From Takakia lepidozioides (Eukaryota > Plantae > Bryophyta), in contig CM060734.1 in the NCBI GenBank assembly GCA_030704615.1, positions 48,732,001 through 48,796,000 of the forward strand: a stretch of DNA of 64,000 nt. The letters run 5' to 3'. Both the position numbers and the translations under genes were made by a program. The number at the start of each line of letters is the position of its first letter. The stretch's first letter is position 1. Below the pieces are notes generated by a model. That model worked only from the letters and a program-made list of their open reading frames with translations. It was not told the origin of the DNA and did not search any database. Shown in pieces: positions 1-64,000 of this stretch.

Positions 1-2069
1 GCCACCTCGTCTGCATGGCCTAACATCGGTCAGACAAGAACTTCATCATGACAATCGCGAGAAGACACAAAACAAGAACAAACACATGCTTACCTTCTCC
101 GCCGGCTCAACACAGGACACTGCGATGTGATGAAGTTTCTCCATCGACATTTCTGGTTTCATGGGTCTGGAGTAATGCAGTCCTATCTCCGCCAGGAACT
201 CGGCACCAACCAAGGGTCAGCGATTGCAACTTGCTTAACAAGTTTGGACCTGTACTTGGTCCGTGATTGCCTCCCTGCCTGCACAATGTGACTCTCTATC
301 GACGCGGCCGCCTTGTTGGGGGCATCATTCTCAAAGAACTGCCTTTTGGCATAGGCCAAGTCATCCCTGATGTTCGTCTGCATTCCCATACCCAGCGGAT
401 ACAGTCAGGCCACGGATCCCTGCAACAAATAACATTAAATCGGGAAATTTGAGATGAACCTCACCGAATAGAGGATCTCCACCATGGCGTCCAGTGTTGG
501 ACGGTACCAGGTGCGATCTGCTTTCGCAAGGGACTTCCTGTACAGCTCGGGATCGAGGGATTTTTGGAAGTCCGTCAGCGGTGCTGTTCCCACTTCTTGC
601 ACTCTGTAGAGCGTATGTGCCAGATGAGTTTCCACGAAGGCCCTCTCTGTTACCCTGCCATGGAGAAAAAAACAACATGAAAATATGATTTCGGCACAGC
701 AATCCAATTTCCAGTTCATAGAGTGCATGACAGTCAAGAACATTGTCTATTTCGGCGCCGCAATAGGCAGTACACAAAGATGTAGTTGTATACTTACAGA
801 TTTATATCCGCCATGGCACCCTTCAGCAGTCCTCTGTCCTTGACGTCCACCTTGACGACAATGCAGTCCACCATGTAATGCCAACTGATATCTTGCGGAT
901 GTATTTCAGCAATGTACTCTGTCCAGGCAAGCATCCTGTGGTTCCCGTCCCAAACGAAGAACATCTTCCCTTCCATGTGTGCGAATGTGGGATTAGTCTT
1001 CAGAGAGGCTTCAAATTCGGCATTTACAGTGTGCCAGTGGGGGCTCCAATTCTGAAGCTCCTCTGCAGTGGGGCCCCTTGTGACACCCTGGTCATTCTCA
1101 ATGGAAATGTAGAATGCTGTCGACCCCCGTCTATACCCCTCTCTGAAGTTGTGCTTCAGTCGATTGATGTCCCCTGGCAGTGCTTGCCTTACAACTGGAA
1201 GGCTAACCATGCGACACAAAGGAACTTTGAGGTTCTCCGGATACACCATGGAGCCCAAAACGCGGCCTATGTTGCTATGAGTCTCTGCCAGCAACCTGTT
1301 TGCTGCTATGTTCATGTCTCGTGCGCTCATGAGCATATCCGCTACCAGTTTCTTACTTCCAGCACCTCTCTCACTTCCCTCACCCCTCTCACCAGCCTGT
1401 CTACTGTCCTGGAGGTTTTGCTCCCCCGCAAGCTCCAACAGGTTCTGATCGTCATCAAGTCGCACCACGTTGTTGTCCTCTGCTTCTGTCAGCTCAATGG
1501 GCCGCCCTTCTGCAAATCCGACTCCGACATCTCCAGCGGCCTCCACCGCATCCGTGTTTTCTGAAACTGCCTGCAAACCCAATATCTCCGCTTCCAGTCT
1601 CCCTAGTGGTTTTACTGGCGAAGCCATGGGCTCCTTCTGCTTCCTCGGCTTCCGAACTCTAGGTGGGCTTTTCTGAGGCAATATCTGAGGTGTTGAATGA
1701 GGACTCGCCTGCTTCGATGCACTTCCACCTTGTGAGCGCAACACCCGGGCAGGAGTATCCAAAGTTGACTGTGTTGCCTCGCCCCTCTGCGATCCCTCCC
1801 CAGCTCCCATGTCAAACAAACAGGAAAACATGAGACACTGCAGGCCAAAAAAAAGGTGTAAAAGGAATAGTGCGTATGGAGTGCTTCACATCCGCGAAGC
1901 ACGAATCTCTCACTGGTGGGCGATCCGAGTCTCCGGATAACGAGGTCTGCATTTCCTGCATGAGACGGAGCTTAAGTCGTGTCGTCGGCGGCTTCCCAAA
2001 ATCCCGCGTCCTCCTCTTTGCCGGAGTCGCTTGACCTTCCACAAACTCTATGCTATCACTATGCTGCAT
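1..2069 (-). pseudogene. Spliced ParB/Sulfiredoxin-like (DGNHR motif) protein gene, copy 1; C-terminus runs off the window
   Basis: ORF 794-1831 contains FFVWDGNHRMLAW, a ParB/Srx-like motif. In-frame GT-AG exon chain: ~2069-1914, 1837-798 (phase-2 donor CT|GTAAGT), 654-465, 377-94, then an exon starting near 20. One apparent 1-nt frameshift near 205. The exon model is corroborated by the homolog at 60485-61204. Confidence 0.7.
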
Positions 2070-2318
2070 AAGGAGAGGAAACGCAGGAGAATGTCACTGC
2101 AGAAGGGCAAGGAGCGAGAGAGCGAAGCGGTGGAACATGCAACCACTATGCACGAGCAGATGCGTAAGCAGCCACGTCTCCGGAAGCGTTGCCACCGTCC
2201 ACCACTTTCTGCCGTATGGGTGATGAAGAGATTGCGACCCCTGACACGTTCGCACGGATGAAGTCGACTGGAACACGACGCGTGCATGTTCAAGCCACCA
2301 GTACAAGACGCTTTATCC

Positions 2319-3770
2319 GAATTGCGGCACCGAAATACCGTTCCGTTCACCGGATGCTGTTCCGGGAGCAGCCGGCATTGAATGAAATATCCGCACATCA
2401 TGAAACCCAACCGCCATGAAAATCCCCTGCCTATGACATTCAACAGTCAGGTCGGTACGTTCCATCAGCGGACGGTTGGAAGTGCTTTCATGCACAAACT
2501 TATGAATTTCGGCACCGCAATTCATCGCTTGCCCAGTCCTCATCCATCATGAAGAAACGTGTCAGTCGGATATCGGAGCCTTAATTGTTTCCGGGACAGT
2601 GGAGACGGCTGCACCTCGGCACATTTCATCCATATTTCGGCGCCGACATTCATCCAGCGCGAAGACTAAATCGGCACCATGCTGCGCTTTGCCGCCATCA
2701 TTGCCCCTGACGGATGCTGTCCATGCAATGTCTGGACATTTAACTATAATTTCGGCGCCGAAATTATACTTTATGTGCGGCAACGTCCTATGCGAAAAAA
2801 GACCACTTTATGGATACTGTCAGTTTCAAATGAAAACAACGGCTAAAATGCAATTAATTTTCCCCCAACATGAGAAAATATCCCCTTTCGACATTGGAAA
2901 ACGGCCTTTTGTAAGACAGAAGGGCTTGAATGTGCCGATTTCTGCATTAAATGCAGAATATTCGTGTTATCTTCGTCGGAATGGATTATCTCCAACGAAT
3001 TTCGGAACATAACATCATCCAGAAGCAAGAAGTAAGTGTCCGGTTCGGACGAATTTCGGCGCCGAAATTCATCCGTCGCATAGAAAATGTAATATTACAG
3101 TTACTCATTGCGGACAGTAAGGATGAATTTCGGCGCCGAAATTTATCCAAGTGAAGACAAAAGAAAATTAGAATTCCGGACTTGGATGAATTTCGGCGCC
3201 GAAATTCATCTGTCGCAAGGAAAAAAAAAATTAGAATAGAGGACTTGGATGAATTTCGGCGCCGAAATTCATCTCTCGCAAGGAAAAAGAAAAAGAACGG
3301 AGGTCTTCGGATGAATTTCGGCGCCGAAATCCATCCGCAGGACAGCAGAATTAGAGTCGGAAAATGACAATAAGAATGAATTTTGGCTTCGAAATTCATC
3401 AATTCTGCCTTTTCAGGATTACTGTCATTCGGATGTCGGCACCGAAATGCGGACACGTGGTGAATCACGACTGTAATCACGAACACATTCATCCGTATTT
3501 CGACATCCAAATTGAACACTTATGTGCAGAAACAATTTCATGAAGAAGATGTTCATCCGAATTTCGGCACCGAAATCCATCCGTTGGGTGCTTGCTCAGT
3601 TTCATGAGGTGAACAAATTACGATTTCTGTCGCCGGAATTCATCCCCTGGCTTCCAAATCTGTTACATGACAGAGATGTTCATCCAGATTTCGGTGCCGA
3701 AATTCATGGGAAGGCCTGATTTATTGTAGCCCAACTGGTGGTACATCACAATTCAGGCACCGAATATCCG
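2319..3770. repeat. Array of ~18 palindromes, consensus (GGAT)GAATTTCGGCGCCGAAATTC(ATCC), between the two divergent genes
   Basis: Near-perfect copies at ~3051, 3121, 3184, 3247, 3309; degenerate copies at ~2319, 2503, 2633, 2748, 3376, 3432, 3559, 3622, 3687, 3749. Spacing is mostly 62-65 bp. Confidence 0.95.
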
Positions 3771-3954
3771 ATGTGAACTTGCTGTTGTCGTCCGTTTTTG
3801 TAACGTACGTTACACACCTTCATCCATACGTGCACTGATCACCCATCCTGTTGGATACATAATCCTCCAGAAAATCATTGTGGTATTAGGTAGGACACAC
3901 TCTACTCATTGCAGGACTTCGTTGCGGAGCGTACCGAGAGGTCCCGTCTTCAAC

Positions 3955-6900
3955 ATGGACTTCCGTGTTTGGGTAAACGTGTACTTCCATCCTCATTCTC
4001 TGAAAGCTAAAATACCCTGCGACCAAGGATTTGCGATTGTCACTGAACAGTACTTGTGTGTGAAGTTCGGGCTCCGCCCTGGAACGGTGTTTTTGGAAGA
4101 GGAGACGAAGGATGCTTATGGAAATTTTCTGGAAAGTGCCGTCATTCTGCATGCAGATTTCGGAAAAGGCAAAGAGTGGCGGCTCCCAGCTTCTGAATCC
4201 ATCCGGTACAGTGCAATTGGTGAAATCGTGCCTAAAGAGTTCCCACGCTGGAACTTGGTTGATCCTCCTTCCACAAGAGGGTCTGGCGTGCAAGATGTGA
4301 AGTCTGCCATCAAGGATGTGGGCACCTCTTCACAAGCAGAGAAGCCCAATCATGTGAAAAGGGAAATGCAGGAAAACAGGGAAACAGTCGTCCACGACTT
4401 ATCCAGTGACGATGAAGACTGTATGGTCCTTCCATCGTATGTTTCGAAGTCGTCCGTCACTAGGAGTGTTCAGAAGTCGGCAAACAATGAGCATACACCC
4501 TCCGACTCAACTTCCGTCCGCTCAGTAATCGACATATTGCGGAGGATGAAGACAACGGGTTCCCGCTCCAGTGACCTTCTTAGGCTTGATTACGACAAAA
4601 CTCCAATCCATTCTGTGGAAACTTTGCCTGAAGTTGTGGATGGGAATGCTATCTACGAGTTCCCCGTAGTGCCGGCAGGCGCAGGCCCAGACGGCATGCT
4701 GGCAGGAATGAACAGGAAACATGACGGCCATCCTTGGTGTGTCACCAAAACTTCATTGTCCAACCTGGGTGATGGAGTTCGAGTGAGATATGTATTGTGT
4801 GCTGGGCATCTTAAATGTTTCTCGAGCACATGTTACCATTACACGAGCAAAGGCACCCGGAATGAGACTGACTGGATTGGCAATTCGTCGACCCCATTTT
4901 GGCCTCAAGGTAAAGTTCCTGCAGGGACGTTCAAGTGTGCCCATTGCAACACAGCCCCTACATGCATGGCAGTGTGCAACGCCAAGCAGTACTACGTCGG
5001 GACCGTCGGCCCAGCGTGCACCAGAGCATGCATTCACATCGGAAAGCATGACCACCCCGTCGTCAGAGGCAATTGCAGAGTCGCTTTTCAACAAGCCCAC
5101 GATATTATCAAGGAAGAGGTGTGGTTCCGGCTAGGAGCAAAACCAAAGCAGATACAGCTCGCATCCGCACATAGAATTGCAATTGCCAGAATAATGTCGG
5201 AGGACGGAAGCACAAGAGAGAAGCGGGGCAAGGGGGACATGAAGGAGCTGCTGGAAGCTGTCTCCCATGTGTGCAGCCCCAATGTCAGGAACCACATTGT
5301 CAGCTGCAAGAAATGAATCGGAAGAGGATCAGACATGCACTCCATCTTGGAAGTGAAGCGCACATGCGGCTACGACTTCATCCAAGGCAGCTTCTTTCCT
5401 GGTCAAGGCTCAGAGACGGACAGGTGCTTCATATTTAAGATGTCAACGTGCGGACCGGGGAGCGGTGTCGATTTGGTGAAGCGGATGACCAGTGGAGACC
5501 TCTCAAATTGTTGGGTCATGTTCGACCACATCCAGCAAATTACCAACCACGATTGGGTGACAATGGGGGCACATGTATACGACCCACATTGCAGAAAGTT
5601 GATGACCATTGCTATCTGCGAAATGAAAGGCGAAGACACAGATTCAGAGTTGCATATGTGGCGCGGAATTAATGAGCAAATGGCGAGAGCGAAGTTTGCC
5701 CCCCCCCCCCCCCCCCCCGATTTTAGGGGCTTCATGGCTGACAATGCCCAGGCAAACTGGGCTGCAGTTAGGAGGGTATATGGGGACGACCCAAAGACTC
5801 CAATGGAAGGTAAGGAGAGATCTTGCGGGTTCCACTTCATGCAAAGTTTGACGCAAAACACAAAAAGGTTCGTGGCATCACGCCACCGGCAGGATCATAT
5901 CAGTATGTGTCTTGCGTGGAAAAATGCAAATTCCATCGACGAGGCGGAGACCGAGTTTGCAACCATACGCGCCTGGTGGGTGTCTTCAGGGGCAGTGGAT
6001 GTGAAAGATCAGCCAAAACTGCAAACGTGGCTTGCGTGGTGGCACTATAGATTCCGCCAGTTTGGAGACTACATGAGACAGGTAAGACATTTCTGTACTT
6101 GACAATTGTTCTGTTTTGTGCTTAGACATTCTCCACAATGAGTGACATTTCTAATTTCCTTCAACATGACATGAGCTTGGAGGATGACACGGATATGCCG
6201 ACGACGAACATGGCCGAATCGGTGCACTCTTCCTGGCGTGCTTCCTCTGCGGCACATCTCGTTGACATGTTGACAACAGCAACAGAAAATATTGTGAGGG
6301 CCATCATGCAACAATCACGTTACTACCAGTTTCTGGGAGGAAAGCAATGGGGTATCGGACCTGACAGGCAGGAGATGCTGATGAGGGCGGCGCATCGTTC
6401 GACCAATCCCAAAAAATGGATTGCTGCATTGCGGGAAACAATAAGGTCAACGCCGTTACACAGTCGGGGGAACTGCCTGGAGGGCGATGTCCGCAGCCGG
6501 CCGGTGAAGAGAAGAATTGAGGACATGCCCGGAGGCGACGGGGATTCATGGAGATCAGATATGAACATCCGCACTCAACCTCGGGGCGCAACGATGTTGC
6601 GTCCCACGCCTCCTCCCAACATGACTCGTACCCCCTCTCCTACAGCATCCATGGAATCGCTGCCAAACTCGGGACACCATGCCGAGGATGAGCATGTTGC
6701 TCCTATTTTCGTTACCCAATACAACATTCCAATTGTGGAGCGAGATGTGTCGGCCTCGCAGTGGAGAATTGCACGGACCCGTCCGACATTTTGTGGCAAA
6801 TGTTGTGCTGTTCGTGTCGACACCAACCAGAGATGCAATGAGATGATTCGGAGGAGCCCGCAGGGCGGTGTGTCTGCCCCTTGCTTCACAGGGAGATTTG

Positions 6901-7595
6901 TGTGCGCAAAGTTTGTGGAGGCCACACTGAAGGAGTTTTGGTTCTACAGGCACGACATCATGTCTCGTGTGTTCGGTAAGCCCAAGTATGGTGTACAAGG
7001 CATGCCTGAACCACCGGCAGTCTGGCCTGTGGCAACTGGTACAGATCTTACCCTGGAGGAGGTAGACGCTCTAGGAAGTGCAGGGTTTCGACTGGTGGAG
7101 AGGACAGACGTTCCACGAAATCCAATTCCCAGTCGTCATCCTCCTCCCACGAGAAGCTCTTCGCCCCGCATACCGGTGGGTGACCCCACAGCTTGGCCCA
7201 CCCATCGGTGGGGGAAACTGAAAAGACGGCGGCCACCAACAAAGGCGAACGACACCAGGATGGCCAACACTCTTGCCTTGCCCTGCATAGTGCAAGGTTG
7301 CAGGGATGTTCCTCACCCCGGGATGGGGCGCATATTTCAGTTGTCAACAGCCGGGTCTGCTGCGCGCAGTGTCGTGTATGCAATCACGGTTTCTCAGTAC
7401 CCAGCTTGCAACTGTGAGGACTTCCTTGTTATGGAATCGAAGAATGCAACATACGTCCCCTGCAAACACCTTTATTACATTTTTCTGAAGCACATGAGTT
7501 GCATATCCGCAGTGGACGTCTTCATCCATGCTCCAACACTGAGTTTCAACGAGCTGCACAAGGCCCTACGGCAGGATACAGATCGAAGTGCTTGA
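3955..7595 (+). pseudogene. MULE/MuDR-type transposase: GCM-like Zn domain + DDE domain + C-terminal SWIM finger
   Basis: GCM/WRKY-like HDGHPW...CAGHLKC...C...CAHC...C...GKHDHP. DDE residues in WVMFDH, FMADNAQA, a CxxH (CGFH) and TTNMAESVH. SWIM motif CNCEDF...PCKHLYYIF. ORFs 3880-5316 and 5335-6102 share a frame, split by one TGA (5314-5316). A phase-0 intron starting at 6082 (CAG|GTAAGA) joins to the 6138-7595 frame. Confidence 0.85.
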
Positions 7596-8278
7596 CATTC
7601 CACATTCGGGAAGGAGAAAGTGGCAATTATATTACATTCATTTTCTTGCACCCTATTTTTTTGTGAGGAATTATACACTTGGTGGTGCCGCACCGCCATG
7701 GCTCTAGGTGCATTTCGGTGCCGTAATACATGAGAATGTGGTTTTTGGCCGTGAATGGCATGCGCATGCTTTTTTTATTTTGGTTGTCTATAAATGGATC
7801 TGAGTAAGGCATACATTGTGTGGAGATACACGAGCATTGAGGCCTATTTCAGCGCCGTTATTGGTCTGTATACTGCATAGTGCTTCCTTGTTACTGCTCT
7901 TCATTCAATTTGTGGTGATTTTGCAGCCCATCCTGGCATTTTCGTCCACCTTTATTAGAAGACTCCAATTTGCTACCAATACATTGACAGTGTTATGCAA
8001 ATGTGATGCATTTACAAGATTGCTAGTTCTGTGTCCCAGTGGGAAGGGTCCTACTGCACATTCCAGCATTTGCATACTGCACCTTATGCAAACAGCAATC
8101 CATACGACAAAGGACACGTCCTAGCATACTGGCAGTGAATTGCAAAAAACCTTAACAGAAGATTATCCAAGCATGTATATTCCCCATATGGCACAGGGAA
8201 GCTACTTGATTTCTGAATCAAAATGTATGTGCCATGAGTGTCGGCGAGTCGAAACATGTCTACTCTAGCATGCAAGAC

Positions 8279-8878
8279 CTATGGTCCCCTCGCCCAAGAA
8301 GAAGGAACTCGAACTGGCCTCTCAAGGACCTCCTGAGTGACCGGGTGCCGATATCTGAACAAAATGTCAGCGGTTTCTGTCGCCCGGTTGAAACGAACGA
8401 GGATGTCGTGTTTATCGATAGCGACCCCTTGGTAGAAGGACATTTTCACAGTGGGCCCTGTGTTCCCCTCCTCCTCATCCTCATAATTGAAGAGAATGTC
8501 CCCACTTTCCGAGCCAGTCCGTCCACGCGTGAAGTTTTCACCTATGCACTCATCATACGTCCACTCGCAACAATTCCAGTGATACAGCAATGTTGTGCGT
8601 GATCTGTTCGGCTCCCACTCAAGCGAAAAGTCCAGGTCCATGATGCATAGGAACCACCTGCTCCCCAGCCAGGGTCTAGGAGAATCGTGCAATCCTGGAA
8701 GAAACTCCATTGCTCTCAGCTGGACAAGACGAGGATCGTCCCTGTAAACATCTAGGAAGATAATGATGTCGTCTGCTTTCGGGACAATGACTCCTGTCTG
8801 GCGTCGATAGATGTGATTCGGGCACGACATGGCCTCACGACACAGCAAGAACTCAGAGTAGGGAGGAGATGGGCACAA
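8279..8878 (-). CDS. Uncharacterised accessory ORF of the MULE element (199 aa), convergent with the transposase
   Basis: Open frame with globular-protein-like composition, lying between motif-bearing non-coding DNA (7713, 7846) and the 9062 array. No recognisable motif; may have further exons toward 7900. Confidence 0.4.
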   Translation of the reverse strand: MCPSPPYSEFLLCREAMSCPNHIYRRQTGVIVPKADDIIIFLDVYRDDPRLVQLRAMEFLPGLHDSPRPWLGSRWFLCIMDLDFSLEWEPNRSRTTLLYHWNCCEWTYDECIGENFTRGRTGSESGDILFNYEDEEEGNTGPTVKMSFYQGVAIDKHDILVRFNRATETADILFRYRHPVTQEVLERPVRVPSSWARGP

Positions 8879-9061
8879 CAGAGAAGAGTGAAGAGCAAAA
8901 TGAGAGCGAGGCCGGCGGAAGAGGGATATATCATTGCTGCACTGCCAATGTCGTATGCGGCAGAATTTCTATTTCCTCCAACATGTGTGCTTTTAATAGA
9001 CAAATTTGCACCAGTTTCAGGAGAGTTTGCAAAACTCCCTCACCGTAAGGCGGGTATTTGC

Positions 9062-9545
9062 TCTCCGGAGCCCAATTTCGGCGCCGTTATTGGATGGACT
9101 GCGGAAGCTTCAGCCGAGAATTTTGTTTCCGGAGCCCAATTTCGGTGCCGTTATTGGTTGCACTACCCAGCCTTCAGCCGGGTATTTGGTTTCCGGACCC
9201 CTATTTCGGCGCCGTTATCGGCTGCACTCCGGTGGCTTCAGCCGAGTATTTGGTTTCCGGACCCAATTTCGGCGCCGTTATTGGCTGCAATCCGGAGGCT
9301 TCAGCCGTGTATTTGGTTGGCGGAGCCCAATTTTGGCACCATTATTGGCTTCACTCCCGAGCCTTCAGCCGGCTATTTCTTTTCCTGTGCCCAATTACGG
9401 TGCCGTTATACCCAACCTTCCTGCACTTCTGCAACTGTACTATCCACGGTTATAGGTCGCCATTGCGTTTTCGGAGTCTGCAAACCCGGATCCTAATTCC
9501 GCTTGCGTCTCTGCCTCTGGGATAATTTCGGTGCCGTTATTGCCC
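9062..9545. repeat. Subterminal tandem repeat, ~64-bp unit containing AATTTCGGCGCCGTTATT
   Basis: Core motif at 9074, 9138, 9202, 9265, 9329, 9393 and 9524. Confidence 0.95.
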
Positions 9546-9579
9546 AGAATTCAGTTTTTCTATGACCTGGCCTGGCAAT

Positions 9580-9823
9580 CCATGAGCCTGGGCTCCAAGT
9601 CATGAGCGGACACTGGTACTTATGAGCGGAGTGCTTCCAGGATGAGCGCGGAAATCTTCGAAAACCTTCTCTTCTTATACTACTTTCGATTATTTTATAG
9701 TTTTGGGCCCGAAAAAAATCTGCCGAAATTCGAAGTGTGTTACTTTGCGGCTCATGGGTGAGCCATGCCCGCTCATGAGCTCATGAGCTCATGGCTCATG
9801 AGCTCATGGAATAGCAACCCCCC
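9580..9823. repeat. Putative right terminal region of the MULE with clustered CATGAGC heptamers
   Basis: Repeated CATGAGC/GCTCATG at 9581-9650 and 9750-9810, ending ATAGCAACCCCCC. Confidence 0.6.
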
Positions 9824-10520
9824 GTCGAGAGCTTGGCTATTCAGAGCCACTCCGACTCTTCCGCTCATAACACTTCCTATTTCATGTTCTTGTTTCTTGG
9901 AGGGAACCACCTGCATGTAATTCTCACTCCTGATTGGCTGTGGACTGCTTAGATAATTCCTTATTTCCACCCCCCTCCATGGACATTTCCACCTGGAATG
10001 TCCAGTAGGACAGCACATGTGGCATAGGTTTCCCTTTTCTGAACTCGAAAAGGGTTCCGTTACCCTGGCACTGAATGCATTAATGGGCCCACAATTAGTA
10101 TTAGTTGTTGTACCAGGTAGGTACTTTGACAGCCCGTTTTGTCCTCTTGCATTATGAAACTTACTTTTGCAATCGATGCAGCGCGGTGTACTTCGCCTTA
10201 GCCGCCACGTGTCCGTTTCTAAACATGCCCCCGTCTTCCCTTCTCCGCGTGGCACATTCTCCAAGTTTGACTTCCAAACTTTTTCGTCGCTTGATGGCCA
10301 TTTTTTAAACGTTAATTCGCGTCCACCTGTCACTGACCCTATGGACTGTGTAATCTGTATGGGCTGTGTTGGGCTGTGATAGGTATGCGAACACCTGTAG
10401 TTCCCGCCCTGGTCATATATGCTCGGCTTAGCGACAAATGCTCCATACTCCGTTGGTATCACTGGCGCAGCTCGTGACTGCTTCTGCATTTCAACATGCA
10501 AATCGTGCTGCAATGGTTTG

Positions 10521-13500
10521 TCATGGATACCACTCTATCCCCTTCAACTTATTGACATTGATTCTTCCCAACATCTCTTTGTTAATGGTTTGTAACATGG
10601 CTGTGTTGTTATCATACATCTTCTGTATGACATAAGGTCCCTTCCATGGTGATTTAAGCTTAGAAGCTTTAATCTTCCCCTTCTTCTGCAACCAGAGAAC
10701 CAAATCTCCCGTCTTAAAAGTCTTACTGTTCCTTCCTCTTCATCTGAATTCTGGTCATGTTATCAGCTGCATCAGCACGTACTTCTTCCACATGGTATAA
10801 TTCATGTTTCCTGACCTTAATTGAATCTACCAATTCCATTCTTTTTCCCCATTCAGTTCTCATGGTAGGTAACAAGAATTCCACTGGAAGTAAAGCTTCC
10901 ATACCATAAACTAATTGGAATGGTGTATACTTAGTGGTGACTTTACATGAAGTCATGTATGACCACAAAGCTGTCAGCAGCTTTGTATCCCAATCCGTTC
11001 TGTTTGCATTGACTATCTTAGCCAAGATAGTACATAGTATCTTGTTGGTAGCCTCTGCCTGCCCATTACCCTGTGGGTAATACGTTGAACTCTTCCTATG
11101 CACAATCATGAACTCTTTAGTCAATAGTTCCATGGTCTCATTAATGAAGTGACTTCCCTGGTCACTGATAAATTCCAAGGGACAGCCAAATCGTGTAAGT
11201 ATGTTCTCATACAGGAACCTTGCTGTGGACTTGGCTGTGTTGTCCCTCAGAGCTTTAGCTTCCACCCACTTTGTAGTATAATCAGTGGCTGTAATTATGT
11301 ACGTGTTCTGTGTATTCTTGGCCGGTGGGTTAATTGGTCCAACAAAGTCTAGTCCCCATTTCTGAAATGGTTCAGTAGGCATCGTAGGATGCAAAGCCAT
11401 CTTCCCAGATCTCTGCAATGGTCCTAGCCTCTAACATTCATCACAACTCTGACAATACTTGTGTACATCTTTGAACAAAGTAGGCCACCAGTAACCTGCA
11501 AGTAGTATCTTCTTACTGGTAGTCTCTTCTCCAAAATGACCTCCAGCCACTCCTTTATGAACTTCCTCCAAAACTTTATTTACTTCATGGTGGTACAAGC
11601 ATCGTTTAAGTACTCCATCAGGTCCTAGCTTATACATTCTGCCCCCTACCATAGTATAAGGTAAAGCCTTGATAGTGATTCTCTTCCTCTGCTCCTTACC
11701 ATAACTAGGTGGGCACTGACCATGAGTAAGGTAGTATCTGATTGGCCACTGCCAATCTAACCATTAATCTGCACTTCCTTGCACCTCCATTGCAAATAAA
11801 CTCGCATCAGGTAATTGGTCGTCTACTCCTGTGGCGGGCTCTCCTGCTGTTAGGCGTGACAAATGATCTGCCACAAGATGCAAACGGTCAGGCTTGTAAA
11901 CAACTTTGAACTCAAACTCATGCAAGATTATTAACCACTTCGCTATCCTTCCACTTATCAAAGGTTTGTTCACCAGATATATCAGAGCCTGGTGATCCAC
12001 ATAAAACATAAACTTTCTTCCAAATAGGTAATGCCTGAATTTCTTGACTGCATAAATCATTGCCAGTGCTTCTCTTTCAGTTGTGGTATAGTTCCTTTCA
12101 GCGCTGTTCATCAACCTGGTAGTATAGTACACAGATGAATCTATATTTCCTGTAACATTTTGGGCTAACACCGCTCCCAACGCTTGTCCTGAGGCATCAC
12201 AATGAACATGAAATACTACATGCCAGTGAGGGTTAATCAGCACAGGTGTAGTTGTTACTGACAATGTAAGTTCCTCAAAAGCCTGTTGACATTCAGCTGT
12301 CCATGCAAGCACTACATCTTTCTTCAGAAGCTTGCTCAATGGTGCTGCTATCTGTGCATACCTTTTGACAAATCTTCTGTAATAACTGGTTTGTCCAAGG
12401 AATCTCCTTAGACTCTTAACATTTACTGGTGGTGGAGAGGATGGCCTCTGTCTTCCTGGGATCCACCATAAGTCCCCTCTTACACACAATGTGTCTCAAA
12501 AGTACCCCTGAGTTCACACAGAAAGTACACTTCTGTGGATTCAGGCCCAGACATCTCATCCTGCATCTGGCCAAACATAACTCCAATTTATGCAAGTGCT
12601 CATTCTTAGAGCTGTACACACTGAAATCATCCAAGAACACCTGCATGAAATCATCCAGATACTCATGAAAAGATTCACTTATCACTCTCTGAAAGGTTGC
12701 TGGTGCATTACAAAGTCCAAAAGGCATGACTTTGTATGCATAAGCACCCCAGTCTGTGATGAAAGCTGTCTTTCCTTGGTCTTCTTCTGCCACTTGCACT
12801 TGATTATAACCACTGAAACCATCCATGAATGAGTACATCTCATGACCTGCCACAGTGTCCAATACCGCTTCTGTGAATGGCAAGGGAAAAAGATCTTTCT
12901 TCGTGCAAGCATTCAACCTCTTATAGTTCACACAAACTCTCAGTTTACCATTCTTCTTGGGAACTATTACAATGGGTGACAACCAAGTTGTGTACTCTAT
13001 CGGGTATATAAACTTAGCCTCAGCCAACTTCTTGATCTCTTCTCCAACCTTCTGTGCATAGTTGGGATTCATTATGTACCTTGCCTGTTTGATTGGTACT
13101 GACCCTAGTTCCAGTTCAATCTTATGCTAACAGATCTCAGGTGGTATCCCTTTTAGATCCTCGTAGCTCCAAGCAAATACATCTCTGTATTTGATGAACA
13201 AACTTTTAGCTTCCTCAAAGAATTCTGGCTCCAAATCAGCCCCTACCTTCACCATCCTCGGTTCCTCTTTAGTTCCCACATTCACTTCTCTCACCTGCTC
13301 ATCAGCTATGATTGTCCAACCAGTCACCACTTTATCCTGTAAACTCACAGTGGTTGGTTCCTCTAGGATTTCCATTTCTCCTTCTCTTTCTTCATAGAAA
13401 TGTGGTGGATAACTGCTTGTTTCACCTTCAATTGGTGTTGCTGTCACTACACCATAGCATATACCTTTTAAACTACTTAGGCCTTCCAGCTGCATCTCTG

Positions 13501-14548
13501 CAACCTGCTCCCACTTTGGGTGTGCAGCGAACAGGGTAGCTTCCTGCTCCTCATCAAGTCCTCCCCTCCAGTCATACTCCCTGACCCCTCGAGGTCTTCT
13601 CGTAACAGGTAATCTACTAGATTTCTTAGTGGTAATTTGTATCTTGTGCATCCCATCATGCACAGTTAGTAACTGGGAATTCCAGTCATGGAATACCCTG
13701 GCCTGTTTCAGTCACGGACGTCCCAACAATAAGGAGTAAGCTTCCATGACTTCATCCATTTTTAACACAATTACTGTGATCATAAAGATCATCTTTTGAA
13801 TCAGTATCTTAACTCCTCTTATCAATCCCAGTGGCTGTACACTTCTTTGATCTGCCATTGTTACTGTAAATGGGGCTGACTTCATGTTACTTAGACCAAG
13901 CTTCTGCCTTAATTGGTCTGTCTTGATGTTCACTCCAGAGCCTCCATCTATCAGTACATCAGTTAGTTCTGTGCTTCCAATTCTCAATTGGATTACTGGC
14001 ATGGAATCATCAAAGTCCATGACTGTTTCTCGCCCTTCCGGCTTCACATTATAACTAGTCACCTTGCTGTTCAGGTCTGTGTTCCCTGTCACATGGGCAA
14101 TTCGATTGATTGCTTGATACAGCCTGTGTCTACAATAAGGTGCCACAGCCAATAGCTGTCCAATGGTAATCTCCGCTTTGGACTGGCATATTACTTCAGC
14201 CAAAGTCCCTCCATTACTCTGCATATCTGCAGCTTCTTTCTTCCCTTCATCCTCACTCACTTCCTCTTCTCTTTCAGAATCAGAGGAATCTGCCATAGGA
14301 ATATCAGTACTCTTCTGCATTTCCCTTATGGTATCTGCCACTTCCTTGTGCAGTTCCTTCTCATCTCTCCAAGCCTCATCATCTTCAAGCACATCACTGC
14401 CATCTCCATTATCATCATCTTCCTCGTCTACTGGAGGTATTAGTTTGGCTTTGCTTCTCGTTACTATCATTGTACTTACTTCTGGTACAACACATGGCCT
14501 AACCATGTGAGCTGCCACCACTGGCCCCTCATTCACTGGAGCTCTCAT
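10521..14548 (-). pseudogene. pol: pol (aspartic protease, RT, RNase H, integrase) of element A
   Basis: VLIDGGSGVNI; KLRVCVNY...DGFSGYNQV...[14 protein letters not shown]...FLDD; HCDASG...NYTTTEREALA; HKGVAGGHF...CQSCDEC; WGLDFVGP...SDQGSHF...YPQGNGQAE. Confidence 0.93.
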
Positions 14549-14559
14549 CTCATTTTGGT

Positions 14560-15838
14560 GTCTGATCCAGAATGGACAGGCTGCCTTGCGATGGCCTGCC
14601 TGATTACAATAGTAACACAGTTCTTCCCCATTAGGTCTTCGCCCTTGGTCTGTTCTAGAATTGTTTTTGTAATCCTGATTCCCTGGCTGGTAATTCCCTC
14701 TTGGATTACCCTGATAGTTGCCTCTGGAATTTCCTTAGTAATTCCCTCTTGAATTACCTCTCCCTTCTATGCCATTGTTATAACCACCGGGCCTACCATA
14801 GTGGTCATGATCACTGTTTCTTCTTGGCTGGGGCTGCACTTGATGCATCCTTACTTGCCTAGGTTCTCTAGCTGCTGTCCTTCTGTTGTAGTAACAATTC
14901 TCAGTAGAATGGTTATCCATTTTACAGATAGTACAGTGTTTCTCCTTCATGTGGCATTCAGTGGTGGTATGGCCTTCATTCTGGCACTTTGCACACCAAA
15001 CACCCTTCCTCCAATGTGTTGTAGCCTCTGTGGCATAATTCTTCAAGATTTCTTCTAATCTTTTCTCATAGTTATCCATCTTCAACTTCTCCTTCCTCTT
15101 ACTCTTCCTTTTCAGCTATTGCTCTTCTTCCTCATCTGACTCATCCTCAGAGTCCTCATCATCATTTTTCTCTCTCCTGAGCATTCCCAATTGCTCAATT
15201 CTGTTCGCTGTTTCAAATGCCTCCTCCACTGTATTATGGGGTAACATATCCACTTTCTTTTGCAACTCTGGTCTTAGTCCACTCACAAACCAAGTCTTCT
15301 GTAAACCTGGTGCTGGTACAGCAGCCAGCTTTTTCATCATCAATTCCATTTTTTCCATATACTCCTCAACAGTTTCATGCTTCTTTTGCTTTAACTGTTG
15401 TAAACTTCCATACACTTCATCCTCAGTTTTACTTGTCCTGAACCTATTTCGGAATGTTGTATTCAAGCCATTCCAGGTTAGGAAATGATTATCAGGGAAT
15501 CTTGCACACCATTCACTTGCTTTCTTGATAAGTGAACAAGGAAACAATCTCATCTTGGCATCATCGCCATTCTCATTGTTCACAATACACATGTGCTCAA
15601 ATTGGCTAATGTGTACATCAGGATCCCCTTTTCTTGAATATATTGGAAAAGGTGGTTTTGCCCGTGTTGGTTGTAACGCCATCTGTGGTCCTACCTTCTG
15701 CCCACTGAGAGATGTTGGTCCTTGAGGACCTGTTGTAGTTGTGGTGGATCTTCCACCCAGTGGTGGCCCCTGAGCACTCCCTGCTACCGGCCCCACGATA
15801 TTCACAGTATTCCCAGCTCTAGTTGCACTACTTCCCAC
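14560..15838 (-). pseudogene. gag: gag with CCHC zinc knuckles (element A)
   Basis: DPDVHISQFE...RLFPCSL...W capsid-like motifs; knuckles CAKCQNEGHTTTEC, CTICKMDNHSTENC and a third near 14590-14620. Confidence 0.85.
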
Positions 15839-15978
15839 ACTCCCTGTCCCCCCAAAGCCAGATCCAGGCTGCCCGCCTGATCCCCCTGAGCCGACACCTT
15901 CTTTGGCCTGTGGTCCAAGTGCTTCACTTGATCCAGGTCCAACGGGTTGGGATGTCCTGGTTGTATATCACACGGCCA

Positions 15979-16645
15979 CGTTAGCATCGGCTTTTACCAA
16001 TAGAGGGAGTAGTGGACCGTTCACCACTATGGCTCACGACCACTACAACAAGTCACTTTTTTAGCAAACCCTTTAGGTTGCGTAGGCAGTTAGGCAAACG
16101 GTCATTAACGACTGCAGGTTGTAACGACTCTTTGGAACATAGTATAAAAATGTTGCACGCAACTTAGAAGGTATCAGGGATCAGTGTGTATTCAGTGGAC
16201 TCAGAGTGATTCAATGTGTACTTCTGTGATGATGTGATGAACTCTGAAGTAAAGCCATGCTATTCGAAATATCTCTGTGAAGAGTGAACGTGAGATGGAG
16301 AGAATGTGCATTATGAGAGAACGTGAGATGGTGCGAATGTGTATCATTTCAAAATAGTTCTTGTTTTATCTTGACTACCATCTGATTGTATGAACAAAGA
16401 GGCTTCAGTCTTTTCGACTAAGATCTGTCATGCCAAAGAGACTGTAGGTTGGGCTTAATCAATAGGATTAAGCAACCTGTAGGGATATTGATTCATACGA
16501 CGTTCGTGGTTTAATTATCCTTAAAACGATTACTTTGTAATCGTTTCTGAAAGCATACCGTCGGATAACCTCTGTTGCATGTCTTGGGAAATGGGCGGTA
16601 GTGCTGACAGCCTGTTTTGTCCAAGTCATAAACCAGCCGTTAACA
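15979..16645 (+). repeat. 5' LTR of element B
   Basis: Begins (c)GTTAGCATCGGCT and ends AGCCGTTAACA (imperfect terminal IR). TATAAAAA at ~16143. Followed by PBS-like TGGTGACC at 16648. 16152-16645 is repeated at 34461-34954. Confidence 0.85.
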
Positions 16646-17242
16646 TTTGGTGACCAGGTATGTTGAGTTCAAGTGAACTGAAAGAAGGATGGTTACTCAG
16701 TGATTTCTTGAAATCACAAAAGAACGAGTCAACGGAAGCGGAGGAATGGAAAACATTCATGAAAAAATTCATGGCTTACCAATAGCAATACAACAGAAGA
16801 TCTTTCTTTCAATTGCGAAAGAAGATGACAAATGGGGATTAAAGGGAGGAGTGATCAGTATTACACGAGCACCTTGGGAATGTAGAATCAGAAGTGAAGA
16901 ATGGTTATCCCGTCTAGCTTTATTGATTACTCTAATCCCAATCAGAAAAGTTTGCTACACTAGTTATGTTTTCAGGGAAGGATGTTGAAATTATGAATAT
17001 TGTAGAAGCAGTGGAGTACTGGATACCCAAAGACTTGTTACAAGTCAGACACTGAGAAAGACAAATGGTATTATTGTGCCCATTAAAAGATTGGTGATCA
17101 ATCAGTAAAGGAAAATTAAGTCGTGATACGGATTATGGCAAGATAGGGTAAATCTTGGAGAAATGGTAGAGACCATTATAATTTTTCTTTACTGACATAC
17201 CTAGACTGATTAAAGGGTGCTGAAAAGGATTCTGTATATGAT

Positions 17243-20200
17243 GTGGGAATGAATGAGGAAATTAAAGAAAAAGCTAAGCAAGACGGAGCTGAAAGAATAG
17301 AGAAATATGCTGCAGAAAAAGAAGCTCGGTTGAGAAAAGAGTTCCCAGAATTACAAAACTTGAATATTATTCAAGGTGAGACATCAAGACAAATTGACAG
17401 TGATAAACCAGAAGATCAGGAAATCGGATCGTTGGAAAGTGAGAACACTACACCAGAAGGGGTTGCCAGTAATGCACTTGGTGAATGGTTACCACAAGAA
17501 AGATCTGAAGGACCTTCTATAGTAACAAGTCCAAATCGAGGTTTTGCTGAAATATTGGAAGAAAGATTTGAGAATATTCTGAGTGAAGAAGGAGAAAGAA
17601 GTGAAACTCCAGAAAGGATAACCAGGACTGCACTCAAAGCTTTTAAAGATTCATTAAGCTTAGTAGGGACAGCAGCTGAAAGACGGCTATCATTGGGACA
17701 AGGACCTCCTAGCTTTGAATCATTGTTTGGAAGACAAACACCAACAACACCACTAGCCTTGACAATCCCAACACCACCACAGCCAGCAGCAGCGGGACCA
17801 TCCCAGTTTGGACAACTAGTTGCACCAGCAGCACCCGTTGCACCAGTAGCACCAATGGCTTTAGCAGCAAGCAAAACCAGACCGCCGTTCCCTTTATATG
17901 ATGGGAAATCTGATCCGGATATCCATCTCAATGAATTTGAGAACATGTGCACCATGTACAATGAAGCAACAGACCAGGAAAAGATCCGATTATTTCCTTG
18001 TTCAATGGCCAGAAAAGGCATGGAATGGTTGGCAACCTTTCCAGCCAATCACTTTGCAAATTGGGTGGATATGAGAGCCGCATTTCAAGAACGATATAGA
18101 TCCAACAAATCCACGTTTGAAATCTTCACAGGATTACAGAACCTGAGACAGAAAAAAGAAAGAATTGGTAGTCGACTACCTGGAGAGAATGAAGACTCTG
18201 ATCAGGAAGCTACCTCAAGCACCAGGTAATGACTTGCAAAAATCATGGTTCATCGACGGACTTCGTCCTGAATATGTAACCATGGTTACAGTCATGCCTA
18301 ACAACACTTTGGCTGAAGCAGTAGGAACTGCGAAGAAATTGGAATTGGGATTTCATCAGAGCAGAAGTAAAGATTCCATGGATCCCTTGGAAGAAGAAGA
18401 CTCTGATGATGAAGAAAAACCCAAGCAAAAGAAGAAAGAAGTGATTGACAAAACCACTTTGGATCAGAAGATAGCAGAGGCTATCAAGAATTTTAAAGAT
18501 GAAGGGCCACGAAAGGCAACATGGTGTCACAAATGCGGGACTGCAGGACACTTGGTAACAAAATGCCACATGAAAGTCAAATACTGTGATATTTGTCATA
18601 TGAACAATCATAATACCAGCCATTGGATTTACAATCAACAGGCCAAGAAAAGTGGGTATACACGAGAGCTGGGGGTACACCAAGTCCAAATCCGATGGGG
18701 AGGATCGGATGGACCAAGACGATACAATATGGGTAATCGTTATCAGAGGCCACGAAATGACTATCCACCACGGGATAAAGAACATCAACCCAGAAACAAA
18801 GAAATCACGAGATGCCACTACTGCAAGAAAGAGGGACACTGGAAACATGAATGCCAGTGTGAGGCAGAAGTGGGAAATATGGAAGCCGGACCGAGTGTAG
18901 CCGTGAGTGTGGTAACTCCTGTAGTGGATACCCTTGCGGTAACCCGAACTCAGGCCAAGAAACAGAAACCTCCAGATAAGGAGAATGAAGAAGAACGGAA
19001 ACAATATCCAGAAAGTGCAGCATGGCAGGAAGAAAAGAGCTTACACCAGGAGGTTAGTAAAGCCATAGCTCAAATGCAAGAGGGAACCCATATACCTTCT
19101 GGTGAGCCAACTCCAGATAATCAAATCAGACCAACGATGAAGACCACGAACGCAACCACGGAAACAGAATTGGCTGAAGTAATCTGCCAGACCAAGACCC
19201 AAATTACCATTGGACAATTATTAAAAATTGCTCCACACTGTAAGAAAACTTTATTTCGGGCAATCGAGGCATTGACTCCCACACCAAAATGAAAACCAAC
19301 ACCAGAGGTTTACACGATTAAACCCACAACTATACAACAAACTCCAGACTACGACGAAGCAATACCCGTAATACAAGTACGTATTGGACGGAAGCCGGTA
19401 ACGGATGTACTCATCGATGGAGGATCCGGAGTGAATATCATGACAGAGAAGATGAAGAAGTCACTAGGATTGGGGCACATGGAACCTGCTCCATTCACGG
19501 TACAAATGGCCGATCAACGAAAATTGCAGCCATTGGGTATCATCAGACGACTTGCAATGGAAGTAGCAGGACTGGTATACGAAGTATCATTAACTATTCT
19601 CAGAATGGAGGATGTCGCAGAAGGATATTCGCTACTACTTGGCCGACCATGGTTAACACAAGCCCAATCACACCACGATTGGGGAAGTCAGACTCTCACG
19701 ATAAAAAAAGGATCAGAACAAGTCACTATCACTACAAAGCAACGAGGTACCATTCCACGAGAGAAACGACCTTGCATAGTGGAAGAGTATGATTGGTCCA
19801 ATGGACTGTCGGATGAAGAACAAGCCACAGTATATGCAGCCCATCCACAGCTGGAACCTATTGGGCAATTAGTGGTCAAACATACCACAACAGTAGGATG
19901 TCACATGGTGAACACCCAAGGAGAACCGAATACTCCGATAACGGAAGATCCGGAGGAAGAAGCTATGGACACACCTCAACACCCTGCCCGTTTTTATCAA
20001 GAAAGGGAAGAGGACATTAAAATCAGTGAAGTACCTGCCACGATTGCAACCATCGGACAAGAGATTGCAAGATGGACACTAACGGAAGAAACTCAATTGA
20101 TTCAAGTGAATGTGCGGACAGTGGAAGAACCACAGATAATACGAGTAGGTGCAGGTCTTGAAGAATCATTTCTATAAGAAGCCACTGCATTATTCAATGA

Positions 20201-23060
20201 ATACAAGGATGTATTTGCCTGGAACTACAAAGATTTGAAGGGTATACCTTCCAACATCTGTGAGCACCGAATTGAATTGGAAGTTGACACAAAACCAATT
20301 CGTCAGAACCGTTACAGAATGAACCCCAACTATGCAGCTAAAGTTTGGGAAGAAATCAAGAAATTACTATGCAAGATTCATATACCCAGTAGAGACACCA
20401 CAATGGTTATCGCCCATTGTGATAGTACCCAAGAAAAATGGAAAATTACGAGTATGTGTGGACTACCGCAAGTTAAACGCAGGAACCAAGAAAGACCCTT
20501 TTCCACTACCTTTCACCGAAATAGTGTTGGACACGGTGGCATGACATGAGATGTATTCATTCAGTATAACCAGGTGCAGATGGCGGAAGAAGACCGAGAA
20601 AAGACCACATTCATCACTGAATGGGGAGCCTATGCTTACAAAGTCATGCCATTTGGACTTTGCAACGCACCAGCCACGTTTCAGCGAGCAGTATCTGAGA
20701 TATTCAAGAATTATCTCAACGATTTTATGTAGGTATTTTTGGATGATTTCAGTGTCTTCGGACAGAAATCCAAACACTTGGCACAGTTAAAACTTTGCCT
20801 ACAAGCCTGCAGAAATAATGGAGTAAGTCTCAATCCGGAAAAATGTACATTTTGTGTGAATTCAGGATTATTGTTGGGACACATTGTGTGCCAACAGGGA
20901 ATTCTGGTGGATCCAAAGAAAGTGGAGTCATCCAGAAAATACCACCACCAGAAAATCCCAAGAAACTCAAGAGATTTCTAGGACAGACAAGCTATTACAG
21001 AAGGTACATGGACAAATATGCTCACAGAACGACACCAGTCTATAGACTACTGAAGCAAGATGCCGAATACCGATGGTCTCCAGCTTGCCAGGAATCATTT
21101 GATTCACTAAAAAGGGCACTCACAACAGCACCAATACTGATAAATCCAAGATGAGATTTACCATTTCATGTACATAGTGATGCATCAGGCATTGCTTTGG
21201 GAGCAGTTCTAGCTCAGAATGTGACAGGCACGATAGATTCACCTATTATGCAAACAGATTGTTGACAACAGCCGAGAAGAATTATAGCACCGCAGAAAGG
21301 GAAGCATTGGCCATGATTTATGCTGTTCAAAAGTTTCGGCATTATTTACTTGGCAATCGCTTTAAGTTTATTGTTGATCATCAGGCCCTAGTTCATTTAG
21401 CAAATCGACCACTAGCTAGTGGCAGGGTTGCTCGATGGTTGCTGCTTCTTCATGAGTATGATTTTGAAGTTATTCATAAACCAAGAAGATTACATGTTAC
21501 AGCAGATCGTCTGTCCAAGATTACTACAGGAAAACCAGCCACGGGGGTAGAAGATCAACTTCCCGACGCATTTCTGTTTGATGTTTGACCGGAAGCACAA
21601 GATGAAGAGACAGATCCTCTAGACAATCTGGGAGTGTTTCAAGGAGACTATGACCTTCCAGATACTCTTAAACTCATGGATGACACTGATGAAGAAGATG
21701 ACTCATCAGATGAAGATGAACCTCTTGATGAAGGACCTATTATTGAGGAAGAGCCAGATCCAGAAGAAGAAGATGACAAGGAAAACAAAGAAACAAACAA
21801 TCAAGAATTGGCCAATATCAGTATTGGAGCTTATACAGTTACCAAGGAAGAATCATAAGACATTCAGAATCAAAATAAAGATGATTGGCAATGGCCATTC
21901 AAATACTATCTAAACACAGGGAAATTTCCTGAAGACTACAGACAGGAGAAAGCTTTCAATGAAAAGCAAGCCATACACAGTAATCAAGGGAATTATGTAC
22001 TAAAGAGGAATTGACTCCATAATGAGAAGATGTGTGAACAAAGAACAAGCCAAAATAGTGATGCAAGAGCTACACGAAGGAATTGCAAGAGAACACTTCA
22101 GTTCGGACCTGACAGCAAAGAAGATATTATTAGCAGGTTCCTAGTGGCCTATTGTATTTGGAGACACTTATGAACACTGTCAACAGTGTGATGTTTGCCA
22201 GAGGATGGACCAGTAGAACGAACTGGGAAGGGTACTATGCACCCAATACTACCAACAGAACCATTTCAACGCTGGGGGCTAGACTTCGTGGGGCCCATTA
22301 AACCTCCAGCAAGGTACACACAGAACCAATACATCCTCACAGCCACTGACTACACTACCAAATGGGTAGAGGCCAAGGCACTAAGAGACAACACTGTCAG
22401 ATCGACAGCCAAATTCTTATATGAAAACATCATCACACGATTTGGTTGCCCATTGGAATTCGTCAGTGATCAAGGATCACATTTTATAAATGATGGCATA
22501 AAATGCTTGACGGAGGAGTTCATGATTGTACATCACAAGAGTACTGCTTACTATCCCCAAGGAAATGGCTAGGCCGAATCTACCAACAAAATATTATGCA
22601 CTATCTTAACCAAGATAATAAATGCCAATCGTACAGATTGGGACACCAAAATGAACACAACACTATGGGCATTCAGGACATCATACAAGGTGACCACGAA
22701 ACATACACCATTTCAACTGGTGTATGGAGCAGAGGCACTATTACCCATTGAATGTATGATACCCACACTACGAACCGGAACTCATGAATGATGGGGTTTA
22801 GAGGAATCTCTACGAGTCAGGGAATATGAGTTATTCCATCTGGAAGAAGTTCGGGCAGACACCGCAGATAACATGGCACGAATTCAAGAACAACGAAGAA
22901 AAAGAATATCCGAAGGGAAAGAAAAATCTTTCCAGGACGGGGATATTGTTTTATGGTTACCAAAAATCAAGAAGATCAAACTGGGCGGAAAATTGAAAAT
23001 GCCATGGATGGGACCATTTCAAATCAAAAAGGTACATGACTGGACGAATTAATATTAACA
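17243..23060 (+). pseudogene. gag-pol of element B (many stops and frameshifts)
   Basis: DPDIHLNEFE, CCHC knuckles, [53 protein letters not shown]. Confidence 0.92.
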
Positions 23061-23989
23061 AGTTAAAAGGTTACCAAGGAATACATGACAAAGCCCTTAT
23101 ACATGACTTATACGCCAACGAGGAAGATCAAACTGCAGATGAGGAGCGTGAAACCGCCAGTGCATATTACATCCATCATGACACGGTGAATCGGCATGTA
23201 CTAAGACAGGTGGCAACACGAATTCAGGGCACCACTACGGCTAGACCACCATTCATCTGGAGGACAACATTACCACCCCGTATACCGTATGGTGGACCGT
23301 GGCCAGCACATATGCCCTACAGAACCGTGAACGAATACGAAGCACCCAACGAGTCACTGTTTGTGTTAAACTCCGAGATCTACGCTCCAGATTACCCCAC
23401 CGACCGTGGTAATCATACACCACTAACCATCGATCATAACACGGAGGAAGAACGACGGCGCAATCCAATGGATTGCCAAAAGACGGCGGATGATAAGGGC
23501 AAAGCCATTAAACCAAGTTGCAAGTATTGCGCACACGCCGCCCATCTAAAAACAGACCACATACCACAATGGATGAGCACATCCAAGATGGATGAACGTA
23601 AACTGACCCAAGACCGGACAATCATCAACAACCATCAGTTCGATCAACGGAAGAAAATCAGGCACATCCAGAAAAGGGATGAAGTTTACTCAAAACCGTT
23701 ACCCGAAGCTAAATGCTTCTTGGTAAGCCTAGGCCCAACAATTAAAGCTAACTGCGCTTTAAACCTAGGCAGACAGCAGGACAGAATTACCTCCACGAGA
23801 ACCTCAAGAGAAGTTAGAGGAGAAGCCTACAGAGGAGAACCCCTACTTAAACCCAGAAACGAACTCCTCACCTTCTCTTCCGCAAACTGGAAATTGCTGT
23901 CTACACAACTTCCAGTGTGCTTCATACTACTTGTGATACAGGAATTGGTGCTCCAATTCCTTACAACAATAGCAAAACTAAGGGAAGTT

Positions 23990-25156
23990 GGATAGTCTTG
24001 GCTTGCGATACTTCATCACCACGCTAGACTGGAACCTTAAGCACGACGAGCTGTGCAGGGAGTTCTTGGAGAATTACAACACCAGCACTCGAAGCACAAA
24101 TGTCCGCGACACATAGATTCTGTTGACGGAGAAGTACTTGGCGGAAGTGTTTCACCTTCCCAGTCTGGACGTACCGGTGCACAGCGGCAAACCTCCAAGG
24201 TTTGTACTTGCAGATTTGTTTGAGAATCTCAACCAAGCCGATCAGGGCTACACATGCAGTCACAGCAAAAACCCCGGCTTTAGGAAGATAGCCCCGGTAC
24301 TTAGCATGTTGCCTTGCCTCAGGCAAAACCACAGCTACTGCACCAAGGACCTAATCGATCAAGTGTTGATTTGCCTGGCAAATCGTGAATTGGGCAAGCT
24401 TCTTATTGAAGAAGTTAACCCAAGAATTGACCCGGTTGACAAAGAAGAAGAAGGAAGCAACTGTTACCATGGCTACTCCATTGTTACTCCAAATGATTCG
24501 ACACACTGTACACCTGACACCCGAAGAGCAAACGATGTTGGGAATCATGCAGCGGGTAGAAACGATGGAGGAAGAAGGAAGCGACACGGCAATAGGTCAA
24601 GAAGGAGAAGAGGGCCGACTTGCAAAGAGAGCCCGGATCAACGAAGCAACCACAAGTGCAGCAACAGAGGACATCTTCAACTCGACGGCTGATTCCACAC
24701 TGCAGAGAGAAGGGGAGAATCAGCAACCGGAAGGAGGGAACCAACCACAGACCAATGAAGCAACACCCATGGAAATTAGCCATGGTAATACCGAAACCCA
24801 GCAAACAGCACCCACAGAGACCACACAACCAAGAACAGAGGAGGGAGACCTAGTGGCGCAGCAACAGCAGATGGTGCAAGAGGCTCACAATCAGTAGCAA
24901 CAGTAGGTGGTGCAAGAGGCACCTAGTCAACAGCAACAGCAGGTGGTGCAAGAGGCACAAAGTCAGCAGCAGCAAGACAATAATTCCAATTTGGAATTAT
25001 TACTAGCACAACAGGTTCTAGATACAACAGCATAGGACACAGGGTTGGAAGAAACCCCATAGAATGTAATTCTGCAGGCAATACAAGCATTGGGTCAAGT
25101 AACAGCTTGTATGGATAGGGCCAAGGATTACATAAGCCCGGAGAACCTTAGCATGA
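23990..25156 (+). pseudogene. Extra 3' ORF of element B (Athila/env-like 'plant transposon protein' type), N-terminal part
   Basis: ELCREFLENY...NVRD...LTEKYLAEVFHLP...NWASFL pattern followed by an E/Q-rich tract with three short Q-rich repeats (24860-24975); resumes after the D insertion. Confidence 0.5.
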
Positions 25157-25870
25157 TGTTGCGCACCTCACTTCGGTAAGCTCCCCCCTCAAGTCATAGT
25201 TACTCGCTTGATGCGCGCGCCTAACTCCCAACCTGGCCGCCGGGCCAACTTGGAGCTCCGGCTGCTCACCGGGGCATAACGGTCCCCCTTTGATCTCCCA
25301 AAGAACCCTCCAACGATTTGGAACCAGCGGAATTCCCTTTGGTAGTTGGCAGTCCGGAACAGCTCCCCACTCTTTGGTCGCTTTCCGGCTCGCTCGCTTA
25401 CTCACTAGTTTTTGGTCACCAACGGGCTTGCACCGTTCTCGGGGTTACTACTCCCTATATATACTTCTGTAGCTGTCCGCGGGGGTTTCACAAACAACTA
25501 TGCCATTTTATGGCGAACCACCACGACTCCCGGTGATGAGTCGCGGTGAGTCTTGGCCCACCCACCGCGCCCCTATGGACCGTGATGAGTCCCAAGACTC
25601 CCCACGACTCCCACCACGAGGTCTCCACCCCAGGGTGAGTCCTATGCCACCCCCACTAAGTCCCGCTAAGCTACCACCACCACTTGTGGAACCACCCCCA
25701 CCGCAACCCGGTGTGCGGGGCTCCACCTAGTGAGCGCCTCCGCCTCCTTGAGTGCTTTGGGCACTCAAGGGTGCTTCAGTCCCCCATACCTATCGCTGCC
25801 ACTGCCCCCACCACAGGGGCAGCCCCTCTTGTGTCCCGACCCCCTGCCCTCAAGGCAAAGGGCCGCGACA
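25157..25870 (-). repeat. 3' LTR of D (714 bp)
   Basis: Near-identical to 32416-33140 apart from an ~11-bp indel and point changes; purine-rich GGTAGGGGTG PPT-like tract adjacent at ~25871-25882. Confidence 0.97.
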
Positions 25871-26776
25871 CACACCCCTACCAACAGGGAGACGATGTCC
25901 TCATCGGCTTGTCCATTTTGTGGAAACGAACATCCAAGTTGTGGCGTCCCACATCAAGGAGTTTGTTTCCGTACCATGGCGTCCCATGGCAAAGAACCAA
26001 ACCCCACACTTGACTCTACTCTCCACTAGCTAGTTCAGCCGACTTCCTCCAAGTCCCGGCCAAGGGTGGAGCCTCTCAAGCTCCTCCCAGTGCACTCTTC
26101 TTGGCCTACTTCAAGGCCAAGGAACGATCCTCCCCGAGGATCGAATCGCCTTACTGCAACAGCATTGCTTGCGACCGCTCATGATGCCGCTTTTGGCATC
26201 ACCTTGAGCAAGGGTTTACCTCAAACCCTCTTTGACTAGGAAGATAACCTTGAACCAACCACGCGCCCCAATCACTACAATTGGGTCCGCCTTGGAATGT
26301 TGGCCTGAGGTACGGGAACACGCCGAAGCCGCACTACGACTCCGTCCCGAGGCTACACGATTATAGTACGTGAACGGAAGCACGTAGCTTCCACGTTAGT
26401 CCGCACTACAAAGCAACCCCCTCGGTAGCGCAGTTATAGTATGCGCACGCGCCAGGTGCGCACTAGCACGTGAACTCCTAAAGAAGGCGCAAGTTTCTTT
26501 GCCCCTTGGATGGGAGTCACCCGATTTTGGCGCTGCGCAAACACACGATTAAGCCAATTTACCCCTCCCACTTTTGTAAGCTAGCATGTATTCTACACAC
26601 TAGCCAACCACACCATGCATCACCATTCCAAACAAAATAGGACGCACAACATTTGGTACCCATTTCCTTTATAACAAATTTTTGTACAATACAAGTTTTT
26701 GCAATTGGATTCCTAAGCTAGCTAAGCCGGGCTAAGCATGCATTTCCTCCCCCACGCTCCAAGGTTGATGTCCCCA

Positions 26777-29700
26777 TCAACGCTTCTTCCGCTTTTGAGG
26801 TCGCCCTTCGAAAACTGCAACCGCCTCGGATGCGTTTCCCATTTCTGAGGCACGTACCCAAGATGCCTCCACATGATGATAGCCCTTCCATTTGACGAGA
26901 TACTCCGTTTCTTGGTTCTTGAACCTCCTCGACTTAAGTACTGCCTCCACCTCATACTCAAGTTCATTTTCATGATCCAACAGCACAGGTGGCGGACGCA
27001 ACACTTGATGCCGATTCGGACGCGCTTCATCTTTGAAGTAAGGCTTCAAAAGGGAGACGTGGAATACTGGATGCACCTTGCTGTTTGCCGGCAGCTCCAA
27101 TTCATACACATCCTCATTCATAACCTTCCGGATGCGAAAGGGTCCCACATACGGAGGTACGAACTTTGGACTCACTTCCGGAGGTAGTCGGAAATTCTTG
27201 ATGTTCAACCAGACCTCCGTGCCTGCCTCAAACTTCACTTCCCTCCGCTTCCGATTCGCCTGCCTTTCATACCGTTTTCTAGCTTTGGCAATGTTGTACT
27301 TTGCGAGCTTCAACAAATGCTTGCATTCTTCCAGTATTGCCGCTACTGCCGATTCCTCAACGTCCTGGGCGGCCCAACTTGTCGGCACTAGAGGTGCTTT
27401 TCCATAGACCAATACGAAAGGGGAAACTCCCGTTGCGGAGTGTTCTGTGTTATTATAACAGAACTCTGCCGCGTCTAAGTGTTCCACCCAGTCTGTTTGG
27501 TCTGCCGACACGTAATTCCGCAAGATCTGTTTCACTACGGAATTCACTCTTTCCGTTTGGCCGTCGGTCGTAGGTCGGAAGGCGGTGCTCATCTTCAACC
27601 TCGTCCCCATCTTCCTCCAAAGTGCCCTCCAAAATTTACTCGTAAACTTTGGATCGCGGTCCGAGACAATATCCTTCGGGACTCCATGATGCTTTAAGAC
27701 GTGGGCGAAGTAAAGTCGCCCTGTTTCCTACGCCATTGCCATCTCCTTGGTGGGAATAAAATGGCCCATTTTACTGAACCAATCCACCACCACCATGATT
27801 GCATCGAATCCTTTTGACAGCGGCATAGCAGTCATGAAATCCATCGAGACGCTTTCCCAAGTCCCCTCTGGAATCGGCAAGGGTTGTAACAGCCCCGCTT
27901 GCTTTTTGTACTCGCTCCGGTTTTGTTGGCATGTGGTGCATGTCTTGACATACTCCTCTGCCTCCTCCCTCAGTTTGGGCCAGAAATACTCTTTCTTCAA
28001 GAGTGCCGCAGTGTGCTTGGCTCCGTCGTGGCCCGCAAGCGGGCTATCATGGCATTCTCTCAAGAGGCTATCTCTGATCCCTCCCTTCGGCACGTAGAGA
28101 CGCTTTTGCTTATACCGGAGCAGTCCATTTTGCAAGTGAAACTGCGATTTAACCCCCATCCTCAAGTCCTGCATCACGGACTTCGCCAGCTCATCCTTCC
28201 GGCAAGCCTTTCGGATCTTCCTTTGGAGCGCCATCTCGCCCCTATACACCAACACTAGCTGCTGATTTCTACTTAAAGCATCGGCCACCACGTTGTCCCG
28301 TCCCAGTTTGTACTGGATATCCACGTCAAACACCGCCAAAGTATCTTGCCACCTAAGTTGTTTTGGGGACAACTTGGGCTTCGTGGCAAAATACTTCACC
28401 GTGACATTGTCCGTGAACACCTTCACTGGGTTGGAACCAACATAGTGGCGCCAAAGCTCAAGACAGTGCACCACCGCCTTCATCTCTTTCTTGTGCGTTG
28501 GCCACCGTCGCTCCACTTCATTCAGTTTCTTACTTTCGTAAGCCACTAGACGTCCATCTTGTATCAGTACACCCCCAATCGCGAAGTCCGACGCATCTGT
28601 ATGAATCTCGAATGGACGATCGAACTCCGGGATTTTCAAGACTGGAGCTTCCGCCATCCGCTGCTTCAATTCAGCAAAAGCTTGGCCACAAAAGGTGTTC
28701 CATGCCCAGACTTTAGATTTACACAGAAGGTCTGACAGCGGCCCCGCGATTTTGGCGAAATTTCTCACATACTTCCGGTAATAGGAGGCGAGTCCTAGGA
28801 AGGATCGCACCCCCGGGACCGAAGTCGGAGGCTCCCAGTCCAAAATTGCCCTCACCTTCCTGTCATCCATTCTGATCCCATCCTGTGTAATCACATGCCC
28901 CAGGAACTCCACTTTTGTGACCCCGAATTCGCACTTTGAAGCTTTGGCATACAACTTCCCTTCTCGCAATTTTTGGAACACCCTTTTCAGGTGCTCCAGG
29001 TGCTCCTCCTTTGTTTTCGAGTACACCAAGATGTCGTCGATGTACACGATCACAAAGTCATCCAACCACTCCTGGAAAAGGCTGTTCATCAGCGTGCTAA
29101 ATGTCGCTGGTGCATTGGTGAGCCCAAAAGGCATCACCAAGAACTCATATGAACCATACCTTGTCCTGCACGCGGCCTTCTCTTCATCTCCTTCCGCCAC
29201 CCGAATTTGATGATAGCCGGAGCGCAAGTCGATCCTGCTGAAATACTTCGCTCCTGCCAACCGATCGAAGAGGTCGTCGATCCTTGGCAAAGGGTACCGG
29301 TTTTTGATAGTCACCTTATTCAGAGCCCTGTAATCGACACACATCCGCAGCGTCCCATCCTTCTTGTCTGCAAATAGCACCAGGGCTCCGTAAGGTGACT
29401 TACTCGGCCGGATGTACCCCTTTGACATTAGATCCTTGAGCTGAGTCTTCAGCTCGACCAACTCTCTGTGGCTCAATTGGTAGGGCGCCTTGGCAGGCGG
29501 TTCCGATCCCGGTATCACCTCAATCTTGTGGTCAACTCCTCTTCGCGGTGGCAAGCCGCTTGGCAAATCCTCCGGCATCACATCATGGTATTTCTCCAAA
29601 ATCCCCTTGATCCAATCTGGGCTCGGCTCTCCATCGCCTTCTCCCTTCACTTCTCTAATGTAGAGCAAAAACTGGGGCTCGTGTGCCTCCTCCACGGCCC

Positions 29701-29962
29701 ACTCCCTTGCTGACAGAAGGTTTATTCGCCCTCCCACGGGTTTGGGCGTTTCCGAAACTCGTAAGACCTCGCCACCATTCCAACATGGCAGCGTGACTAC
29801 CCTCTTGCGGCCATCTATGACCGCTCCGGATTTGCTCAAAAAGGTCATCCCCAAAATGAGATCCACTCCATCAGTCTCGCAGACGGTGAAGTTCTCACGT
29901 CCCTCCCAACTCCCCAGTTGAAGAGGAACATTGAACGCCAACCTCGTCGCCAATTGAGGTTC
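26777..29962 (-). pseudogene. pol: pol of D: partial PR, RT, RNase H, integrase + chromodomain (one in-frame TAG at 27728)
   Basis: [35 protein letters not shown]...CTTC, SMDF, TDGQTERVN, YEVEAVL...YLVKWKGY...SW. Confidence 0.95.
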
Positions 29963-32360
29963 CGGAATTCGCACTTTGAAGCTTTGGCCTACAGCTTCCC
30001 TTCCCGCAATTTCTAGAACACGCTTTTGAGGTGCTCCAGGTGCTCCTCCTTTGTTTTCGAATACACCAAGATGTCGTCGATGTACACGATCACAAAGTCA
30101 TCCAACCACTTCTGGAAAAGGCTGTTCATCAGCGTGCTAAAGGTCGCGGGAGCGTTGGTGAGTCCAAAAGGCATCACCAAGAACTCATATGAACCATACC
30201 TTGTCCTGCACGCGGTCTTCTCCTCATCTCCTTCCGCCACTTGAATTTGATGATAGCCGGAGCGCAGATCGATCCGGCTGAAATACTTTGCTCCTGCCAA
30301 CCGATCGAAAAGGTCGTCGATCCTGGGCAAAGGGTACCGGTTTTTGATAGTCACCTTATTCAAAGCCTTGTAATCGACACACATCCGCAGCGTCCCATCC
30401 TTCTTGTCTGCGAATAGCACCGGGGCTCCGTAAGGTGACTTACTTGGCCGGATGTACCCCTTTGACATTAGATCTTTGAGCTGAGTCTTCAGCTCAACCA
30501 ACTCTCTGTGGCTCAACCGGTAGGGTGCCTTGGCAGGCGGTTCCGATCCCGGTATCACCTCAATCTTGTGGTCAACTCCTCTTCGGGGTGGCAAGCCGCC
30601 TGGTAAATCCTCCGGCATCACATCCTGGTATTTCTCCAAAATCCCCTTGATCCAATCTGGGCTCGGCTCCCCATCGCCTTCTCCCTTCACTTCTCTAATG
30701 TAGAGCAAAAACTGGGGCTCGTGTGCCTCCTCCACGGCCCACTCCCTTGCTGATAGAAGGTTTATTCGCCCTCCCACGGGTTTGGGCATTTCCGACACTC
30801 GTAAGACCTCGCCACCATTCCCACATGGCAGTGTGACTACTCTCTTGCGGCCATCTATGACCGCTCCGGATTTGCTCAAAAATGTCATCCCCAAAATGAG
30901 ATCTACTCCATCGATCTCGCAGATGGTGAAGTTCTCACGTCCCTCCCAACTCCCCAGTTGAAGAGGAACATCAAACGCCAACCTTGTCGCCAATTGCGGT
31001 TCTCCTTTGGCAGAACGCACCTCAATAGAGGCCCCCACGTCACTTGTCGGGAGTCCCAGCTTTTGTGTGTTGCCGGTGTCATGAAGGAGTGCGACGCTTC
31101 TGTGTCCACCAACAACGACACGTTAATTCCGGATATTATCCCATCCACGAACAATAACTGACTCCCTTTACATAAGGCGCCAGTTTCCTGATACAACTCA
31201 CAAGAAAATTTGCCTACCTTGCAAATCCTGGCGACCACCGCTTCCACCAAGCGACTGATGGTATCTTCCGACAGCTCTGTGGTCGCCCGAGTCATGTTCA
31301 ATTGCCGGGGATTCGTGCATTTCTTGGCCATGTGCCCAGGCTCCCCGCAATTGAAACACACTCCATCAAAGGTCGCCTTCTGTCCGCCATAGGCCGCTCC
31401 ACCCGCTTTTCCTTTCGAAGCACCGGGTGCCGCCTTGACTTGTGAAGGCCCTCCCTTCGATTTCCACATGCCATTGTTGCCGCGTGGCCTATCCCACTTC
31501 TTTTCCGGTCGGAAGGAGTCACCTTCCCGCCGGATCTTCTTGTGGTTCAGCTCCGTACGGCCTTGTCTTTCACCCTTAGGGACATCCGAGAAACATTCAG
31601 CCCTCTCAATTGCCTCGTTCAAAGTCTTAGGTGGCTTCTCCTCCAACTTCCGCTTGGCCCATGGGGATAGTACCATTTCTAGTTCTGCCATGTCTACGAC
31701 TTCGAGCAACAACACATTGAAAGCCTGGACATATCCCCGAATGTCATCTGTTTGCTTCAAATTCCTCATCTTGTCCCGGGCGAGCCAGGACGCGTTGAGG
31801 GGCACAAACTGCCTCTTCATCAATTCCTTGAACCCACTCCAGTTCAAGGTTTCTGGGCTTGGACCTCAGTTGTGAAGGCATTTCTGCCACCATTGTTGAG
31901 CATAGCCCCTCAAATAGGTGGGAGCCACTTCCACCCGAACCTCGTCACTCAATTTGGCCGCCCGGAAGTACTGCTCTAGCTCCAAGAGCCAGGTGTTGAG
32001 TGCCTTCCGATTTTGGACGCCCTCGAAGGTGCCGGGTTCCTTAGGCTTTACCTTAAACTTTGCCTTAGTGGAAGTGACATTAGCCGCCTTCAACACGTCT
32101 TTCAACGTCCCGCCAAATTGCGCCAACAACCCTTCCCAAAAGGCTGCCGGCATGGGAGGCATCTGTTGGTCGGTCGGAGCTCTCAGGGATTCCTCAGGCT
32201 CCGACTCCTCAGATTCCTCCCGCTCTTGAGCGGCCTTATTTTCGGAAACATGCATCGCTTCCTCAAACGGCCGCCTCGGTGACACGTCGCCCCCATTGGG
32301 CTCACCAGGATCATCATCTTTTGGGCCGTTCCGCTTTCGCTTTGGCTTGCCCGACCCCAT
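29963..32360 (-). pseudogene. gag: gag, protease and truncated RT of D
   Basis: KEPGTFEG...AQQWW; [14 protein letters not shown]; [11 protein letters not shown]; RT ends at ...ASKCEF at the duplication junction. Confidence 0.92.
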
Positions 32361-32401
32361 GATGAGGCCAATCCCAAGGACGATCGCGTACTGAACTCTA
32401 A

Positions 32402-32413
32402 GCTCTGATACCA
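32402..32413 (-). promoter_or_regulatory. Primer-binding site complementary to tRNA-iMet (element D)
   Basis: Revcomp TGGTATCAGAGC, 2 nt from the LTR end. Confidence 0.95.
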
Positions 32414-32415
32414 AG

Positions 32416-33140
32416 TGTCGCGCACCTCATTTCGGTAAGCTCCCCCCTCAAGTCATAGTTACTCGCTTGATGCGCGCACCTAACTCCCAACCTGGCCGCC
32501 GGGCCAACTTGGAGCTCCGGCTGCTCACCGGGGCATAACGGTCCCCCTTTGATCTCCCAAAGAACCCTCCAACAATTTGGAACCAGTGGAATTCCCTTTG
32601 GTAGTTGGCAGTCCGGAACAGCTCCCCACTCTTTGGTCGCTTTCCGGCTCGCTCGCTTACTCACTAGTTTTTGGTCACCAACGGGCTTGCACCGTTCTCG
32701 GGGTTACTACTCCCTATATATACTTTTGTAGCTGTCCGCGGGGGTTTCACAAACAACCATGCCATTTTATGGCGAACCACCACGAACACCCTCGACTCCC
32801 GGTGATGAGTCGCGGTGAGTCTTGGCCCACCCACCACGGCCCCTATGGACCATGATGAGTCCCAAGACTCCCCACGACTCCCACCACGAGGTCTCCGCCC
32901 CAGGGTGAGTCCTATGCCACCCCCACTAAGTCCCGCTAAGCTACCACCACCCCTTGTGGAGCCACCCCCACCGCAACCCGGTGTGCGGGGCTCCACCTAG
33001 TGAGCGCCTCCGCCTCCTTGAGTGCTTTGGGCACTCAAGGGTGCTTCAGTCCCCCATACCTATCGCTGCCACTGCCCCCTCCATAGGGGCAGCCCCTCTT
33101 GTGTCCCGACCCCCTGCCCTCAAGGCAAAGGGCCGCGACA
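32416..33140 (-). repeat. 5' LTR of D (725 bp)
   Basis: TGTCGCG...CGCGACA termini; TATATA box near 32715-32722. Confidence 0.97.
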
Positions 33141-33145
33141 CATGA

Positions 33146-34440
33146 TCTTAGACCGCATCAAAGAGAAACATCAGAGGGAATTGGCGACAACAAGAACAGT
33201 ATGTAACCACAAGGTTACAATCGCATCGTTAGAAGATCAAAAGACGACCTTACTTCGCCAATACAACACTTTGACACAACGCAGAGATGAGTGGGAGCAG
33301 AAGTGGCAAAGATAGACGAAACATGCCATGTCCAAGCCGACCTCAATGCAGAACGAGAGCGATCTCGGAAAACAGAAACAGAGGTGGAAACACTCACAGG
33401 ACATGTGCAGACGCTGAAGCAGCAGGTGGAGACAATCAAGGGGCAACTGAAGACTGCCAAAGACCAGGGAAACAAGTGGCTATCATGCAACACTGTACTG
33501 CTGAGGGAAAGGGAAAATGTTGAAAGCAGGCTGTTCATAGCCACCACAGAAAGAGACATTGCCATGGGCAATGAACAAGAATGGAAACAGCAGCTGGAGA
33601 AGCTGACACTGCAAGCAGGGCTGGACGCAGCAGACGCAGCCTTGGCCAGAGCTTGGTTGAATGAAGGGAGTGAACTGGAAATGAAGAAACTCAATAGGGC
33701 AATGGTAAGACAAATGAAATGTCAATTGGCGAAGTTGGTGATAGACATTCACGAGGAATTCCTGCCACCAATTCTAGAACAAGATGAGCTCATGGACGAA
33801 GACGATCAAGAGGAGCAAGACCATGAACAAGAAGCACCGATATAATCAACAACAACAACACCAGCACAACCACCACCCAGTCAACAGGCACTGGTATAGG
33901 CCACAGCAGGGCCATCTACTCAAGAGGTAAACCCCGTACCACTACCAAGTGTTCCGGTGGCATCAACTTCGTTAGCAGTGGATGATTTCCAAATTGTGCC
34001 ATGCAAGCAGGATGGGGAGTGGCTAAAGTATTTAGAGGAATACTTTAAAATGATGGTAGTCCCAGCCCACCAAATCCCAGAAATACTAGAAAAGGTATTC
34101 AAAACCTTAACCCCCTGCAGATCATTGGGTCAATTGCATCTGCTCAATCAAACTCTCATACCTTTGAGATACAAGATGAGGCCACTGGCTAGGGATGAGA
34201 CATGGTTAGGGGCAGAATTGGTTGAATTCTGGCGCCAGGCTCCCCTGGAGTACAAAGAGTTGGTAGCTTACATGTGGGCAGTAGGGCAATTGAAGATTAA
34301 TCCTACCCCGGCAGTAGACATTGTAATGTGCTGCCCAAGTTTCTATATTGGCAGTTACTTGTACCGGATGTTCGTGACAATGAGGGGAAGCTGGTAGCGC
34401 TATGAGAGTATTGAAAAAGATACTCAGTGGGAATTACCCA
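33146..34440 (+). pseudogene. Extra 3' ORF(s) of element B, coiled-coil-rich C-terminal part
   Basis: Heptad-like ORF 33291-33845 and ORF 33957-34397 lie between the D TSD and the 3' LTR of B. Confidence 0.5.
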
Positions 34441-34460
34441 AATTCCAGCCACCAGAGAGA

Positions 34461-34954
34461 GTCGCACGCAACTTAGAAGGTATCAGGGATCAGTGTGTAT
34501 TCAATGGACTCAGAGTGATTCAATGTGTACTTCTATGATGATGTGATGAACTCTGAAGTAAAGCCATGCTATTCGAAGTATCTCTATGTAGAGTGAACGT
34601 GAGATGGAGAGAATGTGCATTATGAGAGAACGTGAAATGGTGCGAATGTGTATCATTTCAGAATAGTTCTTGTTTTGTCTTGACTACCATCTGATTGTAT
34701 GAACAAAGAGGCTTTAGTCTTTTCGACTAAGATCTGTCATGCCAAAGAGACTGTAGGTTGGGCTTAATCAATAGGATTAAGCAACCTGTAGGGATATTGA
34801 TTCATACGACGTTCGTGGTTTAACTATCCTTAAAACGATTATTTTGTAATCGTTTTTGAAAGCATACCTTCGGACAACCTCTGTTGCATGTCTTGGGAAA
34901 TGGGCGGTAGTGCTGACAGCCTATTTTGTCTAAGTCATTAACCAGCGGTTAACA
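34461..34954 (+). repeat. 3' LTR of element B, 5'-truncated (first ~173 bp and PPT missing)
   Basis: Aligns to 16152-16645 with about 18 substitutions by manual count; ends TTAACA. Confidence 0.95.
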
Positions 34955-37900
34955 AAGTACGCCATAGAGGTTGCAACACATTGGAGGAAGGGTGTTTGGT
35001 GTGCAAAGTGCCAAAATGAAGGCCATACCACAGCTGAATGCCACATGAAGGAGAAACAATGTACTATCTGTAAAATCAATAACCATTCTACTGAGAATTG
35101 TTATTACAATAGAAGGACAGCTACAAGAGACCCCAGGCAAGTGTGGGTGCATCAAGTGCAACCCCAACCAAGAAGAAACAATGACCAGGATCACTATGGT
35201 AGACCTGGTGGATATAACAATGGTATGGCAGGAAGAGGTAATCCAAGAGGGAATTACCCAGGCAATCCCAGAGGAACTATCAGGGTAATCCAAGGGGGAA
35301 TTACCAGCCAGAGAATCAGGATTATAGAAATAATCCCAGAATAGACCAAGGTCGAGAACCCAATGGTGAAGAATTGTGTTATAACTATTGTAACCAGGCA
35401 GGACATCGCAAAGCAGCCTGTCCATTCTGGATCAGACACCAGAATGAGATGAAAGCTCTTGTGAATGATGGCCCAGCAGTGGCAGCTCACATGGTTATGT
35501 CATGTTTTGTACCAGAAGTAAGTACAATGATAGTTACCAGTTCTAAGCAAAGCTAAACTATTACCTCCAGTGGATAAGGAAGAAGATGTTAATGAAGAGG
35601 GCAGTGATGTGCCTGAAGATGATGAGGCATGGAGAGATGAGAAAGAACTGCACAAGGAAGTGGTTGATACCATAAGGGAAATGCAGAAGGATACTGATAT
35701 CCCTATGGCAGATACTTCTGACTCTGAAAGAGAAGAAGGTGAAGATGAAGTGAAGCAAAAGGTTTCACAGGTGCAGGATAATGAAGGGGCTTTGGCTGAA
35801 GTAATATGCCAGTCCAAAGCTGAGATTACAATTGGGCAGCTATTGGCTGTGGCACCCCATTGTAGACACAGGCTGTATCAAGCAATCAATCAGATTGCTC
35901 ATGTGACAGAGAACACAGACCTGAATAGCAAGGTTACAAGTTATAATGTGAAGCCTGAAGGGCGAGAAACTGTCATGGACTTTGATGAATCCATGCCAGT
36001 AATCCAATTAGGAATTAGAAGCACAAACTTGACTGTACTGATAGATGGAGGCTCAGGAGTGAATATTATGACAGATCAATTAAGGCAGAAGCTTGGTCTA
36101 AGTAACATGAAACCAGCCCCATTCACAATAACAATGGTAGATCAAAGGAGTGTACAACCATTAGGCTTGATAAGAGGAGTAAGGATACATATTCAGAAGA
36201 TGATCTTTAAGATCACTGTGACTGTATTGAAAATGGATGATGTCATGGAAGCTTACTCTTTATTGCTGGGTCAACCATTGCTGGGTTGACCATGGCTGAA
36301 ACATGCCAGGGTGTTCCATGACTGGAATTCCTAGTTACTGACTATGCATGATGGGAAGCACGAGATACAGATCACCACTTAGAAATCGGGTAGGCTACCT
36401 GCTACTCGGAGACCTCGTGGAGTCAGAGAGTATGACTGGAGGGGAGGCCTTGATGCGGAGCAGGAAGCTACTCTATTTGCTGCACACCCAGAGTGGGAGC
36501 AGGTTGCATAAATGCAACTGGGAGGCCTGCGTTGCTTTAAGGGTATATGTTGTGGTGCAGTAACAACAACACCAAATGAAGTGGAAGAAAGTAATTACCC
36601 ACCTCATTTCTATGAAGAGAAAGAAGGGGAAATGGAAATTCTAGAGGAACCAGCCACCATTAGTCTGCAGGATGAAATAATGGCAGACTGGACTATCTCA
36701 GCTGAAGAGCAGGTGAGAGAAGTCAATGTGGGAACTGAGGAGGAGCCAAGAATGGTGAAAGTTGGGGCTGACTTGGAGCCAGAATTCTTTGAGGAAGCTA
36801 AGAGCTTGTTTATCAAATACAAAGATGTATTTGCTTGGAGCTATGAAGATTTGAATGGGATACCACCTGAGATCTGCCAGCATAAGATTGAATTGGAACC
36901 AGGGTCAGTACCAATTAAACAGACAAGGTACAGGATGAATCCCAACTATGCATAGAAGGTTGGGGAGGAGATTAAGAAGTTGGCTGAGACTAAGTTCATA
37001 TACCCGATAGAGTATACAACTTGGCTATCACCCTTTGTGATAGTTCCCAAGAAGAATGGCAAACTGAGAGTTTGTGCGAACTATAAGAAGTTGAATGATT
37101 GTACAAAGAAATATCCATTTCCTTTGTCATTCACAGAAGCTGTACTGGACACTGTGGCAGGCCATGAGATGTACTCATTCATGGATGGCTTCAGTGGGTA
37201 TAACCAAGTACAAGTAGCTGAAGAAGACCAGGGAAAGACTGCTTTCATCACAGACTGGGGTGCTTATGCATACAAAGTCATGCCTTTTGGACTTTGTAAT
37301 GCACCGGCAACTTTCCAGAGAGTGATAAGTGAATCTTTCCATGAGTATCTAGATGATTTCATGCAAGTGTTCTTAGATGACTTCAGTGTGTACAACTCTA
37401 AGAATGAGCACTTGCAGAAGTTGGAATTATGTTTGGCCAGATGCAGGATGAGAGGTCTTGGTCTGAATCCAGAAAAGTGTACTTTCTGTGTGAACTCAGG
37501 GGTACTTCTGGGACACATTGTATGTAAGAAGGGTCTGCTTGTGGATCCTAGAAAGACTGAGGTCATTAAAGCACCCCCACCACCAGTAAATGTTAAGGCT
37601 CTAAGGAGATTCCTTGGACAAAACAACTATTACATAAGGTTTGTCAGACGGTATGCACAGATGACAGCACCATTGAGCAAGCTTTTGAAGAAGGATGCAG
37701 TGTTTGCATGGACAGCTGAATGCCAACAGACATTTGAGGCACTTACAATGTCAGTAACAACTACACCTGTGTTGATTAACCCTCACTGGCATGTGGTGTT
37801 TCATGTACACTGTGATGCCTCGGGAGAAGCATTGGGAGCTGTGTTAGCCCAAAACGTCACAGAAAACATAGATTCACCTGTATACCATGCTAGCATATTA

Positions 37901-38270
37901 TTGAACAATGCTGAGATGAACTATAGCACTACTGAAATAGAAGCTTTGGCAATGATCTATGCAGTCACGAAATTCAGACATTATCTACTTGGAAGGAAGT
38001 TTATGTTTTATGTGGATCATCAAGCTTTGATTTATGTGGTGAACAAGCCTTTGATAAGTGGCAGGATAGTAAGATGGTTGATTATCTTGCACGAGTTTGA
38101 ATTTGAAGTTGTTTACAAGCCTGGAAATTTGCATCTTGTGGCAGATCACTTGTCACGCCTTTCAACAGAAGAACCTGCCACAGGAGTAGACGATCAACTG
38201 CCTGATGCGAGTTTATTTGCAATGGAAGTGCAGAGAGCAGATGATTGGTTAGATTGGCAATGGCCAATCA
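34955..38270 (+). mobile_element. Ty3/Gypsy fragment C, same family as A but opposite orientation (mid-gag to end of RNase H)
   Basis: Proteins closely match A (e.g. [50 protein letters not shown]); cut at WQWPI, just before integrase. Confidence 0.93.
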
Positions 38271-38498
38271 TACAGGGTTGCACATGTCAGTGACGTCACG
38301 TCACGTCGGACCTGACGTTGACACGACCAATGTCACGTCAGTTTTGCCGAAAATTCAGTAAAACATGAGTTAGGTGAAAAATATGCCACGTAGGTGAACA
38401 CGTTGTATTCCAAGCGACACCTTGGCAAGTGAATGAATTGTTTAATAAATTACTCCATCCGCCAATATTTGATTTCTAAATCATTATTGTTAAATTGG

Positions 38499-39020
38499 TG
38501 CGACCTCCAAATGGTGGTGGTCGCAGAATTTATCTTATTTTTTAATAGTTGCGACCACCAGCAGGGGTGGTCGCATTTTTTGTTTTTTCTTAAACAGTTA
38601 CGACCACCGCTACTGGTGGTCGCACAATTTTTATTTTATTTGTAATAGGTGCGACCACCATCAGGGGTGTGGTCGCACAATTTTTATTTTATTTGTAATA
38701 GGTGCGACCACCAGCATGGGGTGGTCGCAGATTTTTTCTGTTTTTTTAATATGTGCGACTACCAGCATGGGGTGGTCGCAGCAATTTTTTTTATTGACTA
38801 CCAGCAGGGGGGGGGGTCGCAGCAATTTTTATTTATTGACCACGAGCATGGAGGTGGTGGCAATATATATATTTTTTTAATAGGTGCGACCACCAGCAGG
38901 GGGGTGGTCGCAGCAATTTTCTGATTTTTAATATCTGCGACCACCAGCATGAGGGTGGTCGCAGCAGTTTTAAAAAAGAAATAACATGCGACTTCCTCGT
39001 GCGATCTGGAGCGGTCGCAA
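38499..39020. repeat. Hairpin array TGCGACCACC-N6-8-GGTGGTCGCA with T-rich spacers (~11 units, ~50-bp period)
   Basis: Units at ~38499, 38550, 38600, 38650, 38703, 38754, 38796, 38838, 38885, 38936, 39000. Confidence 0.95.
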
Positions 39021-39399
39021 CATTGGATTTTGATTCGTCAAGCGTGTGAGGCTTGGAGGCTGGAGGATATATAAGGTGGTCCCAATGCCCTTCACTTCTT
39101 TTGTGGCAAACACTTTTGTGACGAATGAATGTTCTATATTCCTTGAGCAAGAGTGTAAGCCCAAGAGGAGGGTGCGGACCGTTTGCTATTGTGGCTTCCA
39201 CCAGAGCCACTGCAGCAAATTGTCAAAAAGCACAATACTACATGGTGCATTGATCCACTTGGATTGATGCCGTAGTGTTGGGCCATCGCATTCTGTTCTA
39301 ACTTCTATTGCTCTTGACAAATCTACCAAGTACACCAGTGTTCTTCGTTCAACCTTAAGTCTGTGGTTAGGGTTTTGGGTGTGAGGATGAGGGAGGAGT

Positions 39400-41407
39400 G
39401 GATCCCTTGGTTCACCGTAGACCTGCACAAAAAGGACGGTGTTCAATGCAATCTATGGGCATTGAAGCTGGAGGAACGCAAAGATCGCATGTTATATCAT
39501 CTCGGCTATAGAGATGGGAAGAATGCAAGGGTTAGTTTGTGCCCAAAAGCCTTCATGCGAGTGAAAGCCCACTTTGCCCAATGTGGAGGCATCACCGGAT
39601 CTTTAACCCTAGTTAACGTCTTCGCATCCAAGGCGTGCATCTCTCTTGGTGCATCCCATGTCATTGTCTCCCCCCAGTGCTGCCAATTTAAAAAATCGTA
39701 AGACGATACATCTAATGGGCATGTTGTACTGGTTGTACTCGTATCCCGTGGTCATATTGTCTTGCAACCCAAACAACTCGTAGAAACGTCGATGGATTGG
39801 TTCACGACAGTCAGGGCATTGGCTGGCTCGCATGGCTGCCAATATGAGACATGCGGGATGGAACAAATGGCCACATGAACCAAGCATATAGCCTCCCTCC
39901 GGTCCGTAAGGGCTTAGGCACATTGTGCACACCGTACCATCTGTTACCCATGACGCTGGATTGCTCCGTGGTATCCACGTCCGTTTATCCTCATGAATGT
40001 AGGATGACATCCTCGGCCTGCTGTCCCACCCCTCCTCTACTTCCAAATCCTAGTTTATGCTCTTATTGGTATCGGAAATTGTATGCACACATTGCTCAAA
40101 CATGACATCCACATCACCACATGTGGTGAATCCAGTGTACTTCGACGTGAATACATCACGCACAGTGTCGTGCCTTTGCAAATTAGCATAGATGCTATCT
40201 ACGCTTCGATTCGAACGTGCTGCACGTTGGAAGGAGCACAACGCTTATTCTATCCGTGTTTCCCGCAATGCTAGATGGCCCGCCCATATTACCCAATTCC
40301 GCCAATTCCCCTTCAACCATGGCCACGATCGGATTTGCATGGCATTTGAGTACCGATATGCAACAGCCCTAGCTTGCTCGCGTTCCCCCACAAGCTGCTC
40401 TAATTCATGTTCTTGGGCCGATGTAATTTGCACGGCTGAACATTCCCCAGTTTCCACTATGGGGTCCTTCCCTTTTCTTGCCCTCTCTGCCGTAAGTCTT
40501 TCTTCCTCAACCCTCACCGGGTCCAGTTCAGGCGTTTGCACTTCATTCCCATGCCCGATTGAGTCAACCCCGTCGATGACGCCGTCAATGTCCATTGGTG
40601 GCATATTCAAACGCGCCAATATGTCTTGCTCGTTGGTGATTGGCCTCGGGTCCTGAAGCACACCGCGTACGTTATCGAGAGTCTTCAACCCCATTCTTTC
40701 CAGCAACTTCGCTATTTTCCACCGTTGCAAATGAACAATATCATGCAAGTCCTTGATGTGCTGTTCATGTGCGGCCAACTGTTCCTCCAACGGAGAGCGT
40801 ACCTCGCCCCCCTCTACCTCAGATGTTGAAGGCCCGGCTGCAGAGACCTGTTGCGGCGTATAATCTGGAGGTTGGTCTGCCTTTCCTCCTTCTTCCACCT
40901 CGTCGTTTCCATCCAACCGTATGATGTCTTGCCCCTTACGTATATACAAGTCTGGGATATCAGAGAACATGTATAGTCTAGTACGTTGTCTCGCAATGGC
41001 AGTTTGTCAATCCATTGGTCGCAATAAAATCAACTCAATAAATACGAGACCTTGTTGTTGACGAACGGTTGACCCCACAATGTCGTATGTACCTCCTCTG
41101 CCCTGTGGCGAAAATGCGGGTTGGCGCAAGAATGTAAGCTAGCTTGATTTTGTTTGGTTTGTGGATCATGCCTATCTTTGGGCTACAAACGATTTATGTG
41201 ACACAAGTCCACAAATTTCCTGCAGTCACCAAGCGACCACCGCTGCCCCAACTTCCAAACTTCCCAACCTAGTTCCGCAAGAATGTTGGGGTCATTGTAT
41301 ATGTCCCAACGAAATTCGCGCCTGACCCCTTTTGGTTTTTTTTTTGGAGGTCCAGATTCATTATCGTCATCCCTGGGATGACCTCCTCTGTCTTCCTCCT
41401 CCGCCAT
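39400..41407 (-). pseudogene. RING-H2 protein pseudogene, copy 1 (NLS-like PPKKKPK, acidic/coiled-coil middle)
   Basis: CTMC...CGHLFHPAC...CPDC. ORFs 40245-40970, 40050-40241 and 39609-40046 are one frame broken by single stops; N-terminal piece at 41183-41407. Confidence 0.8.
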
Positions 41408-41815
41408 TTATGGCTCTGGCTTACCCCTACCCGACAGGTGTTTGCTAAGAAAAATGCTCTCCCAACCCTCATAAATCGTACCTAATCTTACTCCCTAATG
41501 AATCCTCCCCAAGTACTAGAGACACGTGTCACTCCCTCCGCAGTTCTAAGTGATATGACACAATGTGCAATGAAAAAAACGTGGGTGCCAGATGAGGGCT
41601 TCCCGGGAGGTACTCAACATCGATTTCGTAGAAACCAATGGCCCAAAATACCCCCCACCCAATCAATAACACCCCTCTCCACTTGGACTCAATGACAAGG
41701 AATGCAACATCCCATCGCCCACCAAGTCCTGGTGTGGAGAAAAGTGAGGGAGAGAATGACCTCGAAGGCCTTATAAGCCCCCCTCCACACTCGGGGCGCG
41801 CGCCGTCATCATGAC

Positions 41816-42390
41816 TGCGACCGCCAGCAGGGGGTGGTCGCATCATTTTTTTCTTTTCTTTATTATGTGCGACCACCAGCAGGGAGGTGGTCACAATTTT
41901 ATTTTTTATTTTTTTAATGGGTGCGACCACTAGCAGGGGGGTGGTCGCAGATTTTTTTATTTTTTTTAATGGGTGCGACCACCAGCAGGGGGTGGTCGCA
42001 GATTTTTTTATTTTTAATAGGTGCGACCACCAGCAGGGAGGTGGTCGCATAATTTTTCTTTTCTTTAATAGATGCGACCACCAGCAGGGGGGTGGTCGTA
42101 GGGGGGTGGTCGCATAATTTTTAATATCTACCAACAGTGAGTAGCTCAGTTGGTTAAGTGCACTGAGTGCGACTCGGACGATTCTGGGGTCAAATCTTGC
42201 TACTTGATGGTGGTATGGTTCGTGTGTGGTGCCCCATTCCTACGCCTCTTGGCGCATAAATGAAAGAGGTTATTTTCTCCTCTCACTACTAAGGGGCCTG
42301 ATTTGTGAGCTGTTGCTCCCAGGTGTTTCCCTAAAAATAAAATAAAATAAAATAAAATCTGCGACCACCAGCAGGGGGGTGGTCGGACCA
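41816..42390. repeat. Hairpin array TGCGACCACCAGCAGGGGGTGGTCGCA (~8 units), interrupted by a SINE
   Basis: Units at ~41816, 41868, 41922, 41974, 42023, 42073, 42360. Confidence 0.95.
42130..42358 (+). mobile_element. tRNA-derived SINE-like insertion
   Basis: A-box TAGCTCAGTTGG and B-box-like GGGTCAAATC, ~130-bp body, (AAAAT)n tail; ATCT on both sides. Confidence 0.6.
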
Positions 42391-42751
42391 TTTTTCTTTT
42401 TGTTAAATAGGTGCGAATAATATGTAGAGCAGTTTCATTCGGGCCCTGATTCTAGAGTGGTCCAGGAATTACTGTGGCCCAGGAATTAAAGTGGGGCGCC
42501 TATGAAGGAAGGCCACGTGTATTAATGAATGAGATAAGGGGGTCCAAAAAATAATGGAGGAATTGGCTAAATTTAGAATAGGGAGTCCTGCAGGGTTGAC
42601 ATGTATTCAAGGCCTTCTAGAAGGCTCCTACGGTCGGCGGGCTTCTAGAAGCTATTTACTGATTTAATAGGTAGTAAGTTAGTACGTAGTAACGGGGGGG
42701 TTCCCTTATATAGCCTCTCAGGGCGGTGGGAATATCCCACTGTCTCTTGAT

Positions 42752-44783
42752 GTGGCCGCAGCTTCTGAGCCAAACACTCTAGGTTCGAATCAAAATGTTC
42801 CTCAGAGTTGTACCCAGGGGGATCCTTGCAAGGCGTCTGGTGTTCGTGGAGAAGCCGGTGGGTCAGGAGCAACACCCGATTGTACGCCAGCACTTGTACG
42901 GACCAGACCATTGAGGCAACAATCAATGCAAGAAGGCTTAAATTTGTCGCACATGATGACTCTGGATAAGAAGTGGGCCCAATTTTTCTACGAGGCCGAT
43001 ATTCCGTTCAATGTCTTGAGGCTTCCTACGTTTGTGGCTGTTGTCAAAGCCACGTCCGATTCCAACTCCACATACACACCTCCGAGTTATCGCGATCTCC
43101 GCACAGGATTGCTAGAAGAGGCTATGTCTGACCTCACCCAAAAGGTGAATGCAAAGACAGGTGATTCTCTCCGAAAATATGGAAGCACTATATGTGCGGA
43201 CAGTTGGAGTTCTGTTACTAATCAAACACTGTTCAATGTCATGCTGGTTTGTCCTGCGGGGGAACAATTTTTGGGATCCGTTGACACAAGCGGGGAGAGA
43301 AAAGATGCACGAAGCAGGGTTGTTAACGAGTTTCATCGATAGAATTGGAGCTGATAAAATTGTCAAAGTGTGCACGGACAATGCATCTAACATGGTTAAT
43401 ATGGCCAATATTTTGATGGTACGATATCCCCATCTATATTACCAAGGGTGTGCTGCTCATATCTTTTATCTCTTTTTGGAGGATTGGGGAAAAGAATCAT
43501 GGATGAAACAACTAGTAAAAAGGGCAAAGTCGGTTGTGACGTTCATTCGTACACATCACATCCCTCTGGCATTGTTTAGAAAGCATGAACCCAAATACAG
43601 CCTTAGAAACCCGGGTGAAACCCACTTTGCCGCAAACTTTTTGATGGTGGATCGACTGGTGACTGTGAGGGCGGGTCTAGAGCAGGTGATCATTGACCCT
43701 CAATGGGATGCATATGTGGGCACCTTACGCGACTCTCGTAAGTCCAAGTCTTTGAGCAAAAGTTGGAGAGTCCGCGCAATCATTCACTCCGACAATTTCT
43801 GGGCGAAATGTGCAAATTTTGGGTACATGGTGGAGCCGGTGTTGATTGCTTTGCGGGAGTTTAATGGAAAACAACCAATAATGGATAAAACATGGTTGAT
43901 ATTGGAAAACCTTGAGAAGCACGTGCAATCCTTGAGGTGTCCTCCATTTTCTATGGACGATGATTTGGCGGCAAGGACCGAGGATGCATTTTACGACCGC
44001 AAACGGATGGTTCGCACGGACTTGCATTATGCGGGGGCCTTGCTGCATCCATTCTTGCTGGACAATACGGATTTGAGAGACGATGTGGATGCCAAAGCCG
44101 GGCTTGTACGGGTCATCATGCAATTTGCGCCCTTGAACATGGCAGAGCGAGCTTTGTCCGAGTACCAGTGCTTCTCGGATCACCAGAATCCTTTCCATGA
44201 CATGCCGGATTCAAAAGCAATGAACATGTTGCCACATGAATGGTGGGATCTGATTAGAGCTGGAGCAAGAACGTTAGCTCCCATTGCAAAGCGTATTCTT
44301 GCTCAAGTGTGTTTTGCCTCGTCCTGTGAGCGGAACTGGAGCAGTTACTCGTTTGTTCACAACAAGATTCGCAACAGGTTGAATCCTACCAGGGCTGACA
44401 AATTGGTTTATATCTACACAAATTGTAGGCTACTGCGAGAGATGACAGCTAGTGACGCATTTGCATGGGACGAGAAGAATTTGTTGTCTGAAGAATCTGC
44501 CTCAGAGGTCCAATCTAGCAGCAATGATGACACCGACGCCGCGAGGGACTCCGACGGTTGGGATGGGTCTAATGATATGGGCAATCCTCCATATGACCCA
44601 TATGAATTTAATAACGATGTTGTTGCAATGCATCCATCCTTCGATGACCATGTTGATGATGAACTGCGACATGGTGTCATCCCAATTGCGGACCCCCTTC
44701 CCCCAGTGGAGCACACTCTCAACAATGAAGTTGAGGTCAATTCTCCCCCACCACGAGTTCCACGGACTGCGGGAGATGTGTAG
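42752..44783 (+). pseudogene. hAT transposase (DUF659-type core + dimerisation domain), frameshifted near 43310, BED finger absent
   Basis: IPFNV...PPSY...GSTICADSW; TDNASNM; CAAH; WW...LAKRILAQ-like...SSCERNWSSY...RNRL...LVYIYTN. Confidence 0.92.
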
Positions 44784-45395
44784 GTCGAATCGTCGGATAA
44801 TGACAACCGGCCGTTGTCATTTCTTCACCGACATCGTGCCCCTGTGAACCGTGCTTCATCTCACGCCGCTCCATTTCATGTTTCTTTTCTCAAGCCGGTC
44901 CATCCCATGCTGGTCCATCTAGTCTCTCTCCCCCTCATGTAATTCTTTCCATTGCTACTCCAATCCTGGGAGATGCTTCTTCTGCTGCGGGACTTCTGTA
45001 AGTCGAACCATCGGATGACGACGACCGGCCATTGTCGTTTCATTTGGCCCGACGACGTCCGCATGTGAACCGTGCTCCCTCGACCCTCGCTGGTCCATCT
45101 CATGCCCCTTCCTCTCATGTTGGCCCCTCTGATGTACGTGCGAGTAGTCTTCCTCATACGAGACCTACTCCAAGGCCACCTGTAGAATAATAGAAAATTC
45201 TTTGTGGAGTAGCATTTAGAATTGGAGTGCAAATGAACAAGAATTGGATGTTAAATTGCACTATGGGGTTCGATAATTTGATAGAATTGGGTAGGATGCT
45301 AGAACGGAAGTAAATTCAGATAATGGGGATGATAATGGTAGGAATGGGGTTATTAGGATAGATGTTAGCCCATTGAATCAGTGCTAGGTAGTTAT

Positions 45396-46125
45396 TGTCG
45401 CGGCCCTTTGCCTTGAGGGCAGGGGGTCGGGACACATGAGGGGCTGCCCCTGTGGTGGGGGTAGCGGCAGCGATAGGTACGGGGGGCTGAAGCACCCTTG
45501 AGTGCCCAAAGCACTCAAGGAGGCGGAGGTGCTCACTAGGTGGAGCCCCGCATACCGGGAGGCGGTGGGGGTGGCTTCACAAAAGGGGTGGTGGTAGCTT
45601 AGCGGGACTTAGTGGGGGTGGCATAGGACTCACCATGGGGGCGGAGACCTCGTGGTGGGAGTCGTGGGGAGTCTTGGGACTCATCACGGTCCATAGGGGC
45701 CGTGGTGAGTGGGCCAAGACTCACCGCGACTCATCACCGGGAGTCGAGGGTTTTCGTGGTGGTTCGCCATAAAATGGCATGGCTGGTTGTGAAACCCCCG
45801 CGGACAGCTACAGAAGTATATATAAGGGGAGTAGTGACCCCGAGAACGGTGCAAGCCCATTGGTGACCAAAAACTAGTGAGTAAGCGAGCGAGCCGGAAA
45901 GCGACCAAAGAGTGGGGAGCTGTTCCGGACTGCCATCTACCAAAGGGAATTCCACTAGGCCCAAATAGGTGGAGGGTTTAGTGGGAGAGCGAAGGGGGAC
46001 CGTTATGTCCCGGTGAGCAGCCGAAGCTCCAAGTTGGCCCGGCGGCCAGGTTGGGAGTCAGGCGCGCGCATCAAAGCGAGTAACTATGACTTGAAGGGGA
46101 GCTTACCGAAGTGAGGTGCGCGACA
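45396..46125 (+). repeat. 5' LTR of E (730 bp)
   Basis: TGTCGCGG...GCGCGACA; homologous to the D LTRs but more diverged than they are from each other. Confidence 0.96.
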
Positions 46126-48885
46126 CTTGGTATCAGAGCTTAGAGTTCAGTACGCGATCGTCCTTGGGATTGGCCTCATCATGGGGTCGGGCAAGCCAAA
46201 GTGAAAGCGGAACGGCCCAAAAGATGATGATCCTGGTGAGCCCGATGGGGGCGACGTGTCACCGAAGCGGCCGTTTGAGGAAGCGACGCAGGTTTCTGAA
46301 AACGAGGCCGCTCAAGAGCGGGAGGAATCCGAGGAGTCGGAGCCCGAGGAATCCCTGAGAGCTCCGACAGACCAACAGATGCCTCCCATGCCGGCAGCTT
46401 TTTGGGAAGGGTTGTTGGTGCAGTTTGGCGGGACGTTGAAAGACGTGTTGAAGGCAGCTAATGCCACTTCCACTAAGGCAAAGTTTAAGGTGGAGCCTAA
46501 GGAACCCAGCACCTTCGAGGGCGTCCGAAATCGGAGCAGTACTTCCGGGCGGCCAAGTTGAGTGACGAGGATCGGGTGGAAGTGGCTCCCACCTATTTGA
46601 GGGGCTATGCTCAACAATGGTGGCAGAAACGCCTTCACGACCGAGGTCCAAGTCCGGAAACCTTGAACTGGAGTGGGTTCAAGGAATTGATGAAGCGACA
46701 GTTTGTGCCCCTCAACGCGTCCTGGCTTGCCCGGGACAAGATGAGGAATTTGAAGCAAACAGACGACATTCGGGGATATGTCCAGGCTTTCAATGTGTTT
46801 TTGCTCGAAGTCGCGGACATGGCAGAACCGGAAATGGTCTTCAACTTTGTGGCGGGACTGGCCCCATGGGCCCAAGCGGAAGTTGGAGGAGAAGCCACCT
46901 AAGACTTTGAACGAGGCAATTGAGAGGGCTGAATGTTTCTCAGATGTCCCTAGGGGTGAAAGACAAGGCCGTATGGAGCTGAACCACAAGAAGACCCGGC
47001 GGGAAGGTGACTCCTTCCGACCGGAAAAGAAGTGGGATAGGCCACGCGGCGACAATGGCACGTGGAAATCGAAGGGAGGGCCTTCACACGTCAAGGCGGC
47101 ACCCGGTGCTTCGAAAGGAAAAGCGGGTGGAGCGGCTTATGGCGGACAGAAGGCGACCTTTGATGGAGTGTGTTTCAATTGCGGAGAGCCCGGGCACATG
47201 GCCAAGAAGTGCACGAAACCCCGACAATTGAACATGACTCGGGCAACCACGGAGCTGTCGGAAGATACCATCAGTCGCTTGGTGGAAGCGGTGGTCGCCA
47301 GGACTTGCAAGGTAGGCAAATATTCTTGTGAGTTGTATCAGGAAACTGGCGCATTGCGTAAAGGGAGTCACTTATTGTTCGTGGATGGGATAATATCCGG
47401 AACTAACGTGTCATTGTTGGTGGACACAGGAGCGTCGCACTCCTTCATTACACCGACAACGGCACAAAAGCTGGGACTCCCGACAACTGACGTAGGGGCC
47501 TCTATTGAGGTGCGTTCTGCCAAAGGAGAACCTCAATTGGCGACGAGGTTGGCGTTCAATGTTCCTCTTCAACTGGGGAGTTGGGAGGGACGTGAGAACT
47601 TCACCGTCTGCGAGACTGATGGAGTGGATCTCATTTTGGGGATGACCTTTTTGAGCAAATCCGGAGCGGTCATAGATGGCCGCAAGAGGGTAGTCACGCT
47701 GCCATGTTGGAATGGTGGCGAGGTCTTACGAGTTTCGGAAACGCCCAAACCCGTGGGAGGGCGAATAAACCTTCTGTCAGCAAGGGAGTGGGCCGTGGAG
47801 GAGGCACACGAGCCCCAGTTTTTGCTCTACATTAGAGAAGTGAAGGGAGAAGGCGATGGAGAGCCGAGCCCAGATTGGATCAAGGGGATTTTGGAGAAAT
47901 ACCATGATGTGATGCCGGAGGATTTGCCAAGCGGCTTGCCACCGCGAAGAGGAGTTGACCACAAGATTGAGGTGATACCGGGATCGGAACCGCCTGCCAA
48001 GGCGCCCTACCAATTGAGCCACAGAGAGTTGGTCGAGCTGAAGACTCAGCTCAAGGATCTAATGTCAAAGGGGTACATCCGGCCGAGTAAGTCACCTTAC
48101 GGAGCCCTGGTGCTATTTGCAGACAAGAAGGATGGGACGCTGCGGATGTGTGTCGATTACAGGGCTCTGAATAAGGTGACTATCAAAAACCGGTACCATT
48201 TGCCAAGGATCGACGACCTCTTCGATCGGTTGGCAGGAGCGAAGTATTTCAGCAGGATCGACTTGCGCTCCGGCTATCATCAAATTCGGGTGGCGGAAGG
48301 AGATGAAGAGAAGGCCGCGTGCAGGACAAGGTATGGTTCATATGAGTTCTTGGTGATGCCTTTTGGGCTCACCAATGCACCAGCGACATTTAGCACGCTG
48401 ATGAACAGCCTTTTCCAGGAGTGGTTGGATGACTTTGTGATCGTGTACATCGACGACATCTTGGTGTACTCGAAAACAAAGGAGGAGCACCTGGAGCACC
48501 TGAAAAGGGTGTTCCAAAAATTGCGAGAAGGGAAGTTGTATGCCAAAGCTTCAAAGTGCGAATTCGGGGTCACAAAAGTGGAGTTCCTGGGGCATGTGAT
48601 TACACAGGATGGGATCAGAATGGATGACAGGAAGGTGAGGGCAATTTTGGACTGGGAGCCTCCGACTTCGGTCCCGGGGGTGCGATCCTTCCTAGGACTC
48701 GCCTCCTATTACCGGAAGTATGTGAGAAATTTCGCCAAAATCGCGGGGCCGCTGTCAGACCTTCTGTGTAAATCTAAAGTCTGGGCATGGAACACCTTTT
48801 GTGGCCAAGCTTTTGCTGAATTGAAGCAGCGGATGGCGGAAGCTCCAGTCTTGAAAATCCCGGAGTTCGATCGTTCGTTCGAGAT
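45396..48885 (+). mobile_element. Truncated chromovirus E (same family as D): 5' LTR, PBS, gag, PR, RT
   Basis: LTR 45396-46125, PBS TGGTATCAGAGC 46128-46139, gag-pol ORF 46778-48964 whose homology stops at FDRSFEI. Confidence 0.95.
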
Positions 48886-49404
48886 ACCTTTGCATTGGTC
48901 GGACCAGATGTGGGCATATCCGAGATCAAAAAGTGGGAAGGAGATCAGGACCTGCCTGGCATGAACTACAAGAAGAGGAAGAAGGCATTGTCACAAATTG
49001 GATTTGCTCTGGCCGGCGGAACAGATGGACAGCTGGGACACTGTCACTTAAACAGGAGAGGCTGGACGACGAAGCAAGCTCAGGGATGGAGCACGAAAAC
49101 TATGGCCAAGGAAGAAGGCCATGAAATTGGCATGATAAGCTGCATGGAAACCAGGTGGTGGTGTCAGCTTGAGAACAACACTGCTCGCACCAGCCAGACA
49201 GAATTGGCCATGAAGATTCTGAGCAGAGAGGGGCTTTCCTTTGCTGAAGGCCAAGGCATGACAATCAAAAACAATATTATAAACGGACCTCTCCAAGATA
49301 TCAGGAGCAGAAACAGAAAGGGAATCAACACAATGTACCTGTTGGGAGTACCTTATGATCCTGGAAGGGAAGCTGGACGATGGTGCAGGCTGAAAGATAA
49401 AGCA

Positions 49405-49745
49405 GGCAAGGAGACCCATGCTGATATCATTGAAGCTGGAATTGTGCCAAGTATCATCTTGGGCACTTCCCTCGTGGACAGGGATGCCAAATGTTGGAGC
49501 ATCATGGATGCACAGCAAGTGGTTGAAGAGGCACCTGATCGAGATGTGTCTACATGGGATATAATGACGGCAGGGTATGCCAAGCACGGATCTGGTAAGG
49601 AGACCTTGAAGATCTGCGAAAAAGTGAGACCAGAGGGGTTGAAACCCGATAGGATCTCGGTCACTTATGTTCTAAATGGGTGAGCCAGCTTTTCAGACCT
49701 GGAAAGTGGTGAAGATATCTCTGCAGACATTTTCAAGGAACTGTG
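49405..49745 (+). pseudogene. Degenerate PLS-class pentatricopeptide-repeat (PPR) gene fragment
   Basis: HADIIEAG...GTSLVD..AKC.SIMDAQQV...DRDVSTWDIMTAGYAKHG.GKETL...EGLKPDRIS...VLNG follows the L-S-P-L PPR consensus. Confidence 0.8.
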
Positions 49746-50010
49746 GAGCAGAAACGGATGTGGAATTTACACGCTGTACCTTATGGAAGGGAAGCTGCAC
49801 GCAGATGCAGGATGAGAGATGGGGCAAACAAGGAATGGGTAAGAAGTAGGCGGGACTTGAAACCCTTCATACCACCAGTAGGTGGTCAGCCGATGAAGGT
49901 GGTCAGTGAGGACCCTGACACTTAAAAAGGGAGACACACTACATATGTAGTGTGAATGCAGGGGAGTAACATTAAATTTTTTGTTTTACCCACTAAGATT
50001 TTGCATTGCT

Positions 50011-50187
50011 ACAAAGGGAGTGCCCTGGTACCAATGATGGGCGGAATACATCCTTGCCTACAGGTTGTTTCATGGGCACACTATGCTGATACTTTGCCAC
50101 AAAGGGAGTGCCCTGGTACCAATGATGGGCGGAATACATCCTTGCCTACAGGTTGTTTCATGGGCACACTATGCTGATACTTTGCCA
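50011..50187. repeat. Perfect 88-bp tandem duplication
   Basis: ACAAAGGGAGTGCCCTGG...ATACTTTGCC at 50011 and 50099. Confidence 0.97.
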
Positions 50188-51698
50188 GGATGAAAGTGGC
50201 TAAGTCGTGACCAGGCGTGTTTTCATCCATAGGATGAATGTCTTTCATCGCTGATGATTACCCTAGAAACGCGGGTCGATGAAGATGAAGGGGAAGATGA
50301 CGGGCACTCTGAGCAGATGCTGCGAACAGTGGAATTGGCAGGGCATTGTGTCAAGGGAAATTGCATCTGCACTGGCGCATTCTGGCTTGCATTAAGAGAA
50401 GCGTTAAAGGGCACAGCTTGGTAATCTGTGCAGCAGGGGAAGCGGTGCCGCCTTCTTCTTGGTAATGATCAGTTTCTGGAGGATAAGCTTACAGGGAGAG
50501 CGGTGCAACACCTGTGCCACCATTGCCTTGATGAACATGGTCATGGGATGATGAGCATGCAAGGGAAGCAGCCAGCTGCCAGAGAACAGGGAAGTGGAGT
50601 TGTGGCACAATCAATGGAGAGATAGAGCAGCTCGACACAATAAGCAGCTGCCAAAGCGAATGAGAGGCTGGCTTGTGTGGATGGTAACTCAGGTTATCTG
50701 TAATTAAAACTTTCAGATGATCATTGTCTTCTTGTTATAGGATCATATCATATCTTAGGGTAGAATTGCTCATATAGTAAGATAGGGTAGTTAGTTGGCA
50801 AGCTACAGGGATGTTGCCATAGGCTGAAGCAGAGCCGTCATGACTTAATGAACGCTGGAATCAAGACGACAAGAGGAGTTAAGGTAGCTGCTGACGGAGA
50901 TGGTGAGGTGCCATTTTGGGCAGGCAGACCCACCGCTTCACTGGAGTATAAGACAGATAAGTTCGTAGATTCTCTCACTTAGGAATAGTGGCTTCTCTCA
51001 CTTAGGAATAGTTGCTATGGAATTTTGGTAGAGATACTCTCAATGGAAATGAGAGAGACAGAAAAAGATTTTGGAAAATGGAATGGAGACTTCTGGAATT
51101 CATACCAATCCTGGTGGTAGAGAGAAAGTGAGGCAGGGTGGAAGTTATGTGGAGTGCTGCAAGAAGTTGGGAAGTCAGTTCTTAACATATGATGCTTCCT
51201 GTTTTGGGAGGATGTGAATGAGGGAGAGTAAAGAAGAAGTGCCCATGACTTACAATGAGGGCAACATGCATATAATTAGGTTAGGCAGTAGCATTTTCAG
51301 AGAGAATGACTCAGGTGGAAGTAAACTTGTTGGCTGCAGATTGCATGATATACTTAGAAGCATGCAGGGGCTGAGGCTTGCAACAGAGAAGATCACTTGA
51401 GGGTGATTATTGGTAGCCCATTTGTATCTGCAAGAAGGGATTGAGAGGGTTGAAAGTGTCATATGTCCTTGATGCAAAGGGATGGGGAAAAGAGATACTA
51501 TTTCACAAATATATCACATCGCATTTGTGAAAATGTATCACATGAATCGTTCCATGTGGCCTACGGAAGTCTTCGATGGATATGAGATCAATGTGGCCTA
51601 CAAGATCAGCTTCCACCAACAAACATGTGATCATTTCAGAAGCATTTGAAGCGACGATGAGCAAGATTCTTCATCGAGATGTTCAACATGCTGAGGTA

Positions 51699-51980
51699 TT
51701 TTGTAATGTCTCTTGCTTCGTAATGAGGTGCTTCTCCAACTCTTATTTTTCCAATGTTGATATTCTCCATTTGGAACATATCCACACATGCGTATATAAA
51801 TACTTAAAAATCAAATGACCATCAAAACTAGGATAAGACTTATAAAAGTGGAGATGGTCATTTGTTTATTTAAAGGTTTCTGCACACATGTGTGGATTTG
51901 TTCCAAGTGGATAACATCGACATATTAGATAAAGTGGACATGGAGAAGCACCGCATTACGAAGAAGGAGACACTACAAAA
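51699..51980. repeat. Foldback / MITE-like long imperfect inverted repeat (~125-bp arms)
   Basis: TTTTGTAATGTCTC...CTTCGTAATG.GGTGCTTCTCCA pairs with TGGAGAAGCACC.CATTACGAAG...GAGACACTACAAAA; inner AAATGACCATC pairs with GATGGTCATTT. Confidence 0.85.
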
Positions 51981-52004
51981 AGAGCTTCAAAAGGCATATC
52001 ATGT

Positions 52005-53980
52005 AACAGGTCCCGGTCTAATATGAGACGAAACCTCATTCATTCAATGGGCAATTGAATGGTTGCCCATCCAAATGATTTTCGTTTGCTTTCAATCCTT
52101 GCCACTATGTTCAACATACCATGTATCAGGTCCCGGACTAATATGAGATCAATCGAAATTCATTCAATGGGCCAACGGATGGTTGCCCATCCAAACGTTT
52201 GCTTTGAGACTTGGCCACTGTGTTCAATGTACCATATGATAAGTCCCAGTGTAATATGAAATCAATCGAAATTCGTTCGATGGGCCAATGAGGCGTTCAC
52301 TTGTCATCTGGTTTTTGTTCATTGTGAAAAAAAAATCCTGCAATGCGTGCACGACTATTGCACCCATTGAATGGATGTGGTTGAAGCCCCTCTTTTGCCC
52401 ACATGTGCTTGAACAGGTGTGCGATAAATGTGCGGAGACACAACAGACGAATAAATCATTTGCCTCCCCCTCGATGCGCTCACCCCTCAAGCCATTCGAA
52501 AATTTAATTGAATTTAAATTCATTTTAAGCCAATAAATAGGTTTGCACCAGTATTGGACCGGTATCATCAACATTTCATACCAGCCAGGGCATGGTATTG
52601 TTGGTGAAGACGCCTCCTTCATACCTGGCAGGTAATGGTATCAAAATAGGTATTAAGCTTTTTACTAGTCTGGTATGTATATTGGTTTTGTTTGGCCTGG
52701 TATAGTATGGTATCAGTATTTCAAATTTCAAATCTTATACTGGGGGGTATATCAATATTGGTATCAATACATTTATTTATTATTTTTATTTATTTTTAAA
52801 CTGAAAAATAAAAATCTGTCCAAATTATACCGTTGAGGTGAGCACTTCAGCGGCTGAAGTGATCACCTCAGCGGCTGAGTGCCGCAATTCATAATAACAA
52901 GGAGCTGGATCTCACCTTAGGTAATTTGAGGTCACCTTAAAAGAGCCATATTACAGGCTGATAAATGAGACAATGCTCCAAGCCTAAGCATATTTTTGAA
53001 TGGCAAAATCAGAGCCCCCAAAATCGCCATTCAAATAGTCTTAATCAAAGATCCACAACTCTCCATTGCTGCACCCTAAATCCCTAACACTCCACATATT
53101 GATACCTAGGGTGCAAGCGAGCGACGGCGGAAGATATAGTAAGTACTGGTATCAACAAAGTTGCGTTCCTTGCGATATCAGGCTGGTCTGGTAGGAGCCC
53201 AGGTATTAGCGTTATACTATATTGCCCCCAATATGTTCTGCCCGGGGTATTGCCAGTTGCTTATACCTACCTGGTCTGGTACCCTGCTGCGATACCCTTA
53301 CCCGTGCTGATACCCCGCCTCACCCCCATATACCGGTCCAAACACTGGTTTGCACTGCTTTTGATTGGGAGTTTCTGGCACGTATCGATTTTGTTTTTGG
53401 CTCAATTTTGTTCTGCGGCTTCAAGCATCCCATGATTATTCCCCCACCAAAATTTGGACCAATAAAAAATGTCCCAAAAAAAAGTGTTCTCTTCGCTCAC
53501 ATTGTAGAACTCTCTATGAAGAATGCATCAAGTAGAACACAAATCAAGTTTTGAGTGCAAAACAGGGAAGAAACTGTGGTTTTGGGTCCAAATGAATTTT
53601 GTTCACTCCCAGATTTGGCACGCACATTACATATGGAGTCACTACACATATGGTTCAAAAATGGAATGAAAAAAAAATCATGAGCACGTGAAACGCAGTC
53701 CAACAGATTGCAAAGTAATGACAGATCCAACGGAATTCATTCAACGCGTGAACGGATGGTTGCCCATCCAAATCATTTTTGTTTGCTTCCAAACTTTGCT
53801 AGTATGTTCGGGACACCCTCTCACAGGTCCCGGACTAATAGGAGATCAATCAAAATTCATTCGATGGCTCAATTGATGGTTGCCCATCGAAATGATTTTG
53901 GATCGTTTTGAGACTTGGCCAGTATGTTCAATGTACCATGTAAGAGGTCCCAGAGTAATATGAGATCAATCGAAATTATT
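52005..53980. repeat. ~120-bp repeat units in two clusters (52005-52290 and 53710-53980)
   Basis: AGGTCCCGGACTAATATGAGATCAATCGAAATTCATTC...ATGGTTGCCCATC at ~52008, 52128, 52241, 53825, 53945. Confidence 0.85.
52549..53347. mobile_element. Non-autonomous hAT element (799 bp)
   Basis: 8-bp TSD GTTTGCAC (52541-52548 and 53348-53355); TIRs CAGTATTGGACCGGTAT and ATACCGGTCCAAACACTG; GGTAT/ATACC subterminal motifs. Confidence 0.92.
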
Positions 53981-54482
53981 TTGTGCTTCGATAAATTTGT
54001 GGGTATGTTTGTCATACGTAGAAATATAATAGATTTTGCGAAATGATTATGAAATATGCAGGGACTAGGCGAAATTTGTTTGGAAGACGACCGTTTGTAA
54101 CTCGTTATAACTTATTGGTTAACATCAATTTTCCCTATTCTCCAGCTTTCGGAGTTCATTGTAGATACCCACATACACATCATGACCAAATATGACACCA
54201 TTGTAGATTTGTTTACAGGGTGAACCACTTCTTCCCCATCACAAAAGTGTAAATGTGAAGAAAACGCTGCTTATGCAATTGAAATTGGCAGGTGCCGCAC
54301 ATGTGCATTGTGTATTAACAAAATTGTTGATATACAAAATTGGCGGAATGCTATCACTGTGTTTTCCAACAATATTCAAGATACAAGAATGCACATTGTT
54401 TATGTACTACGGTGCCAGTCATTAAAAGTCTAGTCGTTACTGTCCGAGGATAAAGGATGTGATGTTGTGGCTTGATTTGCAC

Positions 54483-54981
54483 TGCCAATACGGAGAGCTT
54501 GCGACCGTGATCTCGTGGTCAATGAGGGGCCTAATGGCAAGTGATCAATTCTGGCATGCATCCGCCTACTTCGCGGCAAAAGTTGACTTTCTTCTTCACT
54601 CTCACGACGTGATGGAGGTGGATCGAAAACAAGTGCTCGGGCTGCATGCAAATCGGCAACGAGGCCGTCCACATTCGGCAATAGAGCCCTCGAAACACGA
54701 TGATAACGGTCTGTCCATAGTCGCCTCCATTGCCAATACGGAGAGCTTGCGACCATGATCTTGTGGTCAATGAGGGACCCAATGGCATGTGATCAATTCT
54801 GGTCTGCATCCGCCTACTTCGCGGCGAAAGTTGACTTTCTTCTTATCTCTCACGACATGGCGGAGGTGGATCGACAACAAGTGCTCGGGCTACATGCAAA
54901 TCGGCAACGAGGCCGTCCACATTTGGCAATAAAGCCCCCGAAACACGATGATAACGATCTGTCCATAGTCGCCTCCATTGC
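54483..54981. repeat. ~247-bp tandem duplication
   Basis: TGCCAATACGGAGAGCTTGCGACC at 54483 and 54730; both units end CGCCTCCATTGC. Confidence 0.92.
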
Positions 54982-54989
54982 TCTACAAC

Positions 54990-55958
54990 TGCCTTGATGG
55001 TACTTTTGAAACTTTCTAACTGCCTCTCGCGGGCCCTGTCCTTAAGTATTGTGTCGTTTCGACGAGAAGCCGCCTTGTACACCTCATTCATTCGGCGTTA
55101 ACATATTATAGCATCTTCCAGTTCGGACAGCAACAAATGTCTCCCAATCGGTTCTCGGTCATACAATTCGTTCTCCTCCGGCACCCATGGAACCTGTGGG
55201 AGCCGGATAAACCTGGACCTTCTCTGACTCTAATGTCCTCCCAAATTGCAGCAAAACTGCTCTCTCTTCCATCAATCGGAAATGCCTCCTGCATATATGG
55301 TTATCTCCCAGTCAGATGTGACCTAGAAATACTGGGGATCTTTGACGTATGTCGGGTTTCCGGCATATATGCCCATTGCCATGCATCTCTCTGTCTGCAT
55401 CCCATACCAAGTTCTTGCCTCAATGCACACAATTCAGAAATGTAAATGGTAGCCCATCCAATGGGATGTTGTGTCGATTGTATTCAAAACTTATGGGCAT
55501 TTTTTCCTCCAAGCCCACCAGCTCATAGAAACGGCGATAGACTTGGTGTACGACATTCTGGGCAAGCACTCATCTGCAAGGCTTGCGGGATAAGACATGT
55601 AAGATGGAACATATGTCCACATGATCCAAGCACATGACATCCCTTTGGGCCGTATGGATTCCTACACATCGAACAAACTGTGCTATCTGATATCCATGAC
55701 GGTAAAATGCGTCGTGGTATCTCCTCCCTCTGGGCCGGTTTGATGTGGCTGGTCATCCTTGTTGTGGTGTCTCACTCTTCCTCTATCTCCAATTCCCAGT
55801 TTATGCTTATGTTCAACTCCGAAATTCTGTGCTCATATTGATCGAACATAGAATCCACATCTGCCCAATTGGTATACCCAGCGAACACGCGGCTTGATGC
55901 GATGCGGAGATCGTTATACCTTTGCATGTTGACATAAATGCTATCCACGCTACGGTTC
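54990..55958 (-). pseudogene. RING-H2 pseudogene, copy 2 (diverged paralog, 5'-truncated at the array)
   Basis: RSVDSIY.N.QR, SW..D.TVC.MC..PYGP.G...LGSCGH.FH..CLI and CP.CR are shared with copy 1. Confidence 0.8.
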
Positions 55959-56605
55959 GACCACCATCAGCGGTGGTCGCAACTGTTAAAAAACAAGAAA
56001 AATGTTGTGCAACTGCTGGTGGTCACAGCTATTAAAACAAAATACAAATTGTGCGACCACCAGCAGCTGGTGGTCGCACAATTTTTATTGTTTTTTATTA
56101 GATGCGACCACTAGCAAGGGGGTGGTCGCAACATTTAATTTTTTTTTTATAGCTGCGACCACCAGCAGGTGGTTGCAGAATTTATCTTTTTCTCTTACAG
56201 TTGTGACCACCAGCATGGGGGTGGTCTCAACATTTGTTTTTTAAAATAGGTGCGACGACCAGCAGGGGGTGGTCGCACCATTAAAAAAAAAAAAAAACAG
56301 TTGCGACCACCATTACTGGTGGTCGCACAATTTGTATTTTGTTTTAATAGCTGTGACCACCAGCAGTTGCACAACATTTTTCTTGTTTTTTAACAGTTGC
56401 GACCACCGCTGATGGTGGTCGCACAATTGTTTTCTTAAAATAGGTGCGACCACCAGCCGATGGTGGTTGCAAATTTTTTTTTTTGGTTATTAGGTGCGAC
56501 CGCTTAGGGGGGGTTGCACATTTTCTTTTTGTTTTTAAAAATGTGCGACCATCAGGAGGGGGTGGTCGCAGCAGTTTTTTTGTTTTGTTATTTGCTGCGA
56601 CCACA
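55955..56605. repeat. Hairpin array (TGCGACCACC...GGTGGTCGCA, ~13 units) with an internal ~100-bp inverted duplication
   Basis: Units read directly; 55960-56060 is the reverse complement of ~56318-56419. Confidence 0.95.
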
Positions 56606-56619
56606 CACATGGGCCAAAG

Positions 56620-56980
56620 GTATAGGCTGTCCTAGAGGTTGCACTTGGGCCTCGACATAGGAGACACACTGGGATACATAGAAGATCTTACATTTGGGCT
56701 TCTAGATGACACTGGATACTTGGGCCAACCGCAGAGGCTATCCTAGAGGTCGCATTTGGGCCTCAACATAGGAGATGCACTTGGATACATACGAGATTGC
56801 ACTTGGACTTAGATGACACTGGATGCTTGGGCCAACGGCACAGGCTACCCTAAATCAAGGGAAAGGTCTTCGGTTCAAATCTGGTCGTAGGCTTTGTGGA
56901 AAAAAAAATGATTAGACTAAGATGACTTAGATGACATTGGACACTTGGGCCAACGACACAAGCTACCCTAGAGGTGCGGT
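56620..56980. repeat. Dispersed/tandem repeat (CACTTGGGCC units + GGTTCAAATC block); second copy at ~63020-63225
   Basis: AAAGGTCT.CGGTTCAAATC.GGTCGTAG...GTGGAAAAAAA.TGATTAGACT..GATGACTTAGATGACATTGGAC occurs at ~56862 and ~63027. Confidence 0.8.
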
Positions 56981-57239
56981 ACAAACTAGAAAATGTTGTG
57001 AAGCGTTTCATGATGGGGCTATTCAATTGGCCTAAGCCCAAAAATTGCTGGAGGATGGATAGAAACTTGTAGACTTCTGACTGTACATCATGTTTGAATA
57101 AATGTTGTTTTCAATTGTGTTTGTCTCGTACCATCATGTTTTAATGGTTTGTTATTTGGCCATGGCACCTGGGTCCATCATATAGGATAATCAAGCACCA
57201 CACCCACGAATCTTGAAGAGTGACAGTGTACATGACACA

Positions 57240-58495
57240 GATGACATGGCAGCCGAGCGCTCAAACCTCTTGGGTAAGAGGCATTGGGCCTATAGCGACT
57301 GAGAAGTCCACACGACAGTTTTGGATGCATAGCTTCTTCTGCTCCGAATGGGTGAGAGCGTGGTAGTTCATGATCGTTGTCCGAATTCTTGCTTGTACAG
57401 TTTGCACTAGTTTCACATTGCTATAAATTGCTTGTAAATGACAACCAATTGTTCCTCATCATGGCAAGATGAGTGAATTTACAAGGTTTTCAAATCGTTC
57501 TTGTGACGAAAGATGCAATCCCCAGTCAACTGATTTTTTATTGCTTTGAAGCTGTGCGATGAATGAAACTTGTATTACTACTTCAAATATAGAAGAGAAA
57601 CAAGACATTATCGAATCGTCATTTTTGTGTTGTAGGACATGTTGACAGGTCCCTCCATCAGGTAATCAATCTCACATCTGGTGTCATATTCAAGGTTTTT
57701 GGCAGAGAGCAGTTTCATTGCCAGTAAATCGCATATATCTCTCTCTAGTTTGCTTTCCATTGCATTGTTTGACATGGGATCAAGCCAGGTAGAGAGAAAT
57801 ATGTGATTTACTGGCAATGAACCTGCTCTCTGCCGAAAGCCTTGAGGATGACACCACATGTGAGACTGCTTACCTAATGGAAAGACATGTTAAAATGCCC
57901 TCCAATTGAAAAGCGATGATTCATTAATATCTTGTTTCTGTTCTTTATCTGATGTAGTAATAGAAAATTGATTCATCGCCACGACTTCAAAGCAATACAT
58001 AATCATTTGTTTGGGGAACGCTGATTTCGTCACATGAACCAATTGAAAAGCTCGCAAATACACACATATTGCCATGATGAGGAACAATTGGTTCTCCTTT
58101 ACAACCAATTTAAAACAATGTGAAACTAGTATAGCATGTACAACCAAGTGTTTGAAGAACGATCATTACTTACCATTCTCTCACTCGTTCGTATCAGAAC
58201 AAGCTGTGCATCCAACACTGCAGGTTCCCGACAAGTTCCAACACGACCAATGTTGACATGGCAGCCGAGCGCTCATGGATCGTGGGCTCGTGGCGAATGA
58301 GAAGTTTAGGCGACAGTTTTGGACGTGTAGCTCCTTTTGCTCCGAATGGGTGAGAGAATGGTAATTAGTGATCATTGTGTGAACACTTGCTTGTCAAACT
58401 GCTTTAGCACATACAAGCAATTGTATGAACAATGATCAATACTTATCATTCTCTCACCCATCCGTAGCAGAAGAAGCTGTGCATCCAACAATTCA
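57240..58495. repeat. Degenerate direct and inverted repeats
   Basis: 57244-57390 resembles 58256-58390; 58157-58220 and 58428-58490 are inverted relative to 58314-58378. Confidence 0.7.
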
Positions 58496-59489
58496 CATTT
58501 CCGCCAACAACACCAATGGGGTCATGGACGACGCTCCAACTGATGCTGCATGCATTATGTTGGACAAGAATGTTGCTTCAATGGAGTACTATAATGCAGG
58601 TCACAATATCTCTACTTTGAGAGATCTCAGACTATTCACACTTACTTCAAATATGGAAAGGGTTCTACATGCCCTGTTACAGGTCTTTAACAAATTTGAA
58701 GTTAATAAAAAATGGTTCAACAGGCCAGCATGCCCTCTTGCAGGTACCGGACAAGTATATGGAGAATAAAAAATGGTTGAAATGGTGAGCCAATCGTTCT
58801 GTTATCAAATGATTTTATGTTGTTTTGAAGCTTTGCCAGTGTCTGCCACATGCCTGTAGGTGCATAATTTAACGCGCGGAATGTTTTTTAAGAAACAGAA
58901 CCATTTGTATCGAAAACGACGAAACATTGACATGACTACTGGTATGGCCCACAAATGGAAGAGGTCTGCGACGTCCATGAAGCCAAAGCGCTCAGGAGTT
59001 TATATGACTAGGGTACCTGCAGGGAGAAGCAGGGTGTGTGATTCCAGTCGAACACATATTACTAAAACATGATCGACTTTACCATTGATCTAGACCTTTT
59101 ATCTGGCTCAAACTGGAAGCTTAGCAAAAAATAAACTCTGGACCTGCACATCCTCCACTCACGGGGGGTTCTTCTCTCTGGTCTTGCAGTTCGTTTGACT
59201 CTGATAGTATCCTGGTGATCCCTGCAAATTCACTCTTTTCTTTTGTGCTCTCTCATTCATTAAGAGGATAACTATGACCGAGTTTTGTTCAAGAACTAAT
59301 GTGCTTTTCCACTAACCTTGACACCAACAACTCTGATCATACGACATAAGGTCCTAGCTACTTGCTAGAATGACAAACTTTGGCGTCATATAAGAATCAC
59401 TATGTCCATCACCTCACAAGATAAAAAATGTTGAAAACCCATCCACTCTCCCTCTTCGGAGAGAGTTCGAGTCCCAGATAAAAAACTTT

Positions 59490-60484
59490 TCAAAACCGCC
59501 ATTCTCCCCCACCGGACTGGGTTTGAATTCCCAAGATTGCGTAGATAGAGAAGCAAAGCTTCGAGTCGACCGGCTCATACAGCAACCACGCCAACAAAAC
59601 CGAGCTGTAACAACACAACATCACCTGTGATGCTTTTACGATGAAACTGAACATATTACTCTCATGATGAAGCTTACGATAGATACTCTCACCATGGAGC
59701 TGTCCATTGCCCCATTTTCTGTCAAGGTTCATCATGTCGCGTATTGTCCCCCCATTCCACTAGCGAGTGTAACCCTCTACCTCACGTGCATTCACAGCAA
59801 AATATGAGATAACACACGGATGCTGGAACTTCACTGCCAAACACTTGTCGTTATGTTGTCTCAACACTTTTTTTGGATTTTTGGACTTGGGTTTTTTTCC
59901 CGCTAGCTCCCAATGCTCCGGTATTCTAGAATCGCCAACAATCCTACACTGACGGACCTTAGCATACCCTCCTTCTTTGTAAGGGCCAATCTCTACCACC
60001 TTCGCATTAGAGTTTGGGTAATAAAGACCAGTTGTGTCTCCAGCCCTCCCCCACTCGATGACCCCGCCCGATGACCCCGCCTTTCAAGGGACAACCCTAG
60101 TCCGGCGACGTGAATTCTGACTTGCCAAGCAAACCCAATACTTGACACGCCGCATTAACTCAGCTTCGACGGATGACACTCGACCCTCGGTTGTTCTATC
60201 CCTCCATGTCTTCATTAGCTGCCTCAAATTCCAAGTGACGTCTTTCGCCCTGTTTTGGATCCACCGATTGAACTTCGGCTTGTCCCTGTCCGCCGTCCAC
60301 TTAACCCCCGCCAAAGCGTTCGTCATTTTCCTCTCCATACTCTGCTGGAAAATCTGAAACCCCTCCCATCCATGCCTGACATAAGCACTCTCCAGCCTTA
60401 CCATGTCTCTACCCTTGAAATAATCCACCACCACTTCTTTCACCCTATCCAAGGCATCCAGTCTCGGTAGTCTGGCTTGTTGAC
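59490..60484 (-). pseudogene. Protein kinase pseudogene (N-terminal extension + N-lobe; catalytic loop not seen)
   Basis: One frame with two in-frame stops: EGGYAKV (Gly loop), ELAGK (VAIK-like), QHPCVI, WNGGTI. No HxD or DFG found. Confidence 0.7.
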
Positions 60485-61204
60485 CTGGCTGCAATGCATG
60501 ACATAAATAAGTGAGTTTCTCTCATTTCACGTGGTTTGTCATTCACAAGTGCATGATATCAGTCTGGAAGTCAAACTCATTCCAATATTTTTCTTCCTCT
60601 TTAGATCCACAGAGACTTGGCACGTCACTACCAACCTGGTCCACATCTTTTTTCGGATGCAACGAATCAGGATTATGAAACTAAACGAATTCAAGTTGGT
60701 TCTTCCATCGGAGATTATGAAGAAGTGCGAGAGTGTGAAAGCCTCTGACACTTGGTATTCACTTACCAGGAGGCTTTCCTTGAATAGATGTACATGGTGA
60801 GACTCTAACTATTTTGTGTTTCCCATACTATTGTGCCATGATTGGTAGTCAACCAATGTCAACATGATTGGTAACCAATGCCTTTTGGTGTACAACAAGA
60901 AATCGCTGAGGTGGGAGATATGAGGAAGGCTGAATATTACGCCACTGCATCGGAGGAGGAGATGACAGCAAAGGGCGTGGAACTTGCTATAATAAGGGAA
61001 ATAGATGCTCAGCGGAAGAATATTCTTTTAGGGTTCATGAAGCAGCTGCGTATTGCAGATCTGATTTTGGGGAATGACTTCTTTGGTCATATCAAAGTGC
61101 ACTGTGACAAACACGCCAAGGTAGAAATGACCCAAGAGAAACTGCACAGATTTTTGATTTCCATGGTGGACCCGCAGACGAAGGTCAGATGGTTGGAAAT
61201 TTGA
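60485..61204 (+). pseudogene. ParB-like family gene, copy 2 (5'-truncated; DGNHR segment missing)
   Basis: AAMHDINK with phase-2 intron 60511-60604, then STETWHVTTNLVH...KASDTWY, intron from 60797, then KQLRIADLILGNDF...EMTQEKLH...VDPQTK. Aligns exon for exon with copy 1 (GAMADINL | VTERAFVETHLAH...KADRTWY | KQVAIADPWLGAEF...EMSMEKLH...VEPAEK). Confidence 0.8.
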
Positions 61205-61370
61205 AACTCCGATCCTGTTAAAGACCAAATATGTTCCCTAGCAGTCCGAAAGAGCCTGGTTCCAAAGCTCAAGGGTTCAGTGACCATGTCTTTGATACGT
61301 GGCTGCACAAAGCCACATTTTGGAGCCACGTAAAATCTCTTTTGCAACTGTTATGGTCAACAGACATTAC

Positions 61371-61975
61371 TGCGACTGCCAAGGCTGATGGTCGCATTGT
61401 ATTATTATTTTTTAATAGGTTCGACCGCCATAATTGACGGTCGTGTCCAATTTCGGAAACCTTAATTATTTAAGAAAAACCTTAATTATTTATTTTTTGA
61501 AAAATGGGTGCGACCGCGAAGGCTGGTGGTCGCAAATAAATTTTTATTTTATAGGTGCGACTTTCATAATTGGTGGTTGCACCCGTTTTCATATATATAT
61601 ATATATATTGGTGCGACCGCGGGCTGGCGGTCACATATAATTTGTATTTTCTAAATAAGTGCGACCGGCAATTGATGGTCGAATCTATGTAAAAAATAAA
61701 AATAAAATAAAATTACTGTTAAAAAAAATAAAAATAAAAATAAAAATTGATATGACCGTCAATCTTGGCGGTCACATGTAATTTTTATCTTTCTAATATG
61801 TGCGACTGCCTGAATTTGCGATCGCATTAATGTTTTTAAAAATAAATTACAAACGACCGCTGAGTTTTGGCGGTCGTACTTATTTGTCAGAAAACATTTA
61901 TATGCGATCGCCAAATTTCGGCGGTTGCACGTATTTTTTCAAAATAAATGATCGTCGAATTTTAGAGGTCGCACG
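61371..61975. repeat. Degenerate hairpin array, variant consensus TGCGACCGCC-N6-7-GGCGGTCGCA (~11 units)
   Basis: Units at ~61371, 61420, 61509, 61556, 61612, 61660, 61752, 61801, 61853, 61903, 61950. Confidence 0.88.
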
Positions 61976-64000
61976 TATTTTTGAAAGTTAGGAGCAAGTG
62001 CTCAGGTGATACTAACCAGCCCCTTCATTTCAGCTTTCCGCTATCATTCTTGTGATCTTATAATGACTTACTCATTTAAAGGGAGGGCGGGCTGCAACAT
62101 TCGGCCGGGGACTTAGAGCTTTGAATATAATTGTTTTTTGTATGCTAACACTGGCGTCTTCTAGTGCATCTGAGAACTTTTAATTTGCTATAGCTGACCT
62201 CTCCCTTTGTTTGGACCATCATTCCGCAAGTGTAGTGAGATTCCCTCGGTTTACATAGGACATTCGGATTTGTCCACTCTTCATGCCATGGTGGCTATGA
62301 TGCATTTTGGACTTATTTGACTAGTGCTAGAATGCGTGATTTAAGTGGGTATAGTGCCTGCCTCCTTCGTTTTCTATCTTACGATAATAGTAGTGTCAAT
62401 TTGCTATCTGAAATTGGGCTATGGTGCCTAAGACTGTGTTGTTTCATTTGAATCAGTGGTGCCAGTTTGCTCTGTAAAATTGGGCAATGGTGCCCGAAGT
62501 GCTACCTTGAATTTTTCATGATAGCGAGTTTGCCACAATACATAAGCTAATTTCGCCCACTATTTCTGCCTCCATTTCCACATGTGTCACCTAGGTAATA
62601 TTGCGAGACGTTGTTATGTTTTGTTTTGTTTTGTCATGTTGGGATGTCCCAGACCGCGGGGCCAGCCTTGGTGCTTGGTACCATTGGAAAGCCCTCGGTG
62701 AGGAGGGGTGCATGGGCTTGGTCTTATGATTTTTTGGACCTGCGGTGTGGGAGATGTCGAATTTCAAGTACTTTTGGTCGCTGGAAATTCGCAAAAAATA
62801 AGAAAGTGGGCTTTCCTGGCATAGAGAGAGAGTATGACACCTTTCGAAGGAAACGTAACTTATGGTGTCTCTTCACCCCGAAGGGCTACTGCCTTCCAGC
62901 TGAAAGGTGGACACCTTCATGACACACCAGACCGTGTTTGAACCCACAACCAGATCCAACGTGGTATGTGCCCATTACCTAATGTTGGCACAATGATCGG
63001 AGCCTCGACGAGAGAGATATCAAGGAAAAGGTCTCCGGTTCAAATCAGGTCGTAGATTCCGTGGAAAAAAAATGATTAGACTTGGATGACTTAGATGACA
63101 TTGGACAGGCTACCTTGGAGGTCATACTTGGGCCTACACATAGGAGACGCACTTGAATGCATAGGAGATTGCACTTGGGCTTACGTGACCCTGGACACTT
63201 GTGCCAACGGCACAGGCTACCCTAGTATATAGAAGAAGTCGCCATATTGCACATTATATAGCATACCTGTAGCCAGGTGGTTTCTAGGTGGACATTGTAC
63301 TAGTCGCCATCTCTGCACTCAATCCAAAAATATGTCACCCTATCCACGCCTAGGCAGAAATGAAAAAAAAAAAGGCTCATCACAGATAGTGCACTAGTTT
63401 TCTATCCTCTCTCACCTGCCCCGCTCTCTGGATCTATCCTCAGACCTCTTGGGTCGTATCCTTAGGTTGCCTTGTCATTTTCACTCAGAGCGGCTGGACT
63501 CCCACCTAGGTGTCATGTCAATGCCCTGGGCAAGGTTCTTCGGCTTCGGGCTTCTAGGATGTTCGCATTCTAAGTGCTCATAATTCTTACGTCATCGTTC
63601 TTTGGACATCCGTCACGCGTCACCGTGAGTTTAGGCCTTATGACAGCCTTGGGCCAAAAAGGTTTTTAATTTTTTTTTCCCTTCAATAATCTTAAATGCA
63701 TGGAATTCATGCAAGCCCTGTCGTATAGTAATTATGAATAGGTAGTAAAAATCTGGAAGATCACATAATTAGACTATTAATACACATCAAGGTAACAGGA
63801 TTTGAGCCCTGAATCACCCAAGTGGCACGCACGGTAATATCCCATGGACTTTCATTTATTGCGTGCACAAGAAGTTGAATGGATGTCATTCATTAAAAGA
63901 CAGAATATTCTCTTGACAACTGTCTCGATCGAATTGGAAGTCTAATCGAAAGTATCGGTGCTAAAGCAGCTGAAACCTTTTGCGTAGTCCTTGCTTAGGA

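Follow-up and report, generated by a model that had tools for sequence, protein, structure and literature searches.

The locus examined here raises the question of whether a ParB-like gene carried by transposons and the palindromic repeats beside it form a matched pair, each element family having its own protein and its own motif. The window, by which we mean the whole 64,000-nt stretch of the Takakia lepidozioides genome that was analysed (contig CM060734.1, positions 48,732,001 to 48,796,000), holds two diverged copies of such a gene, and a preliminary description regarded the second of them, with the array that follows it, as the strongest support within the window for such pairing. We found that copy 2 is a dead internal fragment, 840 nt long, of a transposon accessory gene, and a decayed member of a second clade of the family in the same genome. 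The window is land-plant DNA made up mostly of nested transposons, with Ty3-type retroelement frames, a hAT transposase (PF04937, PF05699) and spliced genes (Table 1).

Table 1. Features of the window; positions are counted from its first letter.
Feature	Position	Strand	Basis or remark
Copy 1: exon A (ParB/Srx fold, DGNHR), exons B and C	90..1831	-	extends past window start
Copy-1 array, TTCGGCGCCGAA palindrome, 63-nt unit	2323..3703	.	lies between gene and transposase
Mutator-type DDE transposase (putative), head-to-head with copy 1	3880..7595	+	conserved motifs
Second copy-1 array, same core, different 64-nt unit	9048..9530	.	
TGCGACCACC hairpin array, same kind as copy-2 array, beside RING cassette	38499..39019	.	
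TGCGACCACC hairpin array, opposite side of same RING cassette	41816..42387	.	
TGCGACCACC hairpin array adjoining truncated RING cassette	55956..56605	.	
High-copy repeat piece with kinase-like reading frame, in place of exon A	59763..60490	-	contig depth
Copy 2: exon A, last 7 codons (AMHDIN + 2 nt)	60491..60510	+	same ending in homologues; upstream DGNHR core missing
Copy 2: intron 1, GT..AG, phase 2, 94 nt	60511..60604	+	
Copy 2: exon B, frameshift close to 3' end	60605..60796	+	alignment, profile, BLASTP
Copy 2: intron 2	60797..60848	+	donor certain, acceptor approximate; short local duplication after
Copy 2: exon C, start approximate	60849..61329	+	TGA 61202-61204 and frameshift; GT donor 61330
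11 degenerate hairpins, CGACC-N10-13-GGTCG, about 50-nt period, AT-rich spacers	61371..61975	.	

Copy 2 (60491-61329) is homologous to the copy-1 gene (1831->1 of the window), and the pairwise alignment on which that claim had been made to depend is highly significant. Exon B of copy 2 (60605-60796) aligned with that of copy 1 (654-465) at a Smith-Waterman score of 79, compared with a mean of 21 for shuffled sequences (z 14.1; 0 of 2000 shuffles as high), and among 3192 windows this was the highest-scoring one other than self, the next unrelated window scoring 44. The same exon pair was recovered by BLASTP (E 1e-9), and exon C (60878-61201) gave a score of 84 (z 15.5, again with 0 of 2000 shuffles as high). 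Profiles built from related loci only, when scored on copy 2, reached E 1e-18 for exon B and 1e-23 for exon C. A tblastn search of the window with exon B of copy 1 did not return copy 2 among its matches; it was Smith-Waterman and BLASTP that found it.

The extent and splicing of the fragment differ in part from the preliminary description, which had placed three exon segments matching copy 1 at 60485-61204. Their homology stands, but the fragment contains just the final seven codons of exon A, followed by exon B and by an exon C that runs on to 61329. With homology and two splice sites confirmed, the claim of identical intron positions is true in part: the intron-1 donor coincides (AMHDIN, two nucleotides and GT at 60511 in copy 2; AMADIN, two nucleotides and GT at 797 in copy 1), as do the intron-2 donors (464 in copy 1 and 60797 in copy 2), but the acceptor of intron 2 is ambiguous, and a GTAAGC resembling a donor stands in copy 1 at a point where copy 2 and its relatives read on. 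A third donor, earlier placed at about 61184, was rejected because the relatives read on there; exon C of copy 2 passes an in-frame TGA (61202-61204) and then a frameshift before it reaches the donor at 61330. Among 44 families having exons A and B, 20 show the same phase-2 donor after exon A, 20 are too decayed for the pattern to be read and 4 match it without the GT.

The remainder of the gene is missing on both sides of copy 2. A profile search of the window found the DGNHR core of the ParB domain in copy 1 only, with none beside copy 2, and neither exons D and E nor the methylase exons described below turned up through to the end of the window. Copy 2 is truncated by a high-copy repeat, over which the summed contig depth in run X1, a rough measure, is about 5000-9800, compared with about 90 over the fragment. 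The minus-strand frame in this repeat (~59730-60494), which we take to be kinase-like from its kinase motifs, had no Pfam match. Contigs from X1 and X3 match 61298-61581 exactly and carry other letters before 61299, including GCGACCAC, hinting at another locus in which the tail of exon C lies between array motifs. A very high-copy repeat is present on both sides of the region (56600-56975 and 62600-63225; summed depth 3e4-1e5 in X1), and a long imperfect fold-back occupies 57242-58527, within which 57316-58220 matches its own reverse complement at about 79% identity.

Copy 1, in which exon C also has a stop and a frameshift, retains exon A, and the AlphaFold model of this exon (pLDDT 86) predicts a ParB/Srx fold. 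In a structure comparison with 48161 chains, all 8 rows at Z of at least 5 were ParB/Srx-fold entries, the best being KorB (Z 7.5, for a tool whose caution level is 8; rmsd 2.6, 89 residues aligned); the top Foldseek rows were sulfiredoxin, Noc and ParB, none with E < 0.001. DG-x-H-R is the nucleotide-binding motif of the ParB/Srx fold superfamily. The corresponding residues D136, G137, N138 and R140 are invariant in 17 sequences and absent from copy 2, and 16 homologues of copy-1 exon A share its end residue. Sequence searches of Pfam, PHROG, NCBIfam and the PDB did not recognise the ParB exon. A profile of it matches 1127 clusters at 50% identity, and the same kind of search retrieved long, full-length proteins that carry it, the named relatives coming from the liverwort Riccia and the fern Adiantum; viral contigs yielded no relative of the gene.

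To place copy 2 within this family, we used 80 metagenome loci, all found by the DGNHR exon (exon A), which collapsed to 47 families at 90% identity. Exon A is followed by exon B in 75 of the 80 loci, and exon C is present in 62. Copy 2 groups with three families (L005, L007 and L042; support 92/87), all of which have the DGNHR exon, as the preliminary description had expected of intact relatives; because the loci were picked by that exon, relatives without it may also exist. Profiles of exons B and C give weak matches, at best E 2e-4 and 7e-5, to the central part of the proteins from Riccia and Adiantum. In canonical ParB a central helix-turn-helix reads parS, and the protein binds CTP and forms a sliding clamp; the middle region here had no match among PDB profiles that would show such a helix-turn-helix.

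The full-length relatives add a domain that the first account of the protein and its palindrome left out. Their sequences predict a ParB/Srx fold joined, through the middle region, to an N6-adenine/N4-cytosine methylase domain. Spliced relatives are up to 1207 aa long (Riccia P0225), with the methylase-like domain at the end. P0225 matches PF01555 at E 5e-5 and 23.7 bits, and scores in the relatives range from 23.7 to 26.2 bits, all under the cut-off of 26.7; a PHROG DNA methyltransferase profile, built on phage families, matches at E 9e-7. Among named Atlas clusters, those closest to it consist of phage methylases, several of them having ParB_N (score 0.82-0.83), which we treat as a lead only. 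Using iterated profiles seeded from the methylase regions of the long relatives, we found methylase-like exons in 21 of the 24 metagenome families with at least 3.5 kb of downstream sequence, and both motifs in 16. Motif IV precedes motif I, the order seen in beta-class N6-A/N4-C methyltransferases. The canonical catalytic motif of that class is (D/N/S)PP(Y/F/W). No intact copy of it is present in the relatives, in which the motif reads D-[LIVM]-P-x with the aromatic residue often missing (DLPT, DMPT, DVPF, DIPW, DIPE and decayed forms). With a catalytic motif that departs from the canonical form, the methylase may lack activity. A single-sequence fold of the domain reached pLDDT 33.

Head-to-head with copy 1 lies a gene (3880-7595) that we take to encode a Mutator-type transposase from its D, D, CxxH and E residues and SWIM-like finger; MFDH, MAD and CxFH are conserved in 22 homologues, and the E and SWIM-like motif were seen by eye in the window reading frame. 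It had no Pfam, NCBIfam or PDB match and possibly represents an unclassified Mutator clade. One search returned 50 long homologues at E <=0.001, and the protein has a Cys/His-containing N-terminal region. The head-to-head arrangement recurs, beyond copy 1, in 6 of the 19 families with at least 6 kb of upstream sequence; in the other 13 no transposase lies within the upstream flank. We infer that these genes belong to a DNA transposon of the Mutator type, from non-seed plants. Transposons of that type have terminal inverted repeats and 8-11 bp target duplications; the ends of the element here fall outside the window. Neither the window pieces nor the full-length relatives had a Pfam match to DUF1985 or DUF287, the VANC domains. 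A short palindromic repeat based on CATGAGCT occurs at 9771-9808, near the right end of the copy-1 element.

The array that had been reported to follow copy 2 is real, with 11 hairpins, but it is degenerate: the consensus half-site is TGCGACCGCCA, and no exact GCGACCGCC occurs. It starts 3' of the gene, 40 nt inside intron 3, whereas the arrays of the relatives lie 5'. The hairpin pattern has 80 matches in the window, compared with a chance mean of 4.7; 59 of these fall at 38.5k, 41.8k and 56k, and 14 beside copy 2. These three other arrays, to which the copy-2 array aligns at 66-75% over 87-193 nt, adjoin two related RING-finger cassettes (39609-40970 and 55382-55960, both on the minus strand; PF13639 E 1.5e-7, 67% DNA identity), and a profile search of the window found no piece of the ParB gene beside them. 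Copy 2 is therefore weak in-window support for a protein/palindrome pair, and not the strongest as had been proposed, because its array is degenerate, lies 3' of a truncated gene and aligns to arrays that flank RING cassettes. The array itself occurs in 0 of the 80 related loci. Searched for more widely, the hairpin pattern had 0 viral matches and a single other one, in L081, a bacterial GC-rich coding region, which was discarded as chance. Inside the 41.8k array lies a SINE-like insert (42130-42358) with a tRNA-like head, recognised by eye, and an AAAAT tail, followed by a hAT element; ARAGORN found no tRNA in the insert.

Arrays are widespread across the family. Many relatives have motif arrays in two orientations within about 2 kb upstream of exon A, with cores including GGCGCC, CATATG, GAGCTC, AGCTTG and GGGTCG. 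Upstream of L006, L010, L011, L034 and L071, several cores are palindromes of 6 bp like those of restriction-modification systems (GGCGCC, CATATG and GAGCTC), which would suit the target of a methylase. Unlike these two-orientation upstream arrays, CCACCAATA arrays run in one orientation and lie downstream of or within the gene (L022, 4865-6152; L023, L027, L029, L035, L063 and L080). Our comparison of motifs with the protein tree covered 34 families; of the 47, 14 with <900 nt of upstream sequence were left out, L005 among these. Enriched words were present in 24 of the 34 families and none in 10. Motif similarity falls as distance in the protein tree grows (Mantel rho -0.37, 10 of 5000 permutations), with the share of motif-similar pairs dropping from 0.73 among the closest to 0.08 among the farthest, and 35 of the 49 motif-sharing pairs have no alignable upstream DNA. 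Motifs are also shared by 9 of 113 distant pairs, and because copy 1 and L006, one of these pairs, are not sisters, the motifs are not strictly clade-bound. Upstream motifs thus follow the protein tree to a moderate degree, partly by plain descent, and the correlation does not name the binder. Better evidence that the motif itself is selected comes from TTCGGCGCCG, which recurs in four unrelated repeat units (63, 64, 75 and 127 nt) in copy 1 and L006. The idea that each family has its own pair gains moderate support from the relatives, much of which shared descent alone would predict; ownership of the copy-2 array is near even between its own family and another element.

If the GCGACC array belongs to the family of copy 2, a deletion would have joined it to the fragment. 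The opposing account, to which we give a little less than an even chance, is that the array belongs to another element, either of the RING-cassette family or CACTA-like with subterminal repeats, which inserted into intron 3 or captured the fragment, so that adjacency would reflect nesting. The alignment to RING-flanking arrays that have no ParB piece beside them favours it, as do the foreign repeat that truncates the fragment at its opposite end, the different sequence before 61299 in the X1 and X3 contigs, and the failure of RING and kinase queries to match any of the 80 loci. CACTA elements, moreover, have subterminal repeats in palindromic arrays that differ between families (PMC2613891). 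Set against this, none of the four arrays has a fitting CACTA or CACTG terminus, although ends may be deleted, and no CACTA transposase was found; the CACTA at 42284 falls within the SINE-like insert and for that reason was not accepted as a terminus. Position 7 of the half-site is G in 9 of 14 cases in the copy-2 array and A in 50 of 57 in the other three, and exon D was not found after the array within the window. The nearest relative of copy 2 in the tree, L005, shares the CGACC core and is alone of the 47 families in having a dense CGACC cluster (9 in 300 nt; the next has 4), a link that was noticed after the fact, that involves a 5-nt core in a different geometry (GGTCG-N2-CGACC) and that amounts to a coincidence of roughly 1 in 30, a hint.

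A separate matter is what, if anything, reads the motifs across the family. We consider it improbable that the arrays are tandem repeats evolving neutrally, passed on with each family, their motif selected by no protein: the Mantel correlation is what descent would produce, and 10 of the 34 families lack an enriched word, but the same core stands in four unrelated units, motifs persist where flanks no longer align, and the arrays keep their CpG (observed/expected 2.1 and 1.35, compared with 0.52-0.61 in the genes). The transposase is an equally good candidate binder. A reading in which its N-terminal zinc finger would bind the family-specific arrays, with the ParB-methylase gene a passenger or acting without sequence specificity, is plausible though less probable; the arrays lie between two head-to-head genes and the transposase has a conserved Cys/His region, but palindromic dyads suit a ParB-type dimer, and in most families tested the motif copies are clustered no more than about 2 kb from the 5' end of the ParB gene, with one in intron 1 of copy 1. 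Published work points both ways, as the available text has it: in Arabidopsis, a Mutator transposase suffices by itself to activate its cognate copies (10.64898/2026.08.24.746577), and in red algae inverted-repeat arrays adjoin the ParB gene (10.1101/2025.02.11.637652). On balance we lean towards copy 2 being the remnant of a ParB-methylase accessory gene whose intact product binds the palindrome arrays of its own family and marks or protects the element. Such a protein would dimerise through its ParB domain, dock on the family palindromes as a ParB-like dimer via its middle region, and then methylate nearby DNA or, if catalytically dead, shield the element from host silencing in a VANC-like manner. 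A broader conjecture, which we think unlikely, is that a ParB-methylase of phage origin, borne by Mutator-type transposons in liverworts, ferns and other non-seed plants, loads on family palindromes as ParB does on parS and writes 4mC or 6mA on its own element to escape silencing, protein and palindrome diverging together; copy 2 and the CGACC array would then be a second such pair.

The family brings the ParB-methylase idea to land plants, with their workable genetics, and it is large (1127 clusters), so that many natural pairs of protein and motif are at hand for reciprocal binding assays. Should these genes be active, plant genomes would have in them a mobile source of 4mC or 6mA; a host-encoded 4mC enzyme is described in Marchantia (10.1101/2021.02.12.428880). 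Being dead, the copy-2 fragment itself contributes nothing beyond a second clade in the same genome.

Algal transposons are already known to carry ParB-methylase accessory genes, as well as ParB genes that adjoin arrays of inverted repeats. In Ectocarpus, Sola1-1_Ec32 encodes a 1104-aa ParB-like/DNA methyltransferase accessory protein opposite its transposase, and the same proposal, that the protein binds and marks its own transposon, is an existing prediction there (PMC12477816). The likeness is one of layout, a ParB-like domain and an N4-C/N6-A methylase on one gene opposite the transposase, and it holds for the relatives, not for the copy-2 fragment alone; the Ectocarpus element has a Sola transposase in a brown alga, whereas here a Mutator-type transposase occurs in land plants. 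In the red alga Bostrychia, Plavaka elements with the genes PAG3 and PAG2 carry a ParB-homologous accessory gene beside tandem inverted-repeat arrays across families, together with a PF01555 methylase, and homologues are reported on Mutator elements of Chondrus (10.1101/2025.02.11.637652). According to the available account, two separate genes are involved there, one joining ParB to a 2OG oxygenase and the other the methylase to SET, and the transposase is of the EnSpm type. A land-plant Mutator version with a ParB-methylase did not appear in the literature searched, as far as the available text extends, including a Mutator survey (PMC6446971), a DNMT survey (PMC12344493) and an adenine-methylase review (PMC4738411); a 2011 review cited in the Ectocarpus paper, or Repbase, may hold one.

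VANDAL elements of Arabidopsis are Mutator-like, with the anti-silencing accessory gene VANC and family-specific short motifs multiplied in non-coding tandem repeats (PMC5735166). Multiplication of one motif in different tandem repeats is shared with the family here, in which it is seen for TTCGGCGCCG in copy 1 and L006; in the part of the VANC work available, the proteins have DUF1985/DUF287 domains and the motifs are non-palindromic and were tested in vivo, whereas our elements have no such domain match. CACTA TnpA is likewise an element-encoded protein that reads family-specific palindromic subterminal arrays (PMC2613891), the difference being that no CACTA terminus or transposase was found here. 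Described phage ParB-N/N6_N4_Mtase proteins (PMC4738411) have the same two end domains in the same order as the plant proteins and are the likely source of the plant gene, which differs from them in its splicing, in the length of its middle region and in the degenerate state of its catalytic motif. The gene family is a land-plant variant of the class predicted in algae; the comparative evidence that motifs follow clades is new, and the available part of the Ectocarpus account contains no such motif-versus-clade analysis (PMC12477816).
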